This document shows positions 1-48,841 of a stretch of 48,841 bases of DNA, in pieces (within the stretch, counting starts at the first letter, position 1; each line of letters begins with the position of its first letter). A program made the translations under genes and the position numbers. Below the pieces are notes generated by a model that did not search any database, was not told the DNA's origin, and saw nothing but the letters and a program-made list of their open reading frames with translations. Origin of the DNA: a virus (taxonomy: Duplodnaviria > Caudoviricetes); IMG/VR virus record IMGVR_UViG_3300037127_000006, positions 1 through 48,841 of that record, one strand, 5' to 3'.

Positions 1-127
1 TCTCCGGCAACTCGCCCTTCCTTATCTTGTCCGCCGCCAGCTCATCCAAAATCTTGCCAAAACCTTCCCCCACATCATGCTGGACGAATTTATACTCCGT
101 TGCGGTCCCCAGATTCTTACTCAACTG
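1..127. repeat. 127-bp terminal direct repeat (left copy); circular-assembly overlap
   Basis: Identical to 48715-48841; falls inside a coding region; 127 is a common assembler k-mer size. Confidence 0.95.
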
Positions 128-577
128 CTCCACCACCGCCGTCTTCCTCATGAACGTGATCTTCTTTATCCCGCCCTCTTTGTCAAACTCGATCCCCTCG
201 ATGCAACTGCGAAGCGTCTTGTCCAATTCCGCCAGCGGCTTCATCGTCCCGTCGTCGTTGAAAATATCCGCCTTGTCCATCCGCGCCGCCTGCCACAACT
301 GGATCAACAAGTCCTGAATCATCACCGTCCGGCAACGCGATTTCGCCAGTTCATACGCCGCTTTCCTCGACGCATCCTCCTCGATAAACCGCATCACTCC
401 CGCAATCGGCAGTCCCACCTTCTCGCACCACTCCCGCAACGTATTCCCGCTCGCCACATTCCAGCAACACGCCTCGAACGCTTCCGCATCCAGATATTCG
501 GACAGATCGGCTCTCATCTCCAGCCGGTCCTGAAGCATTTTATTCCGTTGCCGGTCGCTGGGAACCAGGTCAGGCAT
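1..577 (-). CDS. terS: Terminase small subunit, N-terminal part (continues across the junction to 48581; ~236 aa)
   Basis: Manual translation from ATG 577: MPDLVPSDRQ...VASGNTLREWC...DIFNDDGTMKPLAEL..., in frame with ORF 48581..48838; directly upstream of TerL. Confidence 0.75.
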   Translation of the reverse strand, partial: MPDLVPSDRQRNKMLQDRLEMRADLSEYLDAEAFEACCWNVASGNTLREWCEKVGLPIAGVMRFIEEDASRKAAYELAKSRCRTVMIQDLLIQLWQAARMDKADIFNDDGTMKPLAELDKTLRSCIEGIEFDKEGGIKKITFMRKTAVVEQLSKNLGTATEYKFVQHDVGEGFGKILDELAADKIRKGELPE

Positions 578-770
578 CCTCTTCTTCCCTCGCTCTCTCT
601 ATCATCCCTTGAAACTCATCGCACACCTTCAGAATATTCTCTATCGCCAGATGATGCCTGCGAACGAGCCCTTCAATCTCCGTCACCCTCTTCTGGATCT
701 CGTACAGGCTTTTCTTCTGCGGTTCCTTCCCGGGAATCATCAAACCGCTGTTGCCCACTATATCCACCAT
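570..770 (-). CDS. Hypothetical protein (66 aa)
   Basis: AAGGAGG RBS upstream of ATG; stop overlaps the terS start region. Confidence 0.6.
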   Translation of the reverse strand: MVDIVGNSGLMIPGKEPQKKSLYEIQKRVTEIEGLVRRHHLAIENILKVCDEFQGMIERAREEEDA

Positions 771-1479
771 GTTTCAGTACCTCCTTCAGATACCCTATCG
801 TTTCGCGCAAGCACGCGTTCTCCCGTTTGAATCCTTCGAGCATGCCCTCCAAGCGGGCTACCTTCATGCTACTGATGCCATCAGGCTCGCACTCCTTAAA
901 CCCACCCGCCGGCCTCGCATCCTCCATCGTATCAAACAGATTCTTGCTCATCCGCCACACCTTTGTCCACAAACTCGGCTTATCCCCACTCGTCCCGCCC
1001 CCTGAAATTGTCACGCGCTCCATGATCTGCCAACCGGCATAGCCATTTTTTACGCACTGCTCAGATCCACCAACATAACTGCATTTTCTATGAAGACAAT
1101 TCCCGCAACTCTTCTCCTCCGAATAACTCGTAGGATTCTGCACCACTTCCTGAAGGGGTGAGCGGGGTTGCCAGTGGCTAAACCCAGTTACAGAAGAACA
1201 AAATTCCCTCTCCGCATCTCTTGGCTTTTCACACCCATCGGGGGACCAGTACCGACAACTCCCGCAACCCTTCTCGGGTTTAGGAGGGAGCCTGTACATT
1301 TCGTATGCCTCCCCGTAGCCTTTAGGTTTCTCGGGCTCGGCAGGGGTGTAGGAGACTTCGGTGTCAGGTTCAAACGGTATCTCCTCCCTGTTCGGATATG
1401 CCCCAAAGGAAGAAGCCTTATCATATTCCTCGCCATCAAACCCAAACTCCCCACCAACCGGAACGTCCTCGAATTTCAT
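673..1479 (-). CDS. Hypothetical protein with CxxC modules and C-terminal coiled coil
   Basis: ATGA coupling with upstream gene; CGSCRYW and CGNCLH motifs. Confidence 0.7.
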   Translation of the reverse strand: MKFEDVPVGGEFGFDGEEYDKASSFGAYPNREEIPFEPDTEVSYTPAEPEKPKGYGEAYEMYRLPPKPEKGCGSCRYWSPDGCEKPRDAEREFCSSVTGFSHWQPRSPLQEVVQNPTSYSEEKSCGNCLHRKCSYVGGSEQCVKNGYAGWQIMERVTISGGGTSGDKPSLWTKVWRMSKNLFDTMEDARPAGGFKECEPDGISSMKVARLEGMLEGFKRENACLRETIGYLKEVLKHGGYSGQQRFDDSREGTAEEKPVRDPEEGDGD

Positions 1480-1778
1480 TTCCTCCTCCATTCCCCGCAA
1501 CTGTTATACGCCATCCCGAGCGTTGCCTTTGGATACCTCCAGCAGCTACCGAAATCCTCGTCAGAAAACGCATCGTCGCGCTTCCAGTACCGGCACGTCC
1601 GGCAGGTCGGGTCCTCCTCCGGCTCCCACTGGGCGCACCAGTCTCCGGGCGTCACGCTCCAATGCCGAGGACCCCAGTAACACAGCAATTCCTCCGGGCG
1701 TCCCTGCGCGTGCCGGCAACTCTGGCAGGTCTCCGGTGCGCTGCCCGCCTCACAATTCGGTTCCCCGGAATGCGTCAT
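1476..1778 (-). CDS. Cys-rich hypothetical protein with two CxxC...C..W repeats
   Basis: TCQSCRH...WCAQW and TCRTCRYW...SCGEW; ATGA coupling. Confidence 0.7.
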   Translation of the reverse strand: MTHSGEPNCEAGSAPETCQSCRHAQGRPEELLCYWGPRHWSVTPGDWCAQWEPEEDPTCRTCRYWKRDDAFSDEDFGSCWRYPKATLGMAYNSCGEWRRK

Positions 1779-1885
1779 TTCTTCATCCTTTCATACAGCG
1801 AATACAGGATAGCCGCTCCAACCATCACGCCGAGGCAGAACGACTGGATGGCAACCAGCAGAACCAGTATGACCGGGTTATTCAT
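1775..1885 (-). CDS. Small membrane peptide (36 aa)
   Basis: Manual translation MNNPVILVLLVAIQSFCLGVMVGAAILYSLYERMKK; ATGA overlap with next gene. Confidence 0.55.
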   Translation of the reverse strand: MNNPVILVLLVAIQSFCLGVMVGAAILYSLYERMKK

Positions 1886-1904
1886 CTCGCCTCGCCGGAG
1901 TGGG

Positions 1905-2123
1905 TCATGGCATCCTCGATATCTCTATCGCCCGATCATACGCATCCCGGTGAAACACGGGACCGTAATACTTACTCGACGACCCCCACACCCGGCACTC
2001 CTCGAACCCATCCCGGGCATCACGAACCAACAGCGGCGGCAGGCTCTCGGGCTCCGGCCACGGCAACACCACCGGCGCCACAACCGCACCAACCAGGCAA
2101 TCCCAGAACGCTCGTCTATTCAC
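1905..2123 (-). CDS. Hypothetical protein with N-terminal RRxF + hydrophobic segment
   Basis: GTGA coupling at 2120-2123; (M)NRRAFWDCLVGAVVAPVV. Confidence 0.55.
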   Translation of the reverse strand: MNRRAFWDCLVGAVVAPVVLPWPEPESLPPLLVRDARDGFEECRVWGSSSKYYGPVFHRDAYDRAIEISRMP

Positions 2124-2338
2124 CTCTGCACCTCCAACCGCGGCAGCCCGCACAACGCACACACCTCACATGGCTTCCTCACAACGCACACCTTCTCTCC
2201 AACCACCTTCACCACGAAGTCATCCTTCCCCAATCGCCAACACGCCGTCCTCAGCGTCGCGGCACGACGAGCCTGGTCCCACAGAATATCTCCTGGATTC
2301 ATCGCTCGAAGCATGGATGGGGTCACGGGATCACTCAT
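2120..2338 (-). CDS. Small putative DNA-binding protein, paralogue of 2782..3120
   Basis: Shares SMLRAM..G and RT.CWRL with 2782..3120; C-terminal CxxCxxC. Confidence 0.7.
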   Translation of the reverse strand: MSDPVTPSMLRAMNPGDILWDQARRAATLRTACWRLGKDDFVVKVVGEKVCVVRKPCEVCALCGLPRLEVQR

Positions 2339-2519
2339 CTATTATCGGCCTCACAACCACGTCTTTCCCTCCAACGGTTTTCAGCACCAAACTCACCGGC
2401 ACCGGGCCAGGACTCCCGTACGGATGATCGCCTCCCCAAGCAAAACGATCCTCAGTCGGCATCGTCGCCCACAACTGGTCGAAGGTCTCCCGGGGAATAT
2501 TCAGGACTATGTGATCCAT
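2331..2519 (-). CDS. Hypothetical protein (62 aa)
   Basis: GGAGGTG RBS; downstream of predicted promoter. Confidence 0.65.
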   Translation of the reverse strand: MDHIVLNIPRETFDQLWATMPTEDRFAWGGDHPYGSPGPVPVSLVLKTVGGKDVVVRPIIDE

Positions 2520-2536
2520 GAATCACCTCCACGCGA

Positions 2537-2565
2537 AATGTAACATGCTATATATCATTTAGCAA
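2537..2565 (-). promoter_or_regulatory. Sigma70-type promoter
   Basis: TTGCTA-17 bp-TACATT with extended TG; A/T tract upstream. Confidence 0.55.
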
Positions 2566-2781
2566 GGCTTTTTTCAAAAAAACCGTTCGAGTTTTATGCG
2601 TTACCTTCTTAGCCCTCCGGGCCTCGACCCCCGAGGTCAATGTGAGGTAGAGGGTACCCCCAGGGAATACAGAGAGCGTCATACAGACAGAGAATACAGA
2701 GAGAGGAGGGACTATTCAGAGTTCAGAGCCAGAGAAGAGACAAGGAGCCGGAACTATTTATCAAGAATGCATGGACGCTCC

Positions 2782-3120
2782 CTATTCGGTCGCGTCCGGA
2801 CCGTCCGGACCGGATAGCACGATCAAAGCGGACTTGATCCTACCTGATAGCAAGTCCCGTCGGGCACAGCTCAACGCTAAATCCAAATCAGCACGGGAAG
2901 CCTTGAACCTCTTCGGGCGTGGTCCCCCGTCGTCAGACACACAGACGACGCGATCCCGCCCAAACTGGGAATCCTGATCTATCCTGTACCTCTTCCCCGT
3001 CTCCCTCTCCAGTCTCCAGCAAATAGTACGAATCGAATTGAGACGCTCAACAGGGATAGCGTACCACTCCCCAACACCCATCGCACGAAGCATTGAAGTC
3101 TTTAGGCGGACCGTTCCCAT
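2782..3120 (-). CDS. Small putative DNA-binding protein
   Basis: GGGGGTG RBS; paralogue of 2120..2338. Confidence 0.7.
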   Translation of the reverse strand: MGTVRLKTSMLRAMGVGEWYAIPVERLNSIRTICWRLERETGKRYRIDQDSQFGRDRVVCVSDDGGPRPKRFKASRADLDLALSCARRDLLSGRIKSALIVLSGPDGPDATE

Positions 3121-3157
3121 GAATCACCCCCCTAAATGTTGTATTCCATTGTTACAA

Positions 3158-3187
3158 ATGTTATCACTGTAACCCCCCAACTGTCAA
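3158..3187 (-). promoter_or_regulatory. Sigma70-type promoter
   Basis: TTGACA-18 bp-TAACAT with extended TG. Confidence 0.55.
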
Positions 3188-3304
3188 GGCTCATTTGCTT
3201 ATTACCACGTTCAAGTTATTAATCTATTTTTCTGTAAGTCCCCACCCATGAACGAAATAAAAATGTTATACGATAGGAAAACACATTCCAGACTTCCCCT
3301 GTAC

Positions 3305-3349
3305 TACCACCCCCTCCCTGCTATACCCCTATACCACCCCTCCCTGCTA
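3305..3349. repeat. Imperfect direct repeat TACCACCCC(C)TCCCTGCTA x2
   Basis: Copies at 3305-3323 and 3332-3349 in the large intergenic region. Confidence 0.8.
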
Positions 3350-3756
3350 CACCCAACATACCATCATCATCTCAGCAAGTTATAACCCTTATCACATAAT
3401 ATAAAAACGCTACAATTAACCGCAAATAGGACACTTACAAATTCCGCCTTCGAGCGTTTAACAAACTATAAACCTGCAAACAGACACAACACGCCACAGA
3501 ACAAGAAGTAAACCATGTCGGGAACATCGTCATACTATGACGCAAAAATGACGCACCCACACGATTTAGCCCCGACCGTGATATAAAACTATACCAGTAA
3601 ATTCCAGCCCACTGTGATACTACCGCACCACGAACGTATTGCACCAGTAACACGCAACACCGGGAAACGCCGTTTAAGTGCACCTAGAACCCCCACAGGC
3701 GATTTTGACTATTTTCATTCCGTGATACGATTTTTTAGCACACCTTGGAGGGATTA

Positions 3757-3765
3757 TGATATACT
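3757..3765 (+). promoter_or_regulatory. Extended -10 promoter for the plus-strand accessory cluster
   Basis: TGaTATACT ~25 nt upstream of the first plus-strand ATG; weak -35. Confidence 0.4.
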
Positions 3766-3790
3766 CCTTTTACCATTCAGGGAGCAGAGC

Positions 3791-4018
3791 ATGCAGAACG
3801 TAATTGGACAGACGAACGCAGGATTCGAGATCGTCGCACAGCGCGCCATCAGCACCCACCCCGAAGACTTCCACCTTTCGCGCGTCTTGGGCCATGATGG
3901 AGAGTCGGGGAAATGGGTCGTCTGGACCTACAATGCCGAGTCCAACGGCTACGCCGGAGGCTACTACTACCACGGCGAAAACGCCGAGCAGGAAGCAAGG
4001 GAGAAGTTTGTCGACTAA
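3791..4018 (+). CDS. Hypothetical protein (75 aa)
   Basis: GGAGCAGAGC-ATG start; WVVWTY...GYY aromatic beta-rich pattern. Confidence 0.7.
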   Translation: MQNVIGQTNAGFEIVAQRAISTHPEDFHLSRVLGHDGESGKWVVWTYNAESNGYAGGYYYHGENAEQEAREKFVD

Positions 4019-4049
4019 CCCCCCCCACCGGGGAGAAAGAGAGCAGAGC

Positions 4050-4295
4050 ATGAACCACCTCGAAACGCTACGAGCAATTCACGCGGCCCTTCCCGCGGAT
4101 GTCGCGCTGGCGCGCCGACTTGCGCACGAAGCGATCGACCAGGCCACCGCCATCTGTGACTACTGCGGGCGCAGCTTTGACGACCCTTCGGGGATCACCG
4201 GAGCTTGTGACGGATGCCGGCAGGCTCACAACATCGAAGGCCACCACCAGCGCGATATGTTCGCACTGTCGCGCAGGACGGAGGTGCAGAGGTGA
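4050..4295 (+). CDS. Hypothetical zinc-finger protein
   Basis: CDYC...CDGC; GAGCAGAGC-ATG start. Confidence 0.7.
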   Translation: MNHLETLRAIHAALPADVALARRLAHEAIDQATAICDYCGRSFDDPSGITGACDGCRQAHNIEGHHQRDMFALSRRTEVQR

Positions 4296-4483
4296 AGATT
4301 CAGAACCCCGACCCGGAGAAAATTTACCACGTCTGGCACTACTGCGCCAAGTGCAAGCAGACTTTCACCCATAGCCAAGGAGCTTGGGACGAGATCAGGC
4401 ATATCGGCTTTCGTGGCGGCTGCTGCCGGGATAACCTGATGAGCGTCAGCACCGAGAAGAACAGCGTAACAATCGACGACTAG
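4292..4483 (+). CDS. Hypothetical Cys-containing protein (63 aa)
   Basis: GTGA coupling, GGAGG RBS, CAKC. Confidence 0.6.
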   Translation: MKIQNPDPEKIYHVWHYCAKCKQTFTHSQGAWDEIRHIGFRGGCCRDNLMSVSTEKNSVTIDD

Positions 4484-4574
4484 AGACCCCACCACGCACG
4501 GCCGGTAGGCTGCCGGCTTGTGTTGTGGAGTCTTTAACCAACCCCCGCACAGCGGGAGGAAGAGAGCAGAAGCT

Positions 4575-4883
4575 ATGACGAGCACGACACACGCCGAGTA
4601 CATCATGAGAGAGCGCAGGAGGTCCAATACCATCGTGCGGCAAATCGCCGGCCTCCTCGCCCACGCCACGCAGGAAGCCAAAGACGACGAGAGCCCCGTG
4701 ATGGGTTGGCTTGAACACAATGAACTCATTGGAGCATGGATGGGCGGCCTGAAACACTGGCTTAACCACGATGGCGGACCCTGGCTTCAGGAGGTATGGA
4801 TTGACTACCTCAGAGCACTGAAGGTGGCAGGCTACGAAGGCGGACAGATCGACGACGCAATCGAGGAATACGACATTATTTAA
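4575..4883 (+). CDS. Hypothetical protein (102 aa)
   Basis: ATG after GGAAGAGAGCAG motif. Confidence 0.7.
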   Translation: MTSTTHAEYIMRERRRSNTIVRQIAGLLAHATQEAKDDESPVMGWLEHNELIGAWMGGLKHWLNHDGGPWLQEVWIDYLRALKVAGYEGGQIDDAIEEYDII

Positions 4884-5047
4884 CCCTCTCCTCTCCCCCC
4901 GTCCGGCTGGGCGGGGGCGGGCGCTGACTTCCAGCGCCCACCAGTGCCCAGCAGCCCCAAGAAACAGAAGGGGCAGGAAGAGAGCAGGACAATGGCCGAC
5001 AAACTGACAACGCTTTGCGAGCAGTACCGCAGGGGAGGGTATTGATC

Positions 5048-5359
5048 ATGACCAAACAACAAGCAATCACGGCCAGTATCGAACACTGGGAGAGGATGAG
5101 GGAAGACCAAGACTGCCCAGAGCAACCAAACGGAGATAACTGTCCACTCTGTAGCCTATACTGGACGCCTATGAGGCCGTGCCCAGACTGCCCGCTGGCC
5201 CAACGATACGGCAAGTGTGGAAATGATCCCCGCAATCCTTGGGCTGCCGCCGCAGATTTTCACGATTTAAGGTTCACAAATGACGAATCCTGGCAGGAAT
5301 GGCAAACTGTCGCGCAGGAAATGATTGACGCGCTCAAGTCATTATTGGAGGAAGCATGA
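5048..5359 (+). CDS. Cys-rich hypothetical protein, paralogue of 7177..7494
   Basis: SI.HWE...C.LC...C..CP...C...PW pattern. Confidence 0.75.
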   Translation: MTKQQAITASIEHWERMREDQDCPEQPNGDNCPLCSLYWTPMRPCPDCPLAQRYGKCGNDPRNPWAAAADFHDLRFTNDESWQEWQTVAQEMIDALKSLLEEA

Positions 5360-5523
5360 ATACCCCCACCGACGACAGACCCCCCGCCTGCGAAATCTGC
5401 TATTATCGCACACCGGATCTGTGCTACCTGGACGATGCCGGAATGTTTTTGTGCCCGGACTGCTACGGCGAAGCCTTGCACGAATACGCCGACGCGAGTG
5501 CCGTTGATTATATTTTCGATTGA
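5356..5523 (+). CDS. Small zinc-finger protein (55 aa)
   Basis: Manual translation; CEIC...CPDC; ATGA coupling; GGAGG RBS. Confidence 0.6.
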   Translation: MNTPTDDRPPACEICYYRTPDLCYLDDAGMFLCPDCYGEALHEYADASAVDYIFD

Positions 5524-5600
5524 CACTGCTCTCGGCCCTCGCGGTCGGCCGGATTGTCTGCCGGCTGGCCGCGGGGGTATATTTTGACCAGGAGGAAGCA

Positions 5601-6443
5601 ATGCACTATGCAATGGTGCTCGTTTTACCTAAAGGGATTAGCGCGACTAAAGAAGAAATCCATGAGATCCTTTTGCCGTACAAGGAGCATGACGGCGACT
5701 TGCCGAAGAAGTTCTTGGAATTCTGCGATGAGGAAAAAGAGGAAAGGCAGAAATACGAGAACGAAGGTAGTGAAATGGTGAAGATGCCGGACGGGCGCTA
5801 TCTTACCCCCTGGGATGATGAGTTCAAGGTTCCTGGTGCGATCGGCTGGTGCTCGGATGGGTCAACCCATAAAGTTCCCGAACACCTGAAAATCGAACAA
5901 GTTCCCTACTGTGCCCTTTTTGTTACATTTGAGGATTACATGCGCGAATGGAACGGACACGACGAACGGGATTCGGAAACGGGAAAGTATGGCCACTGGA
6001 GCAACCCCAACGGCATATAGGACTGGTTCCAGATCGGCGGAAGGTGGTCAGGGCAATTTAACCCTGAATACGACCCCCAGAAGGACATCGACAATATCGA
6101 ATCTTGTACAATTTGCGGAGGGACAGGCCAGAGAAACGACACGCTCGGAAGACAGGCGAGGCGGGAAAACCCGGAATACAAATGCAACGGCTGTCAAGGT
6201 CGAGGTGTCAGCGTCAAATGGCCTACCGACTGGAAAGACCGCGGCAACCGGGGAAGCGTCGAAGATGCTGCCAAGATGGACTGGACGCCATACGCTCTGC
6301 TTACCCCAGAGGGGTTGCACTTGGAAGAGAAATGGACCGGCGACGAATGGGTAGATCAGCATGAGGACTGGAACAAATTTTACAAGGAAGAACTTGGCAA
6401 GTGGATCGGACATGAATGTGTTGTGATAGATTATCACTGTTAG
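5601..6443 (+). pseudogene. Conserved phage protein interrupted by one in-frame TAG (6018-6020)
   Basis: Frame continues NPNGI*DWFQIGGRWSG...CTICGGTG...CNGCQGRG...VVIDYHC*. Confidence 0.75.
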
Positions 6444-6517
6444 GTTGGCAAAACAAATTCAGGGCATCCGAATGCGGCGCCGACGTGCCCGCGTTCGGGA
6501 AAGCCTGGGAGGAATGA

Positions 6518-6874
6518 ATGAGTACCAAACACACGCACGACCTGACGAGGCCAGAATGGTTTCTTTTTGGCAACCAAGCGATTCTCCAAAACAAAGGGAA
6601 GCGTCCAGCTATCCTGACAACAACTCCGCTTGGGGGATTGAAGACTTGCGGGGAAAGCGGACTTCTCGAAGACCTGACCCCGGATCATCCGGTGGCTATG
6701 CTGATCCTTGCCGCCCCTAAACTACTGGAGGCTTACGAACACTTCGCCCTCACTGTCGTTGCCGGCGAGATCCAGAACGGCAACATCAGGGGTAACTGTG
6801 CCGACGTGCTGACGGAGCACGTTGAGAGGGCACGCGAGATTATCGCAAAAGCCAAAGGAGAATCCAATGCCTGA
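6518..6874 (+). CDS. Hypothetical protein with LI.AAP.LLEA motif
   Basis: GGAGG RBS; motif shared with next gene. Confidence 0.7.
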   Translation: MSTKHTHDLTRPEWFLFGNQAILQNKGKRPAILTTTPLGGLKTCGESGLLEDLTPDHPVAMLILAAPKLLEAYEHFALTVVAGEIQNGNIRGNCADVLTEHVERAREIIAKAKGESNA

Positions 6875-7187
6875 AGCAAAGCACACGCCGGGGCCGTGGA
6901 TAACCCACCGCGATGGACAAACGATTTACAGGAAGCGAGAGGGAACGAAAGTTGCGACAGCTTCTATTGAAGCACCGCGACACCGCAACGGGACAGGATT
7001 CCTTGCAAGGACGGAAGCAAGAGCCAATGCCCATCTAATCTGTGCCTCCCCCGACCTACTGGAAGCCTGTGAAGAACTCCTCGAGCTCCTGGATCAGCAT
7101 GGCCTGACCAACTATCACGAGGTTGACCAGGCCCGGAAAGCCGTGGCAAAAGCCCGAGGCCAGGAAGGAGCCACCAATGGGAATTAA
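6867..7187 (+). CDS. HTPGPW...ANA.LI.A.PDLLEAC family phage protein
   Basis: Recognisable common phage small-protein motif; AGGAG RBS. Confidence 0.8.
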   Translation: MPEAKHTPGPWITHRDGQTIYRKREGTKVATASIEAPRHRNGTGFLARTEARANAHLICASPDLLEACEELLELLDQHGLTNYHEVDQARKAVAKARGQEGATNGN

Positions 7188-7494
7188 ACGCAAACCAAAA
7201 TGGGACGCTAAGACCCGCAAGGCGATCAGGGAGAGTATTAAGCATTGGGAGGAGAACAAGGAGCGGAACACATATGATCTCATGTACTCGGAAATCTCCT
7301 GTGATTCTTGCGAGCTGTGCGCCCTGTTTACTCAAGATGAGTGTCAAGGGTGCCCCGTAAGGCTCAAAACTGGATTACGAGGCTGCGGAGGATCACCTTG
7401 GGCGAGCTGTCAATCTGCATGGTTTAACGACAATCAATCCGACTGGCAATCCGCCTGCCAAGCCGAAATTGATTTCTTGAGGTCTTTGCTGTGA
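7177..7494 (+). CDS. Cys-rich hypothetical protein, paralogue of 5048..5359
   Basis: AAGGAG RBS; shared Cys/Trp pattern. Confidence 0.75.
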   Translation: MGIKRKPKWDAKTRKAIRESIKHWEENKERNTYDLMYSEISCDSCELCALFTQDECQGCPVRLKTGLRGCGGSPWASCQSAWFNDNQSDWQSACQAEIDFLRSLL

Positions 7495-7513
7495 AGAAAA
7501 AAGGAGACTTTTA

Positions 7514-7840
7514 ATGCTAACCGAACAATTCATCACCGGCCTGATTATCTCCGCCGGCCTGCAACGGCATTTCCGTAGAGTCCAGTTGACCACGGACCAC
7601 AAGCGGCACCTGTTCAGGATCGAGGCGACACCCAAGGTATTCCTGGGCGCTGGCAAGCGGACGCTGGACACCCTGTTTCCTGCCGACATTGAGCCTGAAA
7701 TCGCACAGAAGCACGTCGAGAGCTTCCTGGTCAAACTGGAGGAAGCGAAGGCGTTCAGGGTATTGGAGCTGGCCCGCAGACCGGCAACCGAAGACCTGCG
7801 CGAATGGGTGGAGGCGATTCAGGAGGTGGCCGATGCCTAG
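7514..7840 (+). CDS. Hypothetical protein (108 aa)
   Basis: AAGGAG RBS; operon continuity. Confidence 0.7.
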   Translation: MLTEQFITGLIISAGLQRHFRRVQLTTDHKRHLFRIEATPKVFLGAGKRTLDTLFPADIEPEIAQKHVESFLVKLEEAKAFRVLELARRPATEDLREWVEAIQEVADA

Positions 7841-8078
7841 ACGACGCGACCCCTTGGAACTGGTGACCTGCTCGATCTGCCGCAAGGAAGTGGTAAGGAT
7901 CAGGGCGTTCAAGCATAAAGGCGCCTGGATCTGCAAGAAGCATTTCCCTGACCGGCGCGGTGATGACCTCGGCCAGCGCGCTGACGAGAAGCCCGGCCTG
8001 CCGGCGGGATACCAGCGCGTGAGGTACGCAGACGGATCAGGGTGGTTTTTCAGGAGGGCTTCCAATGCCCACCATTAA
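7833..8078 (+). CDS. Hypothetical zinc-finger protein
   Basis: AGGAGG RBS; CSIC...CKKH. Confidence 0.65.
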   Translation: MPRRRDPLELVTCSICRKEVVRIRAFKHKGAWICKKHFPDRRGDDLGQRADEKPGLPAGYQRVRYADGSGWFFRRASNAHH

Positions 8079-8247
8079 ATGCGACGACTGCTCCAAGCAT
8101 TTCTATCCGGAGGACGAAGGCCAGTGGATCTGCGAAACCTGCATCCACAAGAGACTCCGCAAAAAAGATCCGGCCCGGATGTTCTGGCTTATCCTGGTGA
8201 TCGGTGCGATTATTTGGGCGGTTATTATGTGGGAGGTGATGAAATGA
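8065..8247 (+). CDS. Small zinc finger plus C-terminal TM protein
   Basis: CDDC...CETC; hydrophobic C-terminus. Confidence 0.65.
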   Translation: MPTIKCDDCSKHFYPEDEGQWICETCIHKRLRKKDPARMFWLILVIGAIIWAVIMWEVMK

Positions 8248-8465
8248 CCGACAGACACAGTGGCTACGTTGTGACGCTTGAGAAGGAAATCAGGGCAGAC
8301 GACGCACAATGCCTGATGCAAGCAATCGCCATGCTCAAAGGGGTGGCTTGTGTCGAGCCTGTTGTACAGGACGTGGGAGCGCAGATCGCTGAGAGCAAGG
8401 TTAGGCACGAGTTGGGGAAAGAGATAGTGAGAGTTATTTTTCCGAATGCGGGGCAACCTAAATGA
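8244..8465 (+). CDS. Hypothetical protein (73 aa)
   Basis: GGAGG RBS, ATGA coupling; MTDRHSGYVVTLEKEIRADD. Confidence 0.7.
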   Translation: MTDRHSGYVVTLEKEIRADDAQCLMQAIAMLKGVACVEPVVQDVGAQIAESKVRHELGKEIVRVIFPNAGQPK

Positions 8466-8842
8466 GTAGAACCAGAGAAGAGATTGAGCGGGAGATCAGT
8501 GGATACAAGGGGCACATTGAGGCGAACAAGAGAATCAACGAGTCGCACGAAAGGGTTCTTGCGGCACTAGAAATGGAACTATCCGACATTGAAGCCAAGC
8601 AGAAGAAGCCGAGGGAGTGGGTGGCGCGTGGCTTCTCAAGGCGGGGTGTCCGGGTGGATATAGGCGAAAGAATTGTGCAGTATTGTGGGGCGGACTATTT
8701 CGCAAAGCCCCTCGCCGAGTTTGTGGCTGGGGTTTTGAACAAACTTCAGTCAAAGCTTCCAGCAACGGGATGGATCGGGATGCCCGGAACAAGTAAATTA
8801 CACGACGCACTCCGCACTCTGAACGAAAAGGAGAAGTCATGA
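8462..8842 (+). CDS. Hypothetical protein with N-terminal coiled coil
   Basis: ATGA coupling at both ends. Confidence 0.65.
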   Translation: MSRTREEIEREISGYKGHIEANKRINESHERVLAALEMELSDIEAKQKKPREWVARGFSRRGVRVDIGERIVQYCGADYFAKPLAEFVAGVLNKLQSKLPATGWIGMPGTSKLHDALRTLNEKEKS

Positions 8843-9048
8843 GCGATTTAATCGAGAAGGTGGCGAAGGCGATTAAAGAAGGCGGGGAGCGAGCCGCAAT
8901 CATGGCGGTTGCTGATTTCGTTGAAAGCTTCCATACGTGCGAGGCTTACACGAAAGCCCACAAAGAGAGTGTAACACATATCGCAGGCCACCTACGTGCT
9001 TTAGCGAACAGCGATGAGTCTTCGAGTAAAGAAGGGGGTGGGGAATGA
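8839..9048 (+). CDS. Hypothetical protein, related to 9045..9272
   Basis: MSDLIEKVA...VADFVE...IA..LR.LA. Confidence 0.7.
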   Translation: MSDLIEKVAKAIKEGGERAAIMAVADFVESFHTCEAYTKAHKESVTHIAGHLRALANSDESSSKEGGGE

Positions 9049-9272
9049 GTGACTTACTTGAGAGGGTGGCACAGTCGTTTGATTTTGTGTGCTGTTGCCC
9101 CGGCGAGATTAATTGCACCTGTAAAATCGACGCTGCCCGCGAAGCAGCCAACGTAATCGCTGATTGGGTGGAGAATGAATCAATAGAATGGATGGGACCA
9201 GCGGAAGAGGTAAATTCTACAATTGCCGACGAACTCCGCACCCTTGCCAGCAAGGAGGAAGCCGATGAGTGA
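9045..9272 (+). CDS. Hypothetical protein, related to 8839..9048
   Basis: MSDLLERVA...IADWVE...IADELRTLA. Confidence 0.7.
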   Translation: MSDLLERVAQSFDFVCCCPGEINCTCKIDAAREAANVIADWVENESIEWMGPAEEVNSTIADELRTLASKEEADE

Positions 9273-9471
9273 ATTGAAGCGGTGTCCTGAATGTGGGGCA
9301 AACACCTGCTTAGTCGAATTTCCCTCTGCTCTAGCATATCCCGACGTAGAATGGTCTGTCCGCTGTACTGTGTGCGACGGGCTTGATTCTCGTTTTGGGT
9401 GGTTCAGTACGAAGGAGGACGCCATTAAAGCTTGGAACACCCGAGCCAAGGAGGAGGCCAAAAATGAATGA
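9265..9471 (+). CDS. Lar-family restriction-alleviation-like zinc-ribbon protein
   Basis: MSELKRCPECG...VRCTVC...AIKAWNTR signature. Confidence 0.8.
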   Translation: MSELKRCPECGANTCLVEFPSALAYPDVEWSVRCTVCDGLDSRFGWFSTKEDAIKAWNTRAKEEAKNE

Positions 9472-9598
9472 ACCCTGGCGCACCGGCTGGCGTTGGCGGC
9501 TGCTTTGCCGCCTCGACCGTGGTGGCTGTGGTTGTTTTGTGGTTCTGGCCATCCTCGCGGCCCTGATTGTGGGGGTGGTTTTGGGGGTGTTGGTATGA
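9464..9598 (+). CDS. Small membrane protein (44 aa)
   Basis: GGAGG RBS; one hydrophobic helix. Confidence 0.55.
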   Translation: MNEPWRTGWRWRLLCRLDRGGCGCFVVLAILAALIVGVVLGVLV

Positions 9599-9614
9599 AG
9601 AAAGGTGGCTTGTG

Positions 9615-9842
9615 ATGGTTAAGTATTCACGTTGGAGTCTTCGAGTTCCGCTTGCCGTTTTGGTGTTGCTTCTTCCGATGGCTTTGGCCTTCGTCGTAAG
9701 GGCGAACCTTGAAACAGTCTCATGGTTGCTCGTCCCCGACCTTTTGGACGGAGATGGCATGAAGACGTTTGCGTGGACTGCTGGAATCATGTCTACCCTT
9801 TGCGTTATCCCGATTCTTGTCATTCCAGATAATGCATTTTGA
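9615..9842 (+). CDS. Small two-TM membrane protein
   Basis: Two hydrophobic stretches; AAGGTGG RBS. Confidence 0.6.
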   Translation: MVKYSRWSLRVPLAVLVLLLPMALAFVVRANLETVSWLLVPDLLDGDGMKTFAWTAGIMSTLCVIPILVIPDNAF

Positions 9843-9855
9843 AAGGCGGTGACTG

Positions 9856-10026
9856 ATGTCTTCCGAGAGCATGCTCCTTGGGTCGATTTTAGTTGGACTC
9901 GATAAAATCGGAGAGATGCCCCTGTCTTCTTTGGGCGGGGAAGCCGAGGCTTTGAAAGAAATAGATAAAAAGGTGTGGGAACTTTTTTACAGAGCAGAAC
10001 AGAAAGGCGGTGATCGGTGGAAATAA
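9856..10026 (+). CDS. Hypothetical protein (56 aa)
   Basis: Manual translation; AAGGCGGTGA RBS; fills gap in operon. Confidence 0.5.
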   Translation: MSSESMLLGSILVGLDKIGEMPLSSLGGEAEALKEIDKKVWELFYRAEQKGGDRWK

Positions 10027-10592
10027 CATTGATGCTGGACAGGGATGGGAAGGTGGTCGGAATTGGGAAAGACAAGCACTCAGCAATTCCTCCGGGGATA
10101 ACATTATCAGGCCGTGGGGAAATTGGGCTGGCTTATGGAATAATTGATGCGGCAGAAAAACTGGGCTACACCTTCAAAACGCTGGACGTGGAGGAGGCGT
10201 TGCGGGTGAAGGCTGAACTAGCCGAACAAAGAGAATTAGTTATCGAATTGCAGAATCAAAATGACAAGCTTACCGAAGATGGGGCAAAACAGGAAGACGA
10301 GTGCGCAACCTTTTGCGAAGAACGCGACCGCCTCAAGGTCAAACTGGAAGAATCATTAGCCCGAGAAAGCCGAAACATGGACGACTGGAATAAAGCCATC
10401 GAGGACCGCGACCGCCTGCGGGAGGCGTTGAAGTTTGTCGATGCACATTTCCGGAAGGGGTCCATCATCAGCAGGGAGGAAGCGATTCTCAGAATCGTAA
10501 CCGCTCTTAATAGTTGTGGTCCGTGTTACAAAAACGGCAAAACTCCGGCAGAAGAGGATTGTAAGGATTGCAAAAAGAAAGGCGGTGGATAG
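10017..10592 (+). CDS. Coiled-coil hypothetical protein with C-terminal CxxC pair
   Basis: N-terminus shared with 10907..11599. Confidence 0.7.
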   Translation: MEITLMLDRDGKVVGIGKDKHSAIPPGITLSGRGEIGLAYGIIDAAEKLGYTFKTLDVEEALRVKAELAEQRELVIELQNQNDKLTEDGAKQEDECATFCEERDRLKVKLEESLARESRNMDDWNKAIEDRDRLREALKFVDAHFRKGSIISREEAILRIVTALNSCGPCYKNGKTPAEEDCKDCKKKGGG

Positions 10593-10910
10593 ATGGGTGA
10601 GTGCAAGCATGAAACTTGGGAATTCGACTACGGCGGGTCACAATATTGTGTCGAGTGCGGAAAAGATGACAAGGACATACAAGTCGATTTCCTAAAATCC
10701 GAAAACGACCGCCTCAAGGGGGAACTGGAGGAGACCACCGAATCCCTGATCCGCATGAACGGGAGGGTCGAAGAGCTGGAGGGGGTTTTGAGAGAGGCAA
10801 AACCCGCAGTAGAGCAGAGGGCGTATGAACTGGATGGCGTCCATGAAGAGGGATTTAAGGCATGGCGACGGGTTGAAGACAAAATAGAAAAGGCCCTCAA
10901 GGTGGAATGA
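10593..10910 (+). CDS. Zinc-finger plus coiled-coil hypothetical protein
   Basis: CKH...CVECG; RVEELEGVL. Confidence 0.7.
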   Translation: MGECKHETWEFDYGGSQYCVECGKDDKDIQVDFLKSENDRLKGELEETTESLIRMNGRVEELEGVLREAKPAVEQRAYELDGVHEEGFKAWRRVEDKIEKALKVE

Positions 10911-11599
10911 TGCTCATAACAGTGATGCTGGATAAGGATGGGAAGATGGTGGATGTTGGAAGATCCTTTTTGAAAAGAGATCGGCCACATCAAACGAGGG
11001 ACCAATATTATTCGTGGACTCAAGGGCAGTATATTGACCTCAGAGATGTGCAGTCTTGGGGCTGGACTCGCCACGAACTTGACATCCCAGACGAGGCGGT
11101 TCGGGGAGTCGTCTGCCATGAATGCGGATGCCGCCCCAAGTATTACCTAGAAACGGTTAAAGGTTCCGTTGTCTGTGGTAATTGCATTGAGATCAAGACC
11201 CAGAAGGAGGAACTCGCCGACCTTCGCGGAAAATTGCTAGAGGCGCTCGCCGATCTCCGTGTCGAGACGGCAGACCGGGACGCGAAAATCGGGGACCTAA
11301 AGACTGAACTGGCCGAGGCGAAAAAAGGAAATGCCCACCTCCAAGCCCAATTAAACAAGGCTTCAAAAGGGTGGGAAGCATGGAGGCAGATGTCTGATAG
11401 TCGCAAAGAAGCAAATGAACGCCTGCAAAAGAGGGTGGAGGAGTTGGAGGGGGTGTTGCAAGGTGCAGTAAATGATATTTGTGCGTTGCTGAACAATATC
11501 AGCTACCCGGCAACTTTCAAAAGATATAAAGAGAATTGGGAAAGGTATAAGGAAGCCCTCACCCCCACCAAGCGCAAGAAAGAGGAACCCAATGCCTAA
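10907..11599 (+). CDS. Zinc-finger plus coiled-coil hypothetical protein
   Basis: CHEC...CGNC; long heptad pattern. Confidence 0.7.
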   Translation: MMLITVMLDKDGKMVDVGRSFLKRDRPHQTRDQYYSWTQGQYIDLRDVQSWGWTRHELDIPDEAVRGVVCHECGCRPKYYLETVKGSVVCGNCIEIKTQKEELADLRGKLLEALADLRVETADRDAKIGDLKTELAEAKKGNAHLQAQLNKASKGWEAWRQMSDSRKEANERLQKRVEELEGVLQGAVNDICALLNNISYPATFKRYKENWERYKEALTPTKRKKEEPNA

Positions 11600-11762
11600 T
11601 ATCTGTTGCCCCTCCTGCGGATCTTCGGTCACAAGCGAGTGGCCGTGTATTCAGACGACACCAACTCCGATAGTTTGGCGTTGCCCAGAATGTGAAATGG
11701 AATTTGAAATCAGGATAGAATTTTTTCCCACCAAGCGCGAGGGGCGGAAGGAGGGGGAGTGA
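11592..11762 (+). CDS. Small zinc-ribbon protein (56 aa)
   Basis: Manual translation; CPSCG...CPEC. Confidence 0.6.
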   Translation: MPNICCPSCGSSVTSEWPCIQTTPTPIVWRCPECEMEFEIRIEFFPTKREGRKEGE

Positions 11763-11944
11763 TGCGTCCTGAAAAGAAGAGGATCGTCAATGGGCACAAA
11801 GTGGAGCAATATTACTGGGCTAGGGAATATCCGGTGTATGTGGACAATCATCTTGTGGAAACTGGGGAAAGCTTTGATGAGGTATGCAAGCGACTGGCAG
11901 AACCCCACCCCACCGAAGGGCAGGAAAGGAAGGAGGGGGAGTAG
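11762..11944 (+). CDS. Hypothetical protein (60 aa)
   Basis: TGATG coupling; strong RBS. Confidence 0.65.
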   Translation: MRPEKKRIVNGHKVEQYYWAREYPVYVDNHLVETGESFDEVCKRLAEPHPTEGQERKEGE

Positions 11945-11945
11945 G

Positions 11946-12281
11946 ATGGCAAGAAGAGAACTATGGGATGCAATACACGAATACAAGAGCGCGGGGAGCG
12001 CGGTATATGGAAACTATAAAAGGATGGACGCGGTAGTGAAGATAGAGAAGGCAATAGATGCCGAGATCAAATCCCTCAAAACCCGCCTCGATGCGGCTGA
12101 GGAGGTGGTGGAGGCGGCGAGGAATCACAGCGGTATTTGCAACAAGGAAGATCGTGAAAAATATCATGCGTGGGATTGGGCTGATTGCGTGGAGTGCATT
12201 GAAGCCCCGGCTTGCGATTATCTTTCCACATGCAAGGCCCTCAAAGCCTACGACGAGGCGAAGGGGAAGGATTCCAGATGA
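11946..12281 (+). CDS. Hypothetical protein with Cys cluster
   Basis: GGGGAG RBS; operon continuity. Confidence 0.65.
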   Translation: MARRELWDAIHEYKSAGSAVYGNYKRMDAVVKIEKAIDAEIKSLKTRLDAAEEVVEAARNHSGICNKEDREKYHAWDWADCVECIEAPACDYLSTCKALKAYDEAKGKDSR

Positions 12282-12472
12282 CCAGGAAATGCGCACATCC
12301 CAAGTGTAACCGCGAGCGTCGTGAGGGGAAGAAGACGTGCTCGAACAGACACACGCGGGCACTGGCGGCAATCAACTATCGCAAGAGAAAGAAAGCCGGC
12401 AAGCAGTTGAAGAAATGCCCGTACTGCAACGGCACTGGCTGGACTGACCTCAATCCGAGTCAGCCTGTTTAG
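12278..12472 (+). CDS. Small basic zinc-finger protein
   Basis: CAHPKC...CS..H and CPYCNGTG. Confidence 0.65.
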   Translation: MTRKCAHPKCNRERREGKKTCSNRHTRALAAINYRKRKKAGKQLKKCPYCNGTGWTDLNPSQPV

Positions 12473-14825
12473 AGCGGTAGTCTTCGGATTCCTTGTACCA
12501 GTCTTTCGGTCCCCTGGGCCTGTACCACGTCCCTCTCTTGCCGGTGCCCTTCTGTTCCCACCTCAAGGCCGTCATGCAACGCGACAGTCGCCTGGAATCG
12601 CGTGGTGATACCTTTCCGATATCAAGACCGAGTGCACGTTCAAGCAATTCCATAGCCGTTGCCGAATCCTTTTTCGGTGCTTCCCCCAGTCCGTTTACGT
12701 AATTGTAAAGCGCATCCTCCCAGACGTCCACTTCACGGCGCTCCTCAGCTTCGGCGCCGGCCACTTCCTCATCGACCATCGCCCACCATCTCTCCCCTCC
12801 CCGGTAGCGGTGATACGCTTCGGCAAACAGTTGTTCCCGGTCGGCGCGAATGGCGTCCAAGTCGATTCCCCGACAATGCAGGTAGTAGAACCGCCTGGAG
12901 CCGGTGACATCGCGGCCGGGCTTGGCGGCGTTGGTCGTGCCGACGAACACGCATGAACGTGGATGCTCCAAGGTGCGGTGCCCGTAGGGAACCCGGTAGA
13001 CATCATTGCGGCACGAGAGTACCTGTTTGATGCGCGTCTGCTCGGCGTTGCGGAACGAGTCGAGTTCCGACAGCTCGATCAGGAATTTCCCCCGCAAGAC
13101 GAGGAAGAAATCCTTGCCGTCTGACATCCTCGCATTACAGTCCACGTACCACGGGCCTCCGATGGCTTCCATGGCGGAAGACTTCTTGATCCCCTGCGGG
13201 CCTTGCAGGATTACCATGGTATCGCACTTGCAACCGGGCTGGAATATTCTGGCGATCATCGAGACCCAGAATGACTGGCTTACCCCGTAAGTGTACTCGC
13301 TGGAACCGCAACCCATGTAGGACTCGAAGAAGTAAGGCACGCGCTCCTTGCCGTCCCACGTCAGGGACTTGACCCACTCCTGCGGTCCGTTTCTCTCGTT
13401 GCGCCGGCAGTAGGCACGAACCACCCTGCGGGCCATGTCCTCGGATACCTTCGGGAGTCCCAATACCATCTGAAACATAATGGCGAGTTCCAAGTCGTCG
13501 TCGTCCGTCCATTCCCGCGGGCTGCCGTCGGTGCCCTTGAGGGTGAAATGAGCCTGATGGAAGGAGTCGTACCAGACCAGCTTCTCGATACCCTTGAGCT
13601 GACTCAGGGCCTTGACGAGATTGGATTCAGAGCAGATCGGCGCCCCGCCGCTGGTACGTGCCAAGCCGAGAATCTTGGCAAGCCTCTTTGCGTCCTCATC
13701 GGCGTAACCATCCTCCTCCGCCCAAGGCTTCAGGGCATCCGGAACCTCCACGGGATACTGATGCTCCTGGATGGCCTCAGAATCGCCCTCACAGACCACT
13801 GGAGTCTCCCGGGAGGGTTCAGGGTCGGATACAGGCGCCGGAAGAGGCTCAGGAGGCACTGGTGGCTCTACGGGAGGCTCGAATAGCTTCGCCCGGGGCC
13901 GTGCCCACGCCAGCAGATCCTCCCATGATCCGGTGAAATCAGCAACATCCCATCCGTCAGGCTGATCGGAGACATCCAGCAGCTTTACCGACGCCACACC
14001 GACGAACATGGCCAGATATCGCTGGATTTCTTGGCCTGCATCCTGGCCAGCCGGCCCCGCATCCGGCCAGATCAGCACATGACGGCCCGCCAGAGGCTCC
14101 CAGTCCGCCTTCTCCCACGCTTTGGCACCATTGGGCCATGTCGTGGTCACGTAGTATGTTCCGGCGAGCTTGTGGGCCGCCTCAGCGCATTTCTCGCCCT
14201 CGACCACGAGAACGGGCTTATCCGGACGGTTTGAAAGGTCGTGCAGATTATAGAGCGGCCTGGGGGTGGCGGGGGAGCGGTTCGTCCACTTCCTACCCTC
14301 TAACGAGTACGAAAATGGCCTGAATGTCTTGTCCCGTTTGCCGTCCTTGTCCGGCTGCTCCAAGTAACGAGCCACGTAAAACCAAGGGGAACCGTCAGCC
14401 GTTCGATACAGCCATGATCCTTGGAATTCCAGCCCACTGTTGAGAGTGAATTGGGGCTCCGGAACCCCCTCCGGCGGCGGTACGATATCCGGCTTCGTTT
14501 CCTTGCGCTCGACGGCACCGGGTTGGCCGTCGGGGAGTTGCAAGCGGAAGCCGTAGCGATCGGCAAGACACTTGGCGGCTTCTCCGTTTTTTATCTGATA
14601 TTTCGCCGCGTACAAGCTTATCAGGTCATGGCCGGCTTGGTTCTCGAATGCAAAATCCGCCCACCGGCCCGTCTTCAGGCACACCGAGAAACTGTCCCCC
14701 TTGCCGCCGTGAATGGTTGCGGCATAATATCTGCCACTACGGACGAAGCCACCCGGGACGTGTTCCTGGAGGAAGTCCCTCGCACGCGAGAGCAGGTGGG
14801 CTGACAGGCCGGTGAAGTCAAGCAT
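12450..14825 (-). CDS. TOPRIM primase fused to VapE/VirE-type P-loop helicase
   Basis: VLVVEGEK TOPRIM motif; ILQGPQGIKKSS Walker A, ELSELD, VFVGTTN, TGSRRF; TAATG coupling at 14825. Confidence 0.9.
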   Translation of the reverse strand: MLDFTGLSAHLLSRARDFLQEHVPGGFVRSGRYYAATIHGGKGDSFSVCLKTGRWADFAFENQAGHDLISLYAAKYQIKNGEAAKCLADRYGFRLQLPDGQPGAVERKETKPDIVPPPEGVPEPQFTLNSGLEFQGSWLYRTADGSPWFYVARYLEQPDKDGKRDKTFRPFSYSLEGRKWTNRSPATPRPLYNLHDLSNRPDKPVLVVEGEKCAEAAHKLAGTYYVTTTWPNGAKAWEKADWEPLAGRHVLIWPDAGPAGQDAGQEIQRYLAMFVGVASVKLLDVSDQPDGWDVADFTGSWEDLLAWARPRAKLFEPPVEPPVPPEPLPAPVSDPEPSRETPVVCEGDSEAIQEHQYPVEVPDALKPWAEEDGYADEDAKRLAKILGLARTSGGAPICSESNLVKALSQLKGIEKLVWYDSFHQAHFTLKGTDGSPREWTDDDDLELAIMFQMVLGLPKVSEDMARRVVRAYCRRNERNGPQEWVKSLTWDGKERVPYFFESYMGCGSSEYTYGVSQSFWVSMIARIFQPGCKCDTMVILQGPQGIKKSSAMEAIGGPWYVDCNARMSDGKDFFLVLRGKFLIELSELDSFRNAEQTRIKQVLSCRNDVYRVPYGHRTLEHPRSCVFVGTTNAAKPGRDVTGSRRFYYLHCRGIDLDAIRADREQLFAEAYHRYRGGERWWAMVDEEVAGAEAEERREVDVWEDALYNYVNGLGEAPKKDSATAMELLERALGLDIGKVSPRDSRRLSRCMTALRWEQKGTGKRGTWYRPRGPKDWYKESEDYRSKQADSD

Positions 14826-15852
14826 TACTCCCCCCGATAAAACCTCTCTCGTAAAGCCAGGAACGCCACAGCCGCCACCACCGGGACCACTCCGTTTCCG
14901 CAAAGTCTGAGCCGGTCCACCCGATGGGCCAGCCCATCAGCCATTCGACAAACAGCGGGTTCAAGTTCCGGCCGGCCGGCAAGGACTCGCTTCCATTCTT
15001 CGATTTCTTGGGGTCCCGGGGGCCACTCTCGGATGCCGGCCGGGCCCGGTGAAACAGGTCGAAATTCTCCGCAGCGCAATCCAGTTGACTCATCCGGCTT
15101 TTCCCGTCTTTTCGGATCACAGCCCCGCCGAGCCCCTTGTAATCCCTTGCTGCCGGCGTCGGCCAATTCTTTGCGCTTTCCTGAAGGTCCGGGCCCCCTG
15201 CCCCGCGTTCTTCCCGTTTGCTGTTCGCCCCGCCTGTGATCGTTTTCGGGGTCGGCCAACTGCCGGCATGGTCCCGTAGTTTGATTTGCGGGCATTTCGC
15301 GTCCCTGTATTTCGGGTCGTTCAGGTTCTTGATCCCACCCTCCCCGTCCGACGCTGCGGGAGTGCGCCAGGCAGAAGAGCCGGGCCCGGCCATGGGGCGC
15401 ACCAACATCGGACGCGGAAATAATTCCCCATTCCGCATCGAACCCCATTTCGTCAATCTCTCCGAGGACTTGCCGGAAACCCAAGGTAAGGTGATGTCTA
15501 ACGTTTTCGATGAAAAGCCATTCCGGTTTGGCTTCTTCGGTGATTCTGCGTACATGCGGCCAGAGGTGCCTGGGGTCGTCTTCTCCTTTTTTGTTCCCTG
15601 CAATGCTGAACGGCTGGCAGGGATATCCGGCAGAGATAAGATCCACCTTTCCACACCACGGGCGGCCATCGAAGGTTGCAAGATCGTCCCAGACAGGCGC
15701 TGAATCCATGGCCTTGTTTTCCATCCTTGCCACGAGAGTGGATGCAGCGTAACCATCCCACTCGACCATGCAGACACTTCGATAGGATCGCCCGAGAACC
15801 ATTCGGAGCCCGAGTTCCAGTCCCCCAGCCCCGGCACATAAAGCCAAGCCAT
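14818..15852 (-). CDS. Overlapping alternative-frame methyltransferase partner polypeptide (motif IX-like + W.TP repeats)
   Basis: 344-codon open frame over the whole MTase; WRTP/WPTP x3; LNPLFVEWLMGWPIGWT. Confidence 0.7.
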   Translation of the reverse strand: MAWLYVPGLGDWNSGSEWFSGDPIEVSAWSSGMVTLHPLSWQGWKTRPWIQRLSGTILQPSMAARGVERWILSLPDIPASRSALQGTKKEKTTPGTSGRMYAESPKKPNRNGFSSKTLDITLPWVSGKSSERLTKWGSMRNGELFPRPMLVRPMAGPGSSAWRTPAASDGEGGIKNLNDPKYRDAKCPQIKLRDHAGSWPTPKTITGGANSKREERGAGGPDLQESAKNWPTPAARDYKGLGGAVIRKDGKSRMSQLDCAAENFDLFHRARPASESGPRDPKKSKNGSESLPAGRNLNPLFVEWLMGWPIGWTGSDFAETEWSRWWRLWRSWLYERGFIGGSNA

Positions 15853-15856
15853 TCAT
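14825..15856 (-). CDS. DNA (cytosine-5) methyltransferase, catalytic frame
   Basis: Motif I LCAGAGG, IV GYPCQPFS, VI ENV, VIII R.R, X GNGVVP. Confidence 0.92.
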   Translation of the reverse strand: MNGLALCAGAGGLELGLRMVLGRSYRSVCMVEWDGYAASTLVARMENKAMDSAPVWDDLATFDGRPWCGKVDLISAGYPCQPFSIAGNKKGEDDPRHLWPHVRRITEEAKPEWLFIENVRHHLTLGFRQVLGEIDEMGFDAEWGIISASDVGAPHGRARLFCLAHSRSVGRGGWDQEPERPEIQGREMPANQTTGPCRQLADPENDHRRGEQQTGRTRGRGPGPSGKRKELADAGSKGLQGARRGCDPKRREKPDESTGLRCGEFRPVSPGPAGIREWPPGPQEIEEWKRVLAGRPELEPAVCRMADGLAHRVDRLRLCGNGVVPVVAAVAFLALRERFYRGE

Positions 15857-16191
15857 TCCCCCTCCCTGAGTTTCCTCACCGCCTCTTCCACGCCCCTCGC
15901 CACAAACGCCTTGCCACCGGCTTCGTTCACGGCGTCAATGAAACTCTGCTGTTCATTGCTGACCACCCCCCGCTTGGTCTTCGTCTCAATCGCAAGAAAG
16001 ACCGCCACACGGGAGCCCACCATCTCAGGAGTGACTATTCGCGGAACCCAGCCGATGAGATCCGACGAGCCTTCACAGAGGCCAAAATGTATTTTCCTGA
16101 CGTGATCGAATCCGACTGGGTTGTTGAACGTCACCACTTGGAGTCTCCCCAAGGCCAGTTGAATCCTGTTTTTTATCTCCTTTTCCCTCAT
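15853..16191 (-). CDS. VRR-NUC domain nuclease (putative resolvase)
   Basis: GSSDLIG...FLAIETKT..G..S.EQ..F. Confidence 0.85.
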   Translation of the reverse strand: MREKEIKNRIQLALGRLQVVTFNNPVGFDHVRKIHFGLCEGSSDLIGWVPRIVTPEMVGSRVAVFLAIETKTKRGVVSNEQQSFIDAVNEAGGKAFVARGVEEAVRKLREGE

Positions 16192-16245
16192 CCTGAATCC
16201 TCCTCAACTCCGTAAGGGTCATTCGCCGCTTGCGGCGTTTCTTTT

Positions 16246-16854
16246 TCATGGCTTTACCCGCTTGAATTCAAGGACCCACACCCAAGGATTGACTTCCCAC
16301 CCGTATCCGCGTTTGGTGTTTATGGAGTCCCAGAGTTCACGAAATCCGTAAACAGCCTCGCCGTCTTCGTAGCACCTGCCCGTAAGTATCCCCTCCGCGA
16401 ATGCGTCCTCTTCGCTTATCTCTTGGACCCTCTCCACCCTGGCACCCTCGATTTCCAGCCAGATTCGGGCGGCCCATTTGGGCATGTGGATGGAGGGTTT
16501 CCATGGCTCCCCGTTCATCTCCGGTTCTGTCGCTCGGTAGGCGACCCCCTCCCCTTGCGTACCGCTCCAAGTCTCCCTCACATAAAGCTGGTCTTCAACC
16601 GCCCACCGTGGATAAATCCGATGAACAGTCCCATGAGCGGGAAAGGGAACTTTCAGGTATGGACCCAGATTCCCGGCGGGAGACGGGCCGGGGTCAACCC
16701 AAGCATTGTCAAAATCAAATTTATCCCACTCCTTCCTCGGGCCGTCGCCGACGATGGAGTTATGTAGCGTGACAACCCTGCGCGTCTGGGTCTTGCGGCC
16801 CTCCAGTATGGCGTTGACCATCGAACTGCACATGATGATGCCACGTTCTTTCAT
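16246..16854 (-). CDS. ASCH/PUA-like phage protein
   Basis: MV.AIL.GRKTQTRR, LYVRETW, W.PSIHMP.WA.R, NPWVWV.EF. Confidence 0.8.
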   Translation of the reverse strand: MKERGIIMCSSMVNAILEGRKTQTRRVVTLHNSIVGDGPRKEWDKFDFDNAWVDPGPSPAGNLGPYLKVPFPAHGTVHRIYPRWAVEDQLYVRETWSGTQGEGVAYRATEPEMNGEPWKPSIHMPKWAARIWLEIEGARVERVQEISEEDAFAEGILTGRCYEDGEAVYGFRELWDSINTKRGYGWEVNPWVWVLEFKRVKP

Positions 16855-18251
16855 ATCTTCTTCCTCCTCCTCCATCTGAGAGTCTTCCACCTATGTCTGG
16901 CCCAGCCCCGAGCATACGGATACCCTCGACGCTTGCCGAGATCCGCCAGTTCCTCCTCGGATCTGCACGCCCACTCCTCTTCCTTCCGGCTTTTCCGGAT
17001 CGCTTCCCGTTGCTCAGGCGTAACCTCCACCAGTTCACCCTTGCGCTCGGGCACCCGGCGATATTTGATGGGGAACTTGTACTCGCAGTAGATACAGATC
17101 GGCCGACCGGAGGGTTGAGCGGCGAAACACTTCCCGCAGATGCGAACAGAAGGTCCAGTGTCGCCTTCCTTTTTCTTGCGGTGTCCTTTCTTGCTGTCCA
17201 GCGACCACTCGATTTCCTCATCCGGCAGCCCGTGACGCAGGCAGTTTCCGGCATGATCGAGAATCACGGCGGTCTTGCCCTCCTGGGGACGCAAGGCACG
17301 GCCTACCTGTTGCCGGTAAAGTGCCAGCGATTGAGTCGGCCTGAGCAGAATCGCCGCTTCCATCGCCGGCACGTCAACGCCTTCGCCGAACAGCTCGACA
17401 CTGGTGAGGATCTTGGTAGTCCCGGCCTTGAACCTCTCCATCGCGGCCTCGCGCACATCGGCTGGAGTGTTGGAGCACACATGCTCCGTGGCCACGCCGG
17501 CATCCCTGAACGCCTGACAGACGTGCTCGGAATGCCTGATGGAGACGCAGAACGCCAGGGCTCTCATCCCATCGCACAGCCGGAGATAATGCTCCACGAC
17601 GTTACCAGTAATAAAAGCACGGTCGGCGACTCTCTCCAGTTCAGCTTTGACATAATCTCCCATCCTTGTGTGCAGTCCCTTGGTCGGAATCACGCTTGGA
17701 GCATAGACACGGAAATCAGACAGATACCTTTGGTCGATGAGGCTTCTGACCGACGGGCCGGATACCATGACATCGAAATGCTTTCGCAACCCCTCCCCGT
17801 CGAGACGCTCAGGAGTGGCCGTAAGCCCCACCCGGTACGCCTTCGGGAATCCCTTGATTACCTTCGTCCACGTTGCCGCCGTTGCGTGGTGGCATTCGTC
17901 AAACCCGATGAACGTCGGAGGCTCCAGCTTGGTGTAGCGACGCGCCAAGGTTTGAATCGAAGCAACCTGGATGGGTCGATCCGGATTCATGGGAAACCCT
18001 GCCGCGATGATGCCCACCTCGAGGCCCTGCTCCTCGAATGCCGCAACAGATTGCCTCAGTAGCTCGACACGGTGGACGACAAACCAGACTCGATACCCGC
18101 GCTTCACCGCCAGATCGAACATATGTACGAGAAGTACGGTCTTGCCGGAGCCAGTCGGCGCTTCGATCAGCACCGACTGGACGTCACGGTTGAAATGACT
18201 TCGGGCTTCCGAGACGATCGCGTTCTGGTATTGGCGGAGGGTGTAGGGCAT
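16851..18251 (-). CDS. SF2 DEAD/DEAH-box helicase with C-terminal zinc ribbon
   Basis: APTGSGKT, DECHH, TATP, QQVGRALR; CGKC...CIYC. Confidence 0.93.
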   Translation of the reverse strand: MPYTLRQYQNAIVSEARSHFNRDVQSVLIEAPTGSGKTVLLVHMFDLAVKRGYRVWFVVHRVELLRQSVAAFEEQGLEVGIIAAGFPMNPDRPIQVASIQTLARRYTKLEPPTFIGFDECHHATAATWTKVIKGFPKAYRVGLTATPERLDGEGLRKHFDVMVSGPSVRSLIDQRYLSDFRVYAPSVIPTKGLHTRMGDYVKAELERVADRAFITGNVVEHYLRLCDGMRALAFCVSIRHSEHVCQAFRDAGVATEHVCSNTPADVREAAMERFKAGTTKILTSVELFGEGVDVPAMEAAILLRPTQSLALYRQQVGRALRPQEGKTAVILDHAGNCLRHGLPDEEIEWSLDSKKGHRKKKEGDTGPSVRICGKCFAAQPSGRPICIYCEYKFPIKYRRVPERKGELVEVTPEQREAIRKSRKEEEWACRSEEELADLGKRRGYPYARGWARHRWKTLRWRRRKKI

Positions 18252-18254
18252 CGC

Positions 18255-19502
18255 TTAAATCGGCCCTCCCGGCTGCGGTCCCGCAGGAGCCTCGTTCATT
18301 GCCGGAGTCGTTTCAATCGGCATCATCAGCTCCACGTAATCCAGCTGGAGTTGCGGCTTGCCCTGGTACTGCCCTTCATGCCAGAGCACCCTGATCGCCA
18401 CGGTGTTCTCCTTGGCGTAGATGCAGTTGAGGCCGACCAGATCATCGAACGTGGTGAATACGGCTTCCTTCTGGCCCTTGACTTTGATGGAACGGCCAAC
18501 CCACGGCCCGTTCTGGTTGGTTCCGCGGGAGAATTCCTTCACGTCCAGCACCATGACCTCGTTGGAGAGTTTAGACTTGTCGGCCCCCTGCGGGAGATGG
18601 CACAGCGGCGGCCGCGGAGGCATGCCTTCGGGAGCGGCAGGGGTTGCGGGAGGAGCGGTGTGTTCAGGAGCTACCGGTGCCTTCGCTCCGGACGGGATGG
18701 AATCCGGAACATCGGAAGCCATCGGAACATCCTTCGCGGGTTCCGTAAACGTATTGAGAGCCTCATCCACCGCGCCGTGCATCCTGGACTTCGGCGGTTC
18801 CGCAGAAGGAGCGTCGGCCGCCGGGACCGTTGCCGGCGCCTTGTCCGGATCAATGTCCTCATCATCCATTCGCACGAAGTTGTTCATGTCCGAGGACATC
18901 GGAGCGACCTTCGAGATATCACGCACCACCGTCTTGATGCACATTTCCCTGTACCACTTCGCCCAGATCCCGTTGGCCTGCTGGGAGCATCCACGCCGCT
19001 TCTCGATCTGCTCACGCGAGAGGATACTCACATACGGAAACCCATCCTTCGTTGTCAGGGTGCAGTACGCATGGGTGATCTGGTTGTCATCCTTCTTCGT
19101 CGTCAGGCTCGGGATGTGCTTCAGATGCGGTCCCTTCTCGTCAACCCAGTGGGAGAACTCATCCCCGTTGTAGACCACGTTGGCGTGAACGAGGCCGATC
19201 TCCCCGGAGTTGCGGATCTTCTTGAGGAGTCCCGCCGCCATCACGGTGTACTTCGCCACGTTGCCGTACATGTTGATAACCGCGTCATCGCCATCCGGAA
19301 TCAGGCCGTCCTGCGCGGCTTTGCGAATCTCCCCCAAGAGCTGAGACAGATCGCAGTTGCCGAATCTGGGCTCCTCCTTGATCCTCATGCACGCCGCCTG
19401 CATGAACCGTTGCGGGTCCAGATGCTTCGGCATGTACTGGGCAATCTCATCCGCCTTCGCCATCACCTGCTGGATGAACCAGTCGGAGTTCTGTTGATTC
19501 AT
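18255..19502 (-). CDS. recT: RecT-family single-strand annealing protein with C-terminal extension
   Basis: AAQDGL.PDG, GLLKKIRNSG, VY.GDEF, W...EM..KTV.R; adjacent to yqaJ. Confidence 0.88.
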   Translation of the reverse strand: MNQQNSDWFIQQVMAKADEIAQYMPKHLDPQRFMQAACMRIKEEPRFGNCDLSQLLGEIRKAAQDGLIPDGDDAVINMYGNVAKYTVMAAGLLKKIRNSGEIGLVHANVVYNGDEFSHWVDEKGPHLKHIPSLTTKKDDNQITHAYCTLTTKDGFPYVSILSREQIEKRRGCSQQANGIWAKWYREMCIKTVVRDISKVAPMSSDMNNFVRMDDEDIDPDKAPATVPAADAPSAEPPKSRMHGAVDEALNTFTEPAKDVPMASDVPDSIPSGAKAPVAPEHTAPPATPAAPEGMPPRPPLCHLPQGADKSKLSNEVMVLDVKEFSRGTNQNGPWVGRSIKVKGQKEAVFTTFDDLVGLNCIYAKENTVAIRVLWHEGQYQGKPQLQLDYVELMMPIETTPAMNEAPAGPQPGGPI

Positions 19503-19693
19503 TTTTCCTCCGCGCAGTTTTTGCAGACGGCCAGCGTTGCCCGTCCTTGTTTTCCATGAAGTTTCCCGTACCCAGCGGCGACCTCTCCGGGCTTTAAGTT
19601 GTCCGGAATTTTGTGGAGGCCCTGGGTGTCACACTTACACAAGAAAGTCTCACTGACCCTCTTGCCGCATTTCTGGCATGTTGGTTTCTTCAC
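19499..19693 (-). CDS. Small zinc-finger protein
   Basis: CQKC...CKNC; coupled at both ends. Confidence 0.65.
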   Translation of the reverse strand: MKKPTCQKCGKRVSETFLCKCDTQGLHKIPDNLKPGEVAAGYGKLHGKQGRATLAVCKNCAEEK

Positions 19694-20568
19694 TTCGCCT
19701 TCACCTTCCTCGGGTTCACCCGAAACTGTTTTCCTCGGGAGATAGTAAAGGCATCTCCCTTCACCTTGTTCGCCTCTCCGATCTGGCTGAGGATCTTCGC
19801 CTTCGCCTTTGTCTTTTCCAACTCCGCTGCCTTGACGGCCTTCAAGGCGTCGTTGTATTCCTTCGCCAGAGCCGCGACGTCTTCCGTCATGTCCAGCGTT
19901 TCGTTCTCACGCCAGCTCGAATACCTGGAGCAGATGAAATCGGCGTCCTTGTTCCAGTCGATCGCAGGTTCCTCGTTGGCTTCGATGGTACGCCAGAATT
20001 CCGCGACGACCTTCAGGATCGCCTGGTGGACTTTCTCATCGGCTTCCTGTTCGATCTTGACCCACTTGTTGCCACCGACGAGAGCGACGATGTAGCCCTT
20101 GGGGACGCCGGCAACGAGAAGCTGATGCTGGAGCTGGAACAGAATATGAGGAGGGGGTTCCACGATCCCGTCACGTTCGATCCATTTCTCCCAATACTGA
20201 AAACCATCGACGTTTTTGATCTCCAGCATCGACGCCGCAACGTCCTTGCCATTGTCAATAATGTAGTCGAATGACGAGCCGATCCGGTGCTCCGGAAGAC
20301 GAACGTAGCGGTCGGCCTTGGCGATCTTCCATCCCCATTTCTCAGCCGCGCCGATGGCGATCGAAGGCTCCAGGACACGACCGGAAAAGATCCGTTCGTT
20401 CTCTTCGATCTGGATGATCTGCTTGTTCTTTTTTTCAGCCCATAATTGCAAGGCAGATTTGTAAGGCGACACTCCAAACAGCACCGACACGTCCGTTGAG
20501 GTGATATCTTGGACTCGCATCTGAAGCCAGTCCTCGTGGGATTCGGGTTTGATTGCTAACCTCTGCAT
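19690..20568 (-). CDS. yqaJ: YqaJ-like (lambda-exonuclease family) recombination nuclease
   Basis: WL..R...ITST, SPY...L.LW..K, SSFD, LEIK, QLQHQL; start 20568 after GGAGG (ORF-track extension to 20718 runs through the array). Confidence 0.9.
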   Translation of the reverse strand: MQRLAIKPESHEDWLQMRVQDITSTDVSVLFGVSPYKSALQLWAEKKNKQIIQIEENERIFSGRVLEPSIAIGAAEKWGWKIAKADRYVRLPEHRIGSSFDYIIDNGKDVAASMLEIKNVDGFQYWEKWIERDGIVEPPPHILFQLQHQLLVAGVPKGYIVALVGGNKWVKIEQEADEKVHQAILKVVAEFWRTIEANEEPAIDWNKDADFICSRYSSWRENETLDMTEDVAALAKEYNDALKAVKAAELEKTKAKAKILSQIGEANKVKGDAFTISRGKQFRVNPRKVKAK

Positions 20569-20591
20569 TTTTCCTCCGTAAAAGAATAAAC

Positions 20592-20831
20592 TGCCGGACC
20601 AGACCTCAACCCGACTAACCAAAACAGAACCTAAACTAATCAACCCTAACTGAACAACCCGAACCAAAACTGCCTCACCTGAACTAACCAAACCGCAACA
20701 AGACTGACCTGAGCGCACCTAAACTGCCATAACCTGACATAACCCAAAGTAACTGGACGTTCCGCAACAAAACTGCCCGAACATAACGAACCTCACCGTA
20801 ACTTTCCGGAACGAAAAAGAACGCAACTGCC
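20592..20831 (-). ncRNA. Phased pentamer array: 4 units of GGCA + 9-15 x [GTT/GGT-like triplet + NN], plus terminal GGCA; putative guide RNA array
   Basis: Anchors start at 20831, 20777, 20728, 20674, 20595; unit lengths 54, 49, 54, 79 nt; 32/44 triplets GTT or GGT, 40/44 begin with G. Confidence 0.85.
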
Positions 20832-21323
20832 TTAACTCCTTTTCTTCGCCAATTTCGCAATCGCCATTCTCACGGATGACAATTCCTTGTACTCCTTGTA
20901 CCGGCGAGCCCAATCCTGGGCTTCGTTCATAGCCTTGGAGATCACCTGTTCACGCAGATAGGGACGTTCCTTGACAATCTCCATTGGGGCGTACCCCTTT
21001 TCGTCGTCGCTGTCGATGACGCTGTGGAACGCTTTCTGCTGGATCTGCTTGCCGTCCTTGATGACAGCAATGGTGATGTGGTTGACCATGTGCCGGGCCT
21101 GCCAGAGCCGGAATTTGTGGGCGGCAACGGAATCCTGCCACTCGAAGGCATCATGGAGGGGAGACTTCGGACTCCGTGCCTCTTCGACGATCTCTTCCGG
21201 CGTCGGGAATTTTCCCGACTTGTCGTACAGCGAGTAAAGGGCCTCCCCGTACCGTTGTGCGGCTTCCTCGCTGAACTTGCCGCCGGCCTTGAAGATCCTG
21301 CGTTTCGTTTTTGCCCAACTCAT
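20832..21323 (-). CDS. Partner protein of the RAMP-like gene (helical, possibly nucleic-acid binding)
   Basis: TPEEIVEEAR...SPLHDAFEW.D..AA...R..QAR; ATGA-coupled to 21320..21973; stop abuts the array. Confidence 0.85.
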   Translation of the reverse strand: MSWAKTKRRIFKAGGKFSEEAAQRYGEALYSLYDKSGKFPTPEEIVEEARSPKSPLHDAFEWQDSVAAHKFRLWQARHMVNHITIAVIKDGKQIQQKAFHSVIDSDDEKGYAPMEIVKERPYLREQVISKAMNEAQDWARRYKEYKELSSVRMAIAKLAKKRS

Positions 21324-21973
21324 TTGGTCTTCACCTTAAATGTGCCGTTCGGGCCGGCGGTCCGAGAGCCGGGACGCCACTCGCCGACCCCACAGAAGAA
21401 ACCGGCGTAGTTGAAAAGATTGATGACCTGATCGGCGGAGATGAGGTTCTTGGCGAACCGGACTTGAAGCACGGCACTCCATCCCTCAAACGCGCCACGA
21501 TAGCGAATATCCGCCGTCTTCGACATTCCGCCGATAACGACATGGTCCTCCCGCATAACGAGCTTGTCGTATTTGAGAGGGACCAGATCCCCGATGACAT
21601 ACAGCGCACCGTTGACCAATTTCTTCGTCACGTTCTCGATGACGGTTGAAGTGTTGGCAACAGCCGCCTTGAAACCAGAGGCAGGGAAGCCGAAAGTGTC
21701 GGCCTTGTAAGGCCATGACTCCCAAGCATTGAGTTTCTTTTTCGGAAGTTTCGCCCCGGGGATGACGTGCAACGATCCGACGAATTCATCGAAAGGAACC
21801 TTGGCATCCTTCGCGCTTTTGGCCTTCTTCGTCTGCTTGTCCAGAATCATCTTGATCGCCTTGGAAGAGAACTTGTGGACGATCAGTGGAGTGAGTCCCT
21901 CGACAGTAAACTTGATGACTTCCGTTTCGATAGGCGCGATCTCGACCTGCGTTTTCTTTTTCAGGGCAGGCAT
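21320..21973 (-). CDS. Stand-alone RAMP/Cas7-like RNA-binding protein
   Basis: First strand FTVEGLTPLIVH, FPASGFKAA (cf. RAMP PGSSLKG), C-terminal Gly loop GFFCGVGEWRP....NGTFKV; GGAGG RBS. Confidence 0.75.
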   Translation of the reverse strand: MPALKKKTQVEIAPIETEVIKFTVEGLTPLIVHKFSSKAIKMILDKQTKKAKSAKDAKVPFDEFVGSLHVIPGAKLPKKKLNAWESWPYKADTFGFPASGFKAAVANTSTVIENVTKKLVNGALYVIGDLVPLKYDKLVMREDHVVIGGMSKTADIRYRGAFEGWSAVLQVRFAKNLISADQVINLFNYAGFFCGVGEWRPGSRTAGPNGTFKVKTK

Positions 21974-21986
21974 ATCAGACCTCCAT

Positions 21987-22069
21987 AACCCCCCTCATCC
22001 CCGCTCTGCAAGCGCACAAGGTTTGTTGCCACGCGCCACGGCGCAAGCAGAACGGGGGCGAGGGTGGTT
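21987..22069 (-). promoter_or_regulatory. Long imperfect stem-loop in the 5' leader of the RAMP-like gene
   Basis: AACCACCCUCGCCCCCGUUCUGCUUGCGC pairs with GCGCUUGCAGAGCGGGGAUGAGGGGGGUU; G-U pairs favour the minus strand. Confidence 0.65.
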
Positions 22070-22106
22070 GGTTTACGCTACTCATCGTGACGCATGGCAT
22101 ACCGGA

Positions 22107-22135
22107 AGACTACACCAAAAACCAACCCCTGTCAA
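22107..22135 (-). promoter_or_regulatory. Sigma70-type promoter of the RAMP/array/recombination operon
   Basis: TTGACA-17 bp-TAGTCT. Confidence 0.65.
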
Positions 22136-22149
22136 ATAAAAAATTTTCC

Positions 22150-22178
22150 TTGCCTCCTCCGGATGTCCGTGCTATAGT
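22150..22178 (+). promoter_or_regulatory. Divergent sigma70-type promoter
   Basis: TTGCCT-17 bp-TATAGT with extended TG. Confidence 0.6.
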
Positions 22179-22269
22179 TCCTTTAGCAATCGGGAGGAAT
22201 CGAAATCTTGTTCGTCATTTTCCTCCCACCTGTGGGGTCGGGTCCGCCCGGCCCCACACCCTCTGAAAA

Positions 22270-22644
22270 ATGAACACGCTGGACCAGGCAATCAAGGACA
22301 CGGTGAGGAAGCTGGAGCAGAACCGGGCCATCCTCAGCAATCAGCCCTTGGAAGGCACTCTCCTTCAGCGTCCCGAGCAGGGCTTCCCCGTCATGGTCAA
22401 ATGCCCGAAGCATGGCTCAATCCTGACCACTACCAGTACGATCACCTGGACGGAAGGCGGCAAGCGCGTCTACTATTGTATGCTATGCTGGAAGGAACAC
22501 GAGAACCGAGAAAAGCTCAAGAAGGTCCGCGAGGTCTGCGGGAAATGCGAACCCGTGGATTCCGGCAAAACGACAGACGGGCCGATACTGAGACCGAACA
22601 TGAAAGTTGATCTTTCTAAAGTGGGCAGGAAACCCTCCCCGTAA
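22270..22644 (+). CDS. Hypothetical zinc-finger protein
   Basis: CPKH...CMLC, CGKC; downstream of promoter; no clear RBS. Confidence 0.6.
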   Translation: MNTLDQAIKDTVRKLEQNRAILSNQPLEGTLLQRPEQGFPVMVKCPKHGSILTTTSTITWTEGGKRVYYCMLCWKEHENREKLKKVREVCGKCEPVDSGKTTDGPILRPNMKVDLSKVGRKPSP

Positions 22645-23010
22645 TGTGCGCCGCACTTCCTTGATGTGGCTGCCCCGGAAACGGTGCGGGGAGGTCCAAA
22701 TTTCGGCCCCGGCCCCCGTCGCTGATACGGCGGGGACTTTCCCGGGGTCATGCCCCTGCGGTTTGGAAGAAGCCCCGTGGTCTTCGGTCTAAACTCCGCC
22801 GTGTGACCTGGGGTTCCGCAGGGGCGTAATCTTCCCGGTGGATTCGTAACCGGGCACTGTTCTTTCTCACCATGATGCCGCAGGGAGGGGCTTGTAGCGA
22901 CTACTGTGCGTGGTTGCGGCCCCGGTTTCCAACACAACTCAGTCAGTCGAAAAGATCATCCGTCCGATGTGAGTTCAAAGCAAGTAACCAGATTCCCCTG
23001 CGGCAGAAAG
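22645..23010 (+). ncRNA. Candidate large structured non-coding RNA
   Basis: Five or more consecutive GC-rich stems with nested hairpins; no convincing ORF; strand inferred from G-U pairs and flanking genes. Confidence 0.5.
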
Positions 23011-23029
23011 CAATCCGAGATAAACATAT

Positions 23030-23245
23030 ATGAGCATGACCATAGGGCACTGGAAAAAGAAATGCCAATCCCTTCTGTACGAACGGCATGAACTCAGGAA
23101 ACGGTTGCGCGAACTCGAACGTGACTACGAGAAGCTCATCCAAGCCAACATCAGGATGATTCTGTTCGCCAAGGAGAAGGGGTGGGAATTTCCCGACGGC
23201 AGGGAACTGAAAGAGAAATATGGATTCCATCATTATACAATATAG
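23030..23245 (+). CDS. Small coiled-coil protein
   Basis: 71-aa ORF with heptad pattern. Confidence 0.55.
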   Translation: MSMTIGHWKKKCQSLLYERHELRKRLRELERDYEKLIQANIRMILFAKEKGWEFPDGRELKEKYGFHHYTI

Positions 23246-23247
23246 TC

Positions 23248-23427
23248 ATGGCTTACATCCTGAAATGCGACTACTGCGGGAGGGAGTTGCCGGTTGAAGC
23301 CAATCGTGACGGCGACCCGGCAACGCCGACCGAGTGGAAAAAGAAGATAATCGTCATCGGAGGGAAGGCGAAGGTGGTTCACGCCTGCCGGAAGGACTGC
23401 CAATATTACTTGGGCCTCACGACCTGA
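23248..23427 (+). CDS. Small zinc-finger protein (59 aa)
   Basis: CDYCG...P.EW...HAC..DC. Confidence 0.6.
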   Translation: MAYILKCDYCGRELPVEANRDGDPATPTEWKKKIIVIGGKAKVVHACRKDCQYYLGLTT

Positions 23428-23974
23428 ACAGCGTGGCCGTCATGCGGCCATCCTTGAACCTCATGTTTGTAGCGTTCTGCGTGTAGATCCCAACGGTAAT
23501 GTTGCCACCTGAGATGAGACCTGCGGCGATGGCGTCGTCGTAGCCAACCAGTCCCGTTGCCTTGCGCGTGTCACCCGAGAGCAACGCGAGGTCCAGCCAG
23601 CCGATGTTCTCTGCCGTTCCACTCGAGATCCTCACGATCAGGTCGGCGGTTGTCGCCGTCGCCGTATATTGTCTCTCGTAAATACAGGAAAAGAATACCT
23701 GAAGAGTGTCGCCTGCCTGTGCAGCACCGACCACTTCCATCCCGGTATAAAGCGACAGTGCCGCCGCTCCAATATGAGTGCCTCCCTCCCCGGTTCCCTT
23801 AACCCACTGTACTCCGCTGGACCCGCCTGATGAATTGATGACCGGATTCCCGTCCCTGCCGTCAGGGTATTGGATGGTAATGTTGGTGCCGGCCTTGAGG
23901 AATCTACGGATTTCCCTTCCCCTGCGATTAAGCGCAAGAAAGCCGGATCGTTTCTCGTTTTCTTTGCCGGGCAT
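23417..23974 (-). CDS. Tail-fibre-associated protein; C-terminal domain paralogous to tail fibre tip
   Basis: LKAGTNITI motif; GYD.A.AAGLISGGNITV..Y shared with 23974..25293. Confidence 0.7.
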   Translation of the reverse strand: MPGKENEKRSGFLALNRRGREIRRFLKAGTNITIQYPDGRDGNPVINSSGGSSGVQWVKGTGEGGTHIGAAALSLYTGMEVVGAAQAGDTLQVFFSCIYERQYTATATTADLIVRISSGTAENIGWLDLALLSGDTRKATGLVGYDDAIAAGLISGGNITVGIYTQNATNMRFKDGRMTATLFRS

Positions 23975-25293
23975 TAACGATACTGCCTCACGGTAATTGC
24001 ACCCTGCGTAAGCGTGATGGGATCAGCACTGGCATCACGTTTCCCGTACAGCTCCACCGTGATGTTCCCGCCACTGATGAGTCCGGCGGCAACAGCGGCA
24101 TCGTAGCCCAAGAGCGTGAATGGAATATCGTTGGAACCGCCGGTCAGATTTATGATGTTATACTCCCGGGAGATGTCCTCGCCGGTTCCACTCGTGACCC
24201 TGATTTTCAGGAACGCCTCCTCATTTACTCCAGCGGCATCGTAGTCCAGCACGCCGCAGGCAGTCACATCCAAAATATCGCCTGCCGTGGCAGCAAGGGT
24301 CACATCCAGCGATCCGATGAGAGCGTAGCTCGTTCCGAGCGCACTGGTCCCGCTGAATCCCTCATGCCCGAGGCCGACCATCGTGTTGACTCCGCTTGCC
24401 ATCTTCGCGGGTGTCACCGCCGCGTCCTGAATCTTCGGCGTCGTCACGGCATCGCTGGCGATCTTGGTGGCCGTCACAGCCGATGCACCGATCTTCTCGT
24501 TCGTCACAGCCCCGACATCTATCTTGGCGGTCCCGACCGCACTGGCGGCAATCTTGGGAGCCGTCACTGCGTCGGCGGCAATCTTGGGAGCCGTTACAGC
24601 ACTCGCTCCGATCTTCGCACCGGAAACCGCCAGATCCTTGATCTTGGAAGACGACACGCCACCGTCGTTGATCTCAACAAAAGGATTGAGCGTCTGTCCC
24701 GTGGCACCGGAAACTCTCAGGCCGCCACCAACCGTCAGTGTCCTGGAAACAAACGTGCTTCCCGTGGAGAAACAGAGGATTCCCGGTGTCGCCGGCAACG
24801 TAGCCACCCCAGCCGACGCCTTGTTCTCCAGTACCGTCGCGGTATCATCCCAGCCGATGAGCAGATTCGCCGCAGGGATCGGCAACCGCAGGGAATAATT
24901 CGCAGGGTCCAAGGTCTCCGCGATTTTTACCGCCCCGTTCACGTCATTGGCAACCTGCTGGATTTCCATGCAAAGCCGGTCGGCCATGTTCTCGTGAGAC
25001 TCCGGATGGAAGTCCCCGATGTTTCTGAACTGCGTGGGCTGTGTCAGCGGCAGCACGCGCCGAATCGTCAGGACATAATCCGTCGTGAGATTCCCCGCCG
25101 TCAGTGTAATCGTCTTCGCCACGGTATCCACCGTGTAATCGGTGTCCTTCACCAGCGTCGTCTCGTTGTCGCTGGTGTCGCGCACGGTAAGCAGAAGCTC
25201 CGTGGCGTTGAATATCCTGAAGCCATAGGAATACGTTGCCGTCGCACCGTTTCCAATGTAGTCTTCCCGGCTGCTCGTGCTGGAAATAGTCAT
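23974..25293 (-). CDS. Tail fibre protein
   Basis: T7-like N-terminal anchor (YIGNGAT.TY.Y.FRIF...DY.V...TIRRV...DRL.M..QQ); 10-aa shaft repeats. Confidence 0.88.
   Translation of the reverse strand: MTISSTSSREDYIGNGATATYSYGFRIFNATELLLTVRDTSDNETTLVKDTDYTVDTVAKTITLTAGNLTTDYVLTIRRVLPLTQPTQFRNIGDFHPESHENMADRLCMEIQQVANDVNGAVKIAETLDPANYSLRLPIPAANLLIGWDDTATVLENKASAGVATLPATPGILCFSTGSTFVSRTLTVGGGLRVSGATGQTLNPFVEINDGGVSSSKIKDLAVSGAKIGASAVTAPKIAADAVTAPKIAASAVGTAKIDVGAVTNEKIGASAVTATKIASDAVTTPKIQDAAVTPAKMASGVNTMVGLGHEGFSGTSALGTSYALIGSLDVTLAATAGDILDVTACGVLDYDAAGVNEEAFLKIRVTSGTGEDISREYNIINLTGGSNDIPFTLLGYDAAVAAGLISGGNITVELYGKRDASADPITLTQGAITVRQYR
24391..24660 (-). repeat. Nine 30-nt coding repeats (AVTxxKIxxx) in the fibre shaft
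   Basis: GVSSSKIKDL through AVTPAKMASG; ATCTT recurs every 30 nt on the + strand. Confidence 0.9.
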
Positions 25294-28200
25294 CGTTTGG
25301 GTCTCCTAAATCCCGGTGGCGGGCCGAAGAGGATCGAAGTGGGAGTCTCCGATGTCCCGTCGAGCAACGCACCTCCGCCTCGAATCATCGACTCGAATTG
25401 CTCAGTCGGTATGTGAAGAAGTATACCAGCCATCCCCATCAAGCCACGCCAGTTGCTTCCGTGAACGGCATCCTCCAAGTCGGCAACGAGCTTGACTCCG
25501 GCGGGGCCGCGGTAGCGGTAGCCCTTCAAAGGACCCACGATCTCGCGCACGAACATCAGGTCGCTGATGGGCGAGAGCGCGGCGTCGGCAATGATCTTAC
25601 CAACCATGTCTTCGTCGTCTCCGCCACGCAGGAACCACATGGCGAATCCTGCCAGCATCTCAGGCAACCAGAAGATCGTGATGAAGTCCGCTGCAAACAG
25701 CCCGGCGTTTTCCATCGAGAATCCGTTGGCGAATCTCTGCCCGAACCGCTTGACGGCAAGATTGGTTCTGGCGATGAAATACGTGCCGAACATGGTGAAC
25801 AGGCTTACAACCCCTTTGATCCTCTGGAGTCTGGTCAGATCCTTGATCGTGCCGCCACCCTGAGTGCGAAGGACCATCTGGTCGGCGATCGCAATTGCTT
25901 CCTTCTCGAACGCTTCCGTTTCTTCAAGGCTCGAAGGCTTGCCGAGCCTTGCCTTCTCGCGCTGATAGGTGGCGGACCAGACGATGTTATCCACCAACTT
26001 CTGCGCGCGAATGATGAGGTACATCGACCAAGCCTCCACGCCACGCAGAATCTTTCCCCTGAATGTCGTGGTATTGCGGATCTCATTGATGTCGCGGTCT
26101 TGGGTAAGTCCGCGGTTCCTCATGGTGAGGCTTTTTTCCGAGATATTGAAGGCGGTCTCCTCGCCCGCCTGGACTCCGCCGCCGATGGACTTGACGCCTT
26201 TGACGATCCATTCCGGGCCGACCTCGGGGATGGCATTGGCGAGCCCGAAGAACTGCATGAAAGCGGTGGTCATCTTGACGCCAAGCACGCTGATGGTCGT
26301 TCCACGTCTTATCGCTCCGGCAAGGGCATCCAACTCGTCATGGTTGGCGTTGTCGGCCGCCGTGACAGCTCCGAGTGTCATGAGGATCTCACGGTAGAAC
26401 TTTTGCCCGTATGCACCGACCATCGCATCGCGGACATCCTTGCGCCTCAGAAGTCTTTGCAGATCCAGCATGACCTCGTAATGCGTCAGGTCGTGGATCA
26501 TGTCTTCGAGAACGGTGTAGAGGACGTTGGTATCCAGCAGGACAGGCCAGCCAAGTTCCTTGATCCTCTCCTTCCTGCGTCCGCTTTTTGTCGCTCCGCG
26601 GAACGTCAGGCCATCACGGACCCTTCTGATGTGTTCCTCCACGTTCTGCTCATGTGTACGCTCGATCATCTCGGGATCGTGAACGATGGGGAAGTACCCG
26701 TCTTCCTTTGCGATCGTTCCGATCGGAGTCTCGATCGGAATGGAACCGACACGCTCCGGCGCGATCCCGTCCACCCTCTCACTCAGGGCCTTGATCTTGG
26801 GCCACATGCGGCCCAACAGTTTCCACACTTCGTCAACGTACCTGATCTCCTCGTCGGTGAGTCTTCCGCTGCGGAAGACCACCTGTTCGAGCTGTTCCTC
26901 CGTTACCGGATACCCCTTCTGCTTGAACCTGGCAAGGATGCCGGCACGGTTGTCGGCGTTGCCCCAGTTCATCGCAATGGAGATAAGATCATCCTTGTTG
27001 AGCGACACCCCGCCAAGTTCCTCGATAACTTCCCGCCTGCTCTTTCGCCACGTCTCAAGGATGCTGTAATCCGGCATGATCTCTCTCAGTTCCAGCATGA
27101 TCGTCCTGCGCATCTCGACCTCGTTGGCCGATGCCTCGATCAGTCTCATCATGACTGTCTTGAACAGCAATCCGCCGTCCTCGAAGCCATCGGCAAGGTT
27201 GATGAGGTTGTCGAGCGTGCGGTTCATGAAGAAGAGTCCGCGAAGGGTGTTGCCGAACTTCTCAAGATTCGTCCGACCGCTGACCGTGCCGACGATGCTC
27301 TCCTGTATCTTGATGAGTTTCTCCCTCTCCGCCTTGATCTCCTCCTTGGGGGCGTTTTCCGCCACCATCTTGTCGATCTTCTCCGCCTGTTTGCGGAGCT
27401 TTCTGTGCTTCTTGGAATTCTCGACGATGGATTTCACGACCCGTTCGGCCAGCTCGTTCATTTCCCGTGCTTTCTTCTCTGAGATCAGCTTGTTCTTGCG
27501 CGAAGCGAGATGAGCGATGTGCTTGAGCGAGTTGATGACCTCGCGGAACTCGTCCAAGGTGATGTCCTGGAAGTTGATCTTCGCAGCCCGGTCGATGACT
27601 TCCTGCGGGACGTTGGGCTGTTCGCCTTTTTCCTTCTGCTCCTTGATCCACTTGTTCAGACTCTCGCGGTTGGCGAGCACCGAAGTCGGAACCTTGACGA
27701 ACTCGTAAAGCTCCAAGATACGGTCGATCTGCTCAAGGAAGTCCTCCCCCGCCCGCCCGATTGCCTGGCGCCGGGGTTTCTTCTTGAGGTCCTTGGCAAG
27801 TTGAATCCCCTTCTCAATCTCCTGTTGCGCTTCGATTGCGGCACGGGCCATCTCGAACCATTCCAGTTGTGCGATTCGGGCCCGGAACGCTCCCTCGTAG
27901 TTTCCGCGCATCATCTCACGAATGGCGATCCTGCCGGCACGCCGGGCACTGCGCTCATAAGCCGCGGCACTGATTCTGCGGATCGGCTTCTTGCCGACAG
28001 CCTCACGCGCTCCTTCGCGGTACTCGGCAGGAGAGCGGACCTTCTCTTCGCTTACCGCACGGGTAAGTTCCTTGAAGGTCTTGAATCGGTTGGAAATAAG
28101 CCACTTGAGTTCCGCCTGCATTCTGAGCGAATTCTTTTCGTTGTAGACGGCTTGTATCGCCTCGTCGTAAATCTCCGCCTCGCTCTTGGTCTCAAACACT

Positions 28201-31200
28201 TCCTGGTCCATGCGCTCGTCCACCGCGCGATCCACGATGCTCTGCACGGAGCCGCGGACCTGAAGATCCCTCGTGACCTGCTTTGCCTGTTGCTTGACCG
28301 CATCGAGTTCCTTCTGGACGTTCTCGCGGTTGCGCACGGTATCCAGGAGGCGCTTCACATCGACCTTGCGCTCCGAGACGGCAAGGGCTTCAGCCTGTCC
28401 GGGAATGTCTTCCTTGATCTTGCGACGCGATTCCAGCCGCTTGTGTTCCGCCGTGATGAGCCAGTCGTAGAACTGCTGTGCGGTGGCACGGTGGTCTTCG
28501 AGAATCTCGCTGGCCCAGTCGTCGGCCAGCCGGCCTTTTTCCTTTTTCTTGTAGCGATCCGGGATCTCTTCCCATTCCTCGACTTCACCTTCAATGGGAG
28601 CCACGCCGGTATCGGCAATAAGTTGCAGGAGTCTTCTGAGTTCCTCCGTTCCCTGCCTCTCGGCACGGGTGAGTTCCCTGTGGATCTCTTCGGCCAGAGT
28701 CCTCTGGTCCCGGGTGAGTTTGCGCTTGACCTGGATCTGCTCTTTCCAGAGAGCCTCGACCTCGGCGGCAAGCCGTCTCTCCTGTTCTTGGAGTTGCTTG
28801 AGGCTTGCCTCAAGCTCCGCCCGCATGGTTGTGGACGGATGCGCGGCAAGCTCCTCCTGCTGGATGTCAAGCAACGCCGTAATCACCTCGTCTCCGCTCT
28901 CGAACTTCTCTTCCTCTGTAATGGCCTCCAAGGAGTTGAGATTCTCCTTGAGTTGATCCGCGTTGATGCCTTCCTTTGCAACCGCCGCTGGCGGAAGCAG
29001 ATCCAGCACCGCCTCGCCGTAGCCATCCTCGATGATGGATTGCCGGGCAAGTTTCTGTGGTCTCTGGCCGTTGCCAAATTCAGGTACGCTCCCGTCCGGC
29101 ATGGTACCGTTGATGAGGATGGAGTAGGCAATGACGTCACGTCTGCGCTCGATTCTCTCGCGTTCCTCCGCTTCAATCTCCCTGCGACGCCTCAGGGCTG
29201 CAGCGGCCTCGCGGCGCCGGATAATCTCCATTCTCTTCTGGAAAAATTCCTCAATCGCAATGGCGTTGGCTTCTTCGATGTCCTCCAGATACTTCGCCGC
29301 CTGTTGCTCGTTCATGCCGACGGCTTTCGGATCTACAAACAACGCTTCAACCGCCTGCGATTGACGGGCCACGGCAATCTGCTGCTCGCTTGCCAGAAGC
29401 CTGTCCATGATGTCCTTGATCTCGGGAGCCAGCGTGATGCCGAGAACCTTTTCTTTGTAAATGCGGACGAGCCAAGAGGCAAAGGTACGGAATGCGTCCC
29501 GCAAAGTACGGCTCGGGGCCTGACCCTGCATGAAGTAGACCTCAGCGGAACGTGCCCATTTTTCGTGCTGCTCATCTCCGATCTCGTCGAAGGACTTGAC
29601 ATCCAAATACTTCAGCACCGCTTCGGCCTGCCTGGCGAACCTGTCCTGCTGGATCGTGCGTTCCTCTTCGGGGATCGCCAGCACGGTTGCGTAGTCGCGG
29701 CCGATCTCGTCCAGCCAAATGTGACCGGTCTCATGCAGAAAGGTTGAACGGTTGGCTTTGCGGAAGAAGCCGATAAAGATGCCCTCTTCAACAAAACGGG
29801 CGCGACCCCGGGCTTCTTGGAGGAACGTCCTCGCTACCTGCTCGACGACGCCCTCCTCCGAAACCACCTCAATCCCGACTCGCTCCTGCCGGAACAGCGC
29901 GAACGGGTCCTGTCCCAAGAGGCGACCGCGTTGACGGTATCGCTCCGCCCAAACAGCCGCGTACAGATCCGCCTGCGCTTCCGTAAGTCCGCGCATCCCT
30001 TCAACCTCGTTGAGCTTCAGAGACATAAGAGCTTCTCGGACTGCGGTACGGATGTTGTTGACCGACCTCTCTTCGGCGGCGGTTGCCTCGCGTGCGACCT
30101 CGCGGGCTCTGCGGATCTTGGCACGCTCCTCAACAGGTACACCTTCAGGGGCGCGTTTACCCACCTCAATGAGTTTGACCTGATTCTCGGCGGCCCTGAG
30201 AGCCGACTCCGTGTCGGCAATTTCCCCGTCAAGGTCCTCGGCGGCTTTCGAGCCATCCTCCACGCCTTCACGTTCCTCCCTCATTCGCGCCAAGGTATCA
30301 TTCGTTGCAGCAATCTGTTCTTCAAGTTCCTGCTGAGAAAGCATTTCCTCCTCAACAATCCCGGCTTCCTCCATCCTTTGCTGGACCCATGTGCCAAGCT
30401 CGTCGGAGAGATCCTGGTGGTACTCTTTTATGCTCATCTCCGATTGGTTGACCTTGGAGCCGATAAGAGCGTTGGTCAACTCGGTACTGGGAGAAATTTC
30501 CTTGATAAAGACTTCCGTTGCCATTGGAAGTTGTCCGGACCCCTGATCCCCGGTCTCCTCCTCGTAGACTGCGACATCTCCCGTCATGCGGACCCACTCA
30601 GCCTGCGGGTCCCTGCCCTGCTCCTCCCAGTATTCGATCCAGTCCTCGGCAGGAATGTAGAATTCCTTCTGTCCGGTGGCCTCGGCGACCTCTCTTATGA
30701 GCCGTTCAACCGCCTCCGGTGCCTCCTTGCTCAAATCAGAATCCCTCATCACCAGATGAAGCGCACGAATGAGTCCTTCGCTCTGGCCTGGAGGCACAAC
30801 CAGTTTGTCCGTACTGAAGGTGCTTGCAATCGCTCCGGGCACATGCGGAATGGCAAAGGCGATAAGTTCCGCCAAAATCTGCTCACCCTCGGGAATGATC
30901 CTTTCACCCTGAAGAAACGCAGCCAGCCTTTCTTCCGAGAACTCACCCAGAACACCGTTGATTCCGCCGCGCTCCAAGGCGGCACGGAAGCCGGCACCAG
31001 CCTCGGGATTCTTCTTGATGAATTTCCTGAATGCCTTCTGCCCCTGTCCTGGGAACCGCTCAAGCATTTCCCGGTAAGCCCTGCCGAGTTTGCCGGGACG
31101 AACGCGCAAATAAGCCTTGAAAAGCGTCTGATTGAGATGACTGTCCATCGCCTTCATGAAAGCAGCCGAACCGAATCTCTCGGACGCCAGCTCGGTCCAC

Positions 31201-32450
31201 GCATGGTAGTAGGCCGCAGGAAGGGCGATCAGGAACGGTTCCGCCTGTTCCGGGTGGATCGACACGGCCCATCTGCCGTCGGCAATCTCGATCCCGATCC
31301 CCGGTGTCATGCGCTCGATCGTGCCTTTGGCGACCCGGCCGGGAGAAGCGGCGGCGGTCTGAACGAAGCTGCCGAGCACGAACCCGGTGGCTTTCATGGC
31401 GGCACGTCTGAGGAACGACTGGGCTGCGGCTTTGGCCCCTCCCACGGCAAGGCCCCTGACTCCGGAGAACACCCCGCCAGTTGCCGCAAACTCGCCGACA
31501 AACGCCGGCATCTCAGATACGATCGTGGCGACATTCCCCAGAACGTTGTGTCCACGTTCCTCGGCCGCAATCGCAAGGCGCATGAAGCGGACAAGTTTGA
31601 ATCTCTGTGCGTCGCTGGCCGTGCCAGCCTCGACCGCCTTGGCCGCGTCGTAGATTTCCTTCACCTTCGCGGCGTCAACAACGGCTCCGATGAACGGGGC
31701 AAGGAACGCAGGGTTCTCCCTGAAACGTTTCTTGACGGTTTCATAGGCACCAGTAGCTCCCTCACCTTGGATATAGGCTTCCTCGGCCTTGAGTTCCTCA
31801 AGGAAGTCCTCCATGGTCTTCCTTCTCGCAAGGACGTCCGCCGCAGGGCCGAGACCAAGCATTTGCCAAAAGCCCTTCTTGGCCGCCCTCTCTGCCATCT
31901 CCCCGATTCCCTGCTCCCTTGAAAGGGCTTCGGCCATCGTCGTGAGATACTCATCCGAGAGTTGCCACATGAGGGGATCTTTTTTTAGAAGCCTGAGTCT
32001 GTGCTCGACCGACCCCATGCGTTGCTTGTCCTCATCCGACATGCCCTTGACGTACATCGGATGCTCGACGAAGAACTTGCTTACGGTGGGGGATTTTTCA
32101 ACCCAAGCGCGGTAATCCCAGTCCGGTGCCATGACCTCCTTTTCAAGTGCCTCAAAGTTGTTATTGACGAAATCATGCGGAAGACCCGTTCGGCCCATCA
32201 CGTCGAAGAGGCGCCTCAGAGCCTTCGGGTCAAGCTGTGCGCCCTCGTCAAGCGCAAAGTTGAGAGACCTCGCCCGCTGATCCATAACGATGTCGTAAGG
32301 CGTGACGTGCCTGACGGGGACATTCTCATCAACCTTGGGTTCCCTCACAGCCCTGAAGAACTCATCCTGCTTCTTGAGGCTCGGCGCAAAGGTTCTCTTC
32401 GGCTTTTTCTCCTCTTCCTCTCTCTTTTTCCCTGGTACGCGAAGGCCCAT
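25290..32450 (-). CDS. Giant internal virion / DNA-ejection polyvalent protein (2386 aa)
   Basis: Position equivalent to T7 gp16; STFLHETGH...QHEKWAR..E.Y zincin-like motif; helical and coiled-coil. Confidence 0.8.
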   Translation of the reverse strand: MGLRVPGKKREEEEKKPKRTFAPSLKKQDEFFRAVREPKVDENVPVRHVTPYDIVMDQRARSLNFALDEGAQLDPKALRRLFDVMGRTGLPHDFVNNNFEALEKEVMAPDWDYRAWVEKSPTVSKFFVEHPMYVKGMSDEDKQRMGSVEHRLRLLKKDPLMWQLSDEYLTTMAEALSREQGIGEMAERAAKKGFWQMLGLGPAADVLARRKTMEDFLEELKAEEAYIQGEGATGAYETVKKRFRENPAFLAPFIGAVVDAAKVKEIYDAAKAVEAGTASDAQRFKLVRFMRLAIAAEERGHNVLGNVATIVSEMPAFVGEFAATGGVFSGVRGLAVGGAKAAAQSFLRRAAMKATGFVLGSFVQTAAASPGRVAKGTIERMTPGIGIEIADGRWAVSIHPEQAEPFLIALPAAYYHAWTELASERFGSAAFMKAMDSHLNQTLFKAYLRVRPGKLGRAYREMLERFPGQGQKAFRKFIKKNPEAGAGFRAALERGGINGVLGEFSEERLAAFLQGERIIPEGEQILAELIAFAIPHVPGAIASTFSTDKLVVPPGQSEGLIRALHLVMRDSDLSKEAPEAVERLIREVAEATGQKEFYIPAEDWIEYWEEQGRDPQAEWVRMTGDVAVYEEETGDQGSGQLPMATEVFIKEISPSTELTNALIGSKVNQSEMSIKEYHQDLSDELGTWVQQRMEEAGIVEEEMLSQQELEEQIAATNDTLARMREEREGVEDGSKAAEDLDGEIADTESALRAAENQVKLIEVGKRAPEGVPVEERAKIRRAREVAREATAAEERSVNNIRTAVREALMSLKLNEVEGMRGLTEAQADLYAAVWAERYRQRGRLLGQDPFALFRQERVGIEVVSEEGVVEQVARTFLQEARGRARFVEEGIFIGFFRKANRSTFLHETGHIWLDEIGRDYATVLAIPEEERTIQQDRFARQAEAVLKYLDVKSFDEIGDEQHEKWARSAEVYFMQGQAPSRTLRDAFRTFASWLVRIYKEKVLGITLAPEIKDIMDRLLASEQQIAVARQSQAVEALFVDPKAVGMNEQQAAKYLEDIEEANAIAIEEFFQKRMEIIRRREAAAALRRRREIEAEERERIERRRDVIAYSILINGTMPDGSVPEFGNGQRPQKLARQSIIEDGYGEAVLDLLPPAAVAKEGINADQLKENLNSLEAITEEEKFESGDEVITALLDIQQEELAAHPSTTMRAELEASLKQLQEQERRLAAEVEALWKEQIQVKRKLTRDQRTLAEEIHRELTRAERQGTEELRRLLQLIADTGVAPIEGEVEEWEEIPDRYKKKEKGRLADDWASEILEDHRATAQQFYDWLITAEHKRLESRRKIKEDIPGQAEALAVSERKVDVKRLLDTVRNRENVQKELDAVKQQAKQVTRDLQVRGSVQSIVDRAVDERMDQEVFETKSEAEIYDEAIQAVYNEKNSLRMQAELKWLISNRFKTFKELTRAVSEEKVRSPAEYREGAREAVGKKPIRRISAAAYERSARRAGRIAIREMMRGNYEGAFRARIAQLEWFEMARAAIEAQQEIEKGIQLAKDLKKKPRRQAIGRAGEDFLEQIDRILELYEFVKVPTSVLANRESLNKWIKEQKEKGEQPNVPQEVIDRAAKINFQDITLDEFREVINSLKHIAHLASRKNKLISEKKAREMNELAERVVKSIVENSKKHRKLRKQAEKIDKMVAENAPKEEIKAEREKLIKIQESIVGTVSGRTNLEKFGNTLRGLFFMNRTLDNLINLADGFEDGGLLFKTVMMRLIEASANEVEMRRTIMLELREIMPDYSILETWRKSRREVIEELGGVSLNKDDLISIAMNWGNADNRAGILARFKQKGYPVTEEQLEQVVFRSGRLTDEEIRYVDEVWKLLGRMWPKIKALSERVDGIAPERVGSIPIETPIGTIAKEDGYFPIVHDPEMIERTHEQNVEEHIRRVRDGLTFRGATKSGRRKERIKELGWPVLLDTNVLYTVLEDMIHDLTHYEVMLDLQRLLRRKDVRDAMVGAYGQKFYREILMTLGAVTAADNANHDELDALAGAIRRGTTISVLGVKMTTAFMQFFGLANAIPEVGPEWIVKGVKSIGGGVQAGEETAFNISEKSLTMRNRGLTQDRDINEIRNTTTFRGKILRGVEAWSMYLIIRAQKLVDNIVWSATYQREKARLGKPSSLEETEAFEKEAIAIADQMVLRTQGGGTIKDLTRLQRIKGVVSLFTMFGTYFIARTNLAVKRFGQRFANGFSMENAGLFAADFITIFWLPEMLAGFAMWFLRGGDDEDMVGKIIADAALSPISDLMFVREIVGPLKGYRYRGPAGVKLVADLEDAVHGSNWRGLMGMAGILLHIPTEQFESMIRGGGALLDGTSETPTSILFGPPPGFRRPKR

Positions 32451-34324
32451 TATCTCTCCCCAAGGACGTCCTGGTATGCGTCATAATCCCGCAGGATGTA
32501 AAAAGCAATTGCCGCCTTCTTGATCTGCTCATCGGTCGGCTCGAAGTCCCCGCCCCGCTTGTTTTTGAAATCCATCACGATCATCTTGGAAGCAATCGCC
32601 GGGATGCTCGTGAGTACATCCGGGTCCTCCGCGACGGCCTTTCGCTGCTCGTCGGTCAGCGCGAAAATGGAAATCTCCCCGACCTGTTCGCCAAACTCTG
32701 CGGCAAACAGCGGCGTGATATGCCACGCTCCGGGAATGTCGTATCCGACCATGCCGGCGGAGAGTTTTGCGGCCAAGAGCCTGCGCTCATTGGTATCCAT
32801 TTCCTTTTCGTTGCGCCTCTTGTGCATCTCATTCTCCGCATTGACGAACTGCTCGAAAGTCCTGACGAAGAACATCTTTCGCTGTAGGTACATTCGTTTC
32901 ATCTCCGGCGTCATGCCTTCTTGGGACACCGGCATGATGTCGTTCGCTTTCATGTACATCTCGATTTCCTGTAGTTCACCCAAGAGTTTTTGGTATTCAG
33001 GCCCCTTCTCCTTTGCGGCAAGAACCATATTTTCAGCACGAATCCTGTCGGATCGGCTAAATTTCGACAGGTACGTCTCGTAGAGTTCCTGCGGGAACAT
33101 CTTTGCCAGAAGTTCTGGCTTCGTGCGGAACACCGTGAAGAATTCATTCCAGAGGATCGGATCGGTCTGGGGGTCTTTTCGGCGAGACTTCAGGGCATCC
33201 AGCATTCTTGCTGGCATCGCCGCTTGATCCACGGGATTAATAAGTTCATCTACAGGCACGTCAGGGTTCTCATCAACCAGTCGTGCATAACGCTCAAACA
33301 AGTCGGACTTGACTTCCTTCTCCCTCTCTTCCATCTCGCTGAATCTTCTTTCAAGTTCGTCAAGGGATCGACGTTTCAACTCAGGATTGCCTGCAAGCCG
33401 TTCCCTGATATTCTGCCTCGCCTTGAGCTTAAAATCACTGAACTGCTTGTCAGTCAGATGAGAAGTGATGTCGCCACTCTGTATAAGCGGAACCAATTCA
33501 CTTCCTATGGGAAGACCGACTTCAGTGGCACCCCAGAAAAATGCCGCCTCGACCTCTTCGTCCACCTGTCTTATCACCCCCGCCAACCGGATCGCATTGA
33601 TAAGCCTGTTCTTCGCAGGCCCCTCAATGATCTTGTCGCCGTGGTTTTTGAAATACTCCTCAGCGGACCCGGATCGCTTGTCGGCCAACAGGCGCTCAAT
33701 GACGCTCGAATGCGCCTCGCTCGCCATGACAGCAACGCGATTGTCCACCCATTCCTTGCCCTTGCCGGTATCCTCCGCGTATTCACGGATTGACGCGGCA
33801 CTTCCGGCAAGGCTCGACGTAATCATGGCTTCATCCACGCGACCGACAGGATCGACCGCGCTCTGCATCCGGTCCAGCGCGTGCGCCTTCTGCTGCTCCT
33901 CGAATGTGGTGTCACGGTACCTGTCGCGCTCGCGCTGTTCGTAGAGTTGCCCGAACCGATTAAGGCGAACGCCATAATTGGCAACGAGGCTCTCGTAGGC
34001 TTCCCTTACGTCCGGATCGGTGATCTCGGCACCAAGGGTGGAAGTGAAATCATCGAACTGCCTTCGCAGGTCGTCCGAGAGTCCGAACGCTTCCGATTCG
34101 GTTCTTTCTCTCGCCTGGACTTCCATCTCAACCATCTGGTTCGCCAATTGCGTATCCAGCTCATTGAGTTTGAGTTTCTGGGTGCGTTCCTTCTCCTTGG
34201 CGATTTCCTCTTGAATGAGGCCGATATTCTTCTGGGTCTGCCGGAACGCCGGCCCGAAGTCAACCATCCTTGGTTGCGGCTGTCTCGGTGCGCCCGGGAG
34301 CGCCTCTTCTGGTACTCTAGGCAT
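32450..34324 (-). CDS. Internal virion (ejection) protein, 624 aa
   Basis: Synteny; MPRVP start; helical charged composition. Confidence 0.7.
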   Translation of the reverse strand: MPRVPEEALPGAPRQPQPRMVDFGPAFRQTQKNIGLIQEEIAKEKERTQKLKLNELDTQLANQMVEMEVQARERTESEAFGLSDDLRRQFDDFTSTLGAEITDPDVREAYESLVANYGVRLNRFGQLYEQRERDRYRDTTFEEQQKAHALDRMQSAVDPVGRVDEAMITSSLAGSAASIREYAEDTGKGKEWVDNRVAVMASEAHSSVIERLLADKRSGSAEEYFKNHGDKIIEGPAKNRLINAIRLAGVIRQVDEEVEAAFFWGATEVGLPIGSELVPLIQSGDITSHLTDKQFSDFKLKARQNIRERLAGNPELKRRSLDELERRFSEMEEREKEVKSDLFERYARLVDENPDVPVDELINPVDQAAMPARMLDALKSRRKDPQTDPILWNEFFTVFRTKPELLAKMFPQELYETYLSKFSRSDRIRAENMVLAAKEKGPEYQKLLGELQEIEMYMKANDIMPVSQEGMTPEMKRMYLQRKMFFVRTFEQFVNAENEMHKRRNEKEMDTNERRLLAAKLSAGMVGYDIPGAWHITPLFAAEFGEQVGEISIFALTDEQRKAVAEDPDVLTSIPAIASKMIVMDFKNKRGGDFEPTDEQIKKAAIAFYILRDYDAYQDVLGER

Positions 34325-34327
34325 CTA

Positions 34328-34927
34328 TTATCCCCCTCCTCTGATGGGAATTCTTCTCACGCCGCCAAGTCGGGGAAATACGGCCTCTTCCGGCCGTTGC
34401 TTGGGTGTAGGAGCCGCGTCCTTCTTGAAAAAACCATACGCCTGAATCAACGCACCGCCGGCTTCAGCCGCACCGGCCGCATAGGTGGCAACCCGCTCGG
34501 CGCGGAGCGTAGCCTGTTCAATCGCCCGTTGTCCCCGCAGGGCTTCAGCCTCAAGAGTGAGACCGAGAACCTCCTTGGCGACGTTGTTGCGGATCGTCGC
34601 AGCGTCGATCATCCCCAAGGATTCCTCCTCCAGTTGGGCCAAAAGAGCGGAGCCCACACTCACATCAACCCCCTGCCCGGCGAATGAAGCCCGCAGGGCA
34701 GAGACTTCCTTCCTCGACGCTTGGCGAGCTTGAGAATAGGTGATGTCTCCGCGGCGCCGGGCATCCTCAATCTGCTTGCGGGTGTACCATTCCTGAAAGG
34801 CAAGAGACCGGTCGATCGCATCGGAGCGCATGCGCAGTTGCTCGTCCGCTGCGAATGCGCCGACGGCACTGACAAGTCCTTGCGCGATCGAGCCGTAGCC
34901 CATTCCCTGATTTGCGGTCATGCCCAT
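34328..34927 (-). CDS. Internal virion protein (T7 gp14-like position)
   Basis: A..GVDV..GSA motif; Ala/Gln-rich; follows nozzle gene. Confidence 0.75.
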   Translation of the reverse strand: MGMTANQGMGYGSIAQGLVSAVGAFAADEQLRMRSDAIDRSLAFQEWYTRKQIEDARRRGDITYSQARQASRKEVSALRASFAGQGVDVSVGSALLAQLEEESLGMIDAATIRNNVAKEVLGLTLEAEALRGQRAIEQATLRAERVATYAAGAAEAGGALIQAYGFFKKDAAPTPKQRPEEAVFPRLGGVRRIPIRGGG

Positions 34928-34931
34928 CTCA

Positions 34932-37262
34932 TCACCCCTTGTACGGAATATACCCTGAAAGGCTCAGTGAGAGAACGGAGATCGGAGCAGGTTCCAACTG
35001 CCGGATCACGCCACGACCATTGTTGTTCCAATATCCCTTGATCTGGGTGCTTTTCTTGCCAGTCAGAAGATCCGTCGTCTCGTCATAGCCTTCGTCGTTT
35101 CTCAGCTTCATCTCATAAAGGTCTTCTTTCGCATCCGTTCCGGTCGGGAACTTCGCCCCCAAGAATCCACCCCACGTCTGCTTGAAGAAGGCTGTGATCT
35201 GCCCGATGTTGATGGCTTTGTCCATGAGCGTTTCGCCGTTGATCGTGTCGATGTCGAGCGTTCCCATGTCGCAGATATACGGCAGACCGATGTGAATTTT
35301 CGCATACGCCTTGTCGAGCGTGACCGTTCCGCTCACACAGGAAACCACGTCGTAATTACTGTTGTTCGGGCTTGCCACAACGAAGGCGTCACCCATGACG
35401 GAAACAGCCTCGCCCTCCAAGTGGCCCATCCCGGTAACAGCCTTGATCGCCTTGGCCCATGAGGTAGTTGCCGACGCCTGCAAGTCGGTCGGCACGTTCT
35501 TGTTCTGAGGATACCCCTTAACGACGGTGGGACTGGTGAATTCCGCGATCGACATGCGAAGCGTCTCACCGGCGTCGTCGAGCAGATGAATCTCATTCGC
35601 CCCGACATCCCCGGAAGCAAACGCGCCGGCTGATGCCGTCATGGTGATTAGATCCGTCGGTGTCCAGCCACTCCCGGTGAGCGTGATCGTGGTGGAACTG
35701 GCATTCCAGCCATCGTAAGTCTCGGCTGAATCCATGAAGATCATCTCATCGAGGTCGGCCTCGTCGATGACCCTCGTTGCCATGCGCTCGATGTATCGCA
35801 CCGTGGAGCCGTCGATGGTGCGCTTCACCGTCACGTAGAGGAAATCCTCGTCGCCCTCCGGAACCACGCAGACGTTCTCGAATTCGCCTTCGGTGTCGTG
35901 CCTGTGCCAACCGGCAACCTGCTCTCCCCTGACGTAAGTGAGAGCAACCAAGGCGCCGTCGCTTCTGATTGCCCAGAGGATGCTGTGGGGAATCTGCTGG
36001 TAGGCCCATTCGGAAAGCGTGAATCCCTCGAACAGATGCGGAGAGCGCAACGTCAGATCAACGCCCGTGTACTCATCCACGAAACTGTAGGATAGATCCC
36101 GCACGATGTTGCCCCTGCCTTGCAGATACAGCACGGTGTCGTTTGCAATAACAGGAGCCACCTGGCCGGAACCGTTGTAGGAATGCGGCTTCGGGTTGAT
36201 GTCGGTCGGCGTCAGAATCCCCTGGGTATTCCCACGAATCGACCATTCTGCGCCGGTCGTGAAAATAACGAGGAAATTCAGCTCCAGCATGTGCTTGACG
36301 GCGTTGACCTGCGTACCGTAGAGCCGGAAGGTGACGGCATCCGTATTCTCGCTCGGAGTCGAAATCGTGAAATTGTGAGGCAATCCAACCCGGCTTGTCC
36401 AGACCGTCTCTGGATTGTTGGTGGTGTTCGCGTAAACGATCCTCTGTTGGTAATAAGCCACCGCAGACGGGTAGTTGCCTGCCGAATCAAACGGATTTCT
36501 GGCGGCCGAAGGCTGGTCAGAGATATCCGGTTCAATCCCGTAATTGGTGAAGGTAAGCTCCGCAGTCTCACCGATGTAGGACGCGAGGCCGTTCTCTTCA
36601 CGGTAAACGCGGTAGTAATCGGCGCCTGAAACGGCATCCCATGTGATCGTGTGGTCGTTGGTTCCAGGGTCAGTGACGTTCGAGGCCGTATCCGTTCCGG
36701 CAAGGGATTCCTCCCCCGTTGATATTTGAAATGCCGTGACGTGATAGGTGAAATTGAGCGACCCGGCCGTGCCGGAAGCAGCCACGTTCTGCGGGGTCCC
36801 CAAGTCCGGAGCGAAGGTGATGGCCGAGAGGGTCCAGCTTGTATCTCCGGTCCTGGAGAGTTCCCGCGGAGCATGACTTGGGTGGACAATGGTAACGATG
36901 TCGCCGGACTGGGCGTAGTTCAGATCCGGCAGTTGTGCGGTTGTATAGGGTGTTACAATCTCGTAAGGAGCCCCAAGGACAACACCATCCTTGATGACGC
37001 GCATATAGAGATTGCCGAATTCCAGCACGTAGGTCTGATCGTCGTTGAAGATGAACGGGATGAGCCGGATCTTGCCGGCGGCACTGGAGGCGACTTCGCC
37101 CACGTACTCCGTGCCCGGACGGTTCTGGACCCCGCCGTGTCGCATGACCTCGAAATTGCGACACGTCCTGAGTCCGGTTCCGTAGGCCACCTGATCGACG
37201 CGCCCGTATAGGTCGGGTGCGATCTCACCGGCAGCAAAGCTCCTCTGAACCGATGTCGTCAC
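34932..37262 (-). CDS. Tail tubular protein B / nozzle
   Basis: QRSF..GEI.P.LYGR.D, GG..NRPGT, RLIPF.F, YAQSGD, W.YQQ.P, .GWHRH, GLPY. Confidence 0.9.
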   Translation of the reverse strand: MTTSVQRSFAAGEIAPDLYGRVDQVAYGTGLRTCRNFEVMRHGGVQNRPGTEYVGEVASSAAGKIRLIPFIFNDDQTYVLEFGNLYMRVIKDGVVLGAPYEIVTPYTTAQLPDLNYAQSGDIVTIVHPSHAPRELSRTGDTSWTLSAITFAPDLGTPQNVAASGTAGSLNFTYHVTAFQISTGEESLAGTDTASNVTDPGTNDHTITWDAVSGADYYRVYREENGLASYIGETAELTFTNYGIEPDISDQPSAARNPFDSAGNYPSAVAYYQQRIVYANTTNNPETVWTSRVGLPHNFTISTPSENTDAVTFRLYGTQVNAVKHMLELNFLVIFTTGAEWSIRGNTQGILTPTDINPKPHSYNGSGQVAPVIANDTVLYLQGRGNIVRDLSYSFVDEYTGVDLTLRSPHLFEGFTLSEWAYQQIPHSILWAIRSDGALVALTYVRGEQVAGWHRHDTEGEFENVCVVPEGDEDFLYVTVKRTIDGSTVRYIERMATRVIDEADLDEMIFMDSAETYDGWNASSTTITLTGSGWTPTDLITMTASAGAFASGDVGANEIHLLDDAGETLRMSIAEFTSPTVVKGYPQNKNVPTDLQASATTSWAKAIKAVTGMGHLEGEAVSVMGDAFVVASPNNSNYDVVSCVSGTVTLDKAYAKIHIGLPYICDMGTLDIDTINGETLMDKAINIGQITAFFKQTWGGFLGAKFPTGTDAKEDLYEMKLRNDEGYDETTDLLTGKKSTQIKGYWNNNGRGVIRQLEPAPISVLSLSLSGYIPYKG

Positions 37263-37864
37263 TTTTCACGCGCCCTCTCGAATTCGCTTTTGATCTTCAA
37301 GTCCGGTTTCTGTTCGTTCGAGTCGTTCGCAATCGCGTCGGCAACGGCCCGCTCGTACTCCACCACAAGGTCCTGTTTTATCTTCCACGGATCACCTTCG
37401 CCCAACGTGCGCATGATGAACATGGCAAGCCGGTAAGAAATGGCAAGAGTGAAGTCGATGGGGAATCTGCCAGTATCCGTCTCGGCCCAAGTGATTTCCG
37501 CCTGAGCATCCTCAAGGTCGGTGTAAATCACCCTTCCGGTCGAACCCCGCGCTACGACGTACTTGATAAACGAGCCGGGGTTATCCTTGCGAACGCCACT
37601 GAGAAGTTTGCGTATCAGGAGCGCATTCGCCGGATATTTGTAAGAGTACGCCCATTCCTCGGTAGGGTCCTCCTCGATGAGTCCGAGCGTGAAGACGGAC
37701 GTGCAGAACGACCAAGGGTATTTGCGAAGAACAATATCCCTGGCCGTCGCGTAGAAGCGACGACAGAGGTTGGCCTCGTTGGATTGCTCGTCGGCATCCA
37801 CGATCACCGTGCTGTTGCCGACGTGCCCCAAGGCCAGATTGTAAATCTCGACTTCGCTCGCCAT
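37259..37864 (-). CDS. Tail tubular protein A / head-tail adaptor
   Basis: S.VEI.NLAL..VG, A.LC..FY...RD..LR..PW.F, W.Y.Y.YP. Confidence 0.88.
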   Translation of the reverse strand: MASEVEIYNLALGHVGNSTVIVDADEQSNEANLCRRFYATARDIVLRKYPWSFCTSVFTLGLIEEDPTEEWAYSYKYPANALLIRKLLSGVRKDNPGSFIKYVVARGSTGRVIYTDLEDAQAEITWAETDTGRFPIDFTLAISYRLAMFIMRTLGEGDPWKIKQDLVVEYERAVADAIANDSNEQKPDLKIKSEFERAREK

Positions 37865-37867
37865 GCG

Positions 37868-38008
37868 TCACCTCTTTTTCTTTTTCGGGCCTCTCGCCAT
37901 CTCCTTCAGCTTGCGCATCGGAAGGCCGGTCTTGGTTTTCTTCCCAGCCTTCTTGCGTCCGATCTCCGCACCGAAGAACCGTTGCTGCTTTCGTGTTTTT
38001 GCCGGCAT
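37868..38008 (-). CDS. Small highly basic protein (46 aa)
   Basis: Manual translation MPAKTRKQQRFFGAEIGRKKAGKKTKTGLPMRKLKEMARGPKKKKR; AGGAGG RBS. Confidence 0.65.
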   Translation of the reverse strand: MPAKTRKQQRFFGAEIGRKKAGKKTKTGLPMRKLKEMARGPKKKKR

Positions 38009-38343
38009 TACGCCTCCTTTTTCGGAGTCAGTTTGTCCACTACCTTCGTAGCGACGACGGCGGCACCACCAACACCAGCAAGACTTCCACCGAGAATGAG
38101 GAGAGCCTTCAGGACACCACTAACATCGCCAGCCGTGTCCATCTTGTCTTCCAAGTCCTTGATTTCTTTTCTGACTTCGACCAGTCGGACCTCGGCTTTC
38201 TCCTTGTCATCGGCAGTCGTTTCAGGGTCGTCAATAACCGCTTGAAGGGACTGCTCCTCCTGCTTGAGCTTGCGGTGTTGTCCACCCCACGCACAGCCAC
38301 CGAGCATCGCCAAGAGAACGGAAAGAATGATTACCTGTCTCAT
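38008..38343 (-). CDS. Lipoprotein with C-terminal hydrophobic helix (u-spanin-like topology)
   Basis: Signal peptide with LGGC lipobox, coiled coil, LLILGGSLAGVGGAAVVA. Confidence 0.6.
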   Translation of the reverse strand: MRQVIILSVLLAMLGGCAWGGQHRKLKQEEQSLQAVIDDPETTADDKEKAEVRLVEVRKEIKDLEDKMDTAGDVSGVLKALLILGGSLAGVGGAAVVATKVVDKLTPKKEA

Positions 38344-38576
38344 TTCTTTTTTCCTCCATTCTCGACCTTGGCCTTCTCCTTGCCGTGGTCGGCAATACCT
38401 TGACCGATACAGCCAACGCCCGTGATCGAGGCAAGGGTCACCATCAGAGTTTCCACATTCTCAGCGGGAATGCCGAGAACATCCAGTGCAATGACAACTT
38501 CCGTGACCAAGCCAATAAGGAAGATCCAGAACTTCTTGGAATCCAGAAGGCCCTTCAGGCCCTTCTTTTCATCCAT
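38340..38576 (-). CDS. Putative holin (2 TM)
   Basis: L.SKKFW + TM, second TM, GQGIADHGK charged tail. Confidence 0.65.
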   Translation of the reverse strand: MDEKKGLKGLLDSKKFWIFLIGLVTEVVIALDVLGIPAENVETLMVTLASITGVGCIGQGIADHGKEKAKVENGGKKK

Positions 38577-38866
38577 CAGACACCTCCGTTAAGGAAACCA
38601 TAAATCGCGGCGATGATCCCAACGATCCCGCCGATCAACGCAACCAGTTTATAGATGTTGTGTCTTTTTTCTTCATGATCCTTTACGGCCTTCTGCATGA
38701 CCACGACAGGATTGTGCTCTGGCTTGTGCATTTCCTTTTCATGGGTCGTCATGATCTCATCGGTGCGCTCACGCTCCTCGATCTTCTGTCTGAGCAAGTC
38801 TTGGCTGATCTTGCCGATGGATTCATGAACCTTGTCGAACTTCTCGTTGAAAAATCTTTCGTCCAT
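38576..38866 (-). CDS. Coiled-coil protein with C-terminal TM (lysis-cassette type)
   Basis: Charged N-terminus, LVALIGGIVGIIAAIYGFL. Confidence 0.6.
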   Translation of the reverse strand: MDERFFNEKFDKVHESIGKISQDLLRQKIEERERTDEIMTTHEKEMHKPEHNPVVVMQKAVKDHEEKRHNIYKLVALIGGIVGIIAAIYGFLNGGV

Positions 38867-38877
38867 CGGTGCCCCTC

Positions 38878-39501
38878 CTATAGATCCTCTCCAAGTCGAT
38901 TCGCCACATATTTCAGCGCGATTCCATGCAGTTCAAGGATGTCTCCCAGCGTATCGGCTCCATTATTTCCGTCCCGCTCAATTTGCAAGTGCAGGCAGAT
39001 TTCATCGGCGGCGATAGTGCCCCCCGCGATGGTGACGACTTCACTCAAGACAAGGCCATCAGCGGTTGACGAAGAATCCAGTAGATTCCCGGTATCAGCC
39101 GTCCCGGCCTGATCGGTCAAGTCGTCCGGAGCTGTGATGAGATAGGTCATGTCGATCACAGCCACCTTGCTCGTTGCCGGAGAACTCCACCCCATACAAA
39201 GAACACAATCGGCGCTCCTGTCTAGATCATCTGGAAGAATGATATCTGCCTGGACATTTCGATCCACGTTGTCGGCAAAGGAATAGACGATATAGCCGTT
39301 GCCGTTGAGAGTTTTCGTTGCCGCGATTGCGCCTATGGCAGAAACGGCATTCGCGGGAATCCACAGCCGCTTCGTAACCCGAGCGGTCCCGTGAAGAATT
39401 ATCGTGCCATCGTCAAGGAATTCCGTGTAATTCCCTGCCGGGACATCGCCTATTCTTCTTGGATTCGGGTTTCCGTGAATTATTACGACTGGACCATTCA
39501 T
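38878..39501 (-). CDS. Putative virion structural protein (beta-sandwich type)
   Basis: Late operon; beta-rich composition; GAGG RBS. Confidence 0.55.
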   Translation of the reverse strand: MNGPVVIIHGNPNPRRIGDVPAGNYTEFLDDGTIILHGTARVTKRLWIPANAVSAIGAIAATKTLNGNGYIVYSFADNVDRNVQADIILPDDLDRSADCVLCMGWSSPATSKVAVIDMTYLITAPDDLTDQAGTADTGNLLDSSSTADGLVLSEVVTIAGGTIAADEICLHLQIERDGNNGADTLGDILELHGIALKYVANRLGEDL

Positions 39502-39546
39502 AACTTACCTCACAACCTAGTAAGTTCTGCCTCGATTTGCATGTCG

Positions 39547-40620
39547 CTAGTCACACCTCGATCCCATACTGACGAGCTGAATGGGCTTTAGGCCGTTCAC
39601 TTGGATGCTTGGCCCCTCAAGGTGCCGCTCAAAACCAATACTGGCATTACCGAAAAAGATTGCAGTTGGAACAAACTCATCAGCCCCAATACAAGGCGGA
39701 TCGGCCCGCGTGTCTCCGTCAATGTCTGTCGTTACTCCGGCAACGGCCACCCCTGCGGCATATGCAACGGAGTCTGCGTCTTGCAGGTGGATGTCCTCGC
39801 TTCCGGCGGTCGTATTGGTGAATTTAATATCTGAGTCCGGGTCTTTGTTGATTTGGTTTCCGCTTCCTCCCCAATCGTCCGCAGTCGCGTCAGAAGAAAT
39901 GGAATAGGTTACGGTAAAGGTCCCGGAAAACAAATTAAAATCACTCGATGTGCAATCCGCAGAAATGCAGTTCTTTATAGTGACCCCAAAGCCTGCTCCA
40001 AAGAATCCGAATTCTTCAGTATTCAAGACAGTTGTAAAATAAACCAACACATCATCCGTGATCCCGTAGAGATAAAGGCCCGTATTTCTGGAAGACCCAC
40101 CCGTAATGTTCAGCACGGCACAATTTTTGACTGTACTCCCTCCGCCAATAATCATCCCATAACAAAAGGTAGTGGCGTCCAAATCATAAACAATACAGGA
40201 ATCGATTATTACATATCGCGCAACGGAAGCATCATAAGCCCGGATTCCCTGAAAGTTTCCAGTGTGGCTTCCATTTGCGGTGACACAAAACCCTTCTAGT
40301 CTGGTATATGGGCATAGTTCAATACAGGAAAACCGGCTTGTCCCTGTCGGGGTTGGAATGATTATTATTCCCTTTGCCCTTTGCCCGGTATGGGAAACCA
40401 TTGCCACAAAACGAATATAATCGGATGATCCCCAGTTGGAAAACCCGGTCAGGGCGTCCACCTGTTCCCGGTATTCGTAGCCATCCCCAACCGCCACACC
40501 CCCCGCGTATACCTCAACCCTCTGAATACCCTGCCCTGACAGATCGCCGGGAATGGCGTCAACGGCATCCTGAATGGTTGCGTAGGTTTTATCCGTCCCG
40601 ACTGTATAGGTTGCGGCCAT
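39547..40620 (-). CDS. Pectin-lyase-like right-handed beta-helix protein
   Basis: YATIQDAVDA N-cap, repeated short strands, C-terminal TDIDG..R...P.IGADE; start 40620 by TAATG coupling. Confidence 0.75.
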   Translation of the reverse strand: MAATYTVGTDKTYATIQDAVDAIPGDLSGQGIQRVEVYAGGVAVGDGYEYREQVDALTGFSNWGSSDYIRFVAMVSHTGQRAKGIIIIPTPTGTSRFSCIELCPYTRLEGFCVTANGSHTGNFQGIRAYDASVARYVIIDSCIVYDLDATTFCYGMIIGGGSTVKNCAVLNITGGSSRNTGLYLYGITDDVLVYFTTVLNTEEFGFFGAGFGVTIKNCISADCTSSDFNLFSGTFTVTYSISSDATADDWGGSGNQINKDPDSDIKFTNTTAGSEDIHLQDADSVAYAAGVAVAGVTTDIDGDTRADPPCIGADEFVPTAIFFGNASIGFERHLEGPSIQVNGLKPIQLVSMGSRCD

Positions 40621-41108
40621 TAACGGATTGCCTCCAAGCCCTCTGACTCCGGATCTATCGGCTCGGGTTTCCAAACCAATTTCGGAGAAGGCATAAGGTG
40701 GGCGCCGATGTCAACCAGCTTTTCGGGTTCAATCAGTCCACCGTCTTTTTGGTAATCCAACTGCCCGACGGCCTCCAGATCCCGGCCTACCTCGGTAATG
40801 ATGGCGGCTATCGGCTTTTCCGGTTCCTGAAGGGATCGTCGGTCGATTTCATCGCGTACCTTTACACGGAAGCTTTCATGGACGATCCTGTTTTTCTCGA
40901 ATTGAGAAAGCTGTTCCGCCGTCCATGCGTTGTCGGAAAGAAGCAACTTCCACATCCTGATTTCGGCGATCTGCTGCTCGGTGACTTCAGCCCTGATCCA
41001 CCGAAACGCGGCGCGACTTCCCCATTCCTTCGGAAGGGAATCACGGACCTCCAGAACAAGGCCGGGGTATCGCGTACCGTTGTCAACTTTTAGCCATTTC
41101 TCAGGCAT
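40620..41108 (-). CDS. Hypothetical protein (162 aa)
   Basis: Fills operon; coupled to next gene. Confidence 0.65.
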   Translation of the reverse strand: MPEKWLKVDNGTRYPGLVLEVRDSLPKEWGSRAAFRWIRAEVTEQQIAEIRMWKLLLSDNAWTAEQLSQFEKNRIVHESFRVKVRDEIDRRSLQEPEKPIAAIITEVGRDLEAVGQLDYQKDGGLIEPEKLVDIGAHLMPSPKLVWKPEPIDPESEGLEAIR

Positions 41109-41120
41109 ATAGCACCCTGC

Positions 41121-41684
41121 CTAGTTGTCGCCCGTCGGTTCTTCCCGATACCACAGGGTAATGCGGACATTCACGCCACCAGCAGCAACAACGAAAACGC
41201 CAAGACTGCTACTTTTCTGGATCGTGAAATTGTCATCGAAATGGAAGTCAAACCCAAGGCCCTCCGTTCCTCCAGGGAGGAGAATCGTCTGAACCAACTT
41301 GTCCGTCGTCGATGCGTTCAACGTGATCTGGCTTCCGGGTTTCGACATCCGGAAAATCAGCGCATCGTTGGGGGCCTTGCCCACGCCGGTTGCCGAGGCA
41401 ATTCCGGTTACAGGCGTGATTCTGGTGCCACCCGAAGAATGTCTGAGTTTCGTGTCCTTGATGAGATAAATCTTCACCGCACCTGCCGGCGCCGTGCCGA
41501 CAATGAACATGCTCAACTTCTCAGGAATGATCTGCTTCTCAATGGGAGTAGCAGACGCCATCACTTCCATATGAAGTGCGGGCTTGGTGTTGTCAAACGT
41601 CGCCGTGCCGGAGACACCACTCGTCGTCGCCTGCATACCGTCAGTGACAACGTAAGTCCGGCTCAATGCTCCTTCCATAACCAT
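41121..41684 (-). CDS. Putative virion decoration/structural protein
   Basis: AAGGAG RBS; Gly/Thr/Ser beta-rich. Confidence 0.6.
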   Translation of the reverse strand: MVMEGALSRTYVVTDGMQATTSGVSGTATFDNTKPALHMEVMASATPIEKQIIPEKLSMFIVGTAPAGAVKIYLIKDTKLRHSSGGTRITPVTGIASATGVGKAPNDALIFRMSKPGSQITLNASTTDKLVQTILLPGGTEGLGFDFHFDDNFTIQKSSSLGVFVVAAGGVNVRITLWYREEPTGDN

Positions 41685-41697
41685 CTCCGGTCTCCTT

Positions 41698-41727
41698 AAA
41701 AAGCAGGGCCGGGGTTTCCCCCGGCCC
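41698..41727 (-). terminator. Intrinsic terminator after the capsid genes
   Basis: GGGCCGGGG-GAAA-CCCCGGCCC then UGCUUUUU. Confidence 0.8.
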
Positions 41728-41736
41728 CGTTGTCGC

Positions 41737-42105
41737 TCAGATCATCTGCCGGTCCCCGGAAGGCGGACCATCGGGGGCAGGTTCCTGTTCCGTTTCCTCC
41801 TTCTCAGGTTGCTCGACAACCGGATCAGAGCCCGGAACAGGCTCGTACCGCGGCGTGTTCGCAACAGACAGGCGCTCCAGTTCGGCAACCGAAGGGGATG
41901 GTTTCGCTACAACCATCGGAACATTTTGCTTCAGGGCATCATCGGGAGTCGGAGGAGCAGGCTGTGTCATGATGATCGGTTCGTTGTCGCCCACTTTCTC
42001 CATCCAGTTTTCCGAGAAGTCTTCGTCAAGTTTAAGTTCGAAGACGCTCCCCGGATACCGATAAAGCCCGTAAATGAACCCGCTTTGAATGGCCCGTACC
42101 TTCAC
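41737..42105 (-). CDS. Conserved head-module protein with Pro/Glu-rich tail
   Basis: KVRAI..GF.YG..R.PG.VF; follows cement gene. Confidence 0.7.
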   Translation of the reverse strand: MKVRAIQSGFIYGLYRYPGSVFELKLDEDFSENWMEKVGDNEPIIMTQPAPPTPDDALKQNVPMVVAKPSPSVAELERLSVANTPRYEPVPGSDPVVEQPEKEETEQEPAPDGPPSGDRQMI

Positions 42106-42119
42106 AAGTCACCTCCTGA

Positions 42120-42569
42120 TTAGGAACCAGAGATCGCAAAACCACTGGGCAACTGACGCTGACCGTCCTCGTCGTGGATGATGCCGGCCGTGAACGCTCC
42201 GGTCGTCAACCCCGCAGACGGGGTGTACGTGAGGCGCATGTACCTTTCGGTCGCCTCGGCACCTCCCGGGAGGGTGACGTACTTGATCGTTCCGGCAGGA
42301 ACACCCGCGGCGCCGGAGAACACGGGGAACGTGGCAAGGGTCTTCGCCGAGCTGAAGCTCGTGTTGTCATCCACTTCCACCTTGATGGTGATGGTGATGG
42401 CCGAAGCCGTCATCGCGGTGTCAACGTTGGCGAAAATCTTGACGGGTTCTCCTGTGCCGACCTGCCGCTCGGTCGCGGTCATGTCGATGTAATTCGTCGA
42501 TGCGGTGGCCGCCGAGATGCCGGCGAGATCCTGTGCATCGCTGAAGAGTCCTTCGCTATCAAGAATCAT
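42120..42569 (-). CDS. Capsid cement protein (BPP-1 Bbp16-like)
   Basis: MILD...FSDAQ, STNYID, G.GEP, RYMRL.Y, G.FTAGI. Confidence 0.85.
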   Translation of the reverse strand: MILDSEGLFSDAQDLAGISAATASTNYIDMTATERQVGTGEPVKIFANVDTAMTASAITITIKVEVDDNTSFSSAKTLATFPVFSGAAGVPAGTIKYVTLPGGAEATERYMRLTYTPSAGLTTGAFTAGIIHDEDGQRQLPSGFAISGS

Positions 42570-42603
42570 CTGTTTGCTCCTGAATGTCAGCCAGAAAAAC
42601 GGA

Positions 42604-43602
42604 CTACGACACCGTGGCTTCGGTGTTGGTGATCTGGTCCACGAGGCGAATCGGGATACCCATGAAGTCCGCCTGGATCTTCCCGTCCACGTTCTCGAAG
42701 TTCAGACCTCCGCCGGAAACCACGTCGGCACGACGCTGGATGCCGAGCATCTGGAAGACCGTCCGGTTCATGTAGAACACGGCCTTGCTCGTCTGCAACG
42801 CCCCGTCCGGAAGCCGGAAGATCATCTTGTACATGAGCTTCTGCAACACCGCGGCGCTGGTTTCACCCACGAGGTTCGAGATGTCGATGTTGCAACCCCG
42901 GACGACCTGACGCCAGTCCTTGATCGCAAGCCCCGCCTTCCACTGGAAGTGGTCAACGTAAGCCTGAAGCAGACTCCCGCTGATTCCGGTGGAACCTTGG
43001 ATCAACTTGTCTCCGAGATCCTTGTGCCGAAGACCCGCAACGGAGCCCTTCGGGTAGATCCCGTGGCAGAGACCCTTCTTCCAAGCGATCAGCCAGATCG
43101 AGGAGTTGTCCGAGCCGGAGCCGCCCCCGGTCAGGACGTTCTGCGAAGAGAGGTTGTCGTAGCGGTTCGCAAGACCGTGGAACTGCTCGGGATTCACGCC
43201 GGAGTTGCCGTAAATGGCAACGCGGGTGAATTCCTGCCCCATCTTCTCGATGAAGGGCATGATTTCCGTCTTGCGCCACTCGGCGGAGTTGCCGTTGAGT
43301 TCCGCAACGTCCACGTCGATCACGGAGTAGGCTTCCTGATTGCCGATTCCTTCGGTGATCTGCGCGGTCGTGCTTTTCGACGGTGCAACCGCCTGGTTGA
43401 GTTGTCTCCAGTAGGTCGTCGGCAGGCTGGCGCGAACGGTCATCCGGTGTCCCGTCATCTCGTTCGCTTCCTGCCACGGAATATCGCCGATGATGTCATT
43501 GGTCTGCGCGAGCAGTTCAGCAATGTCTGCGGCATTCCCGTTGGGGTCGGTTCTCTTGGCAATATCCAAGAGGGTCAGGTTCGATTCTCCTACGACTGCC
43601 AT
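42604..43602 (-). CDS. Major capsid protein (BPP-1 Bbp17-like)
   Basis: TLLD.AKR.DP.G, ELL.QTNDI, R..LP...WR.LN, YGN...PEQF.GLA.RY, F.GIPIR.VD. Confidence 0.92.
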   Translation of the reverse strand: MAVVGESNLTLLDIAKRTDPNGNAADIAELLAQTNDIIGDIPWQEANEMTGHRMTVRASLPTTYWRQLNQAVAPSKSTTAQITEGIGNQEAYSVIDVDVAELNGNSAEWRKTEIMPFIEKMGQEFTRVAIYGNSGVNPEQFHGLANRYDNLSSQNVLTGGGSGSDNSSIWLIAWKKGLCHGIYPKGSVAGLRHKDLGDKLIQGSTGISGSLLQAYVDHFQWKAGLAIKDWRQVVRGCNIDISNLVGETSAAVLQKLMYKMIFRLPDGALQTSKAVFYMNRTVFQMLGIQRRADVVSGGGLNFENVDGKIQADFMGIPIRLVDQITNTEATVS

Positions 43603-43614
43603 GGTTCAACCCTC

Positions 43615-44292
43615 CTATGGGTTCATGTTTGAGTTCGGAAACATGCTTTGCGCTCCGGTTTTCTCGGGAGTCCTCGGGACGGGAGGAGCACTGACGACCC
43701 TCCGGGCCGCCTGGTCAACCTCCATGGCTTCGCCGATTCGGTTGAACATCCGGATCAGTCCAACGTGACGGTTCAAGCCACTGTCGATGAGGGTCTGCTT
43801 GAACTCCGGGTCCGCAAAGCGGTCAAGAACGGCATTTCCGCGAGCCATCGTGGCGTCAAATTTGGCGCCCCCGATGTCGGGATCGGCTTTCGCCTCCTCC
43901 AGCCACCGCATCGTGGTCTCGTTGAATGCCTCAATGGAGCGTTTCGCGTAATCCGACTCATCCTGAACCAACTGTTGCGCCTGTTCCTGGGTCAGCTTGC
44001 GTTCCTTCGCGGTTTCCGCAATCCGATCCAAGGCATCCTGGCCCAACTGTGATCCTTCAGGAATCGCCAGTTCATACTTTTCGGGGACCGCCGGTTGCTG
44101 TGGCGGCTGAGGCTCTCCGCTCGACGCAGGCGTTCCTTCCCCAAGCCCGGCTGTAGATGGCGTCGAAGGTGATGTTCCTTCCGGGGGAGTTGAGGCAGGT
44201 GCCGTTGTCGGCGCAGTCGCTCCAGCCTGCGGAGGTTCGGTGTTACCCTGAGCTACCGCTGGGGCCGCTGGTTGTCCCTGAGTTTCTGTCAC
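43615..44292 (-). CDS. Capsid scaffolding protein
   Basis: Pro/Ala-rich N-terminus, PEKYEL, LTQEQAQ.LV, KADPDIGG; upstream of MCP. Confidence 0.8.
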   Translation of the reverse strand: MTETQGQPAAPAVAQGNTEPPQAGATAPTTAPASTPPEGTSPSTPSTAGLGEGTPASSGEPQPPQQPAVPEKYELAIPEGSQLGQDALDRIAETAKERKLTQEQAQQLVQDESDYAKRSIEAFNETTMRWLEEAKADPDIGGAKFDATMARGNAVLDRFADPEFKQTLIDSGLNRHVGLIRMFNRIGEAMEVDQAARRVVSAPPVPRTPEKTGAQSMFPNSNMNP

Positions 44293-44645
44293 GACATGCT
44301 CCTTTCAATTTCATCGGGTAGAATTTTTCCGTCCACCAAAAGATTTCCACTCACGTTGATCTTCTCAAGATTTTTCGCTTCCTGCTGCATCAGCAGGAGT
44401 GCTTGTGGGTCCACGAGGTCGATGGTCTGCCTGAGCACCATGCCGACGAATTTCCGACCGTTCGAGAAATAAACCGAGGCGTTCGTCTCCATCGGAATCC
44501 CGTGGACGTCCGCCATCTCCGGAGATTCCATCACCCACCAGAGGATTCTGCGCATCTCGACGTTTCCGAGTGCCGCACGCAGGTCACGGTCGAATTGCTT
44601 GTCGGCAATTTTCAGTTTCGCCGTTTTTCCCGCGCTTTGAATCAC
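44289..44645 (-). CDS. Bbp19-like head-module protein
   Basis: DLR.......RR.LW, F..GR..VG; between portal and scaffold. Confidence 0.7.
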   Translation of the reverse strand: MIQSAGKTAKLKIADKQFDRDLRAALGNVEMRRILWWVMESPEMADVHGIPMETNASVYFSNGRKFVGMVLRQTIDLVDPQALLLMQQEAKNLEKINVSGNLLVDGKILPDEIERSMS

Positions 44646-46387
44646 GCAGCACCCGCCGCCCTTTCCTGCGCCGCGGCAAGTGCCCGCGTCAGCGCATTAT
44701 CCTCATCCATCGGAGCTTGGGCCGCGTCCCTCGTGGCCCTGGCACCCTGCTCCAGCATCTCCATCTGTTGCCGTGCGGCAATCGCCTGTTGTCTGTCAGT
44801 GCGGATCGCATCAACATCGTCCTGCGAACGCAACGCCGACGGCGGCAAGCCGATGATGTCGGCGTACTCCCTGAGAAGTTTGTCCCAATCCACGGTGTCA
44901 AGCGCCTCGGGATTCTCATTGGTCTTCGCCACCGCACCGATGAAGTTCAGATACCTCTCGAAGCTGTTGAGGTGTCCTGCCTTCTGTGCCTGGGCCATGA
45001 TGGAAATGTACTCCACCTTCAGATCCCGTCCGGCCAGCACCGGAGGAGGAGGCGGGATCTTCCCGGCTTTCAGGGCGTACTCGAACGTAATGTCAATCAA
45101 CGGGTCCAAGACGTCCGTGTTGAGCCGGTCCAAGACGGTGCCGAGAGCCATGAGCTTCTCTTCGTGTCGCTCGTCGATCTCCCGGGCCGTGACTTCCCGC
45201 CTGTCAGAGTACGTCGTTCCCATGAACAGCGGAACGTGGTAGACATTGTTGATTCGGTTGACGAGCTGGTTGATCCTGGCGACCACCTCGGCCACGCGGG
45301 GGTCGACCTCGTGAAGCGGACGAAGCCCAGGCCGGCCGGTCAACTCGTCAATGAAATTGGTCTCTCCGGGCATCTGGGTGACACCGAGACGCTTGAGGAT
45401 GCTCGGTCCCACAAGCGTCGGGTCGATCATCTTCTCCAGAGCCAGATCCAGCTTGCTCACCATGGACTGCAACTGCTTGATATCCGGCAGCGCCGTCATT
45501 CCGGGGCAGTCCGTTCCGTAGATGTCCTCGCCCGTGACGCTCCAACGGAACGCCAGAACCGGGAAAACATCGTATCCGCCGATGCGAAGAATTTTCCCCG
45601 CCACTCCGCTGACCTGCGGAGAATAAACCGACGTGCCGCCCTGCATCGAAGCGTTTCCGGTTTCCCAGTAGACGACGGTATACGGCTTGCTCGTCAGACC
45701 CCCGGGGGTGAACTGCTTGTTCGGCATAATCATCATCCGAACGTCGATCCAATCGTCGTATTGCTTCCTCTTATACCGATCTATCACGTAATCTGATACT
45801 TCATCCCCGAACGTTTCCACGATTTCACGCACCGTCATGCGGAATTCACGGGCAAACGTGTTGATCTTGCCACCCTTGCCGCGACTGAGGTAGTAACTGC
45901 CCACAGGGAAGACCGAGAAATTCACCATGTCCTCATCGTCACGATCGACGAACATGGCCCCGGTCCCGAACGTGGAGGAATCACCATAAAGAATCTGCAT
46001 GGACTGGTAGAAATTGCTCTTATGGTAGATGTCCGAGAGGATCTGCGTCACATCGTCGAGCCACACTTGGACTTCCAAGTCTTCCTTCAGGTACCTCTCT
46101 CTGGTGTCCACATGGAACCATTCCTTCGACGGGCTTGTGATCGAGCCCATCATTCCGGCGATGAGGGTCTTTGCCGCGAGCGTTCCGGCGCAGTCGAGGA
46201 TATTCGACGTCCTGCGATCGCCTTCATTGACATCTTGGATGAAAAACCGGCCACGCCTGGGCAGGATGTAGTCATTCAGGTCCCGCCAATGCGCATCGAA
46301 GGACGTTCGTTCCTGCTGGAGCTGGGTGAACATGCGCTCCAAGTCGCGTCGAAGCTCCATCTCCTCTTTTGTTGCCATGTCCACCAT
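44642..46387 (-). CDS. Portal (head-to-tail connector) protein
   Basis: W.DL.DYILP, TSPS..WF, SNFY, FGTG, YG...PG..ALPD...LQ, TA.EI..R..EKL..LG; start codon uncertain. Confidence 0.92.
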   Translation of the reverse strand: MVDMATKEEMELRRDLERMFTQLQQERTSFDAHWRDLNDYILPRRGRFFIQDVNEGDRRTSNILDCAGTLAAKTLIAGMMGSITSPSKEWFHVDTRERYLKEDLEVQVWLDDVTQILSDIYHKSNFYQSMQILYGDSSTFGTGAMFVDRDDEDMVNFSVFPVGSYYLSRGKGGKINTFAREFRMTVREIVETFGDEVSDYVIDRYKRKQYDDWIDVRMMIMPNKQFTPGGLTSKPYTVVYWETGNASMQGGTSVYSPQVSGVAGKILRIGGYDVFPVLAFRWSVTGEDIYGTDCPGMTALPDIKQLQSMVSKLDLALEKMIDPTLVGPSILKRLGVTQMPGETNFIDELTGRPGLRPLHEVDPRVAEVVARINQLVNRINNVYHVPLFMGTTYSDRREVTAREIDERHEEKLMALGTVLDRLNTDVLDPLIDITFEYALKAGKIPPPPPVLAGRDLKVEYISIMAQAQKAGHLNSFERYLNFIGAVAKTNENPEALDTVDWDKLLREYADIIGLPPSALRSQDDVDAIRTDRQQAIAARQQMEMLEQGARATRDAAQAPMDEDNALTRALAAAQERAAGAA

Positions 46388-46388
46388 G

Positions 46389-46682
46389 TCAGAGCCCCAA
46401 TGCGGTTTTTCTCTGCGGTTCGCCACCCGGGCCCGTCAGTACGTCACGGCGTCTCTGCACTCTGCGCTGTCCCGCCGCGAAAATGAGTTTCCTTCTTTCG
46501 ATCTGCTGTTCCCTCTGGCGCTGGGCCATCTCCTCCTGCTCCATGACTTCCCGGCGTTGCCGACGGATCGCTTTCTTCTGTTCGCTCTCCACTTCCTTGC
46601 GCTGTTTGCGGGCTTGGACTGCTGAGACGCCTGCGGCGGCTCCCGACAGAAGCAATCCCGCACCGATCAGTGTCGTCGCCAT
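46389..46682 (-). CDS. Small virion-associated protein
   Basis: GGAGG RBS; hydrophobic Ala/Gly N-terminus, coiled coil, LTGP.G...KT.LG tail seen in pre-portal genes. Confidence 0.7.
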   Translation of the reverse strand: MATTLIGAGLLLSGAAAGVSAVQARKQRKEVESEQKKAIRRQRREVMEQEEMAQRQREQQIERRKLIFAAGQRRVQRRRDVLTGPGGEPQRKTALGL

Positions 46683-47130
46683 GAGGCACCTCCAGAAGAA
46701 AAAGCCTGTCCTGTAACTTGAACCCGCGCCTTAGAAGTGCCCGATCGCTTGCCGGAGTATTCGGCAACATGCTGAAATAGATCCAGTCCACCTCCAGCGA
46801 TTCTCCGGCAAGTTTGAAGGCGTCGAGTAGGCGAATTCCTGCGGACGAGCCGCGATACTTCGGCATCACCCACCAGAAGCACTCCTGCAAACAGAGAAGG
46901 TCTTTGTTGAAGTGGTGCTGAAAAATGAAACCGGCAACGAATCCGACTCTTTCGCTCGCTCGCTCGGCAACGAGGAAGACGTGTTCCCTGATGAGATTCA
47001 GCAATCTCCCCCTCGCGTCCTCCTCGCTTTCGGGAAACATGCTGTAGCGGGTACCCGCGAATTGGTCGAACTTCTTCAACTCTTCGAGGAGCCAATTCAA
47101 GTCCCCCTCAGTTGCACGTCGGACCCACAT
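46444..47130 (-). CDS. GNAT-family acetyltransferase
   Basis: VRRAT..D, VGFV.G, E.FWWV.PKYRG..AG.RLL, L.RRGF. Confidence 0.82.
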   Translation of the reverse strand: MWVRRATEGDLNWLLEELKKFDQFAGTRYSMFPESEEDARGRLLNLIREHVFLVAERASERVGFVAGFIFQHHFNKDLLCLQECFWWVMPKYRGSSAGIRLLDAFKLAGESLEVDWIYFSMLPNTPASDRALLRRGFKLQDRLFLLEVPHGDDTDRCGIASVGSRRRRLSSPSPQTAQGSGERTEESDPSATPGSHGAGGDGPAPEGTADRKKETHFRGGTAQSAETP

Positions 47131-47143
47131 TACTCCCTCTTGG

Positions 47144-47173
47144 ACCATATCACTTTATCCAATCCCAAGTCAA
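47144..47173 (-). promoter_or_regulatory. Possible internal promoter of the virion operon
   Basis: TTGACT-18 bp-TATGGT with extended TG at the end of terL. Confidence 0.35.
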
Positions 47174-48621
47174 CCCCTCTTGCCGATTTTATTTCCGGCG
47201 CGTCGATTTTTCCCTGCTCCTGCTCCGGCGGTCCCGGCAGCCGGCATCTCGGGCAGCGCGAACGTCAGTGCCAGGGCATCCCCGTGGTCGGGGCTTCTTC
47301 CGGTGCGTTTTTTGAAATCCTTCTTCGGCTCCAGCCGAATCCTGCCCTTCTCATCCGGCGGCAACAGCTTGATTTTCGTCAAATCCTGTTTCAGTTCCGG
47401 ATCTGGAGGCAACGCCGCGCCTCGTTTGATCCATGCGGCCATTTGCCACCACATTTCGGTCCTTCTGTTGTAGAACATCTCCGAGTCAAGCGCCTTCTCG
47501 CCGAAGTCCACGGGCACGGGGGAACCTCCCTGGGCGATATACGCATCGACGACTCCGGCACCGACTCCTCCGGCATCAATAAATTCCATCTCGCTCTGAA
47601 ACCGGTTTCTCGCCACGAGGATCTCCGCAGCCATCTGGGTTGTGCGGTATCCGCGCCGTTCGCGCATGTGAAACGCCACACGCCCCTGTCTCGGAGCGAT
47701 CACCGAAGCGTCATCGCCGAACCGGGCAATATCCGCTCCCAGTCTCTTCTGTGCGTCCTCCCATTCGTCACGCGGGATATGCCGCCTCATCGCCTCTTCG
47801 ACCTCTTCCTCGCTTATCAGGTTATCCGAACCCGTCCTCGGGAATTTCCCCAGCACGTTAACCCTTACGATGTCATGATTCCTGCCGTATTCCCCGATCA
47901 ACTTCTGCGCATACCCCAGATCCGCCCTCTTGCACCGCTTCGGGTTATCCGGATCGTTGTCGATCTCCTTCACCCAGTACAGATGCCGCTCGACCTTGCA
48001 CGCCTGGTAGAGTGCCCCGTCGGTCGAGGTCGGGTTTCCTGCCAAAACCAGTCGGCAATCCGGGCCACTCGTCAGCACCGCTTCAAGCGCATGAAGCACA
48101 CTCAATGGAACTCCGCCGGCCTCGTCGATTATCGCCATTACGCGATCCGCATGAATCCCCGCCATCGAATCGGCCTGCTGTGTGGCGTCACCGGTCCTGG
48201 GCCACGCCCTTGCGGACGCAAACCACAAATCACCTCTCTCGCGGTGTTCGATCCTGGTATTGGTCTTGGAAAACAGAAGATCGAAAATCGGATTCACCCG
48301 CATCCACTTGCCCAACTCCTTCCACAACCCATCCCTGAGATTATCGGCGGTGATGCTGGTACAGACCACTTCGGAGTCCTTGTGGATGAACATGAACCAC
48401 AATCCGCCCACGGCAAGGATCATGCTCTTGCCAGGCCCCTTGCAGGCGAGCAACCCCAACCGCTGATGTCTCACCAACGCAGTCAGGTATTCCTTCTGAA
48501 ACTCGTCAAGGGTAAACGGCCTGCCGTCGGCATCCCGATAGGAGCCGAACATATCCATCGCAAACGTTACGGCATCCCGGCTATATAGGGCCAGGAGCCG
48601 CGCACGGCGGCTCGTCGGCAT
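47170..48621 (-). CDS. terL: Terminase large subunit
   Basis: Walker A ACKGPGKS, Walker B IIDEA, GNP coupling motif, nuclease GADIARFGDD and SPD.GDALALTF. Confidence 0.93.
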   Translation of the reverse strand: MPTSRRARLLALYSRDAVTFAMDMFGSYRDADGRPFTLDEFQKEYLTALVRHQRLGLLACKGPGKSMILAVGGLWFMFIHKDSEVVCTSITADNLRDGLWKELGKWMRVNPIFDLLFSKTNTRIEHRERGDLWFASARAWPRTGDATQQADSMAGIHADRVMAIIDEAGGVPLSVLHALEAVLTSGPDCRLVLAGNPTSTDGALYQACKVERHLYWVKEIDNDPDNPKRCKRADLGYAQKLIGEYGRNHDIVRVNVLGKFPRTGSDNLISEEEVEEAMRRHIPRDEWEDAQKRLGADIARFGDDASVIAPRQGRVAFHMRERRGYRTTQMAAEILVARNRFQSEMEFIDAGGVGAGVVDAYIAQGGSPVPVDFGEKALDSEMFYNRRTEMWWQMAAWIKRGAALPPDPELKQDLTKIKLLPPDEKGRIRLEPKKDFKKRTGRSPDHGDALALTFALPEMPAAGTAGAGAGKNRRAGNKIGKRG

Positions 48622-48841
48622 CCGGCGGGTCCTCCTCTCTCGGCGCCTCCAGCTCAACCTCCAGATCCGGTTCCGGTTCCGGTTCCGGATCAACCACCAC
48701 CTCCCCCTCGATCATCTCCGGCAACTCGCCCTTCCTTATCTTGTCCGCCGCCAGCTCATCCAAAATCTTGCCAAAACCTTCCCCCACATCATGCTGGACG
48801 AATTTATACTCCGTTGCGGTCCCCAGATTCTTACTCAACTG
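48581..48841 (-). CDS. terS: Terminase small subunit, C-terminal part (joins 1..577)
   Basis: Same frame across the terminal overlap; acidic PEPEPEP tail. Confidence 0.75.
   Translation of the reverse strand, partial: QLSKNLGTATEYKFVQHDVGEGFGKILDELAADKIRKGELPEMIEGEVVVDPEPEPEPDLEVELEAPREEDPPDADEPPCAAPGPI
48715..48841. repeat. 127-bp terminal direct repeat (right copy)
   Basis: Identical to 1-127. Confidence 0.95.

Follow-up and report, generated by a model that had tools for sequence, protein, structure and literature searches.

In a virus record of 48,841 nucleotides (Duplodnaviria; Caudoviricetes; IMG/VR IMGVR_UViG_3300037127_000006), the whole of which we call the window, a VIPR locus lies directly upstream of yqaJ, and its last guide, U4, matches the yqaJ genes of kin phages better than it matches the adjacent copy. 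From these comparisons, we think it probable that U4 silences a rival's yqaJ and that the phage's own copy is spared by selected mismatches, some of which are silent and exchange one codon block of Leu, Ser, or Arg for the other. The anatomy of the locus, the decoding of the guide, the occurrence of a better-matching kin phage without Vipr, and, across the clade, both the linkage of guides to self-like sites and the excess of codon-block switches are established.

The 48.8-kb record carries portal, head, tail-tube, terminase, primase, helicase, recT, and yqaJ genes; at 14818-15856, two long frames of 343 and 344 aa also overlap on the minus strand, and each matches DNA methyltransferase families. 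Upstream of yqaJ (19690..20568, minus strand), which codes for a RecE-like recombination exonuclease (PF09588, E 5e-20; phrog_434), the minus strand carries two genes, with products of 217 and 163 aa, as well as a repeat array of 244 bp; recT (18255..19502, minus strand; PF03837, E 1e-27) is downstream of yqaJ and likely in the same transcription unit. The 217-aa product of vipr (21320..21973) is RAMP-like and in a phmmer search matches SUSP1 Vipr (PDB 36pp; E 9e-5, and E 1.1e-11 for the family profile), its R159 and E198-W199-R200 aligning with the SUSP1 thumb Arg (R138) and the acidic-Trp-Arg residues of the G-loop (D177-W178-R179). The 163-aa gene (20832..21323) is a vap-like accessory gene in phrog_15946 (unknown function); its product has no named domain, its Atlas clusters are unnamed, and no nuclease domain was found in it. 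A Pfam search gave no family for either vipr or vap, and hence no GIY-YIG or HNH nuclease gene at the locus. An alignment-based Vipr search collected 80 related viral loci (a single-protein Vipr query gave none), and a vap homologue adjoins vipr in 74 of them. Given the SUSP1 Vipr match, the aligned thumb and G-loop residues, and the same plan in the 80 related loci, the locus is, as judged from its sequence, a VIPR system with a Vipr protein, a vap gene, and four guides.

The array (20831-20588, minus strand) consists of four units with 10, 9, 10, and 15 NN dinucleotides (U1, 20778..20824; U2, 20729..20770; U3, 20675..20721; U4, 20596..20667), separated by NN-GGCA junctions, and ends in a GGCA-G junction that leads into a T-rich tract (20588..20595) directly before the yqaJ ribosome-binding site; a terminator-like pattern at 20615-20593 is a consensus match only. 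Arrays of pentamers joined by NN-GGCA in the same register recur in the 80 related loci. According to the available text of two preprints (10.64898/2026.04.26.720920; structures, 10.64898/2026.04.26.720927), VIPR comprises a phage Vipr RAMP protein, one accessory gene, and pentamer-repeat guides; the first of these further describes a 1-nt wobble skip, targets in competing phages, and a staggered-array type, and transcription of the target is shown to be blocked by SUSP1 VIPR. The window shares the Vipr RAMP protein, the accessory gene, the pentamer guides, and, as computed from sequence, the wobble skip and targets in rival phages, and its array conforms to the 9-16 pentamer repeats (GGY/NN or a related consensus) expected of VIPR. 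It departs from the published systems in three ways: the triplets are mostly G[G/T]T rather than the GGY that is also seen in related loci; the 3′ pseudoknot tail of type II VIPR (SUSP1) is absent between units, which abut through the NN-GGCA junction; and the predicted target is the version, in kin phages, of a gene that adjoins the array. The architecture appears to fit the wording of the fig. S18 legend for the staggered-array VIPR type, in which each guide begins where the preceding one ends.

A preliminary description of this DNA had read the reverse complement of the U4 NN dinucleotides as a conserved YqaJ motif, matching 9/15 dinucleotides and 12/15 residues at codons 32-46 of the adjacent yqaJ. 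Parsing of the array confirms that string and its register, and we reproduced both counts, which amount to 20/30 bases over a footprint (20431..20475, minus strand) coding for GVSPYKSALQLWAEK; the best 1-nt-skip site of U4 anywhere in the window is this one (20475-20432). Skip lengths of 0, 2, and 3 give no coding match beyond the array itself, and the self matches of U1-U3 in the window are not above those of shuffled guides. Of shuffled U4 strings, 5/1000 reach the self match in dinucleotides and 75/1000 in bases, so the nucleotide match to self is by itself modest, whereas in residue scoring, which is blind to synonymous codons, 0/2000 shuffles reach 12/15 at self. That U4 resembles yqaJ by chance is suggested by the 75 base-level shuffles and by four guides having been tested; it is nonetheless very improbable given the residue-level result and a 26/30 match in a guide-blind set of kin.

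For those kin, the 80 closest viral yqaJ loci were chosen without reference to the guide, by C-terminal peptide motifs and tblastn (0.86 Mb). The top match among them, L407, pairs with U4 at 26/30 bases, with the 1-nt skip computationally on the wobble base and a single mismatch across the first eight codons of pairing, and carries AGC38, CTC39, and CTG42; 300 shuffled U4 guides reach maxima of 18-23 over the same set. L407 is a 45-kb complete phage with 47% identity and the same structural module as the window, and Vipr was not found in it. The earlier suggestion that U4 is aimed at the yqaJ of rival phages thus gains support. Scored genome by genome, four kin phages give 26, 25, 23, and 22/30, with 0-1/1000 shuffles as high, and two other yqaJ-bearing kin give 19/30, which is at chance level. 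All 33 metagenome matches to the guide letters are in yqaJ and in codon phase, the best at 25/30, the pattern scanned having been picked after the match had been seen; GTDB returned one chance match. Neither a perfect U4 target nor the self site with reverted codons was found, the best site being the one at 26/30. Zero matches came from an exact scan of ten U4 dinucleotides in viral contigs and from a twelve-dinucleotide pattern that left codons 33, 39, and 44 open, run on metagenomes and GTDB genomes; in 3 records, full U4 had no match within three mismatches, and contigs of run X1, possibly the source of the window, held no variants and no rival spanning the footprint. None of the 80 yqaJ loci has vipr within 2.5 kb, so there is no same-guide sister for comparison.

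The preliminary description further proposed that the phage's own copy escapes through three synonymous changes. TCT38, TTG40, and TTA42 are present as described; of the 10 mismatched bases, 4 fall in these codons and the other 6, which are non-synonymous, in V33, A39, and A44. The mismatches include two bases at codon 33 and four consecutive hard ones at Ser38 (TCT) and Ala39. Reverting codons 38, 40, and 42 would lift the self match from 67% to 80%, the working cut-off in the available text of the VIPR papers (10.64898/2026.04.26.720920; 10.64898/2026.10.15.759431). Because U4 pairs with the coding strand, a change from CTN to TTR at Leu would leave only an rG.dT wobble, and the hard block would then be the four bases of codons 38-39.

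How these codons arose differs among the three. A tree from which the footprint was excluded makes P0122 (GVSPYKSHFQLWHEK; support 100/98) the sister of the window. The sister and most of the family (92/119) have Phe at position 40, from which TTG needs only a third-position change from TTY, and Leu40 is written TTR in 10/25 metagenome rows (not deduplicated). Ser38 is common to the window and P0122; the family residue is Thr (112/119), one step from either Ser block, and TCN is used at Ser38 in 5/6 and 2/4 sites of two kin sets. Leu42 is conserved, and GC-matched kin write it TTR in 4/26 cases and TTA in 1/26. TTA42 is rare in these kin, and TCN is common at Ser38. From genome codon use, at least three of four switches are expected with a probability of 0.066, or 0.29 without codon 40. 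Protection of the U4 site by three synonymous recodings is therefore partly supported by the sequence comparisons: the rarity of TTA42 in kin speaks for it, and the likely origin of TTG40 from Phe and the six non-synonymous bases speak against it. An internal promoter as the cause of TTG and TTA was considered, and none was seen. As a separate observation, nine wobble bases of the footprint are A/T, although the guide skips this position; measured against the gene that holds it, no other of the 67 distinct kin sites has so large an excess. The pattern is absent from other self-like sites, and the patch is possibly recombined.

Across other loci of the clade, recoding or self-sparing appears well supported by sequence comparison. 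The window and 71 of the 80 related loci, 72 in all, yielded 352 guides of at least 8 NN; 46 of the 72 are on whole or nearly whole contigs and the rest are loci of 5-12.6 kb. Each guide was scored at the residue level against the open reading frames of its own contig or locus. Guides decoding to a protein of their own phage number 24 at p<=0.01 (3.5 expected) and 12 at p<=0.001 (0.4 expected), and the genes matched include members of the NusG, tape measure, RusA, PD-(D/E)XK, VRR-NUC, SLT, and tail chaperone families as well as vipr itself. On contigs of at least 25 kb, all 14 self-like sites, including that of the window, lie within 5 kb of the guide, compared with 26/122 for non-significant guides. 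At these sites, and leaving out the window, 25 of 34 Leu, Ser, and Arg codons are in the block that the guide misreads (13.7 expected, P 4e-6). The excess persists with per-gene codon use after also omitting the near-duplicate L078 (24/33 vs 13.7, P 3e-5), and with one guide per genome after omitting the window, L007, and L078 (19/28 vs 10.5, P 1.3e-4). By residue, again without the window, it is seen for Leu (12/14 vs 5.8) and Arg (7/11 vs 4.1) and is not significant for Ser alone (5/8 vs 3.3). Wobble-type switches (9/10 vs 4.7) are as enriched as hard ones (15/23 vs 8.6).

Controls are flat, with 216 misread-block codons vs 217.0 expected for non-significant guides, 921 vs 920.9 for shuffled guides, and 4 vs 3.2 for footprint residues not coded by the guide; wobble A/T is flat as well (74 vs 72.2), so the switches do not stem from an overall enrichment in A/T. 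Codons flanking the footprints have a mild excess of minority codons (96 vs 78.3, P 0.01). Four of the 24 self-like guides had homologous top non-self sites, three of them found in targeted scans, and in all four the non-self copy is the better match; for the remaining 20, the pool examined held no homologous rival. In seven actinophage VIPR loci, 0/23 guides (20 distinct) decode to self at p<=0.01. The flank excess, the equal enrichment of wobble-type switches, the lack of homologous rivals for most self-like guides, and the actinophage result weigh against the favored reading.

These counts bear on whether U4 instead acts on its own gene, binding yqaJ weakly through rG.dT and rU.dG wobble pairs to give graded autoregulation that tunes the yqaJ-recT operon. 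With wobble pairs counted, self would reach 24/30; the target is 165 bp from the start of the guide; self is the best residue match to U4 among the 120 closest proteins; several self-like sites in other loci match their own guides at 80-86%; and mismatch-tolerance data were not found in the available passages of the VIPR preprints. A self-directed guide should nevertheless favor matching codons, yet hard switches are enriched outside the window (15/23 vs 8.6, P 0.002). Moreover, kin genes match U4 better than self does, and the available text of 10.64898/2026.04.26.720920 reports no self match at or above 80%. We consider autoregulation improbable and kin targeting with a spared self copy the better description of U4.

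Individual guides at other loci resemble U4. A G007 guide decodes 8/8 to the motif PLFPRYLF of its own NusG, which is written there with TTG, AGA, and TTG, and the kin copies in L404 and L354 (74% and 70% identity) match the same guide at 16/16, the sites in G007 and L404 differing at synonymous positions only; Vipr was not found in the L404 and L354 contigs, which are 73% and 42% complete. The L007 NusG uses TTG, CGG, and TTG, and the L007 guide reads AG at that Arg. Elsewhere, guides of VIPR-positive phages match the vipr genes of other phages (L032 5784 and L047 7117; 23/24 and 18/18) and match self at 17/24 and 13/18. Those self mismatches are mostly amino acid changes, so escape is mixed there too. 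The contig names of L404, with its perfect NusG target, and of the guide carrier L010 share an IMG/VR dataset number, which suggests that the two co-occur.

Survivor bias offers another route to the same pattern: kin would be targeted without any recoding, new guides that match self would be lost, and the survivors would be those that happen to read a codon block absent from self. It predicts the same codon-block excess as recoding does. At the U4 site, L40 and possibly S38 need nothing beyond ordinary descent, from Phe and Thr or from the state of the sister, and the NusG tree does not separate the four close kin, so TTG-TTG may have arisen once. Against this, H39A and H44A are specific to the window relative to the sister protein (H44 is present in 105/119 kin), and both lower the U4 match, as does the rare TTA42; and just 1 of 37 GC-rich NusG sites outside the guide carriers writes both Leu codons as TTR (2 if Phe codons are counted). 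We consider survivor bias rather unlikely and retain selected mismatches as the favored account.

The other guides of the window are less informative. The best site for U1 in 8 Mb (17/20, in codon phase) is in the gene after portal in G056 (L488 3-476); 6/1000 shuffles within that genome score as high, making it a lead only. G056 is also the phage best matching U4, and the U1 target gene has no homologue in the window. Full U2 and full U3 have no exact target in viral contigs. In the mRNA sense, U2 decodes to [FL]AT[HQ]TG[IM][RS][IM] and U3 to YA[HQ][HQ][FL]A[FL]Y[HQ][DE], which we took to resemble the catalytic-Arg motif of tyrosine integrases and the QLxxY motif of PD-(D/E)XK nucleases, respectively; neither reading was confirmed, their best sites being no better than those of shuffles. 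For L004, L023, L026, and L066, the best non-self sites of several guides decode to apparently recurrent motifs in other phages, VLADN and VDCEIG among them. Among 32 records matched, seven cultured phages of Mycobacterium smegmatis and Gordonia (L506-L512: Quico, Gorge, Donkeykong, Saal, UmaThurman, Pipp, and ODay) carry VIPR of the same clade with intact arrays, annotated as hypothetical, and would be ready laboratory models. In ODay, the cassette is directly before the tape-measure gene, which also holds the best self site of each of the two guides parsed (p ~0.035).

VIPR, its wobble alignment, and self-sparing by vrRNA-targeting guides are already published. In the available text of 10.64898/2026.10.15.759431, vrRNA-targeting guides match self less well than they match rivals, and guides target conserved coding motifs in the wobble phase, with escape said to need amino acid-determining changes. 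Our observations are alike in that self scores below rivals and that conserved coding motifs are read in the wobble phase; they differ in that the loci spared are adjacent protein genes rather than non-coding vrRNA loci, with an excess of silent Leu, Arg, and Ser block switches. In the literature as available to us, guides aimed at kin copies of an adjacent gene, or six-fold codon switching, were not found, although the supplementary tables of that preprint may bear on self-matches; "yqaJ" has 0 occurrences in the available text of two of the VIPR preprints. The free-standing homing endonucleases of T4 (seg/mob; PMC2988022, as available in part) have sites hundreds to thousands of bases away, and present a likeness by analogy only: in mixed infection, the weapon acts on a conserved gene that related phages carry. 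Seg and Mob are protein-guided nucleases acting by cleavage and gene conversion, whereas here the specificity would be RNA-encoded and the outcome silencing. We therefore describe a known system with an apparently new variant behavior, a guide beside an immune allele combined with codon-block switching, for which the support is comparative.

By analogy with SUSP1, Vipr would coat the processed guide, the NN bases of U4 would pair with the yqaJ coding strand with the wobble base skipped, and the Vipr-U4 complex would block transcription of a rival's yqaJ, and perhaps recT, near the yqaJ start in co-infecting kin. Our analysis suggests that pairing begins at the 3′ end of the guide, where the self mismatches sit; selected mismatches, silent in part, probably spare the phage's own allele, and with guide and immune allele within 0.1-5 kb of each other, recombination would not separate them. 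A broader proposal, to which we give an even chance, is that VIPR cassettes may be linked weapon-and-antidote modules in which the guide attacks the kin allele of the next gene and the antidote is the allele that the phage itself carries, recoded at Leu, Ser, and Arg, whose codons fall in two blocks and offer the sole silent escape from a wobble-blind guide.

The VIPR preprints, in their available text, argue that targets read without their wobble base resist escape by synonymous change. Our data point to six-fold codons as a loophole in this resistance, one that is over-used at the phages' own copies and that gives a rule for self/non-self discrimination in a guide system that has neither PAM nor memory. 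The natural pairs of sensitive and immune alleles would serve for measuring mismatch and wobble tolerance, which is relevant to VIPR engineering, and the fact that guides sit so close to homologues of their targets offers a hint of how they arise or persist. If the weapon-and-antidote proposal is true, RNA-guided warfare among kin would be legible in the codons that phages choose and would drive allele replacement as homing endonucleases do.

What the first reader, a model, noticed from the sequence alone, without database searches (positions are those of the whole stretch)
21320..21973. Minimal RAMP-like protein with no CRISPR context
Three RAMP hallmarks appear in order: first strand plus TPL (FTVEGLTPLIVH), FPASGFKAA helix start, and a terminal glycine loop (AGFFCGVGEWRPGSRTAGPNGTFKV). 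A compact viral RAMP is relevant to the origin of Cas7-type backbones. It could alternatively act as an anti-CRISPR decoy subunit.
Basis: partly seen in the sequence, partly recalled or inferred. Interest (0 to 1): 0.8.

Follow-up and report, generated by a model that had tools for sequence, protein, structure and literature searches.

The report
Phage VIPR system aimed at exonucleases

Summary
The ORF and its three RAMP motifs are real. A family profile hits the solved SUSP1 Vipr (PDB 36pp, E 8e-12). The RNA-binding residues reported for it are kept, and the model matches Csm3/Cmr RAMPs. I found no CRISPR, but the gene is not an orphan. It heads vipr, a 163-aa accessory gene and a 241-nt array of four GGCA-joined units of 10, 9, 10 and 15 G-K-Y/NN pentamers. 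Among 80 viral relatives, 78 have such tracts and 76 the accessory gene. This is a VIPR system with a staggered array, a published layout. Under the published one-base-skip code, guide 4 spells the YqaJ exonuclease motif and guide 3 a DUF3799 (RecE-like) motif. No perfect target was found, and guides 1 and 2 stay unexplained. The phage's own yqaJ matches guide 4 at only 20 of 30 bases. The scaffold is unusually U-rich (28 of 44 repeats). The anti-CRISPR decoy idea is unsupported. The scan had already noted this array and similar ones in other genomes. Verdict: new member of a known kind.

The parts
22107..22135 (-). Candidate sigma-70-type promoter of the vipr operon (TTGACA, 17 nt, TAGTCT); divergent from a plus-strand candidate at 22150-22178
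   Evidence: Read by eye; -10 matches only 3 of 6, so the scan did not list it. The plus-strand site is (1 found, 0.8 expected). Unverified.
21320..21973 (-). vipr gene, 217 aa single-RRM RAMP with thumb and glycine loop
   Evidence: PDB 36pp_D, E 8.2e-12; hhalign 97.5%; PHROG 4652, same as SUSP1 Vipr
20832..21323 (-). Accessory gene (vap), 163 aa, start overlapping the vipr stop (ATGA); function unknown, possibly DNA-binding
   Evidence: Homolog in 76 of 80 related viral loci; PHROG 15946; no similarity to the gene after vipr in SUSP1; model pLDDT 93.3, no clear solved match
20778..20831 (-). vrRNA unit 1: GGCA + 10 pentamers; target not found
20729..20777 (-). vrRNA unit 2: GGCA + 9 pentamers; target not found
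20675..20728 (-). vrRNA unit 3: GGCA + 10 pentamers; decodes to the YAHQ(L/F)AFY(Q/H)E motif of DUF3799 (PF12684) PD-(D/E)xK exonucleases
20596..20674 (-). vrRNA unit 4: GGCA + 15 pentamers; read antisense it decodes to the GxSPYKSxxQLWxEK motif of YqaJ exonucleases
20591..20595 (-). Closing GGCAG junction of the array, 23 nt before the yqaJ start codon at 20568
20431..20475 (-). Partial self-match of guide 4 inside the phage's own yqaJ: 9 of 15 dinucleotides, 20 of 30 bases, 12 of 15 codons amino-acid compatible
   Evidence: order permutations: 1 of 300 reach 9; 0 of 100 reach 12
19690..20568 (-). yqaJ exonuclease gene (PF09588), directly downstream; context, not part of VIPR
   Evidence: E 4.8e-20
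18255..19502 (-). recT annealase gene (PF03837), the usual partner of YqaJ; context
   Evidence: E 1.1e-27

Best explanation
The gene encodes a Vipr protein that sits in a phage operon with an accessory gene and a four-unit repeat array, and it likely polymerises on the array's guide RNAs to bind and silence DNA of competing viruses, with two guides predicted to aim at recombination exonuclease genes. SHOWN HERE: homology to SUSP1 Vipr, RAMP fold of the model, operon layout, array grammar, and co-occurrence of all three parts in relatives. TAKEN FROM THE SUSP1 WORK, untested here: one protomer binds each pentamer and hides its three scaffold bases; the NN pairs read double-stranded DNA two bases at a time, skipping the third (usually the wobble base); the outcome is transcriptional repression, not cutting. 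INFERRED: the one-base register slip at each GGCA ends one filament and starts the next, so the transcript gives four guides. Guide 4 would repress yqaJ-type and guide 3 DUF3799-type exonuclease genes of co-infecting phages or prophages, blocking their recombination-dependent replication. The phage's own yqaJ would escape through six mismatched codons, three of them synonymous. Confidence by step: Vipr/VIPR membership about 0.96; works by the skip code and repression about 0.85; guide 4 aims at a yqaJ gene about 0.85; guide 3 aims at a DUF3799 gene about 0.7.
For: Profile hit to PDB 36pp_D 'SUSP1 Vipr protein', E 8.2e-12; the next hit has E 0.88. hhalign 97.5%, with SUSP1 H17, R138, C173, D177, W178, R179 (scaffold contacts) aligning to H33, R159, C194, E198, W199, R200. 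Array positions 1-3 are conserved (G 40 of 44; T/G 43 of 44; T/C 41 of 44) and positions 4-5 are near-uniform. 78 of 80 relatives have tracts, all listed ones on the vipr strand, against 2 of 82 shuffles. Guide 3: 7 of 8 IMG/VR matches to 9 of its 10 dinucleotides fall in frame in one gene family, two of them confirmed as DUF3799 by Pfam; 4 of 5 matches in 401 genomes of the phylum of a Phycisphaerales MAG fall at the same motif. Guide 4: all 9 metagenome matches to a 9-dinucleotide subset lie in frame in the yqaJ motif and reach 11 of 15. Its best site in the own genome is yqaJ, in codon register. The skip code also works across the clade: 6 of 222 relatives' guides match at 80% or more against 0.5 expected, 3 of them in other phages' vipr genes.
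Against: No perfect target for any guide. The strict 12-dinucleotide guide-4 pattern gave 0 metagenome hits, the 9-dinucleotide core 0 in IMG/VR, and 0 of 401 genomes matched at up to 3 mismatches. Of 6 IMG/VR hits to a looser core only 1 was yqaJ. The guide-4 subset pattern was chosen on conserved YqaJ positions, so it favours that family. Guide 3: none of the 8 IMG/VR hits matches the tenth dinucleotide and they form about two clusters. Only 1 of 13 GTDB hits was in the family, and the phylum search gave 5 matches against 3 for the reversed control. Guides 1 and 2 gave only scattered matches. 28 of 44 repeats have U where SUSP1 needs G2; GGY>GAY was among the scaffold changes that abolished silencing there, and GUY is not among those listed. 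No expression data.
Confidence: 0.85

Rival explanations
1. The system is VIPR, but guide 4 weakly autoregulates the phage's own yqaJ-recT operon, which starts 23 nt behind the array.
For: The best site in the genome is the adjacent gene, in codon register, above permutations (1 of 300).
Against: 20 of 30 bases (67%) is under the 80% cut-off used for natural targets, and no self-target passed it for the P. fulva clade or types III and V. Other phages' yqaJ genes match better (23-24 of 30). Both Leu mismatches use TTR codons, 91 of 555 Leu codons in 12 genes, which looks more like avoidance.
Confidence: 0.07
2. A decaying VIPR locus: the U-rich scaffold is drift and the guides are out of date, so the system no longer silences anything.
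For: U at position 2 in 64% of repeats against a median of 14% in 75 loci; no perfect target; the protein departs from the relatives' consensus at many positions, including thumb H144 and V146.
Against: Both ORFs are intact, contact residues are kept, all four units keep exact register, and all five junctions are GGCAGTT. GTT/GTC are 472 of 3188 inner repeats in the clade and one relative (L028) is 82-88% U. Functional targets would live in the same unsampled community.
Confidence: 0.06
3. Anti-CRISPR decoy: a Cas7 mimic that poisons host type I/III complexes.
For: The fold resembles Csm3/Cmr subunits.
Against: Only 8-16% identity to those subunits; strict linkage to its own array and accessory gene; homolog of a characterised RNA-guided repressor.
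Confidence: 0.02

Closest known systems
VIPR systems with staggered vrRNA arrays (10.64898/2026.04.26.720920; Results and fig. S18 legend)
   Same: Phage-borne vipr + vap + array; 9-15 pentamers per unit (published 9-16); back-to-back units with a one-base overlap; no CRISPR array found.
   Different: Scaffold is mostly GUU (20 of 44) rather than GGY (12 of 44 inside units). I could not see fig. 5A, S17 or S18, so the type number (I-VII) and the vap number are not assigned.
SUSP1 type II VIPR (PDB 36pp; 10.64898/2026.04.26.720927; 10.64898/2026.10.15.759431)
   Same: Homologous Vipr (24% identity over 165 columns, PHROG 4652); scaffold-reading residues kept.
   Different: No room for a structured 3' tail between units; accessory gene unrelated by sequence (PHROG 15946 against 5926); predicted targets are exonuclease genes rather than a satellite recombinase.
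Non-canonical VIPR arrays (10.64898/2026.10.21.760802, passages)
   Same: Vipr next to 5-nt repeats whose fixed trimer is not GGY.
   Different: Examples named there are GAC, CAC, WGT and TGH; G-K-T is not named in the 12 passages I saw, and fig. S10 was not visible.
Class 1 CRISPR Cas7-group RAMPs (Csm3, Cmr4)
   Same: RRM core, thumb and glycine loop; oligomerisation on a guide RNA.
   Different: No CRISPR repeats or cas genes found; gapped pentamer code instead of a contiguous spacer.

Membership tests
VIPR | Vipr-family protein: single-RRM RAMP with thumb and G-loop | tested here: met
VIPR | Scaffold-contact residues of SUSP1 Vipr (H17, R138, D177, W178, R179) | tested here: met
   H33, R159, E198 (D to E), W199, R200
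VIPR | Adjacent tracts of 9-16 pentamers, fixed trimer plus variable NN (GGY or a related consensus) | tested here: met
   Four units of 10, 9, 10, 15; consensus G-K-T/NN
VIPR | Conserved accessory (vap) gene; no CRISPR array | tested here: met
   76 of 80 relatives
VIPR | NN positions specify targets by the one-base-skip rule, skip on the wobble base | tested here: inconclusive
   Guides 3 and 4 decode to protein motifs in codon register at 77-95% of bases; no perfect target; guides 1 and 2 unresolved
VIPR | vrRNAs are expressed, bound by Vipr, and repress transcription | not testable with these tools
   Needs bench work
VIPR, staggered-array architecture | Successive units overlap by 1 nt, without tail or ribozyme | tested here: met
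   Units are 4+5n nt, joined at GGCAG; no Rfam ribozyme; compared with the legend of fig. S18 only
VIPR type II (SUSP1/P. fulva) | Structured 3' tail behind each repeat tract, and vap1 | tested here: not met
   Units abut directly; no similarity to the SUSP1 accessory gene
CRISPR-Cas class 1 subunit | cas operon and CRISPR array | tested here: not met
   (subset of ORFs scanned)
Anti-CRISPR decoy protein | Inhibits a host CRISPR complex | not testable with these tools
   No positive sign; context points elsewhere

The most novel reading that the evidence does not exclude
A GUY-scaffold VIPR variant, active despite lacking the G2 base that SUSP1 Vipr reads, that covers two alternative families of phage recombination exonucleases (YqaJ and DUF3799/RecE-like) at their conserved motifs. 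Its own yqaJ would have been recoded at two-family Ser/Leu codons, the synonymous changes that the wobble-skipping code cannot ignore. That would be a natural case of self/non-self discrimination, and of escape, in VIPR.
Probability: 0.3. Interest if true: 0.55.

Novelty: new member of a known kind. Interest (0 to 1): 0.32.

Why it matters
The system class, its code and the staggered layout are in 2026 preprints, so this does not open a new field. It adds a complete phage genome with a compact, tail-less four-guide locus. That makes three open points testable: how staggered arrays are split into guides, whether Vipr tolerates U at the second scaffold base, and how a phage avoids silencing its own copy of a gene family it targets.

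Tried and rejected
Pfam had no family for Vipr or Vap. Skip lengths 0 and 2 gave no outstanding self site, and skip 3 only the array itself. Guide 1: 9 IMG/VR hits, all 8 of 10, in unrelated frames; 6 of 401 genomes matched with no common gene beyond three near-identical sites. Guide 2: 4 hits, 8 of 9, unrelated; my first impression of a helix-turn-helix motif (recalled) was not borne out. Guide 4: empty. Vap fold: no Foldseek match at E<=0.001 and best Z 4.6 over the C-terminal helices only; this shows no new fold, and the three-helix plus hairpin order is only suggestive of a winged helix. The ESM Atlas gave only unnamed, mostly viral clusters. By inspection of 14 of 73 Vipr proteins at five motif blocks, no residue tracked U-rich scaffolds. 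Host: cluster look-ups gave no organism. One Phycisphaerales MAG carries a 19 of 20 guide-3 site, a weak hint only. No RNA holder listed; the single DNA run may be the source and showed no variants. The window encodes no DUF3799-like gene by tblastn. No complex prediction was run.

Full report
Setting. The window is a whole virus record of 48,841 bases with a 127-nt terminal repeat. It encodes a portal, a major capsid protein, a terminase and tail proteins. The gene lies at the head of a minus-strand run: vipr, a 163-aa ORF, a 263-nt gap, yqaJ, a short ORF, recT and a helicase. One run labelled wetland metagenome holds it and may be its source.

Observation. The 217-aa ORF and the three motifs are as described. 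It has 240 homologs at E<=0.001 among 342 candidates, none of the 120 listed with a Pfam domain. I aligned 83 sequences, the query and 82 of the 119 other listed hits (A1). The glycine-loop and thumb residues are invariant. AlphaFold on A1 gave pLDDT 91.7, pTM 0.85. The Foldseek rows shown are CRISPR RAMP complexes (59 matches at E<=0.001). VIA-align ranks Csm3 and Cmr chains first (Z 9.9 and 9.8).

Identity. The A1 profile finds one significant PDB sequence, 36pp_D 'SUSP1 Vipr protein' (E 8.2e-12). Against the SUSP1 gene, hhalign gives 97.5% probability and 24% identity over 165 columns. Both proteins hit PHROG 4652. The structure preprint names H17 and D177 for G1, R138 and W178 for G2, and R179 and C173 for Y3; these align to H33, E198, R159, W199, R200 and C194.

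The array. The gap between the 163-aa ORF and yqaJ holds the strongest period-5 signal in the window. It parses exactly into four units of GGCA plus 10, 9, 10 and 15 pentamers, closed by a fifth GGCAG. Of 44 pentamers, position 1 is G in 40, position 2 is T in 28 and G in 15, position 3 is T in 37, and positions 4-5 are near-uniform. At each junction one G serves both registers, which fits the '1 nt overlapping' staggered arrays of fig. S18 (legend only). In the 80 best of 324 confirmed IMG/VR relatives, 78 have G-K-Y/NN tracts, against 2 of 82 base shuffles; the two without end within about 520 nt of the gene. A junction-based parse gave 345 units (nested ones included) in 75 loci. The 163-aa ORF has a homolog in 76 of the 80 and none in SUSP1, so it is this clade's vap.

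Unusual scaffold. U at position 2 makes up 64% here against a median of 14% (58% against 17% by a second count). Only L028 is higher. GTT and GTC are already 472 of 3188 inner repeats in the clade, the discovery paper notes frequent degeneracy and alternative consensuses, and a later preprint lists non-canonical trimers. It is a shift within known variation rather than a new code.

Targets. Under the published one-base skip, guide 4 read antisense gives G-[RS]-S-P-Y-[KN]-[RS]-L-L-[HQ]-L-[WC]-[KN]-[DE]-[KN]. The phage's own YqaJ has GVSPYKSALQLWAEK. The DNA match there is 9 of 15 dinucleotides, reached by 1 of 300 order permutations, and 12 of 15 codons are amino-acid compatible, reached by 0 of 100. 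The three compatible but unmatched codons are TCT, TTG and TTA. TTR is 91 of 555 Leu codons in 12 genes, TTA 5. This is one site and a post hoc observation. In metagenomes, 9 of 9 hits to a subset pattern lie in the yqaJ motif at 11 of 15 (23-24 of 30 bases; one has an in-frame stop), but that pattern favoured conserved positions. Stricter patterns found nothing, and 1 of 6 hits to a looser one was yqaJ. Guide 3 read sense gives Y-A-[HQ]-[HQ]-[FL]-A-[FL]-Y-[HQ]-[DE]. Of 8 IMG/VR matches to its first nine dinucleotides, 7 lie in frame in one exonuclease family (18-19 of 20 bases, about two clusters); the two scanned are DUF3799. In GTDB only 1 of 13 did. In 401 genomes of that MAG's phylum 4 of 5 did, three with the tenth position matched, against 3 hits for the reversed control. 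Guides 1 and 2 gave no coherent target. These are family-level predictions; the actual target genomes were not found. As a clade-level check, 6 of 222 distinct guides matched the 80 loci or the window at 80% or more, against 0.5 for shuffled guides; 3 of the 6 hit other phages' vipr genes, as the preprints also report.

Mechanism. By homology, Vipr likely forms a filament on each unit, hides the scaffold bases, pairs the NN bases with double-stranded DNA and represses transcription; none of this was tested on this protein. That YqaJ-RecT and RecE-RecT type pairs drive phage recombination is established knowledge, recalled rather than looked up. Silencing those genes would handicap a rival, while the phage's own copy sits under the 80% threshold. 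How the tail-less array is split, and what Vap does, remain open. Vap has a confident model but no clear solved match.

Literature seen. 10.64898/2026.04.26.720920: whole held text, parts 1-6, plus a term search in the PMC supplement PDF; figures and data S1-S4 not visible, which leaves the type assignment and published target lists unchecked. 10.64898/2026.04.26.720927: parts 1-2 of 6. 10.64898/2026.10.15.759431: part 1 of 8 and a term search, with 'YqaJ', 'exonuclease' and 'staggered' absent from its main text; supplements closed. 10.64898/2026.10.21.760802: 12 passages. Two library searches were run; I make no wider claim of absence from print.

Earlier notes. The scan had already filed this array as a staggered VIPR array with one guide aimed at the neighbouring recombination gene's relatives, and five similar arrays in other genomes, one predicted to target Sak4. 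I had reached the same reading before looking; they are not independent evidence.

Verdict. A real RAMP, correctly spotted, but a member of a published system. New member of a known kind; interest 0.32.

Noticed in passing
L024:2780 against L001:3130; L080:3639 against L006:1292; L068:1694 against L051:2659: Guides of related phages match other phages' vipr genes in codon register (11 of 12, 8 of 10, 8 of 10 dinucleotides): VIPR-against-VIPR targeting.
   Followed up: partly
L017:4830 and L014:4229 against L009:6228 and 6567: Two guides from different phages match one ORF at 8 of 10; it carries a DPPY motif, recalled as typical of adenine/N4-cytosine methyltransferases. Not scanned.
   Followed up: no
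L037:3640 against L055:4068: A guide matches another phage's vap gene at 9 of 12 dinucleotides in frame, near the chance range.
   Followed up: no
L028:4080-4715: Array that is 82-88% GTT/GTC with junctions other than GGCA (GATA/GATG-like flanks): a cleaner example of a GUY-scaffold VIPR than the window.
   Followed up: partly
L001-L080: The last dinucleotide before a junction is biased (AT 61, AA 46; CC, CT, CA 4 each of 345) compared with inner positions; it may be constrained by processing.
   Followed up: no
window 25290-32450 (-): 2386-aa virion-region protein with only an unnamed PHROG match over its C-terminal part.
   Followed up: no
window 21695-21760 (Vipr residues about 72-93): Vipr carries an insertion absent from most IMG/VR relatives (gap in 81-99% at several columns), modelled with high confidence.
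   Followed up: no
window 14825-15856 (-) and 12450-14903 (-): C5 DNA methyltransferase and VapE-like helicase/primase genes in the replication block.
   Followed up: no
Mycobacterium and Gordonia phage records H1-H32: Cultured actinophages carry this Vipr family at 31-36% identity; convenient hosts for testing the clade. Their arrays were not examined.
   Followed up: no
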